This document shows positions 1-64,000 of a stretch of 64,000 nucleotides of DNA, one piece after another (position 1 is the first letter of the stretch; the number at the start of each line of letters is the position of its first letter). The DNA lies in assembly GCA_002495675.1 (NCBI GenBank), contig DAGH01000002.1:24259-88258 (forward strand). The letters are read 5' to 3'. This DNA comes from Euryarchaeota archaeon UBA182. Its GTDB lineage: Archaea; Thermoplasmatota; Poseidoniia; Poseidoniales; Thalassarchaeaceae. A program made the position numbers and the translations under genes. A model generated the notes under the pieces. That model was given only the letters and a program-made list of their open reading frames with translations. It ran no database searches and was not told the DNA's origin.

Positions 1-528
1 GCCAGTCACCGCTGGGTTGAACGACCCACCCGAAATACTTCCAACGCTCAACGCCCCTGCAAGCACCACAAGAGCGATTGCAGCTCCATAGTATCCATTA
101 CCAGATGTTGCATCACTGGTGGCCACATTTAGAATAACGAAAACAAGTGCGAATGTAAACAGCAATTCTGAGAAGAACGCAGGCGTCATATCAACAACCA
201 GTTCAGCTGAAGACGCATCGGTGACCAGCAACCCCTCAGATACGACCGATCCAACCACACCAGCTATCATTTGAACCATAACATAGGGAAGCACAATCTC
301 TCTCTGACACGCACCGCGCAACCACACTGCAAGGGTGACTGCAGGATTGAAATGGGCACCAGAAACATATCCAGTTGCATATATCATCACCATCAAGACA
401 GAAGCAATGGCGAATGGTGCGTATTCCCCGGCAAGGCCGTGAACAGCCGCGGTACAGATAGTCAGTGAAAGAAAGAAAGTACCGATGAACTCCGCGGTTA
501 GTCTTGCCTTAAGGCCATATTCAGTCAT
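1..528 (-). CDS. MIP-family aquaporin/glycerol facilitator; C-terminus cut by the window edge
   Basis: My own minus-strand translation from the ATG (reverse complement of 526-528) reads MTEYGLKARLTAEFIGTFFLSLT...YVSGAHFNPAVTLAVWL...SISGGSFNPAVTG. Both NPA boxes of the MIP fold are present. It is absent from the ORF track because it runs off the edge. Its ATG overlaps the glutaredoxin stop (ATGACTGA). Confidence 0.85.
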   Translation of the reverse strand, partial: MTEYGLKARLTAEFIGTFFLSLTICTAAVHGLAGEYAPFAIASVLMVMIYATGYVSGAHFNPAVTLAVWLRGACQREIVLPYVMVQMIAGVVGSVVSEGLLVTDASSAELVVDMTPAFFSELLFTFALVFVILNVATSDATSGNGYYGAAIALVVLAGALSVGSISGGSFNPAVTG

Positions 529-853
529 TACCCGACGCATTTGCTGCAAGTGTTTGAAGTTCTCCATTCTGGAATAACTCAAGAGCAATATCTGAACCAC
601 CAATCAATTTTCCACCAATGAATAACTGAGGCATCGTAGGAAATCCAGACCAATCTCTGAGAGCGTTCCTCGCTCTTGGATCAGACAGAACGTTGACGGA
701 TGCGAATGGAACCCCGAGTTGTGAAACTACCGAGGCTGCCCTGTTGCTAAACCCGCATTGTGGAGCATCAGGGGTACCCTTCATGAAAAGAACAATACTG
801 TTTTCGTCAACTATCTTTTGCAATTCATCAGGCGTCCAATTAAATTCTGTCAT
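521..853 (-). CDS. grxD: Monothiol (Grx4/GrxD-type) glutaredoxin
   Basis: CGFS active site in GTPDAPQCGFSNRA. A WSGFPTMPQLFIGGKLIGGSD glutathione-binding region follows. Size is 110 aa. Confidence 0.9.
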   Translation of the reverse strand: MTEFNWTPDELQKIVDENSIVLFMKGTPDAPQCGFSNRAASVVSQLGVPFASVNVLSDPRARNALRDWSGFPTMPQLFIGGKLIGGSDIALELFQNGELQTLAANASGND

Positions 854-855
854 GT

Positions 856-1233
856 TTACTTCTCCTTAGGTCTGCGAATGTGAATGCCCATGAATTGTTT
901 CTCCCCTTCGCCATGAGGGTCGAATACAGTGTTGCCCGCGACTCTTGCTTGTTCTTCTGTCATACACTTAAGATCCAGTGCGTGGACGACTCCGGATTTG
1001 ATGTGGGGCATGAAGAAGTCAAGAATGGGTCTTTGTCTTTCAAGTGGGAGCATGCCATCAAACGAATCCGAGATCACTCGCACGTGAAAATGATCACCCG
1101 TGCCGTGTAGGTCACTGACTTCTACAGTCGCACCCGGAACCAATTTTTTGATCTCTGACCCCACCCAGTCTGCGCCTGCCATGGCTGTAATGATGGGCCA
1201 ACAGATTTGAAGCCTATCAATGAAGTGTATCAT
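856..1233 (-). CDS. bolA: BolA-family protein
   Basis: HGTGDHFHVRVISDSFDGMLPLERQRPI...VHALDLKCMT matches the BolA signature (HF.v.ivs..F.g....RhR, hAL). There is a 4-nt ATGA overlap with the rpe stop. An alternative internal start lies at 1182. Confidence 0.8.
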   Translation of the reverse strand: MIHFIDRLQICWPIITAMAGADWVGSEIKKLVPGATVEVSDLHGTGDHFHVRVISDSFDGMLPLERQRPILDFFMPHIKSGVVHALDLKCMTEEQARVAGNTVFDPHGEGEKQFMGIHIRRPKEK

Positions 1234-1904
1234 AATGATGAGAGAATTTTCTTATGGTTCTCTGATATTGACCCTTTGTCGTTGATCAATCCACTCCCAA
1301 CGACGGCGACATCCACTCCCCATGATGAGACAATTTTTGCATTATGTGCCTTAATTCCCCCATCAATCATCAGCATCGTCCTCTTGCCGCCATTAGAAAC
1401 CTGAGAATCAATCCTGGACCTGAATTCTCGAACCTTCCCCTCAACTTCCGGCATGAAAGATTGCCCCCCTTTGCCCGGCACAACAGACATAACCAAAACT
1501 AAGTCAAGATCCTCTAGATAGGGGATTATTTCATTTTCGTCCGTATCGGGATTCAATACGAATCCAACAGCTTTTCCAGCCTCCTTGATTTCATCGATTA
1601 TCTTTCTTGGTTTTCTCACCGCCTCTATGTGGGCGATGATGAGGTCAGCTCCAGCATCAGCGTATTGCATCCAAGTTTCCTCGGCGTTGGTTATCATCAA
1701 GTGACAATCGATGAATACATCCTCACCAACTCTATCCCTAATCGAACGAACAACAGCCGGACCGAATGTAATTGTCTTGTTCGTGACCCAATTACCATCC
1801 ATTACATCGAGGTGAATCCACTTAATTCCGGCTTCTATGGCATCGTCTAAGACACGTCCTAACTCCGTGAAATCTGCAGTGAGAATAGAGGGTGCAATGT
1901 CCAT
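1230..1904 (-). CDS. rpe: Ribulose-phosphate 3-epimerase
   Basis: MDIAPSILTADF...IHLDVMDGNWV...FGP...DCHLM...VMSVVPGKGGQSF...DGGI are typical Rpe TIM-barrel motifs. Confidence 0.9.
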   Translation of the reverse strand: MDIAPSILTADFTELGRVLDDAIEAGIKWIHLDVMDGNWVTNKTITFGPAVVRSIRDRVGEDVFIDCHLMITNAEETWMQYADAGADLIIAHIEAVRKPRKIIDEIKEAGKAVGFVLNPDTDENEIIPYLEDLDLVLVMSVVPGKGGQSFMPEVEGKVREFRSRIDSQVSNGGKRTMLMIDGGIKAHNAKIVSSWGVDVAVVGSGLINDKGSISENHKKILSSL

Positions 1905-2007
1905 GTCTGAAATAGCCTAAAGTTGACTTAGTTGTCAATTCTTCTATGGTAGGAAGCCAGATTTTCATTAATATGGAGTTCAGCAAGGATTCATACATGA
2001 CCGTATC

Positions 2008-2337
2008 TTGACATACGCCATGGGACAAGTTGTTGAGACAACAGATTCAAATTTCCAGACCGTCATCGGGGAATCTGAATGGGTATTAGTCGATTTTTGG
2101 GCCCCATGGTGTGGTCCTTGTAAGATGATTTCCCCTGTATTGAGCTCAATTGCAGAAGAACGAGAGATAACCATAGCAAAGGTCAACACCGATGTAAACC
2201 CTGTCACTCCGGGGCAATATGGTGTGAGAGGAATACCCTATCTTGTGTTATTCCACAATGGGAAGCCAGTTGACCAGCACACTGGCGCAGCACCAAAGCC
2301 ATTCTTCGACGAATGGCTAAATCGTCACATGGCCTAA
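2008..2337 (+). CDS. trxA: Thioredoxin
   Basis: VDFWAPWCGPCKMISP active site. GIRGIPYLVLF motif. Size is 109 aa. Confidence 0.95.
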   Translation: MTYAMGQVVETTDSNFQTVIGESEWVLVDFWAPWCGPCKMISPVLSSIAEEREITIAKVNTDVNPVTPGQYGVRGIPYLVLFHNGKPVDQHTGAAPKPFFDEWLNRHMA

Positions 2338-2351
2338 GTAATCTATGCTAG

Positions 2352-3851
2352 TCAAATCACTTCCTGGTCTTCTACATACATTTTCAACCGATTTCTGAGA
2401 GCCTCGTGCAACCACATTCCACCTCTGATTTCGATCATAAGACCCCTAGAGATCAGATTTTTCGGAGGCCCACCGGTAACCCCCGCCAACTTCGCCAGCT
2501 CAACCCATGGAACAGGCCTCCTCTGTTTAGCAAGGACCAGTAACAAGGATTTTTCTTCCGCAGGAAGGACTTCTACGATCTCTGAGTCCAAGAACTTGAC
2601 CCAATCAGGATGTTCTATCTCACCATACATTTCCAACAATTCGATGGCTAACGGATGACCACCTGTCCTTTCATGAAGTACTTCAGAAGACATTTTCTCG
2701 ACTATGTCCATATCTTGAATCCACTCGCTCAATTCATCCTCTGTAAGTCCACTTAATGCAATCTCAGTCACTCTTCCACGAGTCACTACATCCCTCCTGT
2801 CGTAAAAGTCAGGGGACCTTCTCGATATGCCAATTATCTTGGAATCGCAAGCCTCTGCAACCTGTGTCAATACTCCAATGAGACGAACTCCATTTTCATC
2901 CAAATTGTGAATATCATCAAGGATTAGTAGTATTTTTTTCTTGTACCCGAATTTATTATCTTCGTCCAACAGAGTCGCAGTCAATCTTCGTCTGAGTAAA
3001 TCCTGATCCATATTATTCCCTGGCGATGGAAGGGTGGAGATCAGGTCATATGGATCCTCGATATTACGTCCACTATCACTCAACACCCTGTGAATTATAC
3101 TAGTCGCCAATCCTGTCGCAGTATCCCATGACTGGCATGGATAATACATGGTCAAGACCCCTTCAAAACCCCCTTTTTTTGTTTGAAACCAGTCAGAAAT
3201 TAGGGTAGTTTTACCACAGCCAGCAATCCCAGTTATCATGCAAAGGCATTTATTCTCTGTGTACCATGAATTTAATCGTCTTCTTTCTTCCTTTCGTCCG
3301 TGAATTTTCCGGCTTTTTGGAGGATCTGTGTGATAGGTTGCATGGGCACCTGCCATCATATTAATCGATCCAGGGGGTCTACTTTTGCTTTGAATAGGTC
3401 CGAACCGAATATCGCCGTAGTTGAGAGCCCCCTCATGTTGAGCATGCATCAAAATAGATAGTAGATTTAGCTCAGCGTTTAGCCTGTCAGATGCTTCGTT
3501 AGCCGGAATTTCAAGAATTCTTCCCCGTTTGTCCCTCAATAGCACCATTGTTTCACCTAATCTCGATTTGATTGCACTTGCCATTTCTACTCCGAGAGGT
3601 GTGAGATGCCAGACCCTTTGCCTCCTCATTTCTCCCCTTACCTGGCGTGTACTTTGCGCCACAATCCCCGTCGACACTAAGTCTCTGATGCTCCTTGAAA
3701 CATTTGGAGGATGAACAGCGCATGCCGTGGCAATACCACGGCGAGTAATCTCGATATTCACAGTGTGCATGTCGACTGTAGAGTGGTGATCCAATAGGTG
3801 TAGCAGAATTCTATCGGCGACCGCCACGTTGACCTTGGACCCGGTCGGCAT
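2352..3851 (-). CDS. STAND (NB-ARC/AP-ATPase-like) NTPase with an N-terminal winged-helix DNA-binding domain
   Basis: The N-terminus is MarR/ArsR-like (PPNVSRSIRDLVSTGIV...RVWHLTPLG). P-loop GIAGCGKTTL, Walker B ILLILDDIHN, IIGISRR and GGHPLAIELL resemble the NB-ARC GxGKTT / LVLDDVW / TTR / GLPLA series. No TPR or WD40 sensor repeats are present. Confidence 0.6.
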   Translation of the reverse strand: MPTGSKVNVAVADRILLHLLDHHSTVDMHTVNIEITRRGIATACAVHPPNVSRSIRDLVSTGIVAQSTRQVRGEMRRQRVWHLTPLGVEMASAIKSRLGETMVLLRDKRGRILEIPANEASDRLNAELNLLSILMHAQHEGALNYGDIRFGPIQSKSRPPGSINMMAGAHATYHTDPPKSRKIHGRKEERRRLNSWYTENKCLCMITGIAGCGKTTLISDWFQTKKGGFEGVLTMYYPCQSWDTATGLATSIIHRVLSDSGRNIEDPYDLISTLPSPGNNMDQDLLRRRLTATLLDEDNKFGYKKKILLILDDIHNLDENGVRLIGVLTQVAEACDSKIIGISRRSPDFYDRRDVVTRGRVTEIALSGLTEDELSEWIQDMDIVEKMSSEVLHERTGGHPLAIELLEMYGEIEHPDWVKFLDSEIVEVLPAEEKSLLLVLAKQRRPVPWVELAKLAGVTGGPPKNLISRGLMIEIRGGMWLHEALRNRLKMYVEDQEVI

Positions 3852-3937
3852 TAATTTTGACTAGACTGTGTTGGACATCAATGGTTCCCTTGGTTGGAAT
3901 TGCATAAATGGCGTTCGAACAATAATTCAATGGATTC

Positions 3938-4393
3938 ATGAACCCCATATATCTTCGGTTACTAGTTGATATTATGGGAGACCAGCCTGTTATAACGGCG
4001 TTAAACAAAGCGCTTGCATGGGAATTGAGAGCTATAGCAATGTACGCACACTATTCTGCATATGTATCTGGAATACACAGACCACATCTATCCGCCTACT
4101 TTTCTAACGAAGTTAATGAGTCTATTACTCATGCATCAACAGTTAGGTCGGCTATTGTAAAACTTGATGGGGAGGCAATTACAGAACGAGCCCCAGAGGA
4201 AATCATCCATACTCACGATTATTCAATAATGCTTGAGGAAGCCTACAAGACTGAGAAAATTGCTAGCGGAACATACCAGTCAATCTTGCCTATGATCGAA
4301 GAATTGGGTGATGATGAGTTGTATGACTCACTTGAGGTAATATACTTCGATGAGATGCGATCTGTAGAAGAATTGCGAATGATGTTGAAATGA
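3938..4393 (+). CDS. Ferritin-like / Dps-like four-helix-bundle protein
   Basis: LNKALAWELRAIAMYAHYS...NEVNESITHA...MLEEAYKTEKIA...DEMRSVEEL resembles a ferritin/Dps diiron helix pattern. The likely true start is the MGDQP codon at 3974. Confidence 0.65.
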   Translation: MNPIYLRLLVDIMGDQPVITALNKALAWELRAIAMYAHYSAYVSGIHRPHLSAYFSNEVNESITHASTVRSAIVKLDGEAITERAPEEIIHTHDYSIMLEEAYKTEKIASGTYQSILPMIEELGDDELYDSLEVIYFDEMRSVEELRMMLK

Positions 4394-4433
4394 TCTAATC
4401 AACCGATCATGAACTTCCTAGGCTATCGATTAT

Positions 4434-5957
4434 GTGCCTACACCTCTGCCAAAGAACATGCAGAACTACATAGATCTCCTCGAAGAATTGAGAGAAATCG
4501 ATTTAGCGAACCAAATAGGTAGTTTGTTGGGATGGGATCAAGAAGTCATCATGCCAAAAAATGGGGCCAGCAGTAGAGCAGAGCATCTTGCTTGGATATC
4601 AAAAACAGTTCATGAGAAAATTTGCAACCCAAGGATTGGGGAATTGATAACATCATTGGAAAATGAAGATCTTGATGAGATACAATCAGCTAATGTCAGA
4701 ATCTCAAAGAGGATGCATGAGAGAGCGACATGCTTGCCGACTGAGTTCGTGGAGGAATTCGCAAGACTCAGATCGAAAGCACACCATACGTGGGCGGAAG
4801 CAAGAGAAAAAGACGATATATCCATCTTTCGGGACGATCTCGCAAAAATCTTGGACATGACCAGGAGAAAGGCTGAATATTTCGGATACACGGATTCACC
4901 ATATGATGCTCTTCTAGACCAATATGAGACAGGTTTGACTGTGACAAGGCTTGACCCCCTGTTCCAGGGCCTTCGCAACAGCGTCTCGCCATTGGTTCGA
5001 TTGATTCTAGAAAGCGGAATTACTCCCTCTGATGATTGGGTCGACGGGGTTGACTGGCCGAAGGAATCTCAGGAAATGCTGAGTCAGAAAGTCTCAGAAG
5101 CCATTGGATTCGACTTCAATTCAGGCAGGAGAGACTCCTCAATACACCCCTTTTGCGGCGGTCCAAATCCACAAGACGTCAGGTGGACTACTCGATATGA
5201 TGAGTCGGAGCCATTCGGGTCTTTGTTCGGATCAATGCACGAAACCGGCCATGGGACGTACGAGCAAGGGCGGCCAAAGACTCTGGCCTATCAACCCGCA
5301 GGGAAAGCGTGTGGCTTGGGAGTCCACGAAAGCCAGTCTAGGTTGTGGGAAAACCAAATTGGCCGCTCGCTACCATTTTGCGAATGGGTCCTTCCCCTTT
5401 GGAAGGATTATTTCCCAGGGAGACTCGAGGATGTCACCCCAGAGGTGCTTTGGAGGAGTGTGAATAAAATCCAACCGAGCTATATCCGGACTGAGTCTGA
5501 TGAGGCCACCTACAATATCCACATAATGATTCGATATGAATTAGAGAAAATGATGATCGAGGGTGATGTAGAGGTGGATGAAATTCCAGATATGTGGGAT
5601 GACTACTATCAAAGGTACCTTGGGATCACACCACCAAACAGAAAATTGGGCGTCCTTCAAGACATTCATTGGTGCATGGGCGCAATAGGATATTTTCCTA
5701 CATACACGTTAGGAAACCTCTACGCAGCACAATTATTGGATAGTGCGAAGGAGGATATAGCCGACCACGACGAGAAAATTCGAAGTGGGAACTTTGCCCC
5801 ACTCTTGGCTTGGATGAGGGGGAAAATTCACGATAGAGGGAGCATTCTAGAACCGGCTGATCTGATTGAGGAAGCAACGGGTAGACCACCAAGTCCTGAA
5901 CCGTTCGTAAGCTATCTTTCCTCCAAGATTAGTAGACTCTATGGAATAAAGTCGTAA
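4434..5957 (+). CDS. Carboxypeptidase Taq (M32) metallopeptidase
   Basis: HETGHGTYEQG (HExxH), IHPF, HESQSRLWEN, DIHW and GYFPTYTLGN are M32 hallmarks. The start is either GTG at 4434 or ATG at 4458. Confidence 0.9.
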   Translation: MPTPLPKNMQNYIDLLEELREIDLANQIGSLLGWDQEVIMPKNGASSRAEHLAWISKTVHEKICNPRIGELITSLENEDLDEIQSANVRISKRMHERATCLPTEFVEEFARLRSKAHHTWAEAREKDDISIFRDDLAKILDMTRRKAEYFGYTDSPYDALLDQYETGLTVTRLDPLFQGLRNSVSPLVRLILESGITPSDDWVDGVDWPKESQEMLSQKVSEAIGFDFNSGRRDSSIHPFCGGPNPQDVRWTTRYDESEPFGSLFGSMHETGHGTYEQGRPKTLAYQPAGKACGLGVHESQSRLWENQIGRSLPFCEWVLPLWKDYFPGRLEDVTPEVLWRSVNKIQPSYIRTESDEATYNIHIMIRYELEKMMIEGDVEVDEIPDMWDDYYQRYLGITPPNRKLGVLQDIHWCMGAIGYFPTYTLGNLYAAQLLDSAKEDIADHDEKIRSGNFAPLLAWMRGKIHDRGSILEPADLIEEATGRPPSPEPFVSYLSSKISRLYGIKS

Positions 5958-5961
5958 GAAT

Positions 5962-7032
5962 GTGATGCAAATGGAAGGCCACCATCACATAAACGAAATA
6001 GCATCATTCGTAAGGCAATTACCGACACAAATAACATCAGTTAAGCATGATGAGAATGATTTAATTGCAGGAGACAAGGGTGGAATAGTATCAAAATGGT
6101 GTATATCTGATGGTAGAAGATCATGGTCGAGACAACTGGATCCTTCTGTCTCTGACATACATATTGTGAACAATCTAGTGATGGTTGCTAGTGGAAAATA
6201 TCTCTATTGTCTTACACTAGAGGAGGGCAGCACCCTATGGTCAGTAAGTTTTGATGGAGCGTGCGACCTACTGTCCCCCAACGAGAAAACAATCTGGGTG
6301 ACATCCTCAGTTTATGAAATTGAAATTGGTCATTATGTTGAATGCAAAGTACAAGAGTTAGACATACAAAAGGGAGTCTTGATTCAAAGCGTTGACTTAC
6401 CCTCAAAGGCGTGGTCCATAGAAAGCATAGGATCTGATTGCATATTGGGTTTAGGAAGGCCAAATCCAGGAGTGTATTTCATACGCAATCGTACTGGAAA
6501 ACTTGAGCCGATAACTGACGCACCAGATTTGCCAATTGTTGAATCAATCAGGTCCGTCAAGGAAAGCATTTCCTTTCTTACAGCATCAGGAACCGCTTTT
6601 GAGATTGATAGCCGAGGGCGTTTACAAAACATAGTGGATGAAGCAACTTGCGTTGGCTATCGACATGACGGGACATGGTTGTGTCAGTCCGCAAAAGGAA
6701 AAAATGGGTTGAATGTAAACGACGATGCTCCAACAATGCTGGTCGAAGCAAAATTCGTAGTCTGCTCAGAGACTATGACGGCGATCATGACTAAATCTGA
6801 TCCCACTAAGGGAATAATATACACTGATAATCTGAATTTAAGGTGGTTTCACAGCGGTGAAGTGACATCCTACAGCGGAAATGGTGACAGAATTTCCATA
6901 GGCTACTCTACCGGGGAAATAATTCTCCTAGAGTCAAGAGTTGTGGAAAATAGAGCTCAGGCCGAGGGTGTAAATGGAGAAGATAGGTCTGAAATCAGAG
7001 CAAGGTTAAGGATGTTAAGATTTGAGGATTAG
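5962..7032 (+). CDS. Beta-propeller (PQQ/WD40-like) repeat protein, function unknown
   Basis: Repeated G.l..l.l.dG...W-type blades (GGIVSKWCISDGRRSW, YCLTLEEGSTLWS). The C-terminus is a charged helix. No catalytic motif was recognised. Confidence 0.45.
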   Translation: MMQMEGHHHINEIASFVRQLPTQITSVKHDENDLIAGDKGGIVSKWCISDGRRSWSRQLDPSVSDIHIVNNLVMVASGKYLYCLTLEEGSTLWSVSFDGACDLLSPNEKTIWVTSSVYEIEIGHYVECKVQELDIQKGVLIQSVDLPSKAWSIESIGSDCILGLGRPNPGVYFIRNRTGKLEPITDAPDLPIVESIRSVKESISFLTASGTAFEIDSRGRLQNIVDEATCVGYRHDGTWLCQSAKGKNGLNVNDDAPTMLVEAKFVVCSETMTAIMTKSDPTKGIIYTDNLNLRWFHSGEVTSYSGNGDRISIGYSTGEIILLESRVVENRAQAEGVNGEDRSEIRARLRMLRFED

Positions 7033-7099
7033 CACTAGCATTCTTTAGTAGAAATAGAGGTGGATAGACCCCTATTTCCAGTGGACTGCTCCAATATTA

Positions 7100-7740
7100 C
7101 AGAAAGATTTATGGACTACCCCCTGCCCTGTTGCTCTTGCCGCTCCGATGGAGTGGTGTGGGAGGGCTTCGGCACCTCCCGCGGGCCACAACAACCGATC
7201 TAAATGATCGGAGCGGTAGAATCAGCAGTAAAACGCTGAGGATACGCCCTAACACATGTGGGTGATAGGGCAGTGGGAGAACCAAGAGTAAGCAAACCGG
7301 ACGCAAGGAAGGAAAGCTCATCATGGGGGACACTAGGGAAAACAAAACCGAACCTTTCGAGGGGAAAACACAAACCGAACTAGAAGACCATCCCACAGAG
7401 GTGCAGCGAACAAGGGGGAGGAGACAATCCTGGAAGCGTAGTGCGGGGAAAACCTGTGGTAAAAAACAGGAAGGAAACGCATCAGGAACAAGAGCGGAGA
7501 AATTCGTGGAGGACTGGCATCGGACGAAGAGGAAAATTGGGATACTACCAATGGACAAAAATCGTACGCGGAAACACCAAGGGAGACCATGGAGTAGTCG
7601 TCAAACGGTGAAGGCGGACAAGTAGCGCCGGAATCATCTACCCGGGAACACCCGGGCCCTCGGGCCCGGGTGAACCCCAACCGCGGAGTCAGCAGGGGGT
7701 CGCTCCCCCATAGGCAGCCCCCTGTTGCTCCCACCTGTCC
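7100..7740 (+). ncRNA. Candidate large structured RNA of unknown class (boundaries approximate)
   Basis: About 800 nt lack a credible ORF. The + strand is purine-rich with many GAAA motifs. Hairpins readable by eye: 7160-7180 (UUCG tetraloop), 7195-7211, 7453-7470, a 7544-7554/7587-7598 helix, 7651-7670 (8-bp GC stem, CUCG loop) and 7695-7709. Short matches to RNase P RNA segments exist, but the canonical GGAAAGUCC is absent. Confidence 0.4.
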
Positions 7741-7836
7741 ATTCGGACATTCAGTGGTCCTCTCCAACAGACTATCAATCATTTCCCTCAAATTCAGGGT
7801 AATCCATGTGTTTTCACGATGTTATACCAATGCGGT

Positions 7837-9429
7837 TTATTCAGTCGGGCTAGTCATCTCCTCCGGCTTTACCCATTTATCAAAATCATCTCCACTAATG
7901 CCCATTGCAACAGCTGCCTCCCGAAGTGTGGTTGCTTTCGCGTGTGCATGTTTTGCGATTTTGGCTGCCATATCATACCCCACATGAGGATTTAGTGCCG
8001 TCACAAGCATCAACGACCTCTCTACTAGGTTAGAAATCCTTTCTTCGTTTGCCTTCAACCCGGATACACACCTCTCAGAGAATGATAAACATGAGTCTGA
8101 TAACAATTGAACGGAATGGAGAACGTTGTAGATGATCATCGGCTTGTACACGTTCAATTCGAAATTACCCTGGCTTGCTCCTATTGTGACAGCAGTGTGA
8201 TTTCCCATTGTCTGGCAAGCGACCATCGTGATTGCCTCGGCTTGTGTTGGATTCACCTTTCCTGGCATTATGCTGGAACCTGGCTCATTTTCTGGAAGTG
8301 AAAGCTCTCCTAACCCAGATCTTGGACCTGACCCCATCCACCTGATATCATTGGCTATTTTGAGAAGGCTCGTTGCTAATCCACTCATTGAACTCGAAGC
8401 TTCCAATAACCCGTCATGACCAGCCAATGCTGAAAATTTATTTTCCACGGGGTAAAACCCCAATCCAGTAGATTCGGAAATTAAATCACAAACCAATTCT
8501 GAAAAACCAACCTTGGTATTCAAGCCAGTACCCACCGCAGTACCTCCTATTGCCAGTGCGAGCAGACCATCACGAGCACGTTCAATCCGCGATATATCTG
8601 AATCCAACATGGCCACGTATCCTGAGAATTCCTGCCCCAATGTGAGTGGGACCGCGTCCATGAGATGAGTCCTACCTATCTTGACTATCTCGTTGAATTC
8701 CTCGCGCTTCCGATCTAACTCATCTCGGAGTTTTTTCACAGATGGCAAGAGATAGTGGTGTATCTCTTCTGCAGCTGCAATGTGCATGGCCGTTGGGAAT
8801 GTATCATTGCTGGATTGGGACATGTTGACATGGTCGTTTGGATGCACTGGTTCTTTGCTTCCAACTAGACCACCCGCAATCTGAATCGAGCGATTAGATA
8901 TCACTTCATTTGCGTTCATGTTCGTTTGAGTTCCAGATCCTGTTTGCCAGATTCTGAGAGGAAAATGAGCATCCAATGAACCAGATACAACTTCTTCGCT
9001 AGCCGCACATATCAACGAGCCAATGTCTGCATCGAGATTTCCTAATTCGACATTTGCCTCGGCAGTCGCCTTCTTTAGAATTCCAAAGGCCCTTATCATT
9101 GCTCTCGGCATGGTATCGTTCCCAATATTGAAATTTTCAAGAGATCTAGAGGTCTGTGCACCATAATATGCATTTTTGGGGACTTTCACAACACCCATCG
9201 AGTCAACTTCATCACGATAGCCCTCATTTCCTAGGCTATCGATGGGTTTCGCCGGAGTTGTGGCCGGCTTGGGTGTAGATCCGCTTAGGCCACTTTCTAT
9301 CAGCCGGGTTATGGTGGCTGATCTGCCATTAGACCGTCCTCTTCCAACTTTCTTGTCAAGTCTTACAGCTAGGCTCTCAGGTATGCTGATACTGATTATT
9401 CGACGGTCACCTGCTCTATGTTTGGCCAT
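7837..9429 (-). CDS. fumC: Class II fumarate hydratase with an N-terminal ribbon-helix-helix (CopG-like) extension
   Basis: [20 protein letters not shown] is a FumC-type signature. [25 protein letters not shown] aligns to the FumC N-terminus. About 65 extra N-terminal residues read [20 protein letters not shown]...[13 protein letters not shown] (a strand-helix-helix pattern). They are joined to the enzyme by a Pro/Thr/Lys linker. Confidence 0.85.
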
Positions 9430-9438
9430 GGATTACGC

Positions 9439-9459
9439 ATTTATTAATTATTAATAAAT
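9439..9459. promoter_or_regulatory. 21-bp perfect AT-rich palindrome in the fumC promoter/TATA region
   Basis: ATTTATTAAT-T-ATTAATAAAT has 10-bp arms that are exact reverse complements. It lies 10-30 nt upstream of the fumC ATG (9427-9429, minus strand). Confidence 0.5.
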
Positions 9460-9486
9460 TTAATCTTGGAACATATTGCGTGAATA

Positions 9487-9978
9487 TCATACATCTAGAC
9501 GACTCACACTGACTATCTTCTGTGGGTCGATAGGTCGATCCCCGGGTCTTGTTTCGCAGTTTTCAATTTTGTAGACGTTCTCCATGCCTGAAACAACCTC
9601 TCCGAAAATTGCGTGGTTCCCATCTAACCATGGCGTTGGGACCGTCGTTAGGAAGAATTGAGACCCTCCCGTATTGCGTCCTGCGTTCGCCATTGAGAAA
9701 AGCCCCGGCCTGTCATGTTTCTTGTCCAATGCTGATCTTTCGCAAGGAATCTTCCATCCCGGGCCACCCGTCCCCGCTCTTCCATCAAAAGGGTCCTTCG
9801 ATCTTGGACAACCGCCTTGAATCATGAAGCTCTTTATCACTCGATGGAAGTGCAGCCCGTTGTAAAATCCATCATCCACTAACCTGAGGAAGTTCCCTGT
9901 TGTCTCAGGGCAATCTTCCGTGTACAATGCAATATCGATGTCTCCAGCGCTCGTAGTCATTCTAACCATGGTTGGCAT
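9487..9978 (-). CDS. ppiB: Cyclophilin-type peptidyl-prolyl cis-trans isomerase
   Basis: FHRVIKSFMIQGG...GPGWKIP...SMANAG.NTGGSQFFLT...LDGNHAIFGEV are cyclophilin motifs. Confidence 0.9.
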   Translation of the reverse strand: MPTMVRMTTSAGDIDIALYTEDCPETTGNFLRLVDDGFYNGLHFHRVIKSFMIQGGCPRSKDPFDGRAGTGGPGWKIPCERSALDKKHDRPGLFSMANAGRNTGGSQFFLTTVPTPWLDGNHAIFGEVVSGMENVYKIENCETRPGDRPIDPQKIVSVSRLDV

Positions 9979-10022
9979 GTATCATCCCACAAGGAACTAG
10001 TCCAATAGAGTAACGCAGGACT

Positions 10023-10418
10023 CTATGCAATCAAAGAACCTGGCATCACCCCTTCTGGGGGTTCCAACAGTCTAACTGTACCGTCAGGCTCTAATGCACC
10101 CAAAACCAAAAACTGGCTTAAAAAACCGGTGGGGAGCCTCTTTTCACCGAGGTTAAGCGCACCCACCACTCTCCTACCAATCAACTCTGATAGAGAGTAA
10201 TTTGTGATTTGAGCTGAACTCCAAAGATTTCCGATCACAGGCCCAAAGTTGACTTCAATTTTGTATGAGGGCTTCCGCATCTCTGGAAACTCCTCAGACC
10301 TAATTATGACACCCGTCCTTAGATCCAATTGAAAGAAGGAATCAGCACCAATGTGGGCTTTCTTGATCAGTTTCTCTGGATGGTAGGGCCCACTGGGGTC
10401 AAATATGTGCTCAGACAT
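10023..10418 (-). CDS. csaA: tRNA-binding (CsaA/EMAP-type OB-fold) domain protein
   Basis: LDLRTGVIIRSEEFPEMRKPSYKIEVNFG...SAQITNYS...LIGRRVVGALNLGEKRL is the CsaA/Trbp111 pattern. Confidence 0.75.
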   Translation of the reverse strand: MSEHIFDPSGPYHPEKLIKKAHIGADSFFQLDLRTGVIIRSEEFPEMRKPSYKIEVNFGPVIGNLWSSAQITNYSLSELIGRRVVGALNLGEKRLPTGFLSQFLVLGALEPDGTVRLLEPPEGVMPGSLIA

Positions 10419-11003
10419 TCAATTACCTGCTACATCCGACTTAGTTAGGAGCGGAAAGAGGGGGATCCCCCTCTCATGGAATGCAGAAACACCCCCTTCC
10501 TCTCTGTCTAATATGGTCACGCACCCAACTACATTACAGCCAATATCCTCTAGCATGTTAGCGCATTTTATTGCAGAACCTCCGGTCGTGGTGACATCCT
10601 CAAGGAGAACAACTCGATCTCCCTCCAGAACGGTGGAACCTTCTATTCCTGGGGGATTACCAGTTTTTCTACCACCACGCCCCTTGGGTTCTTTCCTCAC
10701 GATAAACCCTCTCAGATTGCTCCCCTTTCCTGACTTCGCGATCACGATCCCAGTTAATGGAACAGCCCCCAACTCTAGGCCTCCCACAGCATCAATATCA
10801 CCCATTTCAACCAATATTTGATGGATCATTATACCTAACAGATGAGCGGACTCAGGATCCATCATTACCGGTTTCATGTCGAAAAAATGTGGGCTTTCCC
10901 TCCCACTGGCAAGTGTGAATTTATCTTCTGGCGAATACAAGTAAGCAAGACGCCTCACATTAGCAGAAAGTTGGGATTTAATCTCACTTGGGTTGTATTC
11001 CAT
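10419..11003 (-). CDS. pyrE: Orotate phosphoribosyltransferase
   Basis: FTLASGRESPHFFD and the PRPP loop VVLLEDVTTTGGSAIK. The ORF extends to 11087, but ATG 11001-11003 (MEYNPSE) leaves room for the divergent polD promoter. Confidence 0.8.
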   Translation of the reverse strand: MEYNPSEIKSQLSANVRRLAYLYSPEDKFTLASGRESPHFFDMKPVMMDPESAHLLGIMIHQILVEMGDIDAVGGLELGAVPLTGIVIAKSGKGSNLRGFIVRKEPKGRGGRKTGNPPGIEGSTVLEGDRVVLLEDVTTTGGSAIKCANMLEDIGCNVVGCVTILDREEGGVSAFHERGIPLFPLLTKSDVAGN

Positions 11004-11107
11004 CGAGACGCAGTCATGACTGCCAATCAATGAACCTTGGCCGCATTTCAACAGATTCATCGCGAATGTTATTGTGTCGCCTTGCACGCATGTGAGTTAC
11101 CTCAGGG

Positions 11108-14100
11108 TTGATTGGTGTGGTGTATGCATTTGGCCCGACTAGAGAAACCAGTCGCTTATCAGCCGAATATGCCGCATACCTCGATCTAATCGAGGCAGAG
11201 ACCGACCTAGTGTACAAAATCGCAAATGAAGCGAGATCTAAGGGAATAGACTTCAAGACAGAGGTGGAAATCCCCAGGGCGAAAGACCTAGCCAGCAGGA
11301 CTGTCCGATTGTTGGAAAGATATCTCAGGCCCGAGGAGGATAGTAGCCCAATCCAGATAGAGGATCGATTGAGAGATCTCTTGGATACTATGGATCGAGA
11401 ATCAGCTTCTATTACCATAGCGAGAGAATCTGCAAAAATGATGCATGAACTGACAGGGGATTTACAGAAATCAATAGATACGGGCCTGAGAGTTGGTTTA
11501 GCGGTTCTGACTGAGGCAGTTTTAGTCGCTCCATTAGAAGGAATTGGTGAAGTAAGAATATTGAACAATCATGGAGACGGGTCCTCCTTTCTATCCATCG
11601 ATTTTTGTGGTCCGATAAGAGCTGCAGGTGGTACGGCACAGGCCATGGGCGTGTTGATTGGGGATGTGATACGACGAGAACTTGGGATAGAGAGATATCA
11701 GCCAACTGAGGGAGAAGTAGAACGAGTCAAAGAAGAATTTGGGCTTTACAGAGGAGGCCTACAATACAAGCCACCCCCCGAGGAAGTCGACATGATCGTA
11801 CGGGCATGTCCAGTGATGGTTAATGGTGAGGGAACCGAGAGGATAGAGGTAGCAGGATATCGCGAGGTTCCTAATATTGAGGGTTCAAGAATCAGACAGG
11901 GAGTCCTACTTGTTATCGCTGAGGGTTTGTGTCTGAAAGCACCAAAGATCAAGAAACACACAGACAGATTGGGGGTAGAGGGATGGGACTTCATCGATGT
12001 CTTAGCCTCAAAGGGTGAAGACGCTAATACATCAGAATCAAAAACAAAGCAAAGGCAAGTGAAACCCGACTCTCGATACATGGGGGACATAATTGCCGGT
12101 AGACCTGTTTTTGGAGAGCCTTCGAAACCAGGCGGCTTTAGGCTCAGATATGGCAGAAGTAGGACAACAGGACTCGCTGCTGCAGGGTTGAATCCTGCAA
12201 GTATGCACGCTATGGGGGGCTTCTTATCCGTAGGCACTCAGATGAAGATAGAGCGGCCAGGAAAGGCATGTGCAGTCACTCCTACCTCAGGGATTGACGG
12301 TCCGCTCGTACTCTTGAAAGATGGAACATTCACTATGGTTCACGATGAAGTTTCGTGGAATGCATTAAGCGACCAAATAAGTGTAATCTGGGACGCTGGG
12401 GAAATTTTGATCGGGTTTGGCGAGTTCTTAGAAAATAACAAGGAACTCGTACCCTCAGGCTACAACCGTGATTGGTGGGCCAGTGAGCTCGCCTCCAAAA
12501 TCAATATGCCAGCAAAGTTGGACTCATTCATTGGCATATTGAATGCCGACCCTTCCCTGTTTCCAAAAGGCCTTCCTTTCAATGGCGCTATTTCGAGGGG
12601 TGGAGAACCTGAGCATGAGCGGGAAACCAGAAAACGAGATTGGAATAGGAAGTTGAAGAAACTAGACTTAACATGGGATCAAGTGATTTCGATTTCAGAC
12701 AAATTCGGAACCGCAATCCCGCCCCCATGGAACTTATGGTGGTCGGATTTACCTGTGGCTTTGATCCCCTCTTTGTGCCAAGCAATGCGACATTCAATCA
12801 AACAAAATGGAAAATTAATCATACCCATGAACCAGTCAGAGGATGCTATTGAGGGCATCAATCAAGAACATATGAGTAACATCGAGGAATATGGAGTGGT
12901 AAGATATTCATTGATGTCACTCGGATTACAACACAAATTGGAGAAAGACAACATTGTAATCGAAAGTTACTGGGAACCATTATGCGAACTCTTTGATACT
13001 GAGAATGGTAGTTATGAAATTTCAGAGATCTTGATAGAAACAGAACGCAGGCTGAAGCAGATAGATGAGGCAAAGTCGATCGTGCTCTCAGAGAGCAAGA
13101 GGGCGTCTGAGATTGAAAAACTTAGGACGGAAAGAAGAATTAGAGCCGAAACAACGGCTAGACAGAGGAACCTGGGCGTGGAGGAGACCGAAGCAATCGG
13201 AATTGCTGCGGCTGCAGAGATAGAGGACCCAGGGCCGATGAATAAAGAGGAATTCGAACAGGCCCTGTCCACATTAGACGACAACGAGGTTGAGCAATCC
13301 TTGTGGGTCGTGAGAAAAATATCACCTCACAGATGGGAGGATGCTGTTCCAACCAGAATCGGCGCACGAATGGGGAGGCCAGAAAAAGCCGAAAGAAGAG
13401 AAATGAAACAATTCACACACGCTTTGTACCCAATAGGGAATAATGGTGGCCCACAGAGATTGCTAGATCAGATCGGTAAGGGCGCACTGAGCGTAGACGT
13501 TAGCATACGCCGCTGCATAAATTGTGGAAGGGACACACACGAGATTCGTTGCCGCCACGATTATGGTGATGGCTCCCCCCCTTGCAATGGAAGGACGGAA
13601 ATCAGAAGGAAAAAAAGTACAGATCGAAGACTCGGGGAGAAAAGGAATATTCAATTCACAGCCCTTCTTGAAGCGGCTAGAAAAAACCTCAATCTGAACT
13701 CATTACCTCGACCAATCAAAGCAACAAGACAGCTTGAGTCGAGGTTGCAAACCCCTGAGCCTTTGGAAAAGGGAATCTTGAGGGCGCTGCATGACGTATC
13801 AGTAAACAAAGATGGAACATCGAGGTTCGATATGATTGACGTCCCAATAACCCATTTTCGACCACTCGAGATAGGCACACCTTGGAGGAGATTGGTGGAA
13901 TTGGGATACTCAGAGGACATGGACGGCAATGAATTGAAATCTGACGATCAGGTGTTGGAAATCTTCCCACAAGACATCATTCTATCCTCAAATGCAGAAC
14001 TGCATCTATCAAGCACCTGCAAGTTCGTAGATGATGAATTGACCAAGATTTACGGAATGGACCCATTCTTCAACTATGAATCAAAAAAGGATCTTGTTGG

Positions 14101-15040
14101 GCACCTAGGAATAGGGCTTGCACCACATACATCGGGAGGGGTACTCTGTCGGATAATTGGATGGACAGACGCCTCGGCTGGGTATGCACATCCTCTGTTC
14201 CACGCTGCAAAGAGGCGTAATTGCGATGGTGATGAGGATTGCGTCATGTTGTTGCTGGAAGGACTATTGAATTTCTCAAAGGACATACTCCCCTCTAATC
14301 GCGGCGGTCAGATGGATGCTCCGTTAGTCTTGACGACACGTCTGCTTCCAAACCAAATAGACAAAGAAGCATTGAACGTTGATTGTTCATGGTCATATCC
14401 CTTGGAATTCTACCAAGCAACGTTATCACAGCCTCATTCTTCCGGGGTCAAGGGGTTCGTCGACATGGTAGAAAACCGCGTTGGCAGCATAGGGGACGTT
14501 CGAGGATACGGCTGGACTCACGATTCTGCTGGATTGAGCTCAGGACCCTCAAATTCTCAGTACAAGCTACTGCCTTCTATGGAGATGAAAATGGACGCGC
14601 AACTCATGCTGGCGTCAAAACTCAGGGCAGTATCTGTGGAGAGGGTGGCTAAACAAGTAATCGAATCTCATTTCCTCAGGGACATAAGAGGCAACCTAGT
14701 CGCTTTTACAAGACAGAAGATTCGCTGCGTAAAATGCAATGCATCATACAGGCGAATTCCCTTGACCGGAACATGCATAGCCAAAGTAGCGAAAAATGAC
14801 GCAACACGACGCCTAGGGAACTCATCAAACATTGACAGCCGCCCATTTTGCGGCGGCAACCTCACTTTGACAGTGTCCCCAGGTGCAGTTAGGAAGTATA
14901 TCGGCGTGACAAACAGGGTTATCGAGAAGTATGGGATCGATTTATACACAGAACAGAGAGTAAAATGGATGGAAGATAGTGTAGAATCTCTTTTGGAGAA
15001 TGACAAGGTTACTATAATGACACTTGGGGATTTCATATGA
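11108..15040 (+). CDS. polC: DNA polymerase II (PolD) large subunit DP2
   Basis: 1310 aa. The N-terminus is ANEARSKGIDFKTEVEIPRAKDLASR. Other matches are GRPVFGEPSKPGGFRLRYGRSRTTG, GARMGRPEKA, zinc clusters CINCG...C and CVKCNASYRRIPLTG.C, and NCDGDEDCVMLL. The start is non-ATG (TTG/GTG at 11108-11120). Confidence 0.95.
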   Translation: MIGVVYAFGPTRETSRLSAEYAAYLDLIEAETDLVYKIANEARSKGIDFKTEVEIPRAKDLASRTVRLLERYLRPEEDSSPIQIEDRLRDLLDTMDRESASITIARESAKMMHELTGDLQKSIDTGLRVGLAVLTEAVLVAPLEGIGEVRILNNHGDGSSFLSIDFCGPIRAAGGTAQAMGVLIGDVIRRELGIERYQPTEGEVERVKEEFGLYRGGLQYKPPPEEVDMIVRACPVMVNGEGTERIEVAGYREVPNIEGSRIRQGVLLVIAEGLCLKAPKIKKHTDRLGVEGWDFIDVLASKGEDANTSESKTKQRQVKPDSRYMGDIIAGRPVFGEPSKPGGFRLRYGRSRTTGLAAAGLNPASMHAMGGFLSVGTQMKIERPGKACAVTPTSGIDGPLVLLKDGTFTMVHDEVSWNALSDQISVIWDAGEILIGFGEFLENNKELVPSGYNRDWWASELASKINMPAKLDSFIGILNADPSLFPKGLPFNGAISRGGEPEHERETRKRDWNRKLKKLDLTWDQVISISDKFGTAIPPPWNLWWSDLPVALIPSLCQAMRHSIKQNGKLIIPMNQSEDAIEGINQEHMSNIEEYGVVRYSLMSLGLQHKLEKDNIVIESYWEPLCELFDTENGSYEISEILIETERRLKQIDEAKSIVLSESKRASEIEKLRTERRIRAETTARQRNLGVEETEAIGIAAAAEIEDPGPMNKEEFEQALSTLDDNEVEQSLWVVRKISPHRWEDAVPTRIGARMGRPEKAERREMKQFTHALYPIGNNGGPQRLLDQIGKGALSVDVSIRRCINCGRDTHEIRCRHDYGDGSPPCNGRTEIRRKKSTDRRLGEKRNIQFTALLEAARKNLNLNSLPRPIKATRQLESRLQTPEPLEKGILRALHDVSVNKDGTSRFDMIDVPITHFRPLEIGTPWRRLVELGYSEDMDGNELKSDDQVLEIFPQDIILSSNAELHLSSTCKFVDDELTKIYGMDPFFNYESKKDLVGHLGIGLAPHTSGGVLCRIIGWTDASAGYAHPLFHAAKRRNCDGDEDCVMLLLEGLLNFSKDILPSNRGGQMDAPLVLTTRLLPNQIDKEALNVDCSWSYPLEFYQATLSQPHSSGVKGFVDMVENRVGSIGDVRGYGWTHDSAGLSSGPSNSQYKLLPSMEMKMDAQLMLASKLRAVSVERVAKQVIESHFLRDIRGNLVAFTRQKIRCVKCNASYRRIPLTGTCIAKVAKNDATRRLGNSSNIDSRPFCGGNLTLTVSPGAVRKYIGVTNRVIEKYGIDLYTEQRVKWMEDSVESLLENDKVTIMTLGDFI

Positions 15041-15773
15041 TCCCCGAGAATCCCAACTCCTCCAGAATCCTCTTCATCCACCTCAACTTCAACAACTTTC
15101 TCTCAGGATCAGTGGCCCCCGAGAATTTTCCAACGACGTCGGACCTGGTCCCTAAAAGCACAATGTCTGACACGCTGACTCCCATAGATACGACGATGCA
15201 AACGGCCCTGTCCCCGTCGGTGAAACCTCCCGGATTCACCATGCCATCTATGGAAAAAGGGGTTTGATGTGTGATAGAAATTGGAAGATCTCTCACTCTT
15301 GGTATTAGACGCCTCAACGACTCTTGATTATCCCCATGCGCATGGATGATCATGGGGATATTGTTGTCAATGGATAAAGAAAGACCTGTGCCCCCATCAC
15401 CGTCAGAAACAACCCCAATCACGGAATCCCATCCCTCTTTCGGATCTTCCAGATCAGAGAAGATTTCTCCTGACCCATCCGCGACAATAAATCTACACCC
15501 TTTTTTCATTGCATCTTCGATTTCATCTATCTCAACCGCTGCCCCTACGATCGCGACGCTTCCGGAGTGTGAGAATAATTCTCGTCTGATGTTATCCCAA
15601 GTTTTGTTCAGATCAAGAAGAGAACGTCTGCAGGGTGCAGAACAGACCAATTCATTCACGAGCCATTTCGCAACGTACAGATCCTTATCAAGCGACCATC
15701 CAAACTCAGACCTTATCTCATCTTGAACCTCGACCAATCTCCTATCTATTGACAGATGGCGATCCCCGATCAT
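15033..15773 (-). CDS. mptE: DUF115 / MptE-like 6-hydroxymethyl-7,8-dihydropterin pyrophosphokinase
   Basis: VAIVGAA...FIVADGSG...VVSDGDGG...IIHAHGDN...GGFTDGDRA match the DUF115 hallmark motifs. Confidence 0.7.
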   Translation of the reverse strand: MIGDRHLSIDRRLVEVQDEIRSEFGWSLDKDLYVAKWLVNELVCSAPCRRSLLDLNKTWDNIRRELFSHSGSVAIVGAAVEIDEIEDAMKKGCRFIVADGSGEIFSDLEDPKEGWDSVIGVVSDGDGGTGLSLSIDNNIPMIIHAHGDNQESLRRLIPRVRDLPISITHQTPFSIDGMVNPGGFTDGDRAVCIVVSMGVSVSDIVLLGTRSDVVGKFSGATDPERKLLKLRWMKRILEELGFSGII

Positions 15774-15826
15774 GAAGTTAGGCTGCCGTGAGCGTTCAAG
15801 AACCCTGCCGGCTCTGAGCGTACAAC

Positions 15827-16945
15827 ATGCCTATGCCAAGTACCCCTCCAGCTCTCACAAATGAGAGTGCCTTGGCAAGATATCCGTTCTTACCCCAAGC
15901 CAGATCCCACATGCGAAAGTTGTTCGACGATAATGCAATCGATATTGATGCGATTATTGAACAAGGTTGGTTAGAAGAAGCACGATCATTGGGCCGATTG
16001 AGGCTTGTCGAGTCAATTGTACACAAATCAGAAGCCGATCCAATGGGAACAGTAGATCTTGCTAATGAAGCCTCTAGGTTATTCTCCATGGCCGCTTATC
16101 AATATGCATTCATGGTAGTATGTGCCTCATTTGATGATAGATTAGTATCAAGGTGGGCAGAGGGAGAATCAAGCTTGGCAGACAAGAACATAGGGATTGA
16201 TGAAGTATATTTTGAAACCATAGTTAAGACTTATATTTCCTCTCTGAAAATCTCCTTGGAAAATGGTCAAATGATATATTCAGTGCCGCTCAGTGACTTT
16301 CTTGAGTTGTGCCCAAGAATATCCGGATCTTACTGGAGACTAGTGAACAGACCGGTGAATGATGGTTGGGTCACTCTTGATCCTGCTTCCGGCGAAACCA
16401 GCGCCAAACGCGTCGCCAGGTTGGTGAAAGAGAGAATCAGAGAGGAATTAATTGAGAGAAGTAGGGAAAGCATGGCAAGAATGTCTGAACAACTAGCCGA
16501 TAGGCTGGGAGAAGAAGTTACTCGTATATCCGAACTTTTCGGATCCCAAGTCAGGTCTGAACTACCCATTGCCTCAGCCACCAGAGAGGATTGGCCCCCT
16601 TGCTTTTCAAACTCAATAGAGGAACTAGCTTCCGGAGTAAATGTGAATCACGTCGGACGCGTGTTCGTCGCCGCTATGGGCAGGAGCATGGGACTTCCTT
16701 TGGAAATGACCTGCTCCTTTTTCGAGGGCGCTCCAGATTATGACCCTCAGACAACGTCGTATCAAGTAGGCCACGTGTACGAACGTGAATACACACCCCA
16801 CGGTTGCGGCGCACTGAAAGCAGCGGCCAGATGTCCAGTCGGGCCAGGCGATGATAGGCTGTGTGATCAGGAGTGGTTGACTCACCCTCTGAAGTACCTG
16901 AGGGCAAAACAACGTTCTAGGGCGAAGTCAGAAACAGTAGTATGA
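15827..16945 (+). CDS. priL: DNA primase large subunit PriL
   Basis: The N-terminus has ARYPFLPQA. The C-terminal Fe-S domain reads WPPCF...GVNVNHVGRVFVAA...DYDPQTTSYQVGHVY...YTPHGC...AARCP. Confidence 0.9.
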   Translation: MPMPSTPPALTNESALARYPFLPQARSHMRKLFDDNAIDIDAIIEQGWLEEARSLGRLRLVESIVHKSEADPMGTVDLANEASRLFSMAAYQYAFMVVCASFDDRLVSRWAEGESSLADKNIGIDEVYFETIVKTYISSLKISLENGQMIYSVPLSDFLELCPRISGSYWRLVNRPVNDGWVTLDPASGETSAKRVARLVKERIREELIERSRESMARMSEQLADRLGEEVTRISELFGSQVRSELPIASATREDWPPCFSNSIEELASGVNVNHVGRVFVAAMGRSMGLPLEMTCSFFEGAPDYDPQTTSYQVGHVYEREYTPHGCGALKAAARCPVGPGDDRLCDQEWLTHPLKYLRAKQRSRAKSETVV

Positions 16946-17022
16946 GCCAATGAACGGCGTGTTATCTGACACTGGAACAAACAATTCAAATCTTGGATCC
17001 TACTTGGGCCAAACGAACTCCC

Positions 17023-18141
17023 ATGGTGAGGACACTCGTCATTTCAGTTGATCGGGACAATGACCTGGGGGTCAAAGCAGGTGTGAGAGGGCCAGTAATC
17101 GGACGAAAAGCAACCCTAACTGCAGCCTTGAGACTCGGCATCGCTGATCCTGAGGAAAGTGACACAAACGCTATCATGGGCGCACTTCACCATCACGACA
17201 GGCTCATCGAGAAATCTGATTCCAGCGATGGGGTCGAAGTGGCAATTCTTACGGGGGACGTTCGTGTCGGTCCCAGGAGTGATAGAGCGATAGCAAGCCA
17301 ATTGGACGAGGTCATACGACTTTTCCAGCCAGATACTGCCGTCCTCGTCACCGATGGAGCGGAGGACGAAGCCTCGATACCCATCATATCATCCAGAGTC
17401 AGGATCGATCACATAGAGAAAATCATTGTTAGACAATCAAAGGGCATCGAGAGTACTTACTATTACATCGCTAAAGCAATCGAGGACCCGCGATGGAGAG
17501 CTAGATTGCTGGTACCCATCGCCACTTTCCTCCTTATTCTCGGTCTAGGCCTAATCTTACCACGATATGGCAATATCCTAATTGGATCTCTTCCATTGAT
17601 AATAGGAGGATGGATACTGGCGAAAGGACTTGGTTGGGAACAGCAGCTGGAAAGACTGTTTGATGACATGCGCAGCAGCGCATCAGGCGGGCTATTCTCC
17701 TCCCTTTTGTGGGCGATGTCAGTGGTATCCGTATTATTCAGCATACTAGCCGCTTTCGATATTTTTACCGATAATGTAGCATATGGGAACAGGTCAAATC
17801 TGTGGATATGGGCCCGAGCGATAGATGAAGCACTCCAGTGGCTCGTAATAGCCGGCGTTTGCTTCTCGCTCTCCCTTGGGGTCCTGCGTTGGAAAGAGGG
17901 GACTTTCCGCGGCCAGTCGATCTTAATGATTGGATTGGGGTTGGTGGCCTATGCATTCATCAATGCAACAGTCGACCTTCTGCAGGAGTGGCCCAACTAC
18001 CAGCCCTCGGTCTCCACGGTGGTTGATGACTGGGGATTGCCATTTATGTCGGTAGTTTTCTACTACCTTCTCAGAGTCGTGGTCGATTCCTTGCGCAATG
18101 AAGATGAAGATCCGAATGCCAACCGACACTGGGGCATTTGA
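17023..18141 (+). CDS. DUF373-family archaeal membrane protein
   Basis: MVRTLVISVDRDNDLGVKAGVRGPVIGR is followed by a soluble domain and 5-6 transmembrane helices. I recognise this as the archaeal DUF373 pattern. The ORF opens at 16993 (TTG). Confidence 0.6.
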   Translation: MVRTLVISVDRDNDLGVKAGVRGPVIGRKATLTAALRLGIADPEESDTNAIMGALHHHDRLIEKSDSSDGVEVAILTGDVRVGPRSDRAIASQLDEVIRLFQPDTAVLVTDGAEDEASIPIISSRVRIDHIEKIIVRQSKGIESTYYYIAKAIEDPRWRARLLVPIATFLLILGLGLILPRYGNILIGSLPLIIGGWILAKGLGWEQQLERLFDDMRSSASGGLFSSLLWAMSVVSVLFSILAAFDIFTDNVAYGNRSNLWIWARAIDEALQWLVIAGVCFSLSLGVLRWKEGTFRGQSILMIGLGLVAYAFINATVDLLQEWPNYQPSVSTVVDDWGLPFMSVVFYYLLRVVVDSLRNEDEDPNANRHWGI

Positions 18142-18164
18142 ATCGAAAGCCCATTCAGATTTTA

Positions 18165-19835
18165 TCACTGACTTGATTGCTTGAAATTCTTCCGTTTACG
18201 AACCCTCTCCATGTACCGACTGTAATTCCCCGGCCATACAACCACATTGCCATTGCCTGGAACCTCCCAGATTGTATCGCATATCTTGTCGAGAAACCAT
18301 CTATCATGGCTGACCGTAATTATACTCCCATCATATCTTATCAGAGCCTCCTCAAGAGCCTCTTTTGCATCTGTGTCTAGGTGGTTAGTCGGCTCATCTA
18401 AGAGGAGAAGATTATTCTCTTCAAGTAGCAATTTTAGTAGTGCGATGCGGGCTCTTTCACCACCGCTCAATGAGCTTAATTTTGTACCAACCATGTCTTT
18501 AGTGAATTGAAATTGGCCCAACAAAGCCCTTATTTCACCATAATCCATTCTAGGCTTCAAAAATCTGATTTGTTCTATTGGTGTGAGGTCGAAATTTAAT
18601 GATCTATGGTCTTGATGGAAGTAACCTATCTTGACCCCTGGCCTGACATCAATCTCCCCTTCGTCGAGTTTCAGTTCCCCCATTATAGTCCGCAGAAGGG
18701 TGGTCTTGCCGGCCCCATTACCTCCCACAACACCTATTTTCTGACCTCTTCTTACTCCAATTTCAACGGAGTCAAAAATAGGCCGATCCAATTCGCTGAA
18801 AGTTAATCTTCCCTTCTTTATATCGAGGACTTCTAGGCTGGATTTCTCGCTGGATTCCAAAGAAAATTTGAGTCCTCTACGAGATTTGGGTTTCATGGAT
18901 CTTAGCCACTTCAATTCACGCTGAGCCCGATTAATCATCACATGCTTCTGTGAAATCGACTTGTCGTATTTGTTTGCTGATTTCATAGATTGAACCGCAC
19001 CTTTCAATCGTCGAAGCTCTTTTTGGGTTTTTTGAATGCGATCATCCAAGGTCTGTAAGAAAAGGGCTTTTTGTTTCAAAAAAGAAGAATAATCCCCTAC
19101 GTAACCTTTCACATGGGCATCTTGCACTTCTAGTACCGCGTTGCAAATCCTATCGAGAAAGTACCTATCATGACTGACAACGACTATCGCTCCCTCGAAA
19201 TCCAACAGGAACTGCTCAAGCCAATCTAATGTTTCCAGGTCCAGGTGGTTTGTTGGTTCATCCAAAAAAAACACTTCTATCTCTGATAAACCAACGAGTT
19301 GTCGAGCAAGGGCTACCTTTGCCCTTTCACCGCCCGATAACAATTCGAGTTGAGTGTCCATAGGATGTTGAGATAGATCAAGGGCTCGAAGTATTTCCTG
19401 AGCCCTGCTAGCAACATTCGATCCACCTGATTTGGCATTCATACTCTGCAACTCTTGATATCGATCGATATCCGCCTGCCAATCACCATCGTAGAACGAG
19501 GGGTCCGCCATTCTTCCCTCGATATCGGCCAACTCGGCATCTATTTCCTCAAATTGTCTTCCCTTTCGTTCCAGTTCCTGTTCCAAAGTGGCTCCTTCAT
19601 CAATATCTCTGACTTGGGTAAGGAAAGCAATCCTCAATCCCGGAGCGAATGAAATTTCACCGAGATCTTGATCTTGTTCAGAAATAGTTCGCAACAATGT
19701 GGTTTTACCTGCACCGTTGTGGCCAACAATGCCAATCCTGTCCCCTTCTTCAATTCGGACATTTACCCCCTCGAGAACTGTAGTCGGGCCGAACGATCTG
19801 TGCACCCCCTCCAGTCGAATTAACTCTCTAGCCAC
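18165..19835 (-). CDS. ABC-F family ATPase (two ABC cassettes joined by a charged linker, no transmembrane domain)
   Basis: Two Walker A motifs (GHNGAGKTTLL, GGNGAGKTTLL), two LSGGE signatures and two Walker B motifs (FLDEPTNHLD, LLDEPTNHLD). A basic helical inter-domain linker lies between the cassettes. Size is 556 aa. Confidence 0.9.
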   Translation of the reverse strand: MARELIRLEGVHRSFGPTTVLEGVNVRIEEGDRIGIVGHNGAGKTTLLRTISEQDQDLGEISFAPGLRIAFLTQVRDIDEGATLEQELERKGRQFEEIDAELADIEGRMADPSFYDGDWQADIDRYQELQSMNAKSGGSNVASRAQEILRALDLSQHPMDTQLELLSGGERAKVALARQLVGLSEIEVFFLDEPTNHLDLETLDWLEQFLLDFEGAIVVVSHDRYFLDRICNAVLEVQDAHVKGYVGDYSSFLKQKALFLQTLDDRIQKTQKELRRLKGAVQSMKSANKYDKSISQKHVMINRAQRELKWLRSMKPKSRRGLKFSLESSEKSSLEVLDIKKGRLTFSELDRPIFDSVEIGVRRGQKIGVVGGNGAGKTTLLRTIMGELKLDEGEIDVRPGVKIGYFHQDHRSLNFDLTPIEQIRFLKPRMDYGEIRALLGQFQFTKDMVGTKLSSLSGGERARIALLKLLLEENNLLLLDEPTNHLDTDAKEALEEALIRYDGSIITVSHDRWFLDKICDTIWEVPGNGNVVVWPGNYSRYMERVRKRKNFKQSSQ

Positions 19836-19918
19836 GCCATCCCGAGGGTAATGGGGTTGAAGTGGCCATCGGTCATAAGGTCCGATGAATCAAAGAATAC
19901 CCGCCATGGCGTAGAACC

Positions 19919-20158
19919 ATGGAATCCGTCATCAAGATTATTTGGAGGGGAGACCAAAGTGAGATCATAAGGGCGATCGAATCCGTAAAACCAGACGATT
20001 CTGATACCTTTACCATCGAATATGCCACGGTTGAGAGGGATTTTTTTGCAACTATTACAATAAAATCAATGTCACTTTCTTCAGCCAAGGCGACAGCAGA
20101 CGATATCCTTGCCTGTTTGGGCGCCGCATCCGTGACAGCAGATATTCTCAACGATTGA
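19919..20158 (+). CDS. pcc1: KEOPS complex subunit Pcc1-like
   Basis: 79 aa. IRAIESVKPDD...FFATITIKSMSLSSAKATADDILACLGAA resembles the Pcc1 pattern (l.i.i.A.d...lRa..nS.lr.i). The call rests on pattern memory only. Confidence 0.45.
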   Translation: MESVIKIIWRGDQSEIIRAIESVKPDDSDTFTIEYATVERDFFATITIKSMSLSSAKATADDILACLGAASVTADILND

Positions 20159-20231
20159 TCATTAATTTCTCATATTTTGGTCATAAATCGAAAAACACTC
20201 CTTCATATCCCACACGCTGATGGAAGAAGGT

Positions 20232-20321
20232 ATGAACACAGGAACGATACTTGCATTCCTGATCGGCACTTACGCTTCTTTCGCTATTGCCGTGATGGCC
20301 GCCACCCCTCTGCTCGCGTAA
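20232..20321 (+). CDS. Candidate 29-aa single-pass membrane peptide
   Basis: My own reading gives MNTGTILAFLIGTYASFAIAVMAATPLLA-stop, preceded by GGAAGAAGGT. It is too short for the ORF track. Confidence 0.25.
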   Translation: MNTGTILAFLIGTYASFAIAVMAATPLLA

Positions 20322-20385
20322 GTGAGAGAACTGAAGGCCGTACATAATCAGGGACGATTAAATTACTCCTAGTAGAGGGTAGGGT

Positions 20386-21291
20386 ATGGCATTACCCCAC
20401 GACAGGTCGGGCTTGTTGTGGAACGACGGTCCCACTGCCAGGTTCACCAAATCGATGGAGCGCTGGATCAATGCTATGTATTCAGATGACCCATCCGACA
20501 CAGATGTCATTACGGCGGGTCAATCAGTTTCCAGAATAATTGCCAAGGAAGACGGCGTCCTATCAGGAAGGCCGGTTCTTGATTACCTCATTGAAAACTA
20601 CTGCAATGGAGCAACAACAGAGTGGAATTTTACCGAAGGCCAAGGATTTCAGAAAGGGCAGGAGATAGCCTCAATAGTCGCCAAATCTGATGAAATCCTC
20701 AAGATAGAAAGAATATGTATGAACTTGATAACTAGATTGAGCGGCATCGCATCGACGACCTCCAAGTGGAGCGAACAATTGGGAGGGGTATACCTTGCAG
20801 CAACTAGGAAAACGAACTGGGGAGTCCTAGACAAGTGGGCAGTACATATTGGAGGGGGCCTCACTCACCGCCTTGACCGCTCGGACGGGCTGATGATTAA
20901 GGAAAACGATTTTTCGATGTCAAAACTAACTTTGGAAGAAATCCTCTCAACCTTCAGGACAGCAACTGATTTTCCTGTGATCGAAGTAGTGTCATCGGAT
21001 CAGGCATTAAGTGTGGCCAACTCATGGATCGAACTCCAATCTGGACTTTCAACTACATATCAATTAACTTTGATGATGGACAATCTGGGGCCCGAAAATT
21101 GCAGGGAATTCTCTGACAGACTAGTTGATATGGGCCTAAGGCAGAAATTTGTTTTGGAAGGCTCAGGTAGGGTTAGGTGGGAAAATCTGCAGGATTGGGC
21201 ACAGTCTGGTGTGGATGTGGTCTCATCGGGATCGATAACCATGGAGCCTCGCATGATTGATATGACGATGCTGATGGAGGTCTCGAAGTGA
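20386..21291 (+). CDS. nadC: Nicotinate-nucleotide pyrophosphorylase (quinolinate phosphoribosyltransferase)-like
   Basis: AATRKTNWGVLDKWAVHIGGGLTHRLDRSDGLMIKEND parallels NadC DTRKT.PG.R.L.KYAV..GGG.NHR.GL.D..LIKDNH. Confidence 0.75.
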   Translation: MALPHDRSGLLWNDGPTARFTKSMERWINAMYSDDPSDTDVITAGQSVSRIIAKEDGVLSGRPVLDYLIENYCNGATTEWNFTEGQGFQKGQEIASIVAKSDEILKIERICMNLITRLSGIASTTSKWSEQLGGVYLAATRKTNWGVLDKWAVHIGGGLTHRLDRSDGLMIKENDFSMSKLTLEEILSTFRTATDFPVIEVVSSDQALSVANSWIELQSGLSTTYQLTLMMDNLGPENCREFSDRLVDMGLRQKFVLEGSGRVRWENLQDWAQSGVDVVSSGSITMEPRMIDMTMLMEVSK

Positions 21292-22082
21292 CTATCCCTG
21301 ATGATCATCCCAGAAGGAAATCATTGTTATCCAGACAGAAAATAGTCGACGCCCAAGCAGCTGGCTTACTAGCAGACTCCGCACTGATTGCCCATGGTAG
21401 GGGAGAGGCATTCGACTATCTTATCGGAGAAAGGACCACCGATTCTGCAAAAAGGGCTGAGAGGGAGGCATTGAACCGTCTTTTCAGAGCGAAATCGCCA
21501 GTCATTTCAATGAATGGAAACACAACTGTTCTCGCAGGTCGAGAAGCCATTTGCCTTGCGGCGTTGACTGGCAGCAGTGTGGAGATCAACATTTTTTACA
21601 GGACTGATGATAGAATGCGTTTGTTATTGGCTGAGATTCACAGAATGAAAGACTATGTCATGAAAAAATCTCCCTCGGATGAAATCGAGTTAGAAAGGTG
21701 GAAGGATATGGTGAAATCCGTCAAGATACATGGAGAGAATCCTGATGCTAAAATACCACATCTAGAAGGACCTCGAGCACTTTGCTGCTCACAAGGAATC
21801 TTCCAAGCAGATGTCATCCTTGTACCGTTGGAAGATGGAGACAGATGCGAGGCCCTGGTTGCTATGGGAAAGGAAGTTATTGTAGTGGACTTGAATCCGC
21901 TTTCGAGAACTTCAACTACAGCCTCCGTCACTATTGTCGATGAAGTCATAAGGGCTATGCAGCGAATGGTCATTATGGCAGTTGAAGGCCCTCTGAACAC
22001 CGATCAAGACTGGGACAATCGAGCTGCACTCGTGGATGCTCTTGATGAGATAGGAAGATCAACGAAACTACTCTCTTCTTGA
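21288..22082 (+). CDS. 4-phosphopantoate--beta-alanine ligase (archaeal phosphopantothenate synthetase)
   Basis: HPRRKSLLSRQKIVD...LIAHGRGEAFDYLIGERTT...PVISMNGNTTVLAG is the COG1701/DUF137 pattern. The GTG start overlaps the nadC stop (GTGA). Confidence 0.8.
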   Translation: MTIPDDHPRRKSLLSRQKIVDAQAAGLLADSALIAHGRGEAFDYLIGERTTDSAKRAEREALNRLFRAKSPVISMNGNTTVLAGREAICLAALTGSSVEINIFYRTDDRMRLLLAEIHRMKDYVMKKSPSDEIELERWKDMVKSVKIHGENPDAKIPHLEGPRALCCSQGIFQADVILVPLEDGDRCEALVAMGKEVIVVDLNPLSRTSTTASVTIVDEVIRAMQRMVIMAVEGPLNTDQDWDNRAALVDALDEIGRSTKLLSS

Positions 22083-22084
22083 GA

Positions 22085-23269
22085 TCACGCTTTGTCATTT
22101 CTCAGTAATCTTCTGACTCTGTCTGCAATCGCATCACCGACTTCCGAGGTCGTCCCAGTCCCACCAATGTCGTAGGTTTTGGGCCCATCTGAGGAAAGGT
22201 GTTGAGAAATGGCCTGTTGTAGGATATTCCCATACTTGTCCAATAATGGATCATCATGGCGAAGTGAAAGATTCTCCAGCATTAGTTGGAGCGAGGACAG
22301 CATCGCAATGGGATTCACTCGATTCTTGCCAGCGTGCTTTGGGGACGATCCATGCACAGGTTCGAACATCATGTGTTTATCACCTAAATTCGCTGATGCA
22401 GCCATTCCCATACCACCCTGCAATACCGATGCCAAGTCAGTTGCTATGTCGCCGAACATATTTGGAAGGACGACAACGTCAAGGTCTTCTGGGTCCCTTA
22501 CGAGCCACATTGTGAAGGCGTCAATATAGGCCTCCTTTGCCCCGATTTTGGGGTATGATTCAGCAATCTCACGAAAGATGGATCGAAAAAATTGGCATCC
22601 TCTAAGGACATTAGACTTGTCGACGCAAGTCACACTCTGGGGGACGCCCAACTTAGCAGACCGTCGCACAGCAAGATCAAAGCAAAATTTGTGTATACGC
22701 TCACTTCCAGCCCGAGATATGGGTCGCGGGTCCCACCGAACCTCCCCTTCAAGGCCAGGAAATTTCTCGATGATCAGCTTCTCATCCTTCTTTCCAACTG
22801 CGGATTGTGCCATTCTCCTCAAAAGAGAATGATAGAGGCCTTCGGTATTCTCCCTGACCATAACCAAGTCAACCAATGACGACTTCCAAATTTCCTTGTA
22901 AACCCCGTGAACTTTGTGATGAACCCCCTGGTAAAGCTTCACAGGCCTCACATTGGCATACAGATCAAGTCCAGATCTCAGACCAAGGATAACCTCTCCA
23001 CCAGCCACATCCCCGTTTGGAAGCCTGGCATCTGGCCACCCAATGGCTCCAAGCAGAATGGCATCGCTCTCATCTCTGCAGATCTCGAAAGAACCCTCTG
23101 GCCATTGTTCTCCAGTTTCTAGGTAGTGTTGTCCGCCGCATGGAATAACCCTAATTTCAAATTCCACGTCTCCATTTTTCTGGAAGACGTCAAGCACCTT
23201 TAGGGCCTCAGTCATCACTTCTCGACCTGTCCCATCCCCGGGAAGAGCAACGATGCGATACGCGGACAT
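22085..23269 (-). CDS. Isocitrate/isopropylmalate dehydrogenase family (LeuB / tartrate dehydrogenase-like)
   Basis: YRIVALPGDGTGREV, VRENTEGLY and NMFGDIATDLASVLQGGMGMAASANLG are family motifs. The substrate cannot be assigned by eye. Confidence 0.8.
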   Translation of the reverse strand: MSAYRIVALPGDGTGREVMTEALKVLDVFQKNGDVEFEIRVIPCGGQHYLETGEQWPEGSFEICRDESDAILLGAIGWPDARLPNGDVAGGEVILGLRSGLDLYANVRPVKLYQGVHHKVHGVYKEIWKSSLVDLVMVRENTEGLYHSLLRRMAQSAVGKKDEKLIIEKFPGLEGEVRWDPRPISRAGSERIHKFCFDLAVRRSAKLGVPQSVTCVDKSNVLRGCQFFRSIFREIAESYPKIGAKEAYIDAFTMWLVRDPEDLDVVVLPNMFGDIATDLASVLQGGMGMAASANLGDKHMMFEPVHGSSPKHAGKNRVNPIAMLSSLQLMLENLSLRHDDPLLDKYGNILQQAISQHLSSDGPKTYDIGGTGTTSEVGDAIADRVRRLLRNDKA

Positions 23270-23368
23270 CGTACCTCGCAGAATGGAATCCTACATCAAG
23301 CAACCCCTAACAAGAACTAATCTAACAATGCACATTGTTCATAGACGTCCATACGGAGTAGGCCCTTC

Positions 23369-23971
23369 ATGGGTGAGGACGGATCGACCGGTAAAAAGAA
23401 TCCAATAGACATCAAAGGGCTGCCAGACTCCGTGACTACCCTATGTGACGCCATGATGAAGATGGACCCAAATTGGAGCCTGTTAGAATGGCTGGACAGG
23501 CGTGCTGTGGAAGAACTAGAATTGGTCGCCTCCCATCTCGGAAGGGAAAAAATGAGATTAGAACAGAGACTATCGAGGGTTGATGACATTGCCAGACAAA
23601 TGGGTAGGCAAAACGAAGCCAATTCATTGAGCAGACGGGACCCCTTCCAAAGGAACCTATTCGATGTCTACGATGGTGTCAAGAAGACGGAACAACCGAC
23701 CGTTGCTGAAATGTTGGAATCCGCGGCAAATGATGCACCTCCAATCACAGACGATGACCCCATGCTATCTATCATTTCTTTGAGGATATTGGAAATGATA
23801 GAACAAGCCAATGCCGATGGTTGCGAATTCATAACATTGGATGATATTCTCAATGAATTGATACCATCCAGCCTCCAAGAAGAAGAAGTAGACGAGGCAA
23901 TTGCCCATCTCGTTCAGAGGGGGGAAATTATTGAATTCAAATACGGGCAATTCTGCTTAAACCGAAGCTAA
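23369..23971 (+). CDS. Hypothetical protein with a C-terminal winged-helix-like domain
   Basis: 200-aa ORF with acidic, protein-like composition. The C-terminus (ITLDDILNELIP...EAIAHLVQRGEIIEF) looks wHTH-like. No family was recognised. Confidence 0.4.
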   Translation: MGEDGSTGKKNPIDIKGLPDSVTTLCDAMMKMDPNWSLLEWLDRRAVEELELVASHLGREKMRLEQRLSRVDDIARQMGRQNEANSLSRRDPFQRNLFDVYDGVKKTEQPTVAEMLESAANDAPPITDDDPMLSIISLRILEMIEQANADGCEFITLDDILNELIPSSLQEEEVDEAIAHLVQRGEIIEFKYGQFCLNRS

Positions 23972-24108
23972 AGGCTTTACTGAAAGCGGAATCCAATGTT
24001 AAGAATATGGAATTTCGGATATAACCAGAATGGAAGATGTTAACACCTATATCCACTTGGAAAAACCCATACTGCCTAGCGGAGCCGAGAATATAGGAGA
24101 AATCAAGA

Positions 24109-24693
24109 ATGGGAATACATCCTAAAATAGGCATAACAGGATTGCCGAAATCCGGTAAATCTGCGGTCCTCGAGAAGGTTGTAGACATGATTACAAACGA
24201 GAGGAAAGATGAGAGAAGATCGAGAAATGATCGATCTCAAGGAATGCCAATTATTGGGGGGATGAGGACTGAACCAATACTTGAGGATGGCGTCAGAATC
24301 GGATTTGAGTGCGTTGACATAATAACCGGTGATCGTGCAGTAATGGCGCACAGGGACATTGACTCGAGAACTACGATTTTGGGTTTGGGAATCGACCCCA
24401 CCGGATTAGACAAAGTTGCAGTACCAGCCATAGAACGCACGATAGAGACTTGTGAGATGCTGGTTATAGATGAGATAGGAAAATTTTCAGTAGAATCAGA
24501 GGCCTTCGTAAAAGTTGTACGCGCTGCCTTGGAATTTGATATGCCAACAGTTCTAACACTTCACAAGAAGTCCAGGCATCCACTGTTGCAGGATATTAGG
24601 AGAAGAGACGATGCTAGGATACTAGAGGTGACTCCAGTGAATCGTGCATTGTTGCCATATAAAGTCCACAAGCTGGTCAGGGAAACATATTGA
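24109..24693 (+). CDS. Nucleoside-triphosphatase THEP1/NTPCR family
   Basis: IGITGLPKSGKSAV P-loop, EDGVRIGFECVDI, and Walker B LVIDEIGKFSVES. Confidence 0.8.
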   Translation: MGIHPKIGITGLPKSGKSAVLEKVVDMITNERKDERRSRNDRSQGMPIIGGMRTEPILEDGVRIGFECVDIITGDRAVMAHRDIDSRTTILGLGIDPTGLDKVAVPAIERTIETCEMLVIDEIGKFSVESEAFVKVVRAALEFDMPTVLTLHKKSRHPLLQDIRRRDDARILEVTPVNRALLPYKVHKLVRETY

Positions 24694-25106
24694 CCTCATC
24701 AATTGAGTACTCCCCTCCCCTCGGGCCTATCATGGTCACTCCTGCGAGACGAGCTTCTAGGGTCCTCATGGGGTTCACAATCGCACTCATCCTAGTATTC
24801 GCGTTGGGCCTTCGAGGGGGCTGGATGCAGATTACCGAATGCCAGCCACAAAATTGTGGCTATAATTTGACCTCAGAAGTTCTAATAGGACTATTTTCCA
24901 TCTTATCTCTATATGCATGGTGGCTTCTAAAGAAGTCACCGAAAGCCCCCCTCTTGAATAGAATCACTGACGTTTTTGTTGACCTCTCCGAGATAGAATT
25001 GTGGACAAGGCTAGAACAAGAGAGAATTGAAACCAACGATCTTGAGAGAATGTCAGATGCTTGGGCAAAACTCGAAGTTTCGACCATCGAGGAAGATGGC
25101 AAATGA
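24690..25106 (+). CDS. Hypothetical membrane protein (2 transmembrane segments)
   Basis: Two hydrophobic spans (VLMGFTIALILVFALGL; VLIGLFSILSLYAWWLL). A 4-nt overlap with the upstream gene suggests coupling. Confidence 0.4.
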   Translation: MTSSIEYSPPLGPIMVTPARRASRVLMGFTIALILVFALGLRGGWMQITECQPQNCGYNLTSEVLIGLFSILSLYAWWLLKKSPKAPLLNRITDVFVDLSEIELWTRLEQERIETNDLERMSDAWAKLEVSTIEEDGK

Positions 25107-25149
25107 TCAAGCGAAACCTTCACCCTCCGCCTGCCTCCGCGAAGCAATC

Positions 25150-25530
25150 ATGTCATCCATACCAAAGGACCTGAGTTATACTGCTGAACACGAGTGGGTT
25201 AGCATCGAAAACGAGATCGCCACCATTGGCATAACCGATTACGCACAAGACGCGTTGACAGACGTTGTTTGGGTGGAGTTACCAATGATTGGTGACAAGG
25301 TCGAATCTATGGAACCCTTTGCGAGTGTCGAATCGGTCAAGTCCGTATCTGAGATTTATGCCCCCTTATCAGGAGAGGTAATTGAAGTAAACGAGGATCT
25401 CGAAGCAGCACCAGAGACTATCAACAATGATCCATATGGAAATGGATGGATATGCAGAATTAAACTTGATACAGAGGATTTGTCAGGATTGCTTGACCAC
25501 GAGGAATACAGGTCCTTGCTCGGTGAGTGA
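25150..25530 (+). CDS. gcvH: Glycine cleavage system H protein (lipoyl carrier)
   Basis: YTAEHEWV...ATIGITDYAQDALTDVVWVELP...SVESVKSVSEIYAPLSGEV...NDPYGNGW contains the lipoyl-lysine motif. The start is taken at ATG 25150, inside the longer track ORF. Confidence 0.9.
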   Translation: MSSIPKDLSYTAEHEWVSIENEIATIGITDYAQDALTDVVWVELPMIGDKVESMEPFASVESVKSVSEIYAPLSGEVIEVNEDLEAAPETINNDPYGNGWICRIKLDTEDLSGLLDHEEYRSLLGE

Positions 25531-25533
25531 ACA

Positions 25534-26064
25534 ATGCCTCCCCTCCACCTCTATGTAGATGGATCATGCGGTGATAATCGCAACGTAGGTAAGGAAACGA
25601 TCGCCGGATGGGGCGTTTGCATAGTCAGAGGGGACTCAGGAACTGGCAAGGGCCAAGGCGAAGTGATAGAGGAGTTCAGTGGACGAGTCATCACAGATCC
25701 AGAATCCCCAGAATACATGGGTGCGAGTGTCGGCTCGAATAATACCGCCGAATTAACAGCGATAGGACATGCCCTAAGGTGGGCATTGATTGATGGAAAA
25801 AAGGATGCACTGACAATAAGGTCTGATTCCGAGTACGCCTCTAATCTCACCATTGGCATTTGGAAGCCCAAGGCAAACAAAGAACTCGTCCGCCGTATTA
25901 GGTCTTTCTGGAAGGAATGCCTGTTGAACAGGACCGTCACAGTGGAGCATGTCAGAGCCCACAGAGGGCATAGATGGAATGAAAGAGCCGATCACCTTGC
26001 CTTCAGAGCCATGGAAGGCAGGAATCCGGATCCCTTGCAATTCTGGAAGCCCGGCAATCGATAA
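25534..26064 (+). CDS. rnhA: Ribonuclease HI (type 1 RNase H)
   Basis: YVDGSC..., NNTAELTAIGHALRWAL, IRSDSEYA and VRAHRGHRWNERADHLA correspond to the DEDD catalytic motif positions. Confidence 0.85.
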   Translation: MPPLHLYVDGSCGDNRNVGKETIAGWGVCIVRGDSGTGKGQGEVIEEFSGRVITDPESPEYMGASVGSNNTAELTAIGHALRWALIDGKKDALTIRSDSEYASNLTIGIWKPKANKELVRRIRSFWKECLLNRTVTVEHVRAHRGHRWNERADHLAFRAMEGRNPDPLQFWKPGNR

Positions 26065-26604
26065 TCAGGGCTCATTCAGCAAACCCGTCGTGAGCATCGC
26101 ATATGTCCCTTGGAGTACCAGCAATGATGCTATAAGATTCAGAATCAACCCTCCTGCTGGTGGAATAGCCAGCCACTCCCCGACAAACCAGGTAAACAAA
26201 ATCATCATCACACCCGACGCGCATAATAACCTTCCACTTCGCGAAACGTCATTCCACAAACTGAGCCATGGAATAAGCCCATTTGTTCCAAATTTCCATC
26301 TAAACCAGCCGACGTAAAGGCTGAACAAGCCGATTAGTCCAAACACTCCTAGTGTGAATGACTCATCATCCCACGGGCCCGGGGGAGCCCAGCCCACAAT
26401 TAGAACCTCGAACATTATGACGATACCGATGCCAAAGAAGGGCCACCATGTTGATGTCCCGCGACTCATGATGTCCGGTGGCCCTCCTACTTCATGATAT
26501 AACGGGTCGAAGAAGCGTAACGGACATTCATACGGTGGACTTGACATTAGATGGCATGCGAGATCTGCTGGCACCTCTTCACGACCACAAGGGTCGGAAG
26601 ACAC
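26065..26604 (-). CDS. Hypothetical integral membrane protein
   Basis: 4-5 hydrophobic spans rich in Trp/Gly. The start is uncertain, with several in-frame Met codons. Confidence 0.4.
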   Translation of the reverse strand: MSSDPCGREEVPADLACHLMSSPPYECPLRFFDPLYHEVGGPPDIMSRGTSTWWPFFGIGIVIMFEVLIVGWAPPGPWDDESFTLGVFGLIGLFSLYVGWFRWKFGTNGLIPWLSLWNDVSRSGRLLCASGVMMILFTWFVGEWLAIPPAGGLILNLIASLLVLQGTYAMLTTGLLNEP

Positions 26605-26639
26605 CGAGTGAAGCTTCGAGGGCGTGGTTTATCCTGGTC

Positions 26640-26834
26640 ATGACATTCAGCTTAATTGCGGGTTTGGCAGCTTCAGAAGGCAACATAGTGGTAGGCTCCG
26701 CTTGCGGGTTGGTCATTGCCACTGCTTTGCTAAATATTGGTTGGCTCTTGTTGAATACACTAGGAGAGGGCCGAAAAACAGTTGCATTAACTGGAGCAGT
26801 CACCCGCATGCCTGATATGAGTGAGGCTGAATGA
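26640..26834 (+). CDS. Possible small 2-transmembrane protein (internal start of a track ORF)
   Basis: MTFSLIAGLAASEGNIVVGSACGLVIATALLNIGWLLLN... ends 6 nt before the GNAT gene. Support is weak. Confidence 0.25.
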   Translation: MTFSLIAGLAASEGNIVVGSACGLVIATALLNIGWLLLNTLGEGRKTVALTGAVTRMPDMSEAE

Positions 26835-26840
26835 CCTATC

Positions 26841-27290
26841 ATGGGCGTGTCGTATCGATGGGTTGGCATACCCGACACCGCGCACTTAGACCTTAGATAC
26901 AGAGTCCTCAGAGAAGGCATGCCTCGCGAAACCGCAAGATACAATGATGTGGATGATGATCCTAATACAAAATTTGTCGGAGCGTTCATCCATGGGGTAA
27001 TGGTAGGTTGCGCGACACTGCAGTATGACCCCAGAGAGGAAGCTAATCTAAGAATCAGGGGAATGGCAGTGGATCCGGACCACAGAAACAAGGGGATCGG
27101 TTCCAATCTCGTTGGAATGCTCCAAGACTACGCTATTGAATTAGGGACAGGAATATGGTGCAATGCCAGGGTAAAAGCTATGCCGATGTATCAACGAAAA
27201 GGGTTCAAAATAACATCAGAACTATTCGAGATTGCGCCTATTGGAATGCATTATGAAATGCATTGGAGTCCGAAAGATATTGCCAAATAG
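26841..27290 (+). CDS. GNAT-family N-acetyltransferase
   Basis: RIRGMAVDPDHRNKGIGSNLV is the acetyl-CoA binding motif (Q/RxxGxG/A). Confidence 0.85.
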   Translation: MGVSYRWVGIPDTAHLDLRYRVLREGMPRETARYNDVDDDPNTKFVGAFIHGVMVGCATLQYDPREEANLRIRGMAVDPDHRNKGIGSNLVGMLQDYAIELGTGIWCNARVKAMPMYQRKGFKITSELFEIAPIGMHYEMHWSPKDIAK

Positions 27291-27304
27291 ACGGAGGTTG
27301 ATGA

Positions 27305-27730
27305 ATGGTGGAAACAAGGACTCTGAATCAAGACGAGATTGAGGCTATGATGGCAAGGGTCAATTCAGTGCCGATGATGCATACCCTAGATCTAGAGATC
27401 TTGCGCCTAGATCATGGGGAATGCGATGCCAAGGTACCAAGGAAAATTGAGTGGGATGGCATATACCAAACCATGCATGGGGGTATCTTAGCAACAATAG
27501 CAGATTCGGTTACCTGCTGGGCAATACTCACCCAGATAGGAGCAAAAGAGAAAGTGGCAACTACCGACTTCAACATCAGATTCCTGAGGCCATGTTTGAC
27601 GGACGCGTTGTGTCATGCGCGTGTGGTAAAACTTGGTAGAACACTTTGCGTAGCTGAGGCTGATTTGCTAGATACGAACGGCCGCAAGGTCGCAGTCGCA
27701 CAAGCGACCTATGCCCGCTTGCACGATTGA
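27305..27730 (+). CDS. PaaI/hotdog-fold thioesterase
   Basis: NSVPMMHTLDLEI...MHGGILATIADSV...TTDFNIRFLRP is the PaaI pattern. Confidence 0.8.
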   Translation: MVETRTLNQDEIEAMMARVNSVPMMHTLDLEILRLDHGECDAKVPRKIEWDGIYQTMHGGILATIADSVTCWAILTQIGAKEKVATTDFNIRFLRPCLTDALCHARVVKLGRTLCVAEADLLDTNGRKVAVAQATYARLHD

Positions 27731-27797
27731 ACAATTTTCAGTATTTTATGTAGAAATACGACTATATAATTTTAAGATGCCTAGATGTTTTACTAAC

Positions 27798-28814
27798 ATG
27801 GGACTCCTAAGAGTCAAATCTACGCCTGCTGCCATATTGCTGACTTTCACTGCGATTGTTTCCTTGATCTACGCGTTGAACTTCATGTTCTTTGCTGACT
27901 GTTATGTGACGGGCGGTGCCGATTGTTTCACAATTCTCTCCAACGGCACATCTGATGGAGACAACTCATTTGGCAATGGGGCACCCGAGACTGCTTTCAA
28001 CGGCGTCCTCATGTTTGGCATCTTCATTTCTACTGCCATCATCCTGAATGAAGGTGCAAAGGGTAAGTGGAGTACGATGATTCCAGTCATAATAGGTCTT
28101 ACCACAATGACGGCTGTGCTTTGGCTGTATTGGGGTGATGATCTAGATTCTGCGGAGACTCCAAAGTATGTCACACCTATTCTTCTGGTTGCATACACGG
28201 CCGCTTACTTCTTGTTGAAGGGAGAAGACGAGGTAGATGACGGCCTCTCAGATTTTTCACCGGGACAAAATATCAAGGATACACCTGCCTTAATCACGCT
28301 GTCTCTTGTGGCCTTAATGGGCGGTTACTACTGCTTCCGAGCTTTACTAAGCCCAGGAGCAGTGAGCGAACTCGTAGAGCCCGGAGCTCTTGAACATGGC
28401 CTAGGTTCACCTTCCAATGTCACTGTGGCTGTTGGTGGCAGTCTATTCCTTGTGTATTTCTTATGGACTGTCCTGACCATCTTGGATGGAGCCAGCGGTA
28501 AGTGGGCCATTATCCATCCTGGTATTTTCGCCCTCTTGGCTGGAGCGATACAAAATTACGTCGGATATGCTTCTGCAACCGAGGAGGCCAGTAGAGCCAT
28601 CACAGATGCCACCATACAGGACGCAGTTGCAGGCCCCCTTGCCCTGTTGCTCGTTTTGTTCGCCTACTACAGGCTAAGGCCTGAGGGGATCGAGGACGGA
28701 ATGACATACGGCGGAGAAGATTGGCCCAACAAAGCCAACGACTTCAACGTCATGGTAATTGGATTCGCATTGGTTCTCGGCCTATTGTTCACATTGAACG
28801 CAGTATTGGTTTGA
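27798..28814 (+). CDS. Hypothetical polytopic membrane protein
   Basis: 8-10 hydrophobic spans. ATG 27798 is chosen because the longer ORF overlaps the thioesterase gene. Confidence 0.5.
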   Translation: MGLLRVKSTPAAILLTFTAIVSLIYALNFMFFADCYVTGGADCFTILSNGTSDGDNSFGNGAPETAFNGVLMFGIFISTAIILNEGAKGKWSTMIPVIIGLTTMTAVLWLYWGDDLDSAETPKYVTPILLVAYTAAYFLLKGEDEVDDGLSDFSPGQNIKDTPALITLSLVALMGGYYCFRALLSPGAVSELVEPGALEHGLGSPSNVTVAVGGSLFLVYFLWTVLTILDGASGKWAIIHPGIFALLAGAIQNYVGYASATEEASRAITDATIQDAVAGPLALLLVLFAYYRLRPEGIEDGMTYGGEDWPNKANDFNVMVIGFALVLGLLFTLNAVLV

Positions 28815-28818
28815 ATTG

Positions 28819-28892
28819 TGGAGCACGAGCCGGGATTTGCACCCGGGTACACGGATCTGCAGTCCGTTGCATAGCTACTCTGCCACTCGTGC
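28819..28892 (-). tRNA. tRNA-Cys (GCA) with encoded CCA
   Basis: The reverse complement reads GCACGAG-UG-GCAG...UGC-A-ACGGA-CUGCAGA-UCCGU-GUAC-CCGGG-UGCAAAU-CCCGG-CUCGUGC-U-CCA. It has a 7-bp acceptor stem, 5-bp anticodon and T stems, anticodon GCA and discriminator U73. Confidence 0.88.
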
Positions 28893-28966
28893 TTGTGCGA
28901 CCCACCAAACATTTCGATTTCAACGCTTCCCGAGTCTTGATTTGTACCGTATCTTAGAATACCTTC

Positions 28967-30127
28967 ATGGACAGGGGGCTAAACGATTCCTATATGCCCA
29001 CGGTCGCAACCCGTTTCGATAACCTCGGTGTTGGATTTGCACCCTACCTCCAGCCCCCTCCGGAGGGAGTCATAAGGTGGACCGTTGGCGAACCAGGATT
29101 CCCAACTCCAGAACCAGTAATCTCCACTGCTGTGTCCGAGTTACTGGATGGCAAGACGAAATACACAAGAGGCCAAGGATCACCAGCACTATGCGAGGCT
29201 GTTGCACACCATCTAATGAAGACCAGCAAGATAAGTGTGAGCCCGGAGAATGTTTTGATAACACCAGGCGCCAAACAAGCCCTACTCTACTCATACATGA
29301 CCGTGCTAAATCCTAGTGACGAGGCAATCCTACTCTCACCATCATGGGCCTCATACGAACCGATGATTTCAATCATAGGGGGGGTCCCAGTAAACGTTCC
29401 CGTAGACAGGAAAAACTTCCATCCAGATATGGATGCCATTCGCTCCTCCATAACCGATCGTACACGAATGATAATGGTAAATTCGCCTTGCAATCCAACC
29501 GGCGCTGTATACACACGGGAGGAGATTGAGGAAATCGTATCTATTGCCATCGAACACGATCTCTGGATAATTTCAGATGAGATATACTCGAGACTTATCT
29601 GGAATGGAGGTGAGCACGTCTCACCGGCCACAATCGAAGGTGGAAAAGAGCGCACTATTGTCATAAGCGGTTGGTCAAAAACATGGGCTATGACAGGTAT
29701 GAGAGTAGGTTTTCTCGCAGGGCCTGAACAAGCCGTGAGAGCCGCTGTGAAATGCCAAGCCAACTCGGCCTCGCACATCCCCACATTCATGATGGAAGCA
29801 GCTAGGGTCGCATTAGACTGCGATGATCACGTGGAACGATTCTCCGATGCCTACAGGCACAGGAGGAATTTGATTGTTCAGGGCTTAGAAGACATACCGG
29901 GCTTGAGAATAGTAAACCCGGAAGGTGCCTTCTATCTATTCATAGATGTAACAGGGACAGGAATGTCTGATGTCCAGTTTGCAGATGGAGCCTTGAAGGC
30001 TGGCGTACAACTTATCCCAGCATCGCTCATCACAGGTGGAGAGGGTTTCATTCGTGTATCCTATGCTGCTTCAGAGGAAGACATCAAAGAGGGAATAAAC
30101 AGATTGAGATCATGGCTCTTGGAATGA
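28967..30127 (+). CDS. aspC: Class I/II pyridoxal-phosphate aminotransferase (aspartate aminotransferase-like)
   Basis: NPCNPTGAVY, SDEIYSRL, and SGWSKTWAMTGMRVGF (PLP lysine). Confidence 0.85.
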   Translation: MDRGLNDSYMPTVATRFDNLGVGFAPYLQPPPEGVIRWTVGEPGFPTPEPVISTAVSELLDGKTKYTRGQGSPALCEAVAHHLMKTSKISVSPENVLITPGAKQALLYSYMTVLNPSDEAILLSPSWASYEPMISIIGGVPVNVPVDRKNFHPDMDAIRSSITDRTRMIMVNSPCNPTGAVYTREEIEEIVSIAIEHDLWIISDEIYSRLIWNGGEHVSPATIEGGKERTIVISGWSKTWAMTGMRVGFLAGPEQAVRAAVKCQANSASHIPTFMMEAARVALDCDDHVERFSDAYRHRRNLIVQGLEDIPGLRIVNPEGAFYLFIDVTGTGMSDVQFADGALKAGVQLIPASLITGGEGFIRVSYAASEEDIKEGINRLRSWLLE

Positions 30128-30205
30128 AAGCAAAAATTGTACAACCCACTACCGTTTATTTTAGAGAGAATAGAGGCCAGAACTAATTAGAATAATTCAT
30201 AAATA

Positions 30206-30244
30206 GAAATCGCCCGACACAGCCCCGATTTCGGTGGTGATAGG
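30206..30244 (+). promoter_or_regulatory. Leader hairpin abutting the Shine-Dalgarno-like GGTGGTGAT of speH
   Basis: GAAATCG (30206-30212) pairs with CGATTTC (30226-30232) around a 13-nt loop. GGTGGTGATAGG and the GTG start at 30245 follow immediately. Confidence 0.35.
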
Positions 30245-30646
30245 GTGGTTAAGGCTCACGGAAAACACGTTTACATCGACTATACTGGGTATCAATATGA
30301 TGAACTGAACAATGGTGAAAAAATATTAGAAATCATGATCCAATCAACTCGGGTTGCGAACATTAGGCCCGTTTTTTCTCATGTGGAGGAGTTTGATGGT
30401 CAGAGCTCACCTCCTGGGTTTGCAGCTGTGGTACTTTTAGATGAGTCCCACATCACTGCACATTGCTATTATGAAAAGGGATGGTTGGCAATTGATGCAT
30501 TTACATGTGGTGATGGCGATCCTGATCTTATTGCGGAATACATAACAAGAAATCTGGAAATAAGGATGCCTGGCCTTCAACAAATGCGGAGGGAGTTGGT
30601 AGATAGGTTCCTTCACAACAACGTAGAAGGGGCTGTGATTGATTGA
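30245..30646 (+). CDS. speH: S-adenosylmethionine decarboxylase proenzyme (SpeH type)
   Basis: GKHVYIDYTG...LLDESHITAHCY...AIDAFTCG contains the ES self-cleavage site and the pattern of small pyruvoyl AdoMetDC. Confidence 0.85.
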   Translation: MVKAHGKHVYIDYTGYQYDELNNGEKILEIMIQSTRVANIRPVFSHVEEFDGQSSPPGFAAVVLLDESHITAHCYYEKGWLAIDAFTCGDGDPDLIAEYITRNLEIRMPGLQQMRRELVDRFLHNNVEGAVID

Positions 30647-31611
30647 AAGAAGAAGGGGATCCAGTGAGAGATTTCATCAAACGGAACTACAATCATTTCA
30701 ACGCGGGAGAGCTTTCGAGATGTATAGAATCACTTCGGGATTTCCTTGACAAAGATGGCCGATTGATGATAACCCTTGCTGGTGCTATGTCGACGGCAGA
30801 GATTGGCAAGACACTTTCACCTGCGATCAAGGCCCAAAAAATACACGCGATATGCTGCACAGGGGCTAATCTGGAGGAAGACCTGTTCAATTTAGTTGCA
30901 AGTTCAGATTATGAGAAAATAACAAATTGGAGGGAACTGACCCCCCTTGATGATCTCAATCTCCACGATAGAGGGCTCAATCGTGTCACAGATGTCGCAA
31001 TACCAGAACATCGGGCAATAAGATACGTAGAGGACAAAATCATGGCTTTATGGAAAGATGCTGAGGCTGCAGGCGACAGAAGATTCCCTCATGAGTACAT
31101 ATATGATCTCCTAATGCACGGGGATTTAGAGTTCGATGGGGACCCTGATGACTCATGGCTAATGGCCGCGGCGGACGCCAACATTCCTATTTTCACCCCT
31201 GGATGGGAGGACTCCACTCTGGGAAACATCCTAGTCGCACGCGTGATTGATTTGTCCATATCTTCTCAAGATATCGTATTAAGTGGATTACACTCAATGC
31301 AAGCATTAGCGGATTGGTACAGAGAGGATGACTCTCCTACGGGGATTCTACAGGTAGGAGGCGGGATCGCTGGGGATTTCCCCATGTGTGTAGTTCCGAT
31401 GCTTAGGCAAGATGTCGGAATCAATGTGAGATTATGGTCTTGGTTTGCTCAGATATCAGAATCAAGGCCGTCCTACGGGGGCTACTCAGGTGCACCACCG
31501 AGCGAGAAAATCAGCTGGGGAAAAATAAGCACCGAGACCCCTCGGTTTGTTATAGAGTCGGATGCCACCATAGTTTTGCCATTGATTCTCCAATCGATAG
31601 TAGAAAACTGA
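30643..31611 (+). CDS. dys: Deoxyhypusine synthase-like
   Basis: LAGAMSTAEIG...CCTGANLEEDLF...SEKISWGKI contains the catalytic-lysine region (SWGKI). It overlaps the speH stop by 4 nt. The start is TTG 30643 or GTG 30664. Confidence 0.8.
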   Translation: MKEEGDPVRDFIKRNYNHFNAGELSRCIESLRDFLDKDGRLMITLAGAMSTAEIGKTLSPAIKAQKIHAICCTGANLEEDLFNLVASSDYEKITNWRELTPLDDLNLHDRGLNRVTDVAIPEHRAIRYVEDKIMALWKDAEAAGDRRFPHEYIYDLLMHGDLEFDGDPDDSWLMAAADANIPIFTPGWEDSTLGNILVARVIDLSISSQDIVLSGLHSMQALADWYREDDSPTGILQVGGGIAGDFPMCVVPMLRQDVGINVRLWSWFAQISESRPSYGGYSGAPPSEKISWGKISTETPRFVIESDATIVLPLILQSIVEN

Positions 31612-32865
31612 TCAAACAAGTCGACCTTGATATTGAAGCCCCTGTTCTTCTATCCTGATCAGTTGATTGTATTTCGAAGTTCTGTCAGACCTAGCCGGAG
31701 CACCTGTCTTTATCCAACCACATCCAGTTCCTACTGCCAGATCGGATATGGAGCTGTCACAGGTTTCACCTGAACGATGTGACATGATGCAGTCAAAGCC
31801 GGCGCTTCTAGCAATCTGCATCACTTCAAGAGTTTCAGAGACAGTCCCTATCTGGTTAGGCTTGATCAAAATTGAATTGGAGGCTCGATCAAAGACACCC
31901 TTCTCCAATCTCAATTTATTGGTTACGTAGAGATCGTCTCCAATGACAAGAACATCATGACCTTTCTCTGTGAAGGATATCCAGGACCCCCAATCATCCT
32001 CTGAGAAGGGGTCTTCTATCGAAACTATGGGATATTTTTCAATCCAAGAGGAATACAACGAGGAAAGTTCTGACCCGCCAATCATCTTTCCATCGAAAGA
32101 ATATCCACCAGAGTCATAGAATTCAGTGGCAGCGACATCTAGTGCGATTCCGATTTGAGTTGAACTTGAGTATCCAGCCCTCTCGATGGCTTCTACCAAC
32201 AATTCCAATCCCTCTTCGTTTCGTCCCAAGGAGGGGGCGAAACCCCCTTCATCACCGATTCCAGAAAGCAGTCCCTTTTCCTCGAGTGTGTTTTTTAGGG
32301 CGTGATAAGTTTCGGTCCCAGCCCTGAGAGCAGATGTGAAATCTGGGAATCCATACGGAACAACCATGAATTCCTGCACGTCTACGTTAGTTGCTGCATG
32401 TGCACCTCCATTTAGGATGTTCATCAACGGGACTGGCATTACGCCGACTGGCCAATCACCAGGTATAGATTTCCATAATGGAATCCCTTTTTCATTGGCC
32501 GAGGCCCTCAGGATCGCTAAGGAGCAACCTAGAATTGAGTTCGCCCCCAGTAGGCTTTTGTTTGGAGTCCCGTCTGCTGAAATCAGACGCTCGTCGATCA
32601 TAGTCTGATCATGGACACTCATGCCGATTAGCTCATTTCTTAATATCGTATTCACATTATCCACAGACCTTTGGACTCCCGATCCCAGCCACATGGGGCC
32701 ACCGTCTCTCAGTTCCACAGCTTCGTGAGATCCAGTGCTAGCCCCAGAGGGGACTGCTGCCCTTGCCGAGAATCTCCCGTCTACAAAACAGTCGACTTCA
32801 ATCGTCGGCCGCCCCCTCGAATCGAGGATCATTCGAGCGAGGATGTCGGTGACTTGTCCTATCAT
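31612..32865 (-). CDS. eno: Enolase
   Basis: ILDSRG.PT.EV, SGASTG.HEA.ELRD, IKPNQIGT.SE and SHRSGET are canonical enolase motifs. Confidence 0.95.
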   Translation of the reverse strand: MIGQVTDILARMILDSRGRPTIEVDCFVDGRFSARAAVPSGASTGSHEAVELRDGGPMWLGSGVQRSVDNVNTILRNELIGMSVHDQTMIDERLISADGTPNKSLLGANSILGCSLAILRASANEKGIPLWKSIPGDWPVGVMPVPLMNILNGGAHAATNVDVQEFMVVPYGFPDFTSALRAGTETYHALKNTLEEKGLLSGIGDEGGFAPSLGRNEEGLELLVEAIERAGYSSSTQIGIALDVAATEFYDSGGYSFDGKMIGGSELSSLYSSWIEKYPIVSIEDPFSEDDWGSWISFTEKGHDVLVIGDDLYVTNKLRLEKGVFDRASNSILIKPNQIGTVSETLEVMQIARSAGFDCIMSHRSGETCDSSISDLAVGTGCGWIKTGAPARSDRTSKYNQLIRIEEQGLQYQGRLV

Positions 32866-32906
32866 GGCCCAATGCGGAGGTCACGCCCTGTCAAGTTTCC
32901 CGAGAA

Positions 32907-33377
32907 TTATGCATTCAACCAACCTAGCCACCTGGAGACGGCTGATTGCAGTAAGGGAATCTCTAATTCTGAGCGACAGCATCTTTCCCAGCACAACTGT
33001 TCTTGGGATGGTGAAATTGAGAACAACTCAGCTTTGCACAGGACCCCATCATCTTGAGAGCTCAACCTTCGATAGTCATCCACGAAACAATGGATTAAGT
33101 TCTTCGGGAAATGGTGCATTACGGCTGTTTCGGGACAACACAGAACAGCACTTTTTTCCAGGAAAAGTAGTGAAGAACCATCGACCTCATTTATTTCATG
33201 TCCGTGGAGATTTACGTGGTGAAGCATCGCTGCGACATCTATGTTGTACCAATCAGACTCTTCCTTGGTGAGTTTCAATGATGATATATCATCAAGATAC
33301 TCTTGGATTTCACTTTGGCTGGATTGAGGCGCGTCCCGCATCAGTGAAACAAAAAACATCCACTGATTTGAAACCAA
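32907..33377 (-). CDS. Hypothetical Cys/His-rich protein
   Basis: It is the only protein-like frame between eno and lrp. An AT-rich promoter lies directly upstream. The start is TTG 33377, ATG 33359 or ATG 33341. Confidence 0.4.
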   Translation of the reverse strand: MVSNQWMFFVSLMRDAPQSSQSEIQEYLDDISSLKLTKEESDWYNIDVAAMLHHVNLHGHEINEVDGSSLLFLEKSAVLCCPETAVMHHFPKNLIHCFVDDYRRLSSQDDGVLCKAELFSISPSQEQLCWERCCRSELEIPLLQSAVSRWLGWLNA

Positions 33378-33380
33378 CCA

Positions 33381-33437
33381 GCAATAAATTCTGTAAATAA
33401 TTACCGAAAAATGTAAAATTTTTTAATTTTTTTTCCG
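33381..33437. promoter_or_regulatory. AT-rich divergent promoter region (TATA-like boxes) between the hypothetical gene and lrp
   Basis: GCAATAAATTCTGTAAATAATTACCGAAAAATGTAAAATTTTTTAATTTTTTTT carries TATA-like elements facing both directions. Confidence 0.4.
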
Positions 33438-33484
33438 TAAGAATGAACCAATGGTATCAAAAGTGACTGGTTAACGGCAATATC

Positions 33485-33907
33485 ATGCCTGAAGTAGATT
33501 CACTTGACAGATCTATTCTGTCAGTACTCAGAGACCAAGGAAGATCCTCATTTGTTCAGATCGCCAACTCAACCGGTGTCACAGAGAGAACGGTCAGGGC
33601 CAGAATGAGAAGGCTGGAAGACGAGGGCATCATTAGAGGGTATACGATAAGGGAGACAGGAATTGGACTCTCTGCGTTAGTCCGACTCAGTGTTGGGCCC
33701 GGTATTGAGATTGGCACTTTGGCAGGTGAATATGCATCTTGGGACGGTATAGAATCAGTCTACGAGATAAGCGGGGATGCAGATCTAATCGTCCTGGCAC
33801 ATGTTGATGACACCGTGGCTTTGCGCGGACTCTTGGACAGAATTTGGTTGAGTGCTCCGGGAAGCATAATTTCGACGAGAACTGAGCTTGTATTGGAACA
33901 GTACTGA
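33485..33907 (+). CDS. lrp: Lrp/AsnC-family transcriptional regulator
   Basis: LDRSILSVLRDQGRSSFVQIANSTGVTERTVRARMRRLEDEGIIRGYT forms the HTH domain. A C-terminal RAM domain follows. Confidence 0.9.
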   Translation: MPEVDSLDRSILSVLRDQGRSSFVQIANSTGVTERTVRARMRRLEDEGIIRGYTIRETGIGLSALVRLSVGPGIEIGTLAGEYASWDGIESVYEISGDADLIVLAHVDDTVALRGLLDRIWLSAPGSIISTRTELVLEQY

Positions 33908-33958
33908 TAAATCGTGATTTCCCACAAGATAAGTCCCAGAATCATGGTGGGGCATTAG

Positions 33959-34513
33959 TCATTCTTTCCACTTTACAGAACATCCAATACTTTCTGTTCT
34001 CTGGACCCGGATTCTCTGCCCTGAGACATATTGATTCAGTGCATCCTTAAGTTCACATGTTGTAGCATTGGATGGATCTCGGGGGGAATCGTCAAGGCGA
34101 CCACGATACAGTACATCATGACCTCCAGAAACAAGATAAAATTCTGGAGTTCGCTTGGCTCCGTACGATCTTGCAACCTCTTGAGTCGAATCATGCAAGT
34201 AAGGGTATGACATCCCCTTGGAGGCCCTCTCAACCATATGGTCCCAGTCATCTGAGACATACCGCTCGGGGTCATTTGAATTGATTCCGACAAATCCTAA
34301 TCCAAATTCTCTTGCCATCTTTGCTATTTCTTCAATTCTACCCTCTGATGCGACAACGTATGGGCAGTGATTGCAAGTGAACATCACAACCCCACCAGTT
34401 TCTCCGATCACTCCATCTAGGCCGACTACAGACTCACCATGGGTCTTATTCGCATTTGGCAGATTGAATGTTGGCGCTTTGTCCCCCGGCTCGACACCAT
34501 GACTTGAAGGCAT
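33959..34513 (-). CDS. Thioredoxin-fold thiol-disulfide oxidoreductase (AhpC/TSA/redoxin-like)
   Basis: FTCNHCPYV is a CxxC motif in a redoxin-like context. Size is 184 aa. Confidence 0.75.
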   Translation of the reverse strand: MPSSHGVEPGDKAPTFNLPNANKTHGESVVGLDGVIGETGGVVMFTCNHCPYVVASEGRIEEIAKMAREFGLGFVGINSNDPERYVSDDWDHMVERASKGMSYPYLHDSTQEVARSYGAKRTPEFYLVSGGHDVLYRGRLDDSPRDPSNATTCELKDALNQYVSGQRIRVQRTESIGCSVKWKE

Positions 34514-34528
34514 GATCTGCCGAAAGCA

Positions 34529-36784
34529 TCACCTGACATGAACCCTTTCTGCGGGAATCCCTGCCAATGACTCCATCAATCTCAGCCTAGATCTGGCGTG
34601 TTGATCACTTGGATCGATATCCAGGACCTGACGCCATCGTTTGTAGGCCGCCCTGAAATCTCCCGCCTTCTCTTCAAGATCGGCAAGGATCATCAGGACG
34701 TCAAATCTCCTCGGATTGCATTCTGAGGCCTTCTCGAGGTCGGACATGGCCTCGTCAAGCCGATTAAACTCAAGATATAACCTCGCTCTACAGGCCCATG
34801 ATTCGCTATCACTTGGATCCAGTCTAATTGCCTCGTTGAGAAGGGCCTCAGCCTGCTCACCCCTTCCAGTTTTTATGAGGCAAGACGCCAGTAATGCCAT
34901 TGCATCGACATCTCCAGTTTGAGATGAGACAGCGCCTTCGAGTAGATCTATCGCCTCATCCCATAATGATAGCCCAACCATTGCCTCAGCATTACGTTTT
35001 ATCGCTATTGGATTGTTTGGCCTGTTTCTGACAACCTCGCTGGAATGTTGGGCTGCCAAGTCGTACTTATCTTGGAATAGGTACAACAAAGCGAGGTTTA
35101 GACGGCCTGAGACGTGACTTGGATCAACCTTGATGACGCTCAAAAACCTCCTCTCAGCCTCTTCCATTCGTCCTTCTCTGGCATGTGCCAATCCATTCAA
35201 GAAGTCCATTTCTAATCTATCAGCTCGAACCTTATCGCATTCCCTGAGCACGGATCGTGCCTCGTCGAAATCCATCGTTTCGATGAGTATACGCGCCTCT
35301 TCAATTAGGACGCTTGGCTCCTTCTCAGCGATCCGTCTCGCCCTGACGATGCACGTCCGCGCCTCGCCTAGATCACCAGATAGCCTGTTGTAGTATGCGG
35401 TAGCCAGCCAGCTTCTATGATCTTCTCTATCACAGCTCGTCATCTGTATGCTGCAGTCCTTCAACCTCGAGATGAGGCTTTCAGGCACCGATCCAGTATT
35501 GTCCCTTTCCAACTTGCACTGACTCATCAAAACTAATACTTCAGATTCCAAAAGTCCTATTGTTGGGTTGAATGCTCTCGATCTGTCTAACAATGACAAG
35601 GCGTTATTCAAGTCATCAACGGCGATTGACAACTTAATCCCAGCCTCGTAGAGGGCTGGACTCCCACCAACATCAACTTTTGAGTTGAGGTGAGCCATCG
35701 CGGAATCTGCCATACCCATTGAAACAATTATTGAGACCTCCAACAGAATCGAATCATCAGACTCAGATTTTATGTCCCTAATTAGTCTGAGCGCCAAATC
35801 ATACTGTCCCTTCAAATGGGCAATTTCAGCCCTCATGAATAAGACGTCGTCAACGTTTTTCTCTTCCAAAGTCATGCCGTCTAACAATTCCAGACCTTCG
35901 TCCAGCATCCCCTCTGATATTTTCTTGCGGGCCCGTTTGACTCTGACCGAGGGAGACATTTCCAGGACATTGGGGCCCACAGCTCTGGACCGAAGATTAT
36001 GAATGGACCCAACAACCTCCACCTCCATCTCTCCATCCCAATCAAGTGACGCTAGCCTCCGCCGATTCCGAGAAGATCTTGAGTCACTTTCAGGCAACAG
36101 GGATAGCTGTTCGATCAGCGCTGGCATGTCATCGGGTTCAGAGTCGATGTGGGCTTCCAGAGTTTCAATCAACTCGTTCCTTGTCCCACTGACTCTGATA
36201 ATCCTCAGGAGGCCAGACATGGAATCGAACCTATGCCCTTCTCTGAGGGAAGCCTCGTAAGCATCGCGAGCATGTTTTTGGACATCATGCTCCTCAAACA
36301 ATGAACCCAGTCGTTCGAACTGTGAGGAGGTTAAACTCAGGTCATCGGGCCTTACCCCAGTAGAATCTAACATAATTCCAAGCCTCCTAGTGAGACTCCC
36401 CATTGCTATCAGAGAGTCGTCCGAGTCAGCCTCGTCATTTTCCAAGGCCATTGCAAGTAATCTCGCTGGATGTGAGATTAAATCACAAACCCTACTGACG
36501 CTTCCTCCATCCAATCTGCTCAGCATTCTCTCTGCGGTGTCGATTGCAGTATGGGCTGCAAGTCTGTCATGCACTGGATCACCGTCTCCGATCACGGATT
36601 CCAATCCGTCATTCACTGATGACAATTCTCTGTGTACAGTATAATATGCGGAGGACATCGTGTCAAGTTCCAACTTCATCTCAAGCGCCTTCCGCTTGTT
36701 GTATCTTTGACGGATAAAGGCTGTGGCGTAAGCGATTATCAACAGTGCATAGACCCCTATCACTATGCGCGAGGCCTCTACCAT
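34529..36784 (-). CDS. Membrane-anchored TPR-repeat protein
   Basis: An N-terminal transmembrane helix (VIGVYALLIIAYATAFI) is followed by many 34-aa TPR-like A/L/Y-patterned repeats over 751 aa. Confidence 0.7.
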   Translation of the reverse strand: MVEASRIVIGVYALLIIAYATAFIRQRYNKRKALEMKLELDTMSSAYYTVHRELSSVNDGLESVIGDGDPVHDRLAAHTAIDTAERMLSRLDGGSVSRVCDLISHPARLLAMALENDEADSDDSLIAMGSLTRRLGIMLDSTGVRPDDLSLTSSQFERLGSLFEEHDVQKHARDAYEASLREGHRFDSMSGLLRIIRVSGTRNELIETLEAHIDSEPDDMPALIEQLSLLPESDSRSSRNRRRLASLDWDGEMEVEVVGSIHNLRSRAVGPNVLEMSPSVRVKRARKKISEGMLDEGLELLDGMTLEEKNVDDVLFMRAEIAHLKGQYDLALRLIRDIKSESDDSILLEVSIIVSMGMADSAMAHLNSKVDVGGSPALYEAGIKLSIAVDDLNNALSLLDRSRAFNPTIGLLESEVLVLMSQCKLERDNTGSVPESLISRLKDCSIQMTSCDREDHRSWLATAYYNRLSGDLGEARTCIVRARRIAEKEPSVLIEEARILIETMDFDEARSVLRECDKVRADRLEMDFLNGLAHAREGRMEEAERRFLSVIKVDPSHVSGRLNLALLYLFQDKYDLAAQHSSEVVRNRPNNPIAIKRNAEAMVGLSLWDEAIDLLEGAVSSQTGDVDAMALLASCLIKTGRGEQAEALLNEAIRLDPSDSESWACRARLYLEFNRLDEAMSDLEKASECNPRRFDVLMILADLEEKAGDFRAAYKRWRQVLDIDPSDQHARSRLRLMESLAGIPAERVHVR

Positions 36785-36872
36785 GCAATCAATCGACTTC
36801 GATGAGGCTTTGATGCCTTCTGTCTAATCAAAGGGGCAAGTGGCAATTACACGCCCCTTCGAAGACTTTCGG

Positions 36873-38042
36873 TCACAGGTCTGAAGGTGCGTATGCTGAC
36901 ACGCTTCCCTTCCTTGCAGTATCGCCTACAGTACTGGCTAGGACGTTATCAATGCCCGCTTTGCTGGCGAGATCAAAAATTCGATCACTCATCTTCCCGG
37001 CGAAAACAAGCCCGACTGCACCCTCTGTTTCTTCGAGAGCCTTACCGAGAGCGGCTGCGCCAAGGGGGTCGCTGCCCGACCCATCTTCAAGGATGATGAC
37101 TGCCTGGTTCCTCTTGAGGCCCTCCAGGTGTTGCCCCCAGTCGGCCATTACCTCCGGCGCTTGGACTTCGGCTTTCTCATGGCCGAGAGTTGCGTTGTCG
37201 TCGCTTTCCATCTGTTTCCTAATTCTCTGGACTACCTTTGCTGCGACCTCTTTCTGATTTAGGCACTTGGTAATCGTTTTACCCTCTAGGTGTTCAACCT
37301 CAAGGCTCTTTGGTGCAAATGCAACATGGGTCAGGGACTTTTCTAGCGATCCTGAGAGCTCCATCAACAAGAGGCTGCCCCCACGATCCCCGTCGAGAAA
37401 TGCTGTGACGTTTTTCTTGGTAGATGCCAATTCGACTAGCTCATTTGGGACGCCAGAGCCCATCATTGCGATTGCATTTTTAATTCCATACTTCAATAGG
37501 TTCCTGACGTCATTTCGACCCTCTACAATGATTATCCCATCGCTCTTTTTCACGTTGGGTCCAGCAGTCATTCCATTCACGTTTACCTCAGTGTCAACTG
37601 TCAGAACAGACCTTACCTCGTCCAGGATATTTTTAGATTCATCAGCCCCTGAGCCGATTAGGTCCATCAGTAGGCGCTTGGCACGATCAATCACAACATC
37701 TCTCTTCGCAGATACAACATTCTCAATCCTTTGCACCCGTATTGATGCTTTGCAAGGGCCAATTCTGTCGATAGTTTCGAGCGATGCTCCAATCACCGAA
37801 GTGGATACTTGATCCATTGAGGTGGTGAGGGTTATTTCCCCATTTACACTGCCCTTCCTCTGGTTCAGTGAAACATCGACATGGCCTATTCGACCGCTCC
37901 TCTGTAGGTCTCGAAGCTGGAGCTCTTCACCTAAAAGCCCCTCAGTTTGGCCAAAAATGGCTCCGACAACGTCCTTCCTTTGGACTGTACCATCTGTTCT
38001 TATGGTTGCGTGTATGACATATTTTCCTTCTTTCTTTGACAT
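36873..38042 (-). CDS. dnaG: Archaeal DnaG (TOPRIM) primase/exosome-associated protein
   Basis: The N-terminus YVIHATIRTDGTVQRKDVVGAIFGQTEGLLG is typical of archaeal DnaG. The TOPRIM domain reads IIIVEGRNDVRNL...FLDGDRGG. Confidence 0.9.
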   Translation of the reverse strand: MSKKEGKYVIHATIRTDGTVQRKDVVGAIFGQTEGLLGEELQLRDLQRSGRIGHVDVSLNQRKGSVNGEITLTTSMDQVSTSVIGASLETIDRIGPCKASIRVQRIENVVSAKRDVVIDRAKRLLMDLIGSGADESKNILDEVRSVLTVDTEVNVNGMTAGPNVKKSDGIIIVEGRNDVRNLLKYGIKNAIAMMGSGVPNELVELASTKKNVTAFLDGDRGGSLLLMELSGSLEKSLTHVAFAPKSLEVEHLEGKTITKCLNQKEVAAKVVQRIRKQMESDDNATLGHEKAEVQAPEVMADWGQHLEGLKRNQAVIILEDGSGSDPLGAAALGKALEETEGAVGLVFAGKMSDRIFDLASKAGIDNVLASTVGDTARKGSVSAYAPSDL

Positions 38043-38274
38043 GTTCTTTCCTCCGAACTTTCACCATTCCCTCAAACGGGGGTTCGCGGCCTTTCGCCGC
38101 CATAATTGGCAAGGATGGGTGCAAGACACCCGCGAGTGGGACAGTGACCTGTTCATCCCGACCCTGTTGTGCTCTGCATTTGAACACTTTGCAAAAATAA
38201 TCAACAAAATCACCAGAATAAAACAGACTCGCCTATGGGTCAAATCCATATCTAACTCCTTTCGTTGATGACTC

Positions 38275-38739
38275 GTGGACAGAGCCATCGACGCAACTGC
38301 GGTCTTTCGAGGAGCAACTACTCTGGCGATGAAGGATGGCCATCTTGACGATCAGGAAATGAGGATTCTAGCACGCCTTTCGCATGCGCTGAGATTGCCC
38401 GAGGGTCTGCCACTGAAAATTTATGACAACATCATCGAGGGAAGAGATAGCGACTCCGGAAGAGAACTAACTAGATCCGAGGCTTTGATGGTATATGGCC
38501 AAGTATTGGAGGCCTATTGCACAATTTCCGAGCCCACGCCTGAAGCAGCCCTGTTGCTATCCTACATGCGGACTGTGTTTGATATCAATGAGACAGAGCA
38601 TCGTGAGTTTGTCAGGAGTGTGGATCGACACCTGGAACAAGTGGTTCATCGCAATGTTGCAGCCCAACTAAGGACAACAATCGATGATGCAATAGAACTC
38701 GTGTCAGACCCTCTCCAAAAACTAAGGATTAGGAAATGA
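38275..38739 (+). CDS. TerB-like domain protein
   Basis: AMKDGHLDDQEMRILARLSHALRL resembles the TerB/DjlA N-terminal helix pattern. The call is weak. Confidence 0.4.
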   Translation: MDRAIDATAVFRGATTLAMKDGHLDDQEMRILARLSHALRLPEGLPLKIYDNIIEGRDSDSGRELTRSEALMVYGQVLEAYCTISEPTPEAALLLSYMRTVFDINETEHREFVRSVDRHLEQVVHRNVAAQLRTTIDDAIELVSDPLQKLRIRK

Positions 38740-38748
38740 GGTTTCGTT

Positions 38749-39390
38749 ATGGCCTTGGATGCATATCTATCATCCATACCTGATAAGAAGGCAAATTCAG
38801 TCAGAACCCTACCCAGGATACTCCGCGAAGCCTACACGTACGAGGTCCCGGCCCTCATAATGAAGTCTAGCACCGACAGGCTTTCTGTTGATGGGGATTA
38901 CTCTTTTTTCTTAGGAACGCCAGATGCCTCACTGAGAAGAATTGCGTCTTGGCTTATCACAAAGAACTCCGGAACTCCTGAAGTGCTTGCGTCTATCTTG
39001 CCCTCGCTGTGGAAAAGACATGGTAGAGAAGACTTGGCGATGGCAGCATTGTTATTGGCAAACATAGATCATGGAAGAATGGGCACAAACCCATGGCGAA
39101 TATTGGAGGATCTCATTCGGCCTCGGGAGCCAATCGAGGGATTGTTAATGTGCGTCGAGGAAATTCTCAGATCTGGACGCAAGTGCCCCGATGAGGAGAA
39201 GCTCTGTTCTTGGCTAGAACAAGGCGGTGTGACGCAGACCTTGTCCTTACTTTGCATCCATGCATCAATAATTAGAGGACGAGACCCAACAGAGAAGGAA
39301 CTGGAACTTGTCGCTGGGAGCGATTATGAACAGGCCCCAGAATTAGTGATAAGAGTAAGGGATCGCATCCTCAACAGGCATCAAGTCTAA
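38749..39390 (+). CDS. Hypothetical helical-repeat protein
   Basis: 213-aa ORF co-directional with its neighbours. It is alpha-helical and HEAT-like by eye. No motif was recognised. Confidence 0.35.
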   Translation: MALDAYLSSIPDKKANSVRTLPRILREAYTYEVPALIMKSSTDRLSVDGDYSFFLGTPDASLRRIASWLITKNSGTPEVLASILPSLWKRHGREDLAMAALLLANIDHGRMGTNPWRILEDLIRPREPIEGLLMCVEEILRSGRKCPDEEKLCSWLEQGGVTQTLSLLCIHASIIRGRDPTEKELELVAGSDYEQAPELVIRVRDRILNRHQV

Positions 39391-39416
39391 TCACCTGTTG
39401 ATATTGGGGCAAAGCA

Positions 39417-39626
39417 GTGTCAGACAGATTACTGCCCTCGGATGACCCAGTTGCTGAGGAAGTGCTTGAATGGACAATTGCCAAGGATGCCCGGGATGTC
39501 GCTCAGATCATGCACTGGCTAGAGCAAACAAACGGGAGAAGAGACAGGATGGTTTTGATGTCAACAGCTAAGGAACTGATTGATGAGATGCTTCATTCGA
39601 TCAGGAGGCTTGACGAGCTTCGGTGA
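39417..39626 (+). CDS. Small acidic hypothetical protein
   Basis: 69 aa with a GTG start. It ends 4 nt before the mobA ATG. Confidence 0.3.
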   Translation: MSDRLLPSDDPVAEEVLEWTIAKDARDVAQIMHWLEQTNGRRDRMVLMSTAKELIDEMLHSIRRLDELR

Positions 39627-39630
39627 GATC

Positions 39631-40191
39631 ATGCAGGCCCTGGTTCTTGCAGGTGGTCGATCGTCGAGAATGGGTCGTGACAAGTCGCTCATCCAAATAA
39701 ATGGAAAGTCTCTGATCAGAATTACCTTGGAGAGACTAATTGATTCTGGCCATTCTTCGATACTTGTGATGGCTTCTGATGAGGATCAGGAATCTAGACA
39801 AAGGTCCAGTGCCGGGGATTTGGCGCATGGGGTGGTGTGGGGGAGGGACAATGTCCCCTATTCTGGGATGATTGAGGCTTTGCTCAAGGCTATGTCTGAC
39901 GAGACACTGGATCCCACCAAGCCACTCCAAATCTCCTCTGTCGATTCACCATGGCTCAGAAAAGAACTGTATCAAAAACTACGAATGAACCTAACCAACG
40001 ATGTGGATATCGTGGTCCCCAGGGATAAAATCATTCACCCTTTGCACGCTTTATTTAGAGTCGAGGCATTGGCTGCAGAACTTAGCCCCGTGGCAGGCCC
40101 CTTGAACCATCAGATTCAGAGGATGAGGTGGAGGGCTGTGGATTGTGAGGGACTGGGACTGGGAAATGTCAACCATCCTGGCGATCTATGA
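39631..40191 (+). CDS. mobA: MobA-like molybdenum cofactor guanylyltransferase
   Basis: MQALVLAGGRSSRMGRDKSLIQING is the MobA N-terminal signature. The start is taken at ATG 39631, inside the longer track ORF. Confidence 0.75.
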   Translation: MQALVLAGGRSSRMGRDKSLIQINGKSLIRITLERLIDSGHSSILVMASDEDQESRQRSSAGDLAHGVVWGRDNVPYSGMIEALLKAMSDETLDPTKPLQISSVDSPWLRKELYQKLRMNLTNDVDIVVPRDKIIHPLHALFRVEALAAELSPVAGPLNHQIQRMRWRAVDCEGLGLGNVNHPGDL

Positions 40192-40822
40192 ATAAACTCG
40201 GATTCTCGGCGATAGCATCAATGGTCCTTGGGTACAATGCATGCTCGGCCACCTTTACCCTTTCTTGAAGATCACCAATGCTGTCGCCCGTGAGAACAGG
40301 GACTTCGGATTGTGCAATGATTCGACCAGTATCGACCCCTTCATCCACAAAGTGAACTGTGCACCCAGAAATAACTGCTCCATCGGCCAGAGCGTCCCGA
40401 TGAGCGTGAGCACCAGGGTATTTTGGAAGCAATGACGGGTGTATGTTGATCAACCGCCCTTTCCACTTTGACACGAAGACAGGCGTGAAGATCCTCATGT
40501 ACCCTGCGAGGATGATTAGTTCTGTGTTGTACTTCTCCAGTTGCTCATGTATTAATTCCTCATGCTTCAGACGCTGTTCTTTTTTGTTTCCTATTTCTGG
40601 CAGCGGGATTCCAATGGAATCTATCCCTGCTTTTCTGGCGTGGCCCAAACCACCAGCTTCATTTGAATCGGCTAAGACCAAAACAGTTCGGAAAAATCGG
40701 GACCCAAATGACTCATACGATAGTATAGAAGCGAGACCTGATCCTCCACCGGAAATCAAAACCGCAATCCTCAGAGGATCGCTAGTTGAAGCATCACGCG
40801 GTAGGGTGAATGAGCCATCCAT
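40169..40822 (-). CDS. purN: Phosphoribosylglycinamide formyltransferase
   Basis: RIAVLISGGGSGL, LAGYMRI, NIHPSLLPKYPG and GCTVHFVDEGVDTG.II.Q are PurN motifs. Confidence 0.9.
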   Translation of the reverse strand: MDGSFTLPRDASTSDPLRIAVLISGGGSGLASILSYESFGSRFFRTVLVLADSNEAGGLGHARKAGIDSIGIPLPEIGNKKEQRLKHEELIHEQLEKYNTELIILAGYMRIFTPVFVSKWKGRLINIHPSLLPKYPGAHAHRDALADGAVISGCTVHFVDEGVDTGRIIAQSEVPVLTGDSIGDLQERVKVAEHALYPRTIDAIAENPSLFIDRQDG

Positions 40823-40901
40823 GTCAATTGGGGGAGGTCACTAATCAAATATCCACGGTTCAAACATTGTATTTTATGACCAAATATAAGGCCGATCAAT
40901 C

Positions 40902-41390
40902 ATGGAGCCATTGCGATCCGTCGATGAAATCGTCGACAGATACTCGGTAGAGAACTCCTCATTCAAGAGTAAGTTGTACATTGGTTTAGGAAGCATGTTC
41001 GTTGCGTTCGCTATTGCAGGTATCTGGATTCCAGGCTGGCCTACAGTATCATGGGCTGTCCCAGCAGCTTTCCTATTCTCCCTGTCCAGTCCTAGATTGT
41101 TCAGATGGAGCCTGACGAACCGATTTTTTGGACCTGCCATGTTTCAGTACTATGCTACTGGAAAAACGATTCCCGGACACGCAAAGACGGCAATAGCTCT
41201 AATCATTACTACAATGACATTACTCTCATCCTATGGTGTCTGGGCTGTTTCAACAAGGGGCGATGGTAGCCTGTTTGATTACTCGACTTGGAACGGTGCC
41301 GATCCGGGCTATGGGGCCTCGACGATTCTCATTGTGGGGATAATCGGAGTTTGGTACGTCTTAACTAGGGTAAGAACACGAAGAATGTAG
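40902..41390 (+). CDS. DUF454 (YbaN-like) membrane protein
   Basis: LYIGLGSMFVAFAIAGIWIPGWPTVSWAVPAAFLFSLSSPRLFRW matches the YbaN pattern. Confidence 0.7.
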   Translation: MEPLRSVDEIVDRYSVENSSFKSKLYIGLGSMFVAFAIAGIWIPGWPTVSWAVPAAFLFSLSSPRLFRWSLTNRFFGPAMFQYYATGKTIPGHAKTAIALIITTMTLLSSYGVWAVSTRGDGSLFDYSTWNGADPGYGASTILIVGIIGVWYVLTRVRTRRM

Positions 41391-41392
41391 AA

Positions 41393-41935
41393 TCATTCTC
41401 CCTTGGAGAAGCTGATAAGCTTGTCCACTGGTAAATGGTCGGCTGTGTCCTTGCAATAATGCGCCTCTACGACCTTCCCATCTTCTCCAATGAGAATGTC
41501 CACCGGGATGGTGGACATCTTTGAGATCGAAAGTGTCATAGGAAAATATCCGTTAAGACTCGCGCGCAAAAATGTCATGGGGGACCTGAGAGCTCCCCAC
41601 ATGAATCTGAAGAAGGACTTCTCCACTCCATGACGGGCAAACAACTCATAATCCCCATCTGCCAATATGGTAAACGGAATGTCACGCTTCCCCATGCGCT
41701 TGCTAAGATCACCTATGTCAGCGTCGAAAACTCCGACCATTACCGTGTCGTCTGCAAACTCACCCCACCTCTTGACAATCCTATCTATCCTCACGTTGCA
41801 AAACGGACAGCTCGAGAATCTGAAGAAAGTAAAAATTACCCTTTTCCCTCTCACAGCGGATAGGTCGAATTGGCTCCCATCTAAGGCTGGAAGTGAAAAA
41901 ACAGGCATAACATCGCCTACTGAAAGCCTTGCCAT
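41393..41935 (-). CDS. Peroxiredoxin-like (AhpC/TSA family) protein
   Basis: GKRVIFTFFRFSSCPFCNVR carries a redox Cys in a Prx-like context. Confidence 0.75.
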   Translation of the reverse strand: MARLSVGDVMPVFSLPALDGSQFDLSAVRGKRVIFTFFRFSSCPFCNVRIDRIVKRWGEFADDTVMVGVFDADIGDLSKRMGKRDIPFTILADGDYELFARHGVEKSFFRFMWGALRSPMTFLRASLNGYFPMTLSISKMSTIPVDILIGEDGKVVEAHYCKDTADHLPVDKLISFSKGE

Positions 41936-42143
41936 GTTATCACCGTTACTTTGGGACGTTGTATTATCTTTGTGTGGAATCTTTCAGGGGGAATTTTTAA
42001 GCAGATTATTCCGATGGTCGAAAACAATCCGCCCATTGATTAGAATCATCGCGCTGCTCTTCATTGTCTTCTTGTTACTTGGCTGTACTTTTTATCCATA
42101 TCCTGATGGATCTGTCTAACCTGAGTTCCCTTCAACATACTTT

Positions 42144-43187
42144 CTAAAAAGACCCAACAGATAGATTACTCTTGTTGTGCAAGATTAGGAAATCCCATAC
42201 AATCTCGCTGGACTCAACTAACCCTTGCGTTCCTATGAAAGAACTGCCAATGAGCGTCCCATCATCATTGTCATTTGAGTAAGGATTGTGTTGTGCTGCA
42301 AAGATGGTCATCAACTGGACAGTAGCGTTGTTCGCGCATTCATCAAATCCCTGTATCGAGTAAAGGGCATTCATTTCGAAGGTCTTGACCCCCCCCGAGC
42401 AGTCATTGTGCCCAGCCCATTCGAACATGTTCTCGACCGCACCCGTTTCGTAGGCTTCCGGTTCTGTCCACATGTCTTCGTTGAATGGGATGCTGAGGAT
42501 AGTTGACTCATACAGAACAATTTGGTCCAAGAATCCATGTACCTCCATTATCGGAATTGGTGAGTATTGCTCGGTTGGATCATTCACCAGATACATCGCC
42601 ATGCAGCCTACCGCAGCGAAGATGTGGCTTGACTCCATTGCAAGCCTCTGCGCCATTGCACATCCGTTTGACCATCCTGAGGCATAAATTCTATCTGAGT
42701 CGACATTATGCATTTCTATGGTAAAGTTGACCACTCTTTCAATGAAACCCACATCGTCAACATCATTCTTTGCAGAGTGTGCACAGCACCAACCGGCGTT
42801 CCATGCTTGATTTTCTTCTATGTCAGTAGGTAGGTTGCGCCCAAGGACGCCATCAGGATAGACAACAATGGCACCATGCTCATCAGCTATCCTATCGAAG
42901 GACGAGAGCTTCTTGTGGTTGGTGGAGTCCGAAGCATAGCCATGCATATCTATCAATAACGGGACAGGCCTACCAGGATCCAAGCCCTCGGGAATGTGCT
43001 GTTGCCAACACCGTTCTAGACCTCCGTGGTCCACGCAAAAATAAGCTCCATTCTCATAATACTCGTTGCTACCCGCATCACTTTCTCCATGGTCATCATT
43101 CTGGCCCTCTTCATTGTTCGAGAGGCAACCGGTCAGGATGGAGGAGAATAAAATCAATGAGAATGCCGTCGATGAGATCCACCTCAT
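42144..43187 (-). CDS. Secreted lipoprotein esterase (PHB depolymerase/LpqC-like alpha/beta hydrolase)
   Basis: The signal peptide and lipobox read MRWISSTAFSLILFSSILTGC. PLLIDMHGY and the nucleophile elbow YASGWSNGCAM are present. The ORF extends to 43319. Confidence 0.65.
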   Translation of the reverse strand: MRWISSTAFSLILFSSILTGCLSNNEEGQNDDHGESDAGSNEYYENGAYFCVDHGGLERCWQQHIPEGLDPGRPVPLLIDMHGYASDSTNHKKLSSFDRIADEHGAIVVYPDGVLGRNLPTDIEENQAWNAGWCCAHSAKNDVDDVGFIERVVNFTIEMHNVDSDRIYASGWSNGCAMAQRLAMESSHIFAAVGCMAMYLVNDPTEQYSPIPIMEVHGFLDQIVLYESTILSIPFNEDMWTEPEAYETGAVENMFEWAGHNDCSGGVKTFEMNALYSIQGFDECANNATVQLMTIFAAQHNPYSNDNDDGTLIGSSFIGTQGLVESSEIVWDFLILHNKSNLSVGSF

Positions 43188-43327
43188 GTCCCTTTCTATC
43201 ACTACCGATGGAATTAAACTACCTCTCTGAGTGGGGTAAAACCACTCATTCATCATATAAACAAAATCACTTTTTGAGTGATCTTTAGACGGCCAAGATG
43301 AATAACTAGGGATTTCCACATCGGCCC

Positions 43328-43519
43328 ATGGAACAGGGAACTGTCAAGTGGTTCAATCAGAAAAAAGGGTATGGGTTCATCGAAAGGGAAGGGGCGGACG
43401 ACCTCTTTGTTCACATCTCAGAGGTAGATGGAACTATTCGCGATGGCGACTCCGTGGAATTCGAAGTCGCAGAGGGTCCAAAGGGACTCAACGCGGTTAA
43501 GGTGTCGAAGACTGAGTAA
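43328..43519 (+). CDS. cspA: Cold-shock domain protein
   Basis: [15 protein letters not shown] (RNP1) and DLFVHIS (RNP2). Size is 63 aa. Confidence 0.95.
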
Positions 43520-43522
43520 TCA

Positions 43523-44224
43523 TTAACTCGCAATCGATTTGAGTGCGTAGTTGTGGCGAAGCACCTCATCTATGATGACCCAGTCGGGAGTGGTCCCATC
43601 TATCCAATCATATCTGTGCCCCGGAATCATCCGCCAATCTCCTGGGAGGCTCTCGAGTATTTGCTTCCCTTTGCGAATGCTCCTGTATTGTGATTCAGGA
43701 TCTGATCCAGGTAAGTCGACCCGACCCATTCCGTTGGTGAATAGCAGATCACCCGCATGAAACACTCCATGCCCATGAATGGTGACGTGGCCTGGGGCAT
43801 GACCCGGGGTGTGTGTGACCGTCAGGCTAAGTCTCCCTGCCTTCCACTCAACCCCCTCCAGCGGTGGTTGGGCCCATGTGTTGGTGAAGTCAACCCTCTC
43901 AAACACGGGGTGACCTAGCAAGTCTGGGACACGAGCATCCTCATGTCCCCAGACCTCAAGCCTAGGAAACAACCTCATCATCTCTTGGTAGCCCGATGCA
44001 TGATCCCTGTGGGTGTGAGTGTAGAGTAGATGGGTTGGCTCCAATCCATCCTCCAACAGCCCCTCTCTCCATCTTGACGCGTCGAATGGATCAACTATTG
44101 CTACGATATTCGCATCCCTATCGATGAACGCCGTATTCATATTCAAGTAGGGCCCCATTAGGGTCACCCAGACCTCTGTGCCATCATTTAGGACCATCTT
44201 ATCGAACTCTCCGTCTCCCAGCAT
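43523..44224 (-). CDS. MBL-fold metallo-hydrolase (glyoxalase II-like)
   Basis: LYTHTHRDHASG (HxHxDH) and TPGHAPGH. ATG 44222-44224 is preceded by GGAGGGGT. The longer track ORF would overlap leuS. Confidence 0.8.
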   Translation of the reverse strand: MLGDGEFDKMVLNDGTEVWVTLMGPYLNMNTAFIDRDANIVAIVDPFDASRWREGLLEDGLEPTHLLYTHTHRDHASGYQEMMRLFPRLEVWGHEDARVPDLLGHPVFERVDFTNTWAQPPLEGVEWKAGRLSLTVTHTPGHAPGHVTIHGHGVFHAGDLLFTNGMGRVDLPGSDPESQYRSIRKGKQILESLPGDWRMIPGHRYDWIDGTTPDWVIIDEVLRHNYALKSIAS

Positions 44225-44290
44225 GACCCCTCCGTACCTACGGCACCTCAAAGAAGTGACCTGCGATCGCAGGCACGAAGGAGGCATACG

Positions 44291-47146
44291 ATGAGGTACG
44301 ACCACACTGAAATCGAACTCCGATGGCAAGAGGTCTGGGACAGCAAAAATGTGTTTCAGGCCAAGGTCGATCACAACAAGCCTAAGTTCTACTGCCTGGA
44401 GATGTTCCCCTACCCGTCCGGGAACATGCACATGGGCCATGTACGCAACTACTCCATAGGGGACGCAATGGCTAGATTTCAGAGAATGATGGGCAAGAAC
44501 GTGCTTTATCCAATGGGCTACGACTCATTTGGAATGCCGGCTGAGAACGCTGCAAAAAAAGAACGAGGACACCCAGCAGACGTGACTGTCCGCAATATTT
44601 CCAGCATTAAGTCAGACCAGAAGAGGATGGGGTACTCCTATGATTGGGGGCGACAGTTCGCAACATCAAGTGTTGAATATTACAAATGGAATCAATCGTT
44701 GTTTCTCGACTTCCATGACAAAGGACTGGTCGAGAGGAGATCTGCTCCGGTGAATTGGTGCGTCGATTGTGACACAGTCCTCGCAAATGAACAGGTCAAG
44801 AACAACAGATGTTGGAGATGTGGATTGGAGGTGATTCAACGAGACATGTCCCAATGGTTCCTTCGCATGACTGAGTACTCCGACGAGCTACTCGAATCCT
44901 TGGATGAGATAGTATTCCCAGAAAATGTGAAGGCGATGCAGAGGAATTGGATAGGCAGGTCCAGAGGCGCCGAGATTCGTTTCCCTATCGAGGATAGTGA
45001 TGAGCAGATAGCCTGCTTCACAACCCGGCCAGACACAATCTTTGGAGTCACCTTCCTAACTCTGTCCCCAGAACACGAACTATGCCCAATCCTTTGCGAT
45101 GGTACTGATTGGGAACATGGATGGATTGAACTTCGGGACGAATGCGCCAAGCTCTCTGAATTCGAGCGAATCAACCTACTCAAGGAGAAGAAAGGCGTGT
45201 TCCTCGGCAGATATGCATTGAACCCGATGAGTGGTGAGAGGATTCCAATCTATGCAGGGAACTTCGTAGTCGCAGGCTATGGAACAGGAGCTGTGATGGC
45301 AGTCCCCGGCCATGACGAAAGAGATTTCGAATTCGCCAAAAAGTACGGGCTGGAGATACGAACAGTCCTCCAGAATGACTCAGATGAGTATGAGGATTTG
45401 GAGTCGAAATCAGCCTTCACGGGGTATGGACCGATGATCGGCTCGGCCAAACCGGGATTGGACGGCTTGGTCGGTGAAGAGGCTAAGTCTGCCGTAATTT
45501 CATTGTTGGAACAGGAAGAATCGGGAGTCGGGACGACACAATATCGACTAAGAGATTGGCTCTTGAGCCGGCAGAGATTCTGGGGCACTCCGATTCCGAT
45601 GATCCATTGTGAGTCATGCGGGACCGTTCAGGTTCCCAGGGAGGACCTCCCGGTGACTCTGCCGTTAGACTTGAAATTCACAGAAGAACAGGGTGGAAAC
45701 CCCTTGGCCAGCCACGAGAAATTTTGCGAGGTGAAGTGCCCAGAATGCGGAATTGAAGCCAGACGTGAGACAGATACTATGGACACGTTCTACGATTCCT
45801 CTTGGTACTTCATGAGATTCTGTGATGCTGATAACTCAGAACTTCCATTTTCAAGGAAGTCAGTTGATTATTGGATGGGCGACGGCGTAGACCTCTACAT
45901 AGGTGGTATCGAGCACGCTGTCATGCACTTGCTCTATGCACGATTCTTCACTAAGGCGACTCGGGACATGGGAATGAACTCTGTCGGGGAGCCGTTCGGT
46001 AGACTGGTCTGCCAAGGGATGCTGAATGCCCCGGCCCCATACTGCAGCTCGTGCAATGCGGAGTATCATGTTGACTTTGAAGGCCAGCCATGCCCTAGTT
46101 GTGGTGATACCTTGGGAGCAAGATCCGCGAAGATGAGCAAATCTTTGGGCAACACTGTCAGTCCAGGTGAAATGGTGGAAAAATACGGAGCAGACACTGT
46201 ACGCCTGTTCATACTCTTCGGGGCAAATCCAGAGGCAGGTATGGAATGGTCTGACACAGCAATAGACTCCAATCATCGTCATTTGGTAAGCATCATTGAC
46301 GCATTTGAAGCATCACTCAGTATGAGGGAATCGGTGAAGGAGATTGACGAATGGCTTTTGGCAAAGGGGAGGAATAACATGGGCAGATGGATCTCTTCAA
46401 TGGAAAATGTAAGTCTGAGGGAAGGTGTGATGATTAGCCATTTCGAGATGCTGTCCGATTGGCAGTGGTACATCAGGAGAGGTGGTTGCGATAGAGATTC
46501 TGCGTTGGGTTACATGTCGATGTGGGCCCAGATGATTGCGCCCGCTACACCACATATCGCAGAGGAGCTCTGGATGAAAATCGGTGGCCATGGCATTCTT
46601 TCCAGAAAGGAACTCAATCCAACTGATGCTTTATCAGAGGATAAGACACTCCTTGCAGAGGAAAATTACCTCAAATCAGTTATTGACACATCACGTAATC
46701 TATTGACATTGGCTCAGAGACATTCTGACTCACCACTTCAGAACATGGTGATACAAACAGCACCTTCATGGGCTCAAGACCTCGCATGTGAAGCCATCTC
46801 GTTATCTAGACAGAGCTTCAACTTTGACGAGCTTGGCATGGACTACATAAAGTCGCATACTACTTTCACATCATCGGAGAACAAAGGACAAGTCATGCAG
46901 ATGTGGTCCACTATCACAAGAGGGTCAAAGAAGAAGCGAGGTAAGATACAGACATGGACCGACGAGGAAAAAACACTGGTGTCGATACCTGATAAGGAAA
47001 TCCACATACTCGAAAATAACCGTCAGTTCATCGCAGCAAGCCTTGGAATAAATCAAGTTGAGGTTTATGAGGCAGGATCGGGAGATGATGTTGGTGGGAA
47101 GGCAGGTTTTGCATTACCATTAGAACCCGGCTTAGCTTTCATATGA
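44291..47146 (+). CDS. leuS: Leucyl-tRNA synthetase (archaeal type)
   Basis: PYPSGNMHMGH (HIGH) and KMSKSLGN (KMSKS). A CP1 editing domain is present. Size is 951 aa. Confidence 0.95.
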   Translation: MRYDHTEIELRWQEVWDSKNVFQAKVDHNKPKFYCLEMFPYPSGNMHMGHVRNYSIGDAMARFQRMMGKNVLYPMGYDSFGMPAENAAKKERGHPADVTVRNISSIKSDQKRMGYSYDWGRQFATSSVEYYKWNQSLFLDFHDKGLVERRSAPVNWCVDCDTVLANEQVKNNRCWRCGLEVIQRDMSQWFLRMTEYSDELLESLDEIVFPENVKAMQRNWIGRSRGAEIRFPIEDSDEQIACFTTRPDTIFGVTFLTLSPEHELCPILCDGTDWEHGWIELRDECAKLSEFERINLLKEKKGVFLGRYALNPMSGERIPIYAGNFVVAGYGTGAVMAVPGHDERDFEFAKKYGLEIRTVLQNDSDEYEDLESKSAFTGYGPMIGSAKPGLDGLVGEEAKSAVISLLEQEESGVGTTQYRLRDWLLSRQRFWGTPIPMIHCESCGTVQVPREDLPVTLPLDLKFTEEQGGNPLASHEKFCEVKCPECGIEARRETDTMDTFYDSSWYFMRFCDADNSELPFSRKSVDYWMGDGVDLYIGGIEHAVMHLLYARFFTKATRDMGMNSVGEPFGRLVCQGMLNAPAPYCSSCNAEYHVDFEGQPCPSCGDTLGARSAKMSKSLGNTVSPGEMVEKYGADTVRLFILFGANPEAGMEWSDTAIDSNHRHLVSIIDAFEASLSMRESVKEIDEWLLAKGRNNMGRWISSMENVSLREGVMISHFEMLSDWQWYIRRGGCDRDSALGYMSMWAQMIAPATPHIAEELWMKIGGHGILSRKELNPTDALSEDKTLLAEENYLKSVIDTSRNLLTLAQRHSDSPLQNMVIQTAPSWAQDLACEAISLSRQSFNFDELGMDYIKSHTTFTSSENKGQVMQMWSTITRGSKKKRGKIQTWTDEEKTLVSIPDKEIHILENNRQFIAASLGINQVEVYEAGSGDDVGGKAGFALPLEPGLAFI

Positions 47147-47155
47147 GGTAAAAGT

Positions 47156-47497
47156 ATGAGCGTCATCCTGTACGACAATCTCTGTGAGTTTTGCACAGCA
47201 TGGGCAAATTTCATCCAAAAGAGATCCAAAGGAAATGTCAGATTGGTCGGACAGGAGACTCAGGAAGGCCTTAAGATCCTAGAGTCTAAACCTGACAATT
47301 TAGAAGACGTTGATTCAGTATTCTTGGTTGATGATCGAGGTCACTGGTTCTCGAAGTCAACTGCTGCTCTGAGGATAGTCATGAAACTGAGATTTCCATG
47401 GCCAATTCTCTCTCTCGGTCTACTTGTGCCCAAGCAAGTCCGAGACTATGTATATGACGCATATGCCAAGCGGAGGTTCAGAGTCGGTGGCTTCTAG
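47156..47497 (+). CDS. DCC-family thiol-disulfide oxidoreductase (DUF393)
   Basis: ILYDNLCEFCTAWANFI is the DxxCxxC motif. Confidence 0.8.
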   Translation: MSVILYDNLCEFCTAWANFIQKRSKGNVRLVGQETQEGLKILESKPDNLEDVDSVFLVDDRGHWFSKSTAALRIVMKLRFPWPILSLGLLVPKQVRDYVYDAYAKRRFRVGGF

Positions 47498-47542
47498 ATT
47501 TCCTACGTTGGGTTCATGGAGTATACCCTGCACGGGTAGTCG

Positions 47543-48586
47543 TTGACAATACGTGAGGAAGGCTCTTCAGAAAAAAAAGGCCGGACTCAGAGATCTCCGA
47601 GTAGAGGAAGAAACTCAACTCGAGAGGGCACTGAGGCCATTCGGAGGGCTCTAGATAGATTCAGGGCCTCCCCCCTTCCCAAAGGTATACCAGAATCTAT
47701 CGAACCACCCCCAACAAAGATAGAGATAGATTGGAAGGTCAAAGGGGTGTCAAAGTCGGTTCAAGACAAAGTAAGTGAAATAGTCACTCGAAAAGGAGAG
47801 TTCGGTTACCTTCCGCAGGAAAGGGTCGACGAGATTGCCACCCAGATAGAGGGGATGAACATCACCCTTGAACAAGCACTTTCACTCAGAGCTGCATTGA
47901 ATCAAGAAAAGAGTGTATTTTCCCACGGCCGATTAATGAGGAGATCCAATGAGTTGAGGCGGAGATACGATCAGGGAGACAGTGTTCTCTCACTTTCCAA
48001 GCGGTTTGATGCCCCTCCTGTGAACACATTTCGGGCAATATTGACTGGAAGAGGATGGTCAAAAAACAGAATCAAGGAATCTCTAAAGTCTCCCCAGTCA
48101 AGACTCAAGCAAAGGGATTACGAGCAATTTCAACTCGCAGAAGATGCTGACAGAGTCAGTTCTGTGAACCAGAGCGAAACCCAATCCGCTGCCGAGGTCT
48201 TTGAGGAAATATTGTGTTCGCACTTCACCCAGCTGGGGGTTCGCTACAGAAAGCAAGGCGATTTGGAGGTTGAACAAAAGAAAAGCGAAGGGCGGGCTGT
48301 AATTACTCCGGATCTTCTGCTTCTTGATGATGTAAGGATAAATGGGATTCCATGTGCATGGATCGATGCAAAACATTTCTTTGGGGCTGCGTTAGGGTTC
48401 CCAAGGAAAAAGACACAAAAACAAGTCGATCGATATGTCGCAGAATATGGACATGGTGCAGTAGTTTACCGACACGGATTTTGTAGTTCATTGAGGTTGA
48501 GGGGGGCTATTCTCCTTGATGCATCACCATTGGACCTCTCTAAACTGGAATTCTTTCATGAAAAGAATCGTGAATCAGACTCTTGA
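47543..48586 (+). CDS. TPD-motif PD-(D/E)xK nuclease-like protein (CDIN1/C15orf41-like) with HTH-like middle region
   Basis: The C-terminus reads AEVFEEIL...AVITPDLLLLDD..INGIPCAWIDAKHFFGA...YVAEYGHGAVVYRHGF...GAILLD. This shows the TPD motif plus a D.K pattern of restriction-endonuclease-like folds. The N-terminus is basic and low-complexity. Confidence 0.5.
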   Translation: MTIREEGSSEKKGRTQRSPSRGRNSTREGTEAIRRALDRFRASPLPKGIPESIEPPPTKIEIDWKVKGVSKSVQDKVSEIVTRKGEFGYLPQERVDEIATQIEGMNITLEQALSLRAALNQEKSVFSHGRLMRRSNELRRRYDQGDSVLSLSKRFDAPPVNTFRAILTGRGWSKNRIKESLKSPQSRLKQRDYEQFQLAEDADRVSSVNQSETQSAAEVFEEILCSHFTQLGVRYRKQGDLEVEQKKSEGRAVITPDLLLLDDVRINGIPCAWIDAKHFFGAALGFPRKKTQKQVDRYVAEYGHGAVVYRHGFCSSLRLRGAILLDASPLDLSKLEFFHEKNRESDS

Positions 48587-49561
48587 TAAATTAGCCAATT
48601 TCACTCTTCGAAATAGTAAACCCGTTTCTGACAAAGCAGCTTCAATGATTCCAAGATTTACGGTTGACATCAAGTCATTGCGTGTAATTACGATGCTGTT
48701 CCCGAGTAGGCAGAGGGATGCAACAGCCTGTTCATCGGTTCTTGCTATCACCGAGTTAACAGCCTCCAGAAGGCCCCCTCGGCCCCCATCAGATAGGAGG
48801 CCGCTTTGCTCTACGAATGAACGTGCAGAAGAGAGGAGAATCGGCCAGCAACTAGGTCCCCACATGTCAACCAAAGAGAGCATCGAGGCCCTACCTGAGT
48901 CGCTAATACTCATTTTCCAGCCCAAGTCGTCAATGTATTCACTGGTATGATGTCCCTTTTCTTTTGGCCATACCAGAGTCATTTCCATGTCCTGGAACCA
49001 GCCCAATGCGACACCCGGGCCCTTTTGGAGCCCATCTCCGTGAAATGGCGCACCGGGCGAGGTTCTAATCTCCACTCCCCCGGCAGATATGCCCGTCACG
49101 TCCCCCAGTCCTGAGGAACTGAGTCGCTCCGCAATGTGAGCATGTAGGAGGGACCTTCTAAGGGATAACTCGTATTCTTCACCAATCGCTCTTTGTATAG
49201 CCCTCGAGGCTGCGATAGCAAGTGCTGCGGACATCCCAAAACCCTGTGAAGTTGGCAGATGGTTAGTCACCACTACGTCCCACTTCATCTTCCTTATCCG
49301 CGGCAGGTCTTGTGACACTACGTCAAATATACCCTTCACGATATCCTCCGATCCCTCGAATCCTCTGAAGCTGACATTCACCCCCCATTGTCCAACAACG
49401 CCCCTCACAGAGACCTTACAACCAGTATCAAGACACAAACCAGCTCCTCTGCTGCCTTGTAGATATGGTTCCATCTCACTGTCTTCCACGGTGAACAACA
49501 ACGTAACGTGGCCTCCGCAGGTCGCATGACCCATGGCAGGTATGCTCATCGCTTCGTTCAT
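48575..49561 (-). CDS. GHMP-family kinase, best guess archaeal pantoate kinase
   Basis: GHVTLLF...GSRGAGLCLDTG at the N-terminus. The GHMP motif PTSQGFGMSAALAIAASRA is present. Confidence 0.55.
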   Translation of the reverse strand: MNEAMSIPAMGHATCGGHVTLLFTVEDSEMEPYLQGSRGAGLCLDTGCKVSVRGVVGQWGVNVSFRGFEGSEDIVKGIFDVVSQDLPRIRKMKWDVVVTNHLPTSQGFGMSAALAIAASRAIQRAIGEEYELSLRRSLLHAHIAERLSSSGLGDVTGISAGGVEIRTSPGAPFHGDGLQKGPGVALGWFQDMEMTLVWPKEKGHHTSEYIDDLGWKMSISDSGRASMLSLVDMWGPSCWPILLSSARSFVEQSGLLSDGGRGGLLEAVNSVIARTDEQAVASLCLLGNSIVITRNDLMSTVNLGIIEAALSETGLLFRRVKLANLSRV

Positions 49562-49592
49562 CGAGAACTAGTCCTTGAATTGAACAGGTACT

Positions 49593-50582
49593 TCAAGCAA
49601 TGACGTGGTCGATGTCTTCTTTGATAGCGCTAAAGCGCTCTGCCAGTCTGTTGAAAGCAGCGTTCAGCGCCTCGGCGGGTGTCATTGACCCATCGGTCTC
49701 GAAGCTCAACAGGTATTCCCCCTTGACGTCCTCGAGTGTTATCGCGTCGTCAAAATCATCGGACAGGCCCGTCCCTGGACCCACGTTGTGCATGTCTTTC
49801 TTGAGATCAGAGACTTTGTGAACATCTTCCAGCTTGCCGTCTTTGAAGTCCTTCTTTGAGATTCTCAGACCCATGTCAAAAAGGGTCTTTGCTCTCTTAT
49901 CGTTCGATATAGATGCGATCTGCCTGGGCTCAAATGTGACGCCCGCAGTTGTTGACCACTTGGCATGGTTGACACCATACCCCATTCTAGCCGTGGCCCA
50001 GAGCTCAATCATCTGCCCTTCATGCAGTGTGGTTATCGGTATGTCTCTGTAAGCTTCCGGAACGTTACCTGAATCGTCACCAAGGAAGGTAAGATCACGG
50101 GCAGTAATCGTCCTTCCACCCTTTGCCCCAAAGGCGCGAAGTGTGTAGATCATGTTGCATGTTGGGCAACCCCTGTCCTCATCAACAAGATCTTTGCAGT
50201 CTGGACAACTCTCTTCAAAGGAATATGCCTCAATGTCGGTCGGAACCGGAATCATGGCGAGCCTTTGAGCGATCATCTCATCGGGAATGGCATAGTTCGT
50301 TTCCCATACGATGTAGTCCTCATCTTCTTTTTCGAACGCGGCTTCACATTTCGAGCATCCTGTGCCGCCAGCCGTTCTACGTGCTACGCCTGCTGGATTC
50401 AGGTGCTCACATTTGACGCATTGATCGTATGTCCCCATTTGGAACCTAACGGTGTCGATTGCCATTTTGGGTATGTGACCCATGAGATTTCGCCTCACAG
50501 CATTCAACATTGCCCTGTCCGAGTCCTTGAACAGGACAGTTATCATGTCATCTTCTTGAGAAATTATTTCTACTGATACCAT
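49593..50582 (-). CDS. rpoD: DNA-directed RNA polymerase subunit D (Rpo3) with extra Cys4 modules
   Basis: MLNAVRRNLMGHIPKMAID, IPDEMIAQRLAMIPV, and a dimerisation helix at the C-terminus. It sits in the S13-S4-S11-Rpo3 operon position. Size is 329 aa. Confidence 0.85.
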   Translation of the reverse strand: MVSVEIISQEDDMITVLFKDSDRAMLNAVRRNLMGHIPKMAIDTVRFQMGTYDQCVKCEHLNPAGVARRTAGGTGCSKCEAAFEKEDEDYIVWETNYAIPDEMIAQRLAMIPVPTDIEAYSFEESCPDCKDLVDEDRGCPTCNMIYTLRAFGAKGGRTITARDLTFLGDDSGNVPEAYRDIPITTLHEGQMIELWATARMGYGVNHAKWSTTAGVTFEPRQIASISNDKRAKTLFDMGLRISKKDFKDGKLEDVHKVSDLKKDMHNVGPGTGLSDDFDDAITLEDVKGEYLLSFETDGSMTPAEALNAAFNRLAERFSAIKEDIDHVIA

Positions 50583-50591
50583 ACAATCACC

Positions 50592-50975
50592 TCAAACTCG
50601 ACGACCACGCCGCCCCCCTTTCTTTTTTGTTCCATCTGTGGGAATAGGGGTCACATCTTCGATCCTAGAGACCTGTACGCCGGCGCGAGTTAGCGCTCTG
50701 ATGGCAGCCGTAGCACCAGGTGCATTTGGAGATCGATTGCCACCTGCACCCCGATACTTCACGATGACCTGATCGAATTCCTTCTCAAACAACAATTCAG
50801 CCATTCTCTCAGCGGATCTCATCGCAGCGAACTGACTGCTCTTGTCACTGCCTTTCTTGGTGATCATGCCCCCGGATACCTTTCCGATGGTTTCTGCTCC
50901 CGTCAAATCAGTAGCAGTCATCAGTACGTTGTTGTAGGTCGTGAAGATGTGTAGAACGGCCTTCCTCCCCATCAT
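50592..50975 (-). CDS. rps11: 30S ribosomal protein S11 (uS11)
   Basis: [18 protein letters not shown]...[20 protein letters not shown]...[12 protein letters not shown]. Confidence 0.95.
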
Positions 50976-51640
50976 TCTCCCTCCTTGGGAATGGTATCTT
51001 CAATTGTCGGGGCGCTCTCAGCATCAGCCTTGATCTGTTCCACGAACTCCGCATCAGCATCGGGCTGATCTTGATCGTCAGAGGAAGATCCTGGCATCCG
51101 CCTCTCTTCCATTTCTTTCCTGAAAGCATGCTTCGGATCAATGTAGGGCGAACCCGGAGAGTAGCCCAGCTCTTCTTCTTCGGAGCGGAGGATTTTGTAG
51201 CCAGGCACAGTCATTCTCTGATCTCCGATTGAGATGTGGCCATGGACTATCAGGGACCTCGCTGATCGCATTGATGGAGCTAGGCCCTTGAAGTAAACCA
51301 CGGATTGCAGCCTTCTAGAAAGCATCTGTTCGACTGTGATTGATAGTACGTCATCAAGAGTCGAATCCTCGTGCAATAGACCCTTTCTGTTTAATGAGAC
51401 CAGCAGATCTTCTTTCTCACGAGCATAGTGCCCCTCTGTCGAGTCAACACGACCAATTAGTTTCATTGCTTGGTTCCTGTGTCTTCTGAGGGCAGTTTTT
51501 TCTCTCCATATCTCTTTCATTCCGCCTATTTTCTTGAGGCCGAATTGTTCTTTCAATCGATGCTCCTCTTCGATCCTAGCCTCTTTCCAGGGGTGTGTGG
51601 GGCGGTCTGTCTTAGGGCGAGCGAACTTAGGATGTCCCAT
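50972..51640 (-). CDS. rps4: 30S ribosomal protein S4 (uS4) with an acidic C-terminal tail
   Basis: [10 protein letters not shown]..., [16 protein letters not shown]...[12 protein letters not shown] forms the S4 domain. About 45 extra acidic residues sit at the C-terminus. Confidence 0.9.
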
Positions 51641-51651
51641 TCTTGATCACC

Positions 51652-52119
51652 TCACTTCTTCCTCTCAACGCCGAGTGTAGCACCACGCCTGCCGTTTGAT
51701 CTTAGCCGCTGGCCTCTGAGCTTGTGACCGGATCTGTGTCGGATTCCCCTGTAGCTTTTCGTTGCGGCAAGCCGCGCAACGTCTTCGTCTTTGGTTAGTC
51801 TCACATCCATTGAAACCAAGTGAGCATCCTCGTTCGTGAGTAGATCTCGTTGACGGTTCACCATCCACCATGGGACCTTAGTTGCAAACTCGTCTATGGC
51901 AGATCTGAGTTTATTCTGGTCCTCGTCGCCAAGATGGCCAGAGAGCATCCCAGGGTCTACACCAGCAATTTTACAGATCTGCTCGGCACTTCGCTCCCCT
52001 ATACCTTTGATAGAAGTGAGTCCTTGTTTCACTTGCTTTAGGCCATCTATGTCGCTGTCTGCTATTCTGATTATGTAGGAGAAGTCTTCTCCCAATTGGC
52101 TCTCGTCTATCTTTGCCAT
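51652..52119 (-). CDS. rps13: 30S ribosomal protein S13 (uS13)
   Basis: IIRIADSDIDG...LTSIKGIGERSA..., YRGIRHRSGHKLRGQR. Confidence 0.95.
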   Translation of the reverse strand: MAKIDESQLGEDFSYIIRIADSDIDGLKQVKQGLTSIKGIGERSAEQICKIAGVDPGMLSGHLGDEDQNKLRSAIDEFATKVPWWMVNRQRDLLTNEDAHLVSMDVRLTKDEDVARLAATKSYRGIRHRSGHKLRGQRLRSNGRRGATLGVERKK

Positions 52120-52138
52120 GTATCGGTTCCCCCGTGTT

Positions 52139-52170
52139 CACTGGTCGTCCAGTGGCCCTCTCGAGCGGGT
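52139..52170 (-). promoter_or_regulatory. Two adjacent hairpins in the S13-operon leader
   Basis: CACTGG-TCGT-CCAGTG lies at 52139-52154. A GCCC/GGGT stem lies at 52155-52170 around a CTCGAG-containing loop. A TATA-like CATAAATGG sits about 30 nt upstream on the minus strand. Confidence 0.3.
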
Positions 52171-52213
52171 CTCCGACCTGCATGCCATTTATGAATGGAA
52201 CGGAGGTTCAAAC

Positions 52214-53431
52214 TTACAATTCTCTGCAGAGGACGAGATCCTGAGACCCACCGTCATCGATTAAGAAACCGGTACTTCCATGAACTTGACCCATTATTTG
52301 CCTTAGTCTGTCAGTTATTCTCGTATGTAGACGAGGTTCTGAGGAGCAACGTATCTGAATGGTTCCCACACCGTTCTTCATGGCTAACGCGGCCAGAGAG
52401 TCTATTGACATCAGATCCAACTTAGATGGAAACCTTCCGACCACTACCCCCTGGACCACCACGAAAGGCCGAACTTCTGACTCTGACTGGACACCATCCT
52501 GAAGAAGAGCTAGGGGCCTCCTTTCCGATTTCCCAATCCAAACCAACTCTCCAGGAGCATATCCCGCATATTTCTCAAACACACCTCTGAGTCCTGACTT
52601 TGGTACAACCGGGTCGATCAAAGCTACTAGGTCCCCTGTGCATAGTTTGTAATCTGACCAACCCATGTCAAACGAATCAAGCTCATTCCCATTATCGATT
52701 AATGTGGAAAAGCTGCCATTATTCCATAGACGGACAGCCCTTGAGACCGACCCAACATTCGCCAATGGACCAGTTTGCAGGCAAAGCCTGTCAACTCGCC
52801 CCCCGCCCCTGCTGAGCCACTCCCATGTCATGGCCGTACTGGGGAAAACCCCCGATACTATATGCTCTATCTCCGACATTTGTTGCGAGGCTAACCTAGG
52901 GGATAGATCCAATGCCATCGCAGGCCCATTGGGTCCAACATGAATGTACTTTGACCAGGCCTCTAGCAACACCTTCAGCGGAGGTTGCATTTCCGACACT
53001 GAGTGGTTTTGAGTATCCATCGGTCGGGCTGGATCCACGTGTAGCATGCAAATCGATGTTTGTCCGGTTCTAGATTCCACAATACTCATGACTCCGTGCG
53101 CGTCAGTCCCGTCCCCACAAATGGCGATAACTGAGCTGTTGACGGTGGCCCCCGAGAATTGATAAGCACAGAAATCGGCACGCTGGGGAGACAGTTCAAC
53201 ACCTGCGCAAGGCCTGTTTAGATACTTACTGTAAGCCAAGAGCTGCCCGCCTGAACCTGCTGCCGGATCTAGGACAACCCCTTCTGGCAAATCTGACTTG
53301 GATGCAATTTTGGCTCTGTATTCGGACACCGACTTGGGGGTCACTAGTCTACGGACTTCCCTTTTGAGTGCGCGCGGATCAACGTCTAGATCTGCAGACT
53401 CCACTAATTTGTGACCAGTTCCAAAAGTCAT
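52214..53431 (-). CDS. Class I SAM-dependent methyltransferase with a C-terminal uncharacterised domain
   Basis: VVLDPAAGSGGQLL (motif I), GVELSP and LHVDPARP (motif IV-like). The substrate is unknown. Confidence 0.6.
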   Translation of the reverse strand: MTFGTGHKLVESADLDVDPRALKREVRRLVTPKSVSEYRAKIASKSDLPEGVVLDPAAGSGGQLLAYSKYLNRPCAGVELSPQRADFCAYQFSGATVNSSVIAICGDGTDAHGVMSIVESRTGQTSICMLHVDPARPMDTQNHSVSEMQPPLKVLLEAWSKYIHVGPNGPAMALDLSPRLASQQMSEIEHIVSGVFPSTAMTWEWLSRGGGRVDRLCLQTGPLANVGSVSRAVRLWNNGSFSTLIDNGNELDSFDMGWSDYKLCTGDLVALIDPVVPKSGLRGVFEKYAGYAPGELVWIGKSERRPLALLQDGVQSESEVRPFVVVQGVVVGRFPSKLDLMSIDSLAALAMKNGVGTIQIRCSSEPRLHTRITDRLRQIMGQVHGSTGFLIDDGGSQDLVLCREL

Positions 53432-53445
53432 ATCGAAACCCAGTA

Positions 53446-54405
53446 TTAAGTTAGAGGTCCACGGTTTATTTCAAGCTCAAACCGAAGCCATCGATCTTTC
53501 AATTCGTCATCGCTATTCCCGTAAGCAAGAGAGGGGGGCAATAAGGTGACATGGGATGTCCCGGAACTTATCCCCGGCAGAAGCCCTCTGTCGCTGTCAA
53601 TATCCAACCCTATTGCAGACCAACCGAATCCCTCGATCCATGCCGGATCGTCTCCTGCTGTGACAAGAAGGTCGCCCTCATCCAGTTGCTCATCTGTGTC
53701 AGCATCCCAGACCCTGTAATTTACCTCAATTTGGTCTCCATCTTCTACATGAATGTCCCTTGGCTGCGCACCCGCATACACGGTTAGATCCAGAATTACT
53801 TGGGCCTCCATTACCTGAAGATGAGACACGATAATCTGGACATTGTGCTCAGTGACTTCCTCAATTAATTCGAGCTCTAGTACTACAGAGTCATTCGCCT
53901 CTAAGTCAGTCATCGTGAGATCCGGCTCACCACCTTCTCCGAAAACGATCGAGCCCCCGATAATCTCGAGAACAAGGTCGAGGGACTGACTGCCTCTATT
54001 GTGGATTGCCAGCGAGGCCCTATCGCCTTCTCCTTGGTGCTCCCAATCACAGCGCACTTCTCCCGGCAGAAGGAAGAGGTCATCTTGTTCAGACAGAACG
54101 TCTGGCCAACTCCAATCGTCTTGCCTTGGATCGCAGGTATCGTACAGGAGAATAGCCTCCCAATACCACCTCTCCGATTCAGGGTCCTGAATCAATGACC
54201 TGTCAGTAGCATCAAAAGCGTCTTGATTCATATCGAGAAATTTCCAAGCACTGTACCCGACAATCAATGTTGAGATGAATATGAGCGCTATCATTGACAA
54301 AGAAAGCAAAATGGCAGCTCTTGGTATGGCCATTCTGTTGATCCCGAGAGGAACCGTGGGATGCTCGATTTCCTCGGCTGTGTCCGAGATCCAAGGGCCT
54401 GTCAC
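53446..54405 (-). CDS. N-terminally anchored, acidic extracytoplasmic protein of unknown function
   Basis: A single transmembrane helix (AAILLSLSMIALIFISTLIVGY) is followed by about 260 acidic residues. It lies directly downstream of the giant membrane protein on the same strand. Confidence 0.45.
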   Translation of the reverse strand: MTGPWISDTAEEIEHPTVPLGINRMAIPRAAILLSLSMIALIFISTLIVGYSAWKFLDMNQDAFDATDRSLIQDPESERWYWEAILLYDTCDPRQDDWSWPDVLSEQDDLFLLPGEVRCDWEHQGEGDRASLAIHNRGSQSLDLVLEIIGGSIVFGEGGEPDLTMTDLEANDSVVLELELIEEVTEHNVQIIVSHLQVMEAQVILDLTVYAGAQPRDIHVEDGDQIEVNYRVWDADTDEQLDEGDLLVTAGDDPAWIEGFGWSAIGLDIDSDRGLLPGISSGTSHVTLLPPSLAYGNSDDELKDRWLRFELEINRGPLT

Positions 54406-54457
54406 AGGACTATGAAGACATCCGCTGCAATCAACATTCGCCCGAAGTGATTACTAA

Positions 54458-57400
54458 TTAATCGATTTCGAGCAAATCCATGTTCCTCTGGCTGAGCCAC
54501 AGAACTATTGCCAATTCCGCCGAGAGGAAGATTGTCAATATCAGTAGCCAAGTGCCGCTCATCGAAGATAGCCAGATCATTATTCCGATAATCATTGCAA
54601 TTGATAAGTCGATCAAACCTGTGATCCGCAACCCCCTCCTGAGTCTTGTGACGCCTTGTGTCCATGTGATGGAGGATATGGCAATCAAGGCAATTACTCC
54701 GATTTCGAGGTTGAAGATGAAGAAGGATGCCGCTACAAGCAATATGTGAGTATTTTGAACTGATACGACGCTCCACCTGTCTAGATCGACAAATGCCCCA
54801 AAGAAGAGTATGGCTGAGAATAACGCTAACTCGACGATAACGATGGCATCTCCAACTAAAGTTGTGAACGGGAGCACCGGTTCGATTGACAAGAACGATA
54901 TGGGCAAAAGCAAGGATATTATCCCCGCTTCCTTTTCCCTCTTCCCACGCACAGAGCTTGCGACCCCCCTGATTACCGCGATCAGGCCAGCTGGGCCCCA
55001 TGACAAGAGCAGGACAGAGGAAGCGAAACCAACCTCACTCATTCCGCTTCTGGCCCTCTCGGCCGGACTTCTGTAGTCCACTATCACGTCCATCAAAATC
55101 GATAGAAGGAGTACAGTTTCAAGCATCAAGAAGGGATATGTCCAAGATACGAGCGATCCATCGAAAGGGTCAACACTGAGGGGGGCTGGAAGGGACCCAA
55201 TCATCGCAAAACCCGCTAACCTAGTCGCGGCTAGCGGGAATACTATCCAATTTATCAGAGATCTCTTCGAATCAACTCCCCTCTCCCCGTTCGCCAGACT
55301 TGCTGCGCCCAGAACAATCACGATTGCGATAGCCATCCCGAAGTCTAGTAGGTCATTTACTGACGATGCTGGGTTAAGATGACCAAAGACAACCGCGGAA
55401 CACACCCCAATTACTGCGATTGAATGCGTCACATCTGAACCAAGAGCACTGGCAACTCGTACCTCTATCCGGCGAGACCTCAAGCCCTCTAAGGCCACGA
55501 TAGTGGCTAAGAATGCACCAATCGCTAGGATCAACAGAGGCTCCGGACCAAGGATCAGTGAATAGAGTCCCAATGCGGCTGAGCTTATGACGATAACAAC
55601 AATCGCTAGGACAGGGTAATGTCGAACCTCATTAATGTAGGCCTCACCAATATTCCCCGAACTACTCATCATTTTGCTTCTCTCAGCAATTGGCAGGTGG
55701 ACGCTATGCTGGTGACCCTTCTCCTCGAATTCATTCACCTCGTGCGTACGCCTTGATTTCTCAGTTGATGAACGCAACTCTCTGAGTATCTCGCCCCTGG
55801 TCACAAACCACACTGAAGTAAAGGCAAAAAGGACGACTGAGAGCCAAATCATTTCCCTCCTACCATCTAAGATGGACAGCACGAAGACCATAGTTGAATG
55901 AGAAATTAAGACTGTCGACAGAGGGAGTATCTTCACTTGTGATCTAGTTCTGAGTGCCCCTACAAACACTGAAGCCCCCATGATGGCCACCACGCATTGC
56001 ACGGGATCCGGAAGCCATGGTATCGTCGAACTGAAGCCATTTCCAACTACAGGGAATAATGTCAAAACGGGTCCAGATTGTACAACCATCACCAACCAAT
56101 CCTCTTCTGGATTCCAATTTCCAACCATAAGAGGGATGAATAACGAGATCCCAACTACGAGGATAATAATTGAAGCATCTCCACCAACCCATTGGAGGAG
56201 AACTCCCCCAATCCCGATCGTGATTGGTATGAGAGTGGTCGATGGGATGCGGATTCCAGTTATGGAAGAAATCGAGTGTACACACGATATCACAGCAAAA
56301 ACAAGAGCAGCTTCTATTGCGCCGATCTGTCCGCTCAAAGATAAGACAACACTGCTGACTAAAGGTATCCACAAAGCTAGATTCCAGAGGTTGAAGATTT
56401 CCGTTTGCTTGATCGTCGCAGTCATCTCCGAGGTCCCTGCTAACCCAGAGGACACGTTCAACGAGGCTTCCTTGAATGAGGAGCAGACCCATGCCCCGCA
56501 GATTGAACTCAGAGCGAGGTAGAACACGAATACATCAGCACCAATTTCTAGTGAATAGGATCCACCGGTCCCATCATTCCCATTCCGCAGCGAGATAGTT
56601 TCTATGATTTCGTAGATTGCCACCATGATGGTCGGCCATAACCACGGAGTCAGAACTGCCACCCCTGCGAGGGAGGCAGATTTCCTCCTGATGGACAGCA
56701 ATCCTCCTGCGATATGTATCAGTGAAAGAGCACTGATCAAGAATAACATCCGATATTCCGTCGATTCGTCTAGTGGAGTGACAACTAGGACCAACAATGT
56801 CAATCCTATTGAACCAGTCCAGAGAACAGTGTCACTTACTATTCCTTGGTATTTTGCGAGCAAGAAAAACAATGACGCACCACCACCAATGGAAAACACC
56901 CAGTAGGAATCCAAAACAGCATTCATGATCCCAGATTCGAAGAGTATCGTGACAACTGAAAGAAGGAGTATTGATGCCCCTGCCGTCATGAAAACTTCAC
57001 GTTTTGGAGAACCTCTCACAACTAAGTAGGACGGAAAATAACACAATGAAAGAAGAACAATTATGGCAAAAGCGAATGATATGTCTTGTCGAATTGACCC
57101 AATTGTCAAGAAGGCGCCAGTCAACGACAGAACCACAGAAACCCCCCAAAGCCCAGGTTTGCCGACTCCAAGAATCTCCAGTGCCTCAGAAAACCAATTT
57201 TTTGACTTTGCAAACTTAGTTGCTACATACGCATTGGCCATGTTGACCGATGTGATGGCGATGAATAACTTCAGGGGATGTTGCAAGCCAACAACAGTCA
57301 GTGAACCCAAGTCAAAACCCCCGGTAATGACGTGCATCCCAAACCAAATGTTGGATGAGACTATGCCGAGTGAAGCGAGATTACCTGAGGATCTGTGAAT

Positions 57401-58081
57401 CGCTATTGAGTGAAGAAGAAATACCGAAACGATCAGCATCAGTATGACCCCATCTTCACCAGCAACGGAACCCGTTGTCGATCCTACAGCCAGCAGGACT
57501 AATGTGGCCTGAGCTGCGATCGCGTCACTGTTGTATCTGTAGGACAAGAAGATGTTGAACAGAACCAAGACAACCAGAACTACGCCAACACCTGCGATGC
57601 TGAGAGGCAAGATCTCTCCTAGGCTCCAGTTATTCAATTCTAGCGAGGCACCATAAAGGATCTTCATGGAGATTATGACCCAAGCGACACCCAGTAGATT
57701 GAGATCCGGATCCTTTATCCATCTCTCTCCGAGAAACAGTCCAAAAATAGACAAAACAAGGAGTATCGGTATAGCGATCTCTGCCTCAAATTCAACTCCG
57801 ATGAGCAGACTCATCAGACTGTAGGCCACGACCATCACCGAAAGTAGAACCCAGTTTGCTCTTCGTTCCGATTTTTCAACGGGTTTCATGGACGTTGGCC
57901 CCACACCCCCCCCACCCTCAACGAAGATCTCATGCACGGTTCCTATTGCTTCGTCATGATCCCTTTCCGGACTATCTGAAACATCTTTGGCAACCGGAAA
58001 ATTGAGTTCGCTTCGAAGTTCGAGCACTCCCTCGGAAGCAAATTTTTTTTCTCGAAGGACAGCATCCCCATCCTTCCGCAT
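54458..58081 (-). CDS. Giant polytopic membrane protein (1207 aa, roughly 30 transmembrane segments), function unknown
   Basis: Uninterrupted ORF. The sequence is almost entirely hydrophobic spans. Exceptions are an ~85-aa N-terminal soluble region and one central charged loop (RELRSSTEKSRRTHEVNEFEEKGHQH...). Confidence 0.65.
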   Translation of the reverse strand: MRKDGDAVLREKKFASEGVLELRSELNFPVAKDVSDSPERDHDEAIGTVHEIFVEGGGGVGPTSMKPVEKSERRANWVLLSVMVVAYSLMSLLIGVEFEAEIAIPILLVLSIFGLFLGERWIKDPDLNLLGVAWVIISMKILYGASLELNNWSLGEILPLSIAGVGVVLVVLVLFNIFLSYRYNSDAIAAQATLVLLAVGSTTGSVAGEDGVILMLIVSVFLLHSIAIHRSSGNLASLGIVSSNIWFGMHVITGGFDLGSLTVVGLQHPLKLFIAITSVNMANAYVATKFAKSKNWFSEALEILGVGKPGLWGVSVVLSLTGAFLTIGSIRQDISFAFAIIVLLSLCYFPSYLVVRGSPKREVFMTAGASILLLSVVTILFESGIMNAVLDSYWVFSIGGGASLFFLLAKYQGIVSDTVLWTGSIGLTLLVLVVTPLDESTEYRMLFLISALSLIHIAGGLLSIRRKSASLAGVAVLTPWLWPTIMVAIYEIIETISLRNGNDGTGGSYSLEIGADVFVFYLALSSICGAWVCSSFKEASLNVSSGLAGTSEMTATIKQTEIFNLWNLALWIPLVSSVVLSLSGQIGAIEAALVFAVISCVHSISSITGIRIPSTTLIPITIGIGGVLLQWVGGDASIIILVVGISLFIPLMVGNWNPEEDWLVMVVQSGPVLTLFPVVGNGFSSTIPWLPDPVQCVVAIMGASVFVGALRTRSQVKILPLSTVLISHSTMVFVLSILDGRREMIWLSVVLFAFTSVWFVTRGEILRELRSSTEKSRRTHEVNEFEEKGHQHSVHLPIAERSKMMSSSGNIGEAYINEVRHYPVLAIVVIVISSAALGLYSLILGPEPLLILAIGAFLATIVALEGLRSRRIEVRVASALGSDVTHSIAVIGVCSAVVFGHLNPASSVNDLLDFGMAIAIVIVLGAASLANGERGVDSKRSLINWIVFPLAATRLAGFAMIGSLPAPLSVDPFDGSLVSWTYPFLMLETVLLLSILMDVIVDYRSPAERARSGMSEVGFASSVLLLSWGPAGLIAVIRGVASSVRGKREKEAGIISLLLPISFLSIEPVLPFTTLVGDAIVIVELALFSAILFFGAFVDLDRWSVVSVQNTHILLVAASFFIFNLEIGVIALIAISSITWTQGVTRLRRGLRITGLIDLSIAMIIGIMIWLSSMSGTWLLILTIFLSAELAIVLWLSQRNMDLLEID

Positions 58082-58180
58082 AATTTAGCCCTGATTGGAC
58101 ACAAAGATGAATCAATCGCTACCATCGAAGATTATAGACTCATCACAATCTTTCATATTCCGCCTTCAATTCGCAACTAC

Positions 58181-59809
58181 ATGGGTGAGCAGACGCCGTC
58201 CAACTCAGCAACTGTTTTTGCTACGGCCCTCGGGTCCCACGGCTTAGATCCAACTGGCTCCGTCTTCTGGAATTTAAGTGGCAAGGAACTCAGGGATATT
58301 GCGGTTGAAAGGGGTGAGGCGACAAGGACAGCAGACGGCGCGTTGCTTGCAACCACCGGCAATCGTACTGGAAGATCGCCTAATGACCGATTCATCGTGA
58401 ACGAACCCGGCCTAGCGTCAGATGTCCATTGGAGCAAGGTCAATCGTCCAATCTCACCAGCGGTATTCGACCATCTACTCAAGGCCACACAAAAGCACTT
58501 GAATTCCGCAACCACACTGTTCGTCAAGGATATGCATTGTGGTGCGGACCCAGTACATACAATGCCTGTCAGACTGGTGAGTGAGAGCGCTTGGCATTCT
58601 GCTTTCATGCACAACATGTTCATACGCTCTCATCGAGACTCCCTTTCGACCCATGTTCCAGAGTTCACGATACTACATGCACCTACAATGACAGTGGACC
58701 CGAGAGAATATGGCGTCAATTCCGAGGTTTTCGTTGTAATTTCACTATCAAGGGGACTCGTATTGATCGGAGGAACAAGATACGCAGGAGAGATAAAAAA
58801 ATCCATTTTTACTATCATGAACCACATCCTACCTTCTCGCGGTCTTCTACCGATGCACTGCTCTGCAAATACATCTGGTGACGAATCCGCCTTGTTTTTC
58901 GGACTTTCAGGTACTGGAAAGACCACACTTTCTGCAGACCCGGGAAGGGAATTGGTGGGCGATGACGAGCACGGATGGTCAGATCAGGGAATATTCAATT
59001 TCGAGGGTGGTTGTTACGCTAAGATGATCGGCTTGTCCGAGGAAGACGAGCCAGCCATCTATGCTACCACAAAAATGGAATCCACAATTCTTGAGAATGT
59101 CATTCTAGACGCTGATGGGATACCCAACTTCCATGACTCAACACTTACTCAGAACACTAGGGCTTCATACCCAATAGATTCGATAGAGAATCGAACAGAG
59201 TATTCAACAGCAGGACACCCCAAGAATGTCGTATTCCTCACCTGTGACGCCTTCGGGGTACTGCCCCCAATATCGAGACTTTCCCCAGAACAGGCTGCGT
59301 ATCATTTTATTTCTGGCTATACCGCCAAGGTTGCTGGTACCGAGGTTGGAGTGACTGAACCTATGGCAACATTCTCAGCTTGCTTCGGGGCTCCGTTTAT
59401 GCCTCGTCACCCAAGCGAATATGCAAATCTCCTAAGCAAAAAGATTGCAGATCATAATGCGTCGTGCTGGCTTATCAACACAGGATGGATCGCAGGAGGC
59501 TACGGAGAAAGCAGTCGAATCAGGATTAACTGGACACGGGCCTTGTTGAACGCCGCCCTCTCTGGCGACCTGAACGACGTTGTATATGTCACGGACGATA
59601 GATTCGGATTCAAGATCCCCGTGACCTGTGATGGCGTACCATCTGAGATTCTTCAACCACGCGCAACCTGGTCAGATGTTAAACGATACGATAACGTTGC
59701 CAACGTGCTTGTTCAAATGTTCAATGAGAACTTCGAGAGTTTCGCAGACGGTTGTTCTGATGAAGTGAAAGCTGCCGCACCTAGGCTTTACGAGAGTCAA
59801 AGCCTCTGA
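58181..59809 (+). CDS. pckA: Phosphoenolpyruvate carboxykinase (ATP-dependent)
   Basis: TGRSPNDRF and FFGLSGTGKTTLS (kinase-1a). GDDEHGW and the downstream ATP-PEPCK motifs are also present. Confidence 0.95.
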   Translation: MGEQTPSNSATVFATALGSHGLDPTGSVFWNLSGKELRDIAVERGEATRTADGALLATTGNRTGRSPNDRFIVNEPGLASDVHWSKVNRPISPAVFDHLLKATQKHLNSATTLFVKDMHCGADPVHTMPVRLVSESAWHSAFMHNMFIRSHRDSLSTHVPEFTILHAPTMTVDPREYGVNSEVFVVISLSRGLVLIGGTRYAGEIKKSIFTIMNHILPSRGLLPMHCSANTSGDESALFFGLSGTGKTTLSADPGRELVGDDEHGWSDQGIFNFEGGCYAKMIGLSEEDEPAIYATTKMESTILENVILDADGIPNFHDSTLTQNTRASYPIDSIENRTEYSTAGHPKNVVFLTCDAFGVLPPISRLSPEQAAYHFISGYTAKVAGTEVGVTEPMATFSACFGAPFMPRHPSEYANLLSKKIADHNASCWLINTGWIAGGYGESSRIRINWTRALLNAALSGDLNDVVYVTDDRFGFKIPVTCDGVPSEILQPRATWSDVKRYDNVANVLVQMFNENFESFADGCSDEVKAAAPRLYESQSL

Positions 59810-62142
59810 GTAGCCATTCTCTGTGCGTCAACCGAGCATATCGCAGCCATATGAACCACTTCTCTCACACTATCCCCACGTTGTAGGACATGAGCTGGCC
59901 GGGCTAATCCATCGAGAATCGGCCCGGTCATTTCTGCCCCTGCTAACCTTTGCAATAGTTTGTAGGCTATGTTGGCGGACTCTAGGCTTGGACAGATTAG
60001 TACATTCGCCGGCCCTTCAAACGTCATGAAGGGGAAATCTTCCTGTTGTTCGGGAACCAAAGCAGTGTCTGCCTGCATGGGCCCGTCAATGATGATGTCC
60101 GGATCTATTTCTCTTGCCATCATTATCGACTCCTCTATCCTAGTGGTCCTGAGCTCTCCACTGGAACCAAAATTAGAGAAGGAAAGCATGGCGACCTTGG
60201 GCTTCAAACCGAATCGTCTGGCGACTCGGGCCGTCCTTACGGCAATCTCCGCGAGCGTATGAGCATCGGGGTGTATGTTGATTGTTGCATCTGCGATGAA
60301 CATCACTTGGCCCCCTACCGTCATCATGTATGATCCGACCACACGATGCGCGTCCTCCGAGGTTCCAATTATCTTCAGGCAAGGTTTAACGATATCTGGA
60401 TAATTATGACTTACTCCACCCAGATAACCGTCAGCATCCCCCTTCCTCACCATCATCGGGGCGAACCATGTCGATTGCTTGAGAAGTTCTACAGCATCCA
60501 GTTTACTTATACCTCTGCGTCCACGGATTTCATGCAGTTCCTCAGCATACACCCCCCTTCTTCTGGAGTCATACCTTGGATCAATTATTTCACAATCAAA
60601 CTCCAGTGCTAAGTCATTGATTGCAGCTTTGATTCTTCGTACCTGTCCCAGTAGTATTGGCTTGCATATTCCTTCCCTCGCACAGTGTGCTGCTGCCTTG
60701 ATTATTGTGGGGTCTTCGCCCTCGGAGAATACAATCCTCTGAGGGTTGGAAATCGCTCTGTTAATCACCGATCGCATGACTGATCGTGTTAGTCCTAGCC
60801 TGCTTTCCAACTCCTCCCGGTATTTTTTCACATCGAAAGAATCTGCATCAATTCGTGCTACGCCTTCATTCACCGCAGCCTCCGCAACCGCTGAGGCCTC
60901 CCAAATCAAAACTCTGGCATCGAATGGTTTTGGGATGAGATAATCAGGGCCATATTGTATCCTAACACCGTCATAGGCTTCTACCACGTCATCGGGGACC
61001 GTTTCCTTTGCCAGTCTCGCCAAGGCCATGGTAGCTGCCATCTTCATGTTCTCAGTAATGCTCGTTGCCCTTACATCCAATGCTCCCCGGAAAATGTAGG
61101 GGAAACCTAGGACATTGTTGATCTGATTCGGATAATCGCTCCTTCCTGTGGCGATCACTGCATCGCTTCTGACAGCTCTGACTTCTTCCGGAAGGATTTC
61201 TGGATCTGGATTTGCCAATGCGAATATTAGCGGCCTGTTCGCCATAGAGGCAACCATTTCCCCATCGACGATTCCGCCCTTTGACAACCCTAGGAAAACG
61301 TCAGCATCTCTCATTAAATCAGCCAAGGTACTCTCTGGTCTTTCCTGTGCGAACTCCATTTTGTATTGGTTCAACTCGCCTTTTTCACCTCTCGACTTGG
61401 TCAGGAGTCCCTTTGAGTCGCACATGAGTATCCGACTCCTGTCAACTCCCAGTTGAACGTAATGTCTTGCACAGGATATCGCGGATGCCCCCGCGCCGGA
61501 TATTACGACCGTTATCTCACCAATATTCTTGTCAACAACATCCAATCCGTTGATTAATGCTGCACCGCTGATTATAGCCGTTCCGTGCTGATCGTCATGC
61601 ATGACCGGAATATCAAGCTCCTCTTTCAGGCGCCTCTCGATCTCAAAGCATTCAGGGGCCTTGATGTCTTCGAGATTAATCCCGCCGAACGTGGGTGAAA
61701 TTGCCTTTACTGCTTCAACAAAACCCTCAACTTCAGTGCGATCCACTTCTATGTCGAATACATCAATGTCCGCGAAGGATTTGAACAGAAGTGCTTTGCC
61801 TTCCATTACTGGCTTGCTAGCCAATGTGCCGATGTCCCCAAGGCCCAAAACTGCGGTTCCGTTGCTGACCACACCAACTAGGTTCCCTTTGGAGGTGTAT
61901 GAAAAGGCAAGGTCCCGATCTTTTTCAATTTCCAAACATGGGTATGCTACCCCGGGAGAGTATGCAAGCGACAACTCGTGCGCAGTCGAATGTGGTTTTG
62001 TCGGTTTTGTTGCCATCTTCCCAGGCTTCGGAAATTTGTGATAATCCAATGCCTCCTTCCGCAAACGATCGTCCACCATGCCTACCCACCGTCTAAGACC
62101 CGATGACTTCATCGCTATGATGCTATCCTTTACTTTATTCAC
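59797..62142 (-). CDS. maeB: NADP-dependent malic enzyme, MaeB type (malic enzyme fused to a phosphotransacetylase-like domain)
   Basis: [12 protein letters not shown]...[10 protein letters not shown]..., GGINLEDI, and VISGAGASA (NAD(P) loop). The C-terminal ~330 aa are PTA-like. Size is 781 aa. Confidence 0.9.
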
Positions 62143-62208
62143 TTAGACAATGGAATCAGTTTGCACGCATTGTAACGAACATCAACACATCTTCTTAATT
62201 ATAGGATC

Positions 62209-64000
62209 ATGAAAGCCAGAGGTTCAATGAGGGGGGCCCAAGTCCACTTTTCCAGACACAGGAGCCCCCCTGTGTATGCGATTGCAATCGTCTTGTTGAT
62301 GATATCAATGCCATGGTCCACAACAGTAGATTTCCGTGAAGAGCCTGCTAAATTTCAGTCGAGCAACACTAATTGGGGAGCATCCGGTAGCGTAGACACC
62401 GGCTGGTTGACCGTGGGTTCGGAATCAACTGGGTCGTCCACAACCATAGTACAACACCCTCCCGGAGCATCCATTGAAAACATGACTTTTGAGATCGGAG
62501 TCAATGGTTCTTTGGGAATTTGTGCCCAAGACCCCATACTAACCTTAGTTGATGCTAATCAGGAAATTTTTGATGGAACCGGAATTGGTGGATTTGGATG
62601 CAAACAGGGCTACTCGCCTGATGATGTGCTTGATGGCTATTTAGACCCATATTCGAACTCTCAAGTCGGTTTGTTACTCCCCACCGGAGCCACGCTGACT
62701 GATATGGTAATTGAAGCAATGCGTCCAGCCTCGCCCAGGCTATCCCCATCATTACCCAACCTTGTTGTCCACGACCTGGGCCATGATACTTCCTCGGGTA
62801 GGACTTTCATACTTGCTGACGATGATCTCCTTGTAATTGATGAAACTGTCTCAAATCCAATAGTACATGTTGAGTCCATATCGGCAACTGAGATACAGGT
62901 GATTCAGTCGGAGGACCTTCTTGTTGCGCTGTCAACTGACGGGAGTGTACACTACTATAGATTGAGTAATCTGGAATACCTATCATCGCATTTTTTGAAC
63001 GATACCAATGGTCGCCCTGCAAACTTCGAATGGCAGGAGAACAAACCCGCAAGTTTGTTCTTGGATTCAGAAAACAGAACGTGGATATCGAATGGCTGCC
63101 ACATCCTCTGGAGGGATTCAAATGCCTCACTTGAGTCATACCATTTCGATGACGTCTGTACAGGCTCAAACGATGCAATAATATCCACCATATACGCAAC
63201 AGGAAACAAACTTCTGGCAGGGACTACCGGAACTGGATTTGTGATGATTGACACAAGCAATGATGCTAATTCAACAATGGTACTTTCAAATGCAAGCTTC
63301 TTCTCTCCAACCACTTCTCCATCAGTTGTTTCCTACAGTGTGACCTCAATTGAGATTCTCGATGATCAAATACTTGTTTCGGGGGAGGGTGGAGTAGATC
63401 GATTTCACATTCCCTCCGATGCATGGTTGAGTCCATGGACGACTTCAAATTGGCTCGATTCCAACGACGTTCTGAAAGTAATCACATTGGAGAATTATGC
63501 TTATGTTGTGACACTTTCTAAAATTCACAGGTACGATTCGACCGTTCTTGCCTTCACAGGGGCCATAACGTCAAATCAGGCCAATCTCACAGAATTTGAC
63601 AGAGTCTTCTCTTGGCCGACTGCAAACCAAGGAATCGCTGCTTCTGACGGCGCAGGATCCCTTGCCAAGATAGTTGACATGATTGCTATCGAGCCTCTAG
63701 TTTTAGCCAGCGGGCCAGCAATACTCGAACCACAGGTCGTTTCGGTGGTTAATGCCCCATCTGGAAAACAGGCTTGGGTTGCGTCTGGCAGTGAAATTGA
63801 TAGATTTGACGAAGAATCCAAGAGGTGGCTTGGGGTAATAGACTATTCAAACGATGGTATCGATTCGGAAATTACTGACGTGATTCAGATTGATGCTCAA
63901 ATGGTAATAGCATCAACATCGGGTCACGGAATCATCCAGATTGACCCAACAGATGGAGCACTCATTGGCACAGTGTCCGGATCTGATGTCGCAGCAATAG
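62209..64000 (+). CDS. Large secreted/surface protein, N-terminal ~597 aa only (runs off the window)
   Basis: My own translation from ATG 62209 has no stop through 64000. The N-terminal signal/anchor is VYAIAIVLLMISMPW. Many N-x-S/T sequons and repetitive beta-strand-like segments follow. It is absent from the ORF track because it is open-ended. Confidence 0.6.
   Translation, partial: MKARGSMRGAQVHFSRHRSPPVYAIAIVLLMISMPWSTTVDFREEPAKFQSSNTNWGASGSVDTGWLTVGSESTGSSTTIVQHPPGASIENMTFEIGVNGSLGICAQDPILTLVDANQEIFDGTGIGGFGCKQGYSPDDVLDGYLDPYSNSQVGLLLPTGATLTDMVIEAMRPASPRLSPSLPNLVVHDLGHDTSSGRTFILADDDLLVIDETVSNPIVHVESISATEIQVIQSEDLLVALSTDGSVHYYRLSNLEYLSSHFLNDTNGRPANFEWQENKPASLFLDSENRTWISNGCHILWRDSNASLESYHFDDVCTGSNDAIISTIYATGNKLLAGTTGTGFVMIDTSNDANSTMVLSNASFFSPTTSPSVVSYSVTSIEILDDQILVSGEGGVDRFHIPSDAWLSPWTTSNWLDSNDVLKVITLENYAYVVTLSKIHRYDSTVLAFTGAITSNQANLTEFDRVFSWPTANQGIAASDGAGSLAKIVDMIAIEPLVLASGPAILEPQVVSVVNAPSGKQAWVASGSEIDRFDEESKRWLGVIDYSNDGIDSEITDVIQIDAQMVIASTSGHGIIQIDPTDGALIGTVSGSDVAAI

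Follow-up and report, generated by a model that had tools for sequence, protein, structure and literature searches.

To our knowledge, rRNA aside, non-coding RNAs (ncRNAs) that are both large (>500 nt) and highly structured make up only about a dozen known classes, nearly all of them bacterial. Each such class has opened new biology, as RNase P, the group I and group II introns and the OLE, GOLLD and ROOL assemblies illustrate. In RNase P RNA, the conserved strands of the P4 pseudoknot are CR-I (GGAAAGUCC) and CR-V (ACAGAA..GGCUUA). The Marine Group II (MG-II or MGII) archaea rank with the most abundant archaea of the plankton; they are uncultured and have small, densely packed genomes. OLE RNA (RF01071, about 610 nt) of Firmicutes extremophiles is portrayed in PMC3413148 as an RNP scaffold, long of unknown function, with an ornate multi-domain fold, highly conserved unpaired nucleotides and very high expression from a single copy within one lineage, and the ROOL and GOLLD RNAs (500-800 nt, rich in GNRA loops and with variable peripheral elements) form homo-oligomeric RNA-only cages by cryo-EM according to PMC12286853. 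For MG-II, PMC5069720 describes nine RNase P RNAs (292-306 nt) with RF00373 matches and a type A fold, together with SRP RNAs of 305-315 nt that are recognised by Rfam, while, as presented by Hou et al. (2016), Tan1 (Thalassoarchaea ncRNA 1) is the one further orphan structured ncRNA on record for the group. No report of a large ncRNA of MGII/Poseidoniales was found in the open-access literature.

The window analysed here is a 64-kb stretch of DNA in which a gene for a 356-aa beta-propeller protein (+ strand) ends at 7032 and a convergent gene for a 530-aa class II fumarase (− strand) ends at 7837. The initial annotation had pointed to the roughly 800 nt between these two stop codons; both gene ends were confirmed, no credible gene was found in 7033-7836, and the ORFs that overlap each other on both strands of the gap are indeed low-complexity and have no Pfam match. 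That the other gaps of the window are small held roughly: two seemingly larger gaps carry plausible small ORFs, and 62143-62806 alone is comparably empty. Further, the purine richness described for the + strand was borne out by AT skew (0.5-0.63 across 7200-7600) and by purine content, which amounts to 62.5% in the transcript at 7139-7746 (where U makes up just 12.7%) and to 68.4% in the transcript core at 7201-7640, about 3.4 sd over the mean of 600-nt windows. A stretch of polymerase gene near 12800-13650 is equally purine-rich. The folding-energy z of the whole gap is -4.46 on the + strand vs. -2.79 on the − strand; the mapped transcript alone scores -4.83. With nhmmer, a single copy was detected within the 64-kb window, at 7047-7789, and no paralogue besides it.

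Homologues were collected from 68 related loci of marine Candidatus Poseidoniales (MGII), which fall into four divergent clades (a to d), and the gap is present in 68/68 of them. Wherever the flanks are covered, all 66 loci found by pattern or protein show the same order of M32 peptidase, beta-propeller, RNA, convergent fumarase and PPIase, and this synteny recurs in the motif-divergent fourth clade (d), represented by L067 at full length and by L068 in its 5' part only. Compared with its closest relative the gap is 93.4% identical, against 86-91% for the flanking genes, and the overall nucleotide identity between clades (0.64-0.67) is only slightly higher than that of the flanking enzyme genes (0.61-0.64). 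The beta-propeller neighbour drops to 24-37% amino acid identity (41-48% nt), while the RNA retains 64-80% nt identity and long invariant blocks. Considering these observations together with those set out below, we interpret 7139-7788, approximately, on the + strand as very probably a single-copy gene for an undescribed large structured ncRNA of Candidatus Poseidoniales.

All 4227 models of Rfam 15 were scanned at the gathering threshold over the 64-kb window and at E<=10 over 6900-7950, and at E<=1 against representatives of the four clades. No family matched the gap region (E<=10) or the homologues (E<=1), including OLE, GOLLD, ROOL, HEARO, raiA, the group I/II introns, RNase P RNA (RF00373) and the archaeal SRP RNA (RF01857), the last two of which had no covariance-model match at the gathering threshold in the 64-kb window either. 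Elsewhere in the window, the Rfam matches comprised just a tRNA-Cys and a chance sR38 match inside the fumarase gene.

The RNA resembles OLE in its similar size, in the strong conservation of unpaired nucleotides within an ornate fold of several domains and in its very high, single-copy expression within one lineage (for OLE, as portrayed in PMC3413148), but shares no sequence or structure match with it; moreover, OLE is bacterial and shares an operon with oapA, the gene of its partner, whereas the RNA described here is archaeal, has its own promoter and has no evident partner. Length, an abundance of GNRA loops and variable peripheral elements likewise recall ROOL and GOLLD, and by analogy a homo-oligomeric assembly of that type would be plausible for this RNA. 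However, no Rfam match connects them, and ROOL and GOLLD are found patchily, in bacteria or in association with phages, whereas the chromosomal position of this RNA is the same in every recovered related locus and the RNA is absent from viral contigs, its core motif not being found in IMG/VR. Like archaeal type A RNase P RNA (RF00373), it is conserved, single-copy and structured, with its own promoter, and a spurious ORF is often annotated over archaeal RNase P RNA genes as well; nevertheless, RNase P RNA is about 300 nt long as against about 610-650 nt here, and the P4/CR-I/CR-V elements and any covariance-model match are lacking. Archaeal SRP RNA (RF01857) also has GNRA-capped helices with purine-rich internal loops, and the module CCGGAC-GCAA-GGAAGG bears what we take to be a superficial resemblance to helix 8 of SRP/4.5S RNA, but there is no covariance-model match and the MGII SRP RNA is a separate molecule of 305-315 nt. 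Tan1, set against this RNA by its published description only (Hou et al. 2016), is likewise an orphan structured MG-II ncRNA that is highly abundant in metatranscriptomes, but is 229 nt long.

Evolutionary maintenance of the fold is seen from covariation. RNAalifold found compensatory changes at 34/88 pairs. With ribosum scoring over the whole alignment, the same program returned implausible long-range pairs, and a brute-force scan of every column pair was swamped by G.U noise; therefore, the consensus fold of clade a was projected onto all clades and then tested as a curated model of 153 pairs. This model was 86.7% paired, compared with 36-44% when the partners were slid, a percentage that is inflated by the fact that the tested fold was built from 14 of the same sequences, which leaves the compensatory changes in the other clades unaffected. 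Double-sided changes were observed at 59/153 pairs as opposed to 9-18 in the slid controls, the covariation score was 0.232 vs. 0.04-0.06, and 0/500 shuffles reached the observed values. Among homologues, then, base pairs are kept by compensatory change well above controls, and this is accompanied by a discrete + strand transcript (in libraries taken as RNA), the two generic signs of a structured ncRNA. The fold that evolution has kept consists of two 5' hairpins followed by a large multi-branch body, in which helices close off three or more domains, and a 3' hairpin of 14 bp. Inspection by eye for box C/D, box H/ACA and K-turn motifs revealed nothing conserved.

The RNA begins with a hairpin at 7139-7157 (GCCGCUCC-GAU-GGAGUGGU), which varies hardly at all and is paired throughout (100%) in 42 distinct sequences; two of its pairs are invariant G.U, for which the other strand would have A.C. 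It is followed by another hairpin (7158-7182; 85% paired; C(UUCG)G tetraloop), the base of whose stem is conserved and whose apex is variable, the UUCG loop being kept in most sequences. The body appears to be closed by pairing of GGGCCAC (7183-7189) with GUGGUCC (7754-7760), which is predicted for 7139-7762 as a single sequence by both MFE and centroid folding and occurs in all clades, and which replaced a candidate GGGC/GUCC helix (7183-7186/7737-7740). Among relatives the pairing of this closing helix amounts to 84.8%, variation being confined to one side, and it is inferred on grounds other than compensatory change: in 52/56 loci GGUCC, GGCCC, GGCUC or GAGCCC occurs <=45 nt after CCCACC, and all four 3' variants can pair wholly or partly with the invariant GGGCC via G-C or G.U. 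The long-range helices 7183-7189/7754-7760 and 7213-7217/7680-7684 show one-sided variation or are imperfect in clade b. Another candidate helix, 7126-7131/7692-7697, was dropped, 7126-7131 being upstream of the mapped 5' end and unconserved in clade d.

Within the body, the hairpin CCGAUC-UAAAU-GAUCGG (7195-7211) is kept with other sequences in clades b, c and d (CCCCGAACUCGGGG in L067), and in the hairpin UCAGC...GCUGA (7222-7239) three pairs are changed on both sides, e.g. CAGC/GCUG to CGGC/GCCG. The hairpin CCCUAACAC...GUGAUAGGG at 7247-7270, which contains AUAGGGCAG, has double-sided changes at 9/9 pairs in the family, its inner pairs covarying cleanly (CG:28/UA:14 and GC:29/AU:12). Domain II (7274-7395) is closed by a helix, 7274-7278/7391-7395, that is 100% paired and covaries at 3/5 pairs (e.g. 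AU:24/GC:18 and GC:19/UG:13/CG:5/UA:5). Domain III (7400-7521) is closed by 7400-7404/7517-7521, again 100% paired and with 3 covarying pairs, and holds helices at 7406-7439, 7441-7482 (7441-7445/7478-7482 being 97.6% paired) and 7483-7516, the last of which includes a GAAA-capped hairpin at 7494-7507 (7494-7498/7503-7507: 99.5% paired, two pairs being GC:23/AU:19). The region from 7525 to 7600 varies in length and sequence with the clade, with insertions in clades b and c, and contains hairpins at 7536-7552 and 7576-7593; in the former, 7536-7540/7548-7552 covaries at 5/5 pairs with 89% of cells paired. Next come a two-tier hairpin at 7607-7638 (7607-7611/7634-7638 and 7613-7616/7626-7629), 86-96% paired with one pair at GC:16/CG:13/AU:9, and a hairpin at 7644-7677 (CACCCGGGCC-CUCG-GGCCCGGGUG), which is preceded by UCUACCCGG, invariant across all four clades, and whose stem in clade b reads CCUAG/CUAGG or CCUCU/AGAGG instead. 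The 3' domain is a 14-bp hairpin in which GGAG-U-CAGCAGGGGG pairs with CCCCCUGUUGCUCC (7685-7731; 90.9% paired, mostly invariant), with one compensatory change of C-G to U-A and a further G.U to G-C change in clade d. Near the 3' end, CUCCCACC (7728-7735) is invariant in every locus that covers the region, clade d included, and is followed by a clade-specific tail hairpin, GUCC-AUUC-GGAC in clade a (7737-7748) and GUAC-CAAA-GUAC in clade d, that is absent from clades b and c.

Most of the hairpins read by eye in the initial annotation are part of this fold. Those at 7160-7180, 7195-7211 and 7651-7670 are present and kept in relatives, as is the CCUGU hairpin inside 7441-7482, which lies at 7452-7469, its first coordinates having been off by one; several of them are kept via compensatory changes. 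On the other hand, the proposed pairing of 7544-7554 with 7587-7598 was abandoned, relatives favouring 7536-7540/7548-7552 and 7576-7582/7587-7593, and of the two pairings offered around 7695-7709 it is not the hairpin but the one named as alternative that corresponds to the conserved fold, extended to 14 bp (7685-7699/7718-7731).

Two further features bear on what the RNA may do. The first is a hairpin module, CC-GGA-C[GCAA]G-GAA-GG at 7297-7312 (the AGCAAACCG/GGAAGGAAAG region), whose GNRA loop stands over a purine-purine internal loop; its pairing reaches 100%, the outer pair being CG:27/UA:11/UG:4, and it occurs once in the clade of the window, twice in clades b and d, where clade b has an extra copy within domain III, and 3-4 times in clade c. 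The second is the most conserved block, 7337-7378, comprising GGAAAAC..AACCG, a tetraloop hairpin at 7353-7362 and GGGGAAAACA.AAACCG, with A-rich strands that are mostly unpaired in the model. Keeping in mind that identity of this block in all 66 pattern-selected loci is given by construction, clade d, which was found without the pattern, keeps its flanks and has the hairpin rewritten to CUGC-UUAG-GCAG. We tentatively suggest that the RNA works in trans and is architectural and stable, forming the core of a lineage-specific RNP or, alternatively, an assembly of RNA only. The invariant, A-rich and mostly unpaired strands (GGAAAAC..AACCG, GGGGAAAAC, UCUACCCGG and CUCCCACC) and the GNRA/UUCG loops would then make tertiary or protein contacts, and the GNRA/tandem-G.A hairpin modules, variable in number, might serve at the periphery for docking or protein binding. 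Neither a partner protein nor any motif for catalysis or ligand binding was recognised.

The change in module count from 1 to 4 among clades, the great abundance of the RNA and its many GGA and SD-like motifs would also fit a protein-sequestering sponge akin to CsrB/RsmZ or 6S, titrating its target via GGA-rich loops and modules. We consider this improbable, because sponge RNAs evolve fast outside their repeats, whereas here unique blocks and a multi-domain fold are invariant over four clades, because just one module is present in the clade of the window, and because we know of no CsrA-type partner in archaea. Alternatively, the invariant single-stranded blocks, set as they are in a covarying scaffold, could represent the active site of a new large ribozyme, a notion in keeping with a size and conservation that resemble those of other large catalytic RNAs and with a single copy at the same position in every recovered related locus. 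Nonetheless, no known catalytic core was detected by Rfam, neither a substrate nor a flanking exon context is evident, and most of the studied large orphan RNAs (OLE, ROOL, GOLLD and raiA) are, as presented in PMC12286853 and PMC10861870, not proved catalytic, which leaves the ribozyme reading quite improbable next to an architectural RNA.

The ends of the RNA were approached from the promoter and from transcripts. Upstream of the gene, AGAAAG (7101-7106) followed by ATTTATGG (7107-7114) was read, on established knowledge of archaeal promoters, as presumably a BRE and TATA box. The motif [CA]GAAA[GCT][GA]TTTA[TA][GT][GTA] is found in clade d and in nearly every one of 39 distinct upstream sequences, at a constant 24 nt ahead of the G of TTGCCGCU, while the block between it and 7139 shows no conservation in clade d; the conserved placement of BRE/TATA 24 nt upstream of G7139 argues for a promoter of the RNA's own. 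This spacing had pointed to 7139 before any contigs were examined. Transcript evidence is provided by 13 short contigs (551-631 nt) from 13 ENA assemblies (ERZ4842xxx/ERZ4843xxx), which are taken as RNA libraries on the strength of an adapter+GGG signature rather than of documentation. As many as 11/13 begin exactly at 7139, after a non-genomic GGG or CCGATCTGGG (adapter+GGG), a template-switch signature that marks an RNA 5' end, be it primary or processed. Coverage is about 7,240-7,380x in three contigs and 591x in one; further, MERC, assembled from Tara metatranscriptomes, contains two ORF fragments of the RNA. Accordingly, the RNA reaches high levels in environmental RNA samples, as far as the library type is correctly assigned. 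At the other end, transcript-derived contigs extend to 7719, 7736 and 7746, the longest ending in chimeric joins, and in clade b GCUCCCACC is followed at about 30 nt by a U7 tract; with a 3' end placed by inference at about 7760-7790, the gene (7139-7788, + strand) would yield an RNA of about 610-650 nt. Farther upstream and outside the RNA, an inverted repeat GAAATAG...CTATTTC (7051-7077) precedes the promoter and is conserved in all four clades, in clade b with 10-bp arms (CAGTGGAAAT-N17-ATTTCCACTG); it may act as an operator or, for the upstream gene, as a terminator.

These data also bear on the possibility that the RNA is a structured 3' UTR or processed 3' fragment of the beta-propeller mRNA, or a cis element acting on the fumarase gene. 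It always lies downstream of the beta-propeller gene on the same strand, with about 100 nt from the stop codon to 7139, and template-switch 5' ends carry no distinction between primary and processed RNA. Yet BRE/TATA elements stand at the canonical distance from 7139 and are conserved in all clades, the contigs stop at 7139, where even a coverage of about 7,300x does not carry them into the upstream gene, and the RNA is far better conserved than the beta-propeller gene, which makes such an origin very unlikely.

Several observations assign the RNA to the + strand, namely 638 G.U cells vs. 233 A.C cells, the C(UUCG)G and GNRA tetraloops, the U7 terminator tract of clade b and the 5' template-switch GGG. 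The region is annotated publicly as a hypothetical protein (NCBI MBR89609.1), and gene callers give ORFs of 39-183 aa in most loci, in line with the view that the gap codes for one or more small intrinsically disordered proteins; extremely highly expressed MG-II 'IDP' genes have in fact been described in Hou et al. We regard this view as scarcely credible. A conserved-frame test for a protein-coding gene failed: mismatches have no 3-nt phase (phase chi-square p 0.36-0.99), indels are all of 1 nt within the clade of the window and mostly so across clades, falling inside conserved blocks, and the ORF calls depend on the locus, varying in strand, frame and length among clades. In addition, Pfam matches are lacking, the helices covary, and the U-poor, purine-rich composition would by itself yield long ORFs on both strands. 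The RNA is not translated.

Two 9-mers, AUAGGGCAG and AGCAAACCG, which presumably resemble strings of bacterial RNase P RNA, occur along with GGAAGGAAAGCUC where they had first been placed, and had led to a choice between a divergent RNase P RNA and a different, possibly undescribed, large RNA. The former, although it too would be large, conserved and single-copy, is barely credible at all and was rejected, since RF00373 and the other RNase P models found no match (region E<=10, four clades E<=1), the 9-mers are unconserved among homologues (e.g. ACAAGGATG and AGCAATTCT in L005), the universal GGAAAGUCC/P4 element is absent, its closest string GGAAGGAAAGCUC belonging to the variable-copy GNRA module, archaeal RNase P RNA is about half as long, and MG-II contigs already carry separate canonical type A RNAs of 292-306 nt that Rfam recognises, as described for other MG-II genomes in PMC5069720, our own scan of this DNA covering the 64-kb window. 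The second option, a different, undescribed large RNA, is supported by covariation, synteny, promoter, discrete 5' end and the lack of an Rfam match.

The locus is at present mis-annotated as hypothetical proteins, and earlier metatranscriptome studies may have seen the RNA and taken it for mRNAs of 'intrinsically disordered proteins'. MGII metatranscriptome statistics are probably distorted by the locus. The RNA lends itself readily to structure determination and to use as a lineage marker. At its most far-reaching, and this we hold to be rather doubtful, it would be the first Archaea-specific class of large 'ornate' RNA, a catalytic or self-assembling machine with a core function confined to Poseidoniales and among their top non-ribosomal transcripts in the surface ocean. 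Cumulatively, that about 650 nt are kept in all recovered loci of such dense genomes, are conserved at least as well as the neighbouring enzymes and are very highly transcribed argues for an important cellular function of this RNA in Poseidoniales.

The gap of about 800 nt that the initial annotation placed between the convergent stop codons at 7032 and 7837 is present as described, bordered on its 5' side by the gene for a 356-aa beta-propeller protein (+ strand, ending at 7032) and on its 3' side by that for a 530-aa class II fumarase (− strand, ending at 7837). The overlapping ORFs noted on both strands inside it were borne out, none having a Pfam match, and every listed string and hairpin was recovered in place to within one base. 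The + strand proved as A/G-rich as claimed, with an A-over-T skew of 0.5–0.63 over 7200–7600 and, in the mapped transcript, a purine content of 62.5% and a U content as low as 12.7%; a composition so rich in purines and poor in U gives rise by chance to long frames free of stops on both strands. Folding is stronger than in shuffled sequence, with z-scores of −4.46 (+ strand) and −2.79 (− strand) for the gap and −4.83 for the mapped transcript. Elsewhere in the window, 664 nt at 62143–62806 hold no convincing ORF, only three overlapping ones of 60–72 aa on the − strand, and gave no Rfam match, while an apparent gap of 971 nt is occupied by ORFs at 43328–43519 (+, 63 aa) and 43523–44440 (−), which by eye look like a cold-shock (CspA-like) protein and a metallo-beta-lactamase-fold protein, respectively.

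Relatives were collected by two routes: beta-propeller homologues with identities as low as 26%, and a single metagenome scan for a conserved motif of 22 bases, which yielded 53 marine contigs; the motif was absent from viral contigs. Searching with a flanking protein revealed synteny in 'Euryarchaeota archaeon UBA558', assigned by NCBI taxonomy to Candidatus Poseidoniales (Marine Group II, MG-II), in which the gap is 93.4% identical to that of the window and the flanking genes 86–91%. Wherever the flanks were covered, gene order was constant: M32 carboxypeptidase, beta-propeller, a gap of 800–900 nt, convergent fumarase and cyclophilin. The loci split into three clades (a, the window's own, b and c) and a fourth, more divergent one (d, represented by locus L067), which is an independent sample because it was recovered via protein and not via the motif. 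There is one copy in the 64-kb window and, so far as sampled, the RNA is limited to Candidatus Poseidoniales. The neighboring fumarase (7837–9429, −) carries an N-terminal extension of about 70 aa (about 9220–9429), which is conserved, as complete proteins measure 530–533 aa in all loci checked. The extension resembles a ribbon-helix-helix domain (CopG, PF01402) at a sub-threshold level (E 0.0037; 17.6 bits against a cut-off of 20.5); it would be unusual for a TCA-cycle enzyme to carry a DNA-binding domain.

Covariation was assessed by projecting the clade a consensus fold onto all clades, refining it and counting pairs. Both sides had changed in 59 of the 153 pairs of the model, vs. 9–18 in a control of 153 pairs with partners slid by 1–3 columns; the covariation score was 0.232 vs. 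0.04–0.06, and none of 500 column shuffles reached the observed values. Standard pairs filled 86.7% of cells vs. 36–44% in the slid control, a percentage inflated by derivation of the structure from 14 of the 43 sequences, while compensatory changes in the other clades are not inflated. RNAalifold predicted 88 pairs from the 43 sequences, 34 with compensatory double changes. Several helices combine 100% pairing with clean switches (e.g. 7274–7278/7391–7395, 7400–7404/7517–7521, 7483–7485/7514–7516 and 7494–7498/7503–7507). In clade d, the otherwise invariant UUCG hairpin at 7353–7362 is replaced by CUGC-UUAG-GCAG between unchanged flanks, and a C-G pair of the otherwise invariant 3' hairpin has switched to U-A. 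The excess of G.U over A.C in helix cells (638 vs. 233), the invariant G.U pairs of the first hairpin (7139–7157) and the C(UUCG)G and GNRA tetraloops point to the + strand as the RNA strand.

All clades share the upstream motif [CA]GAAA[GCT][GA]TTTA[TA][GT][GTA], which we take to be an archaeal BRE and TATA box, in that order; its distance to the G of TTGCCGCU is a constant 24 nt, which predicts a start at G7139. In clade d, conservation is lost between the TATA box and the equivalent of G7139 and is regained from that G onward. A spurious 100-aa ORF and its relatives were found on 13 short SPAdes contigs (551–631 nt) from 13 different ENA assemblies, with a coverage of ~7,240–7,380x in three and 591x in one. 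Eleven of the 13 begin exactly at 7139, after non-genomic GGG, CGG or CCGATCTGGG, which we read as an Illumina adapter end and the GGG that a template-switching oligonucleotide contributes. This signature, from which the library type is deduced, marks the RNA 5' end and gives the strand. Two more ORF fragments of the RNA occur in MERC, a catalogue whose sequences were assembled from metatranscriptomes of Tara Oceans. All four clades conserve an inverted repeat (7051–7077 in the window; CAGTGGAAAT-N17-ATTTCCACTG in clade b, e.g. about 6166–6202 of locus L008) in the interval from the beta-propeller stop codon to the promoter; it may serve as an operator or terminate transcription of the upstream gene.

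At the other end, RNA contigs extend to 7719, 7736 and 7746 before running into chimeric joins; in clade b, a U7 tract lies ~30 nt downstream of the invariant GCUCCCACC; and, in 52 of 56 loci, the invariant GGGCC at 7183–7187 has a potential pairing partner in a conserved GG[UC][UC]C at 7756–7760, the two making up the closing helix when the single sequence is folded. Together these place the 3' end, with less certainty than the 5' end, near 7760–7790 and, on that basis, the length at about 610–650 nt; from the 5' end to CCCACC, clades span about 600 to 740 nt. The joins in the longest RNA-derived contigs (7746 to 7139 at the 3' end of one, 7736 to about 7495 in another and 7719 to 7470 in two) may be chimeras produced, at very high coverage, by reverse transcription or assembly; circular or permuted RNA forms are possible.

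In the model, all on the + strand, the first hairpin is followed by a second (7158–7182) and by the putative closing helix (7183–7189/7754–7760), which encloses everything downstream: three small hairpins (7195–7211, 7222–7239 and 7247–7270), domain II (7274–7395), which contains the A-rich strands of highest conservation as well as a GNRA/tandem-G.A module hairpin, domain III (7400–7521), a variable region (7525–7600), two hairpin units (7607–7638 and 7644–7677) and a 14-bp 3' hairpin (7685–7731). Clade c has three to four copies of the module, CC-GGA-C[GCAA]G-GAA-GG, compared with two in clades b and d and a single one in the window's clade. Blocks invariant across the four clades, several of them unpaired in the model, include UUGCCGCU, GAGUGGUGU, GGCCACA, GGAAAAC, AACCG, GGGGAAAAC, UCUACCCGG and CCGCGGAG; CUCCCACC is retained in each locus covering that position. 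The module core, GGACGCAAGGAAG, recurs as a 13-nt stretch at 3287–3299 (−) inside a 499-aa ORF (2352–3851; an AAA_16 ATPase in syntenic loci), where purine-rich codons have probably produced the match by chance.

The gap holds a conserved, single-copy RNA that is structured and abundant and whose discrete 5' end, at 7139, follows a conserved BRE/TATA element by 24 nt. Its scaffold covaries, its unpaired A-rich strands are invariant, GNRA loops are numerous and peripheral modules vary in number; on these grounds we tentatively propose a stable, trans-acting architectural RNA that would form the core of a lineage-specific RNP or, by analogy with OLE, ROOL and GOLLD, an RNA-only assembly. A protein-sponge role is unlikely and a ribozyme slightly more so, while a processed 3' UTR of the upstream gene or a cis element is less likely still. 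Coding and RNase P readings are very improbable. Divergent RNase P RNA, one of two options in the initial annotation, failed on each testable point: no covariance model matched, the P4 strands are absent, the 9-mers likened to bacterial RNase P are not conserved among homologues and archaeal RNase P RNA is only half as long. Canonical type A RNase P RNAs (292–306 nt), which also count against this option, and SRP RNAs of 305–315 nt have been found on MG-II contigs with Rfam models (Hou et al. 2016, PMC5069720).

The other option, a different and possibly undescribed large RNA, is supported, and the cautious heading of the initial annotation, a candidate large structured RNA of unknown class, holds. 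The suggested scan matched no Rfam 15 family to the window's RNA or its homologues; the sole Rfam or ARAGORN match in the 64-kb window is an ordinary tRNA-Cys (GCA) at 28819–28892 (−). We found no description of a large MG-II RNA in the open-access literature, and the only orphan RNA reported from MG-II is Tan1, of 229 nt. The RNA described here represents a new large structured RNA class, for which there is evidence of expression and a mapped 5' end.

Public annotation labels ORFs on this RNA 'hypothetical protein'. A protein-coding gene is contradicted by substitutions lacking codon phase in the RNA region (p 0.36–0.99), by indels of 1 nt within the window's clade and mostly 1 nt between clades, and by called ORFs that vary in position and strand from locus to locus. 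The + strand ORFs translate to Lys/Arg/Glu/Gly-rich strings that would score as disordered. Highly expressed 'IDP' genes have been reported for MG-II contigs KF900301–KF901297, one cluster being named only by contig accession (PMC5069720). Since the spurious ORFs resemble disordered proteins, some of these 'IDP mRNAs', and with them part of that signal, may be the RNA described here.
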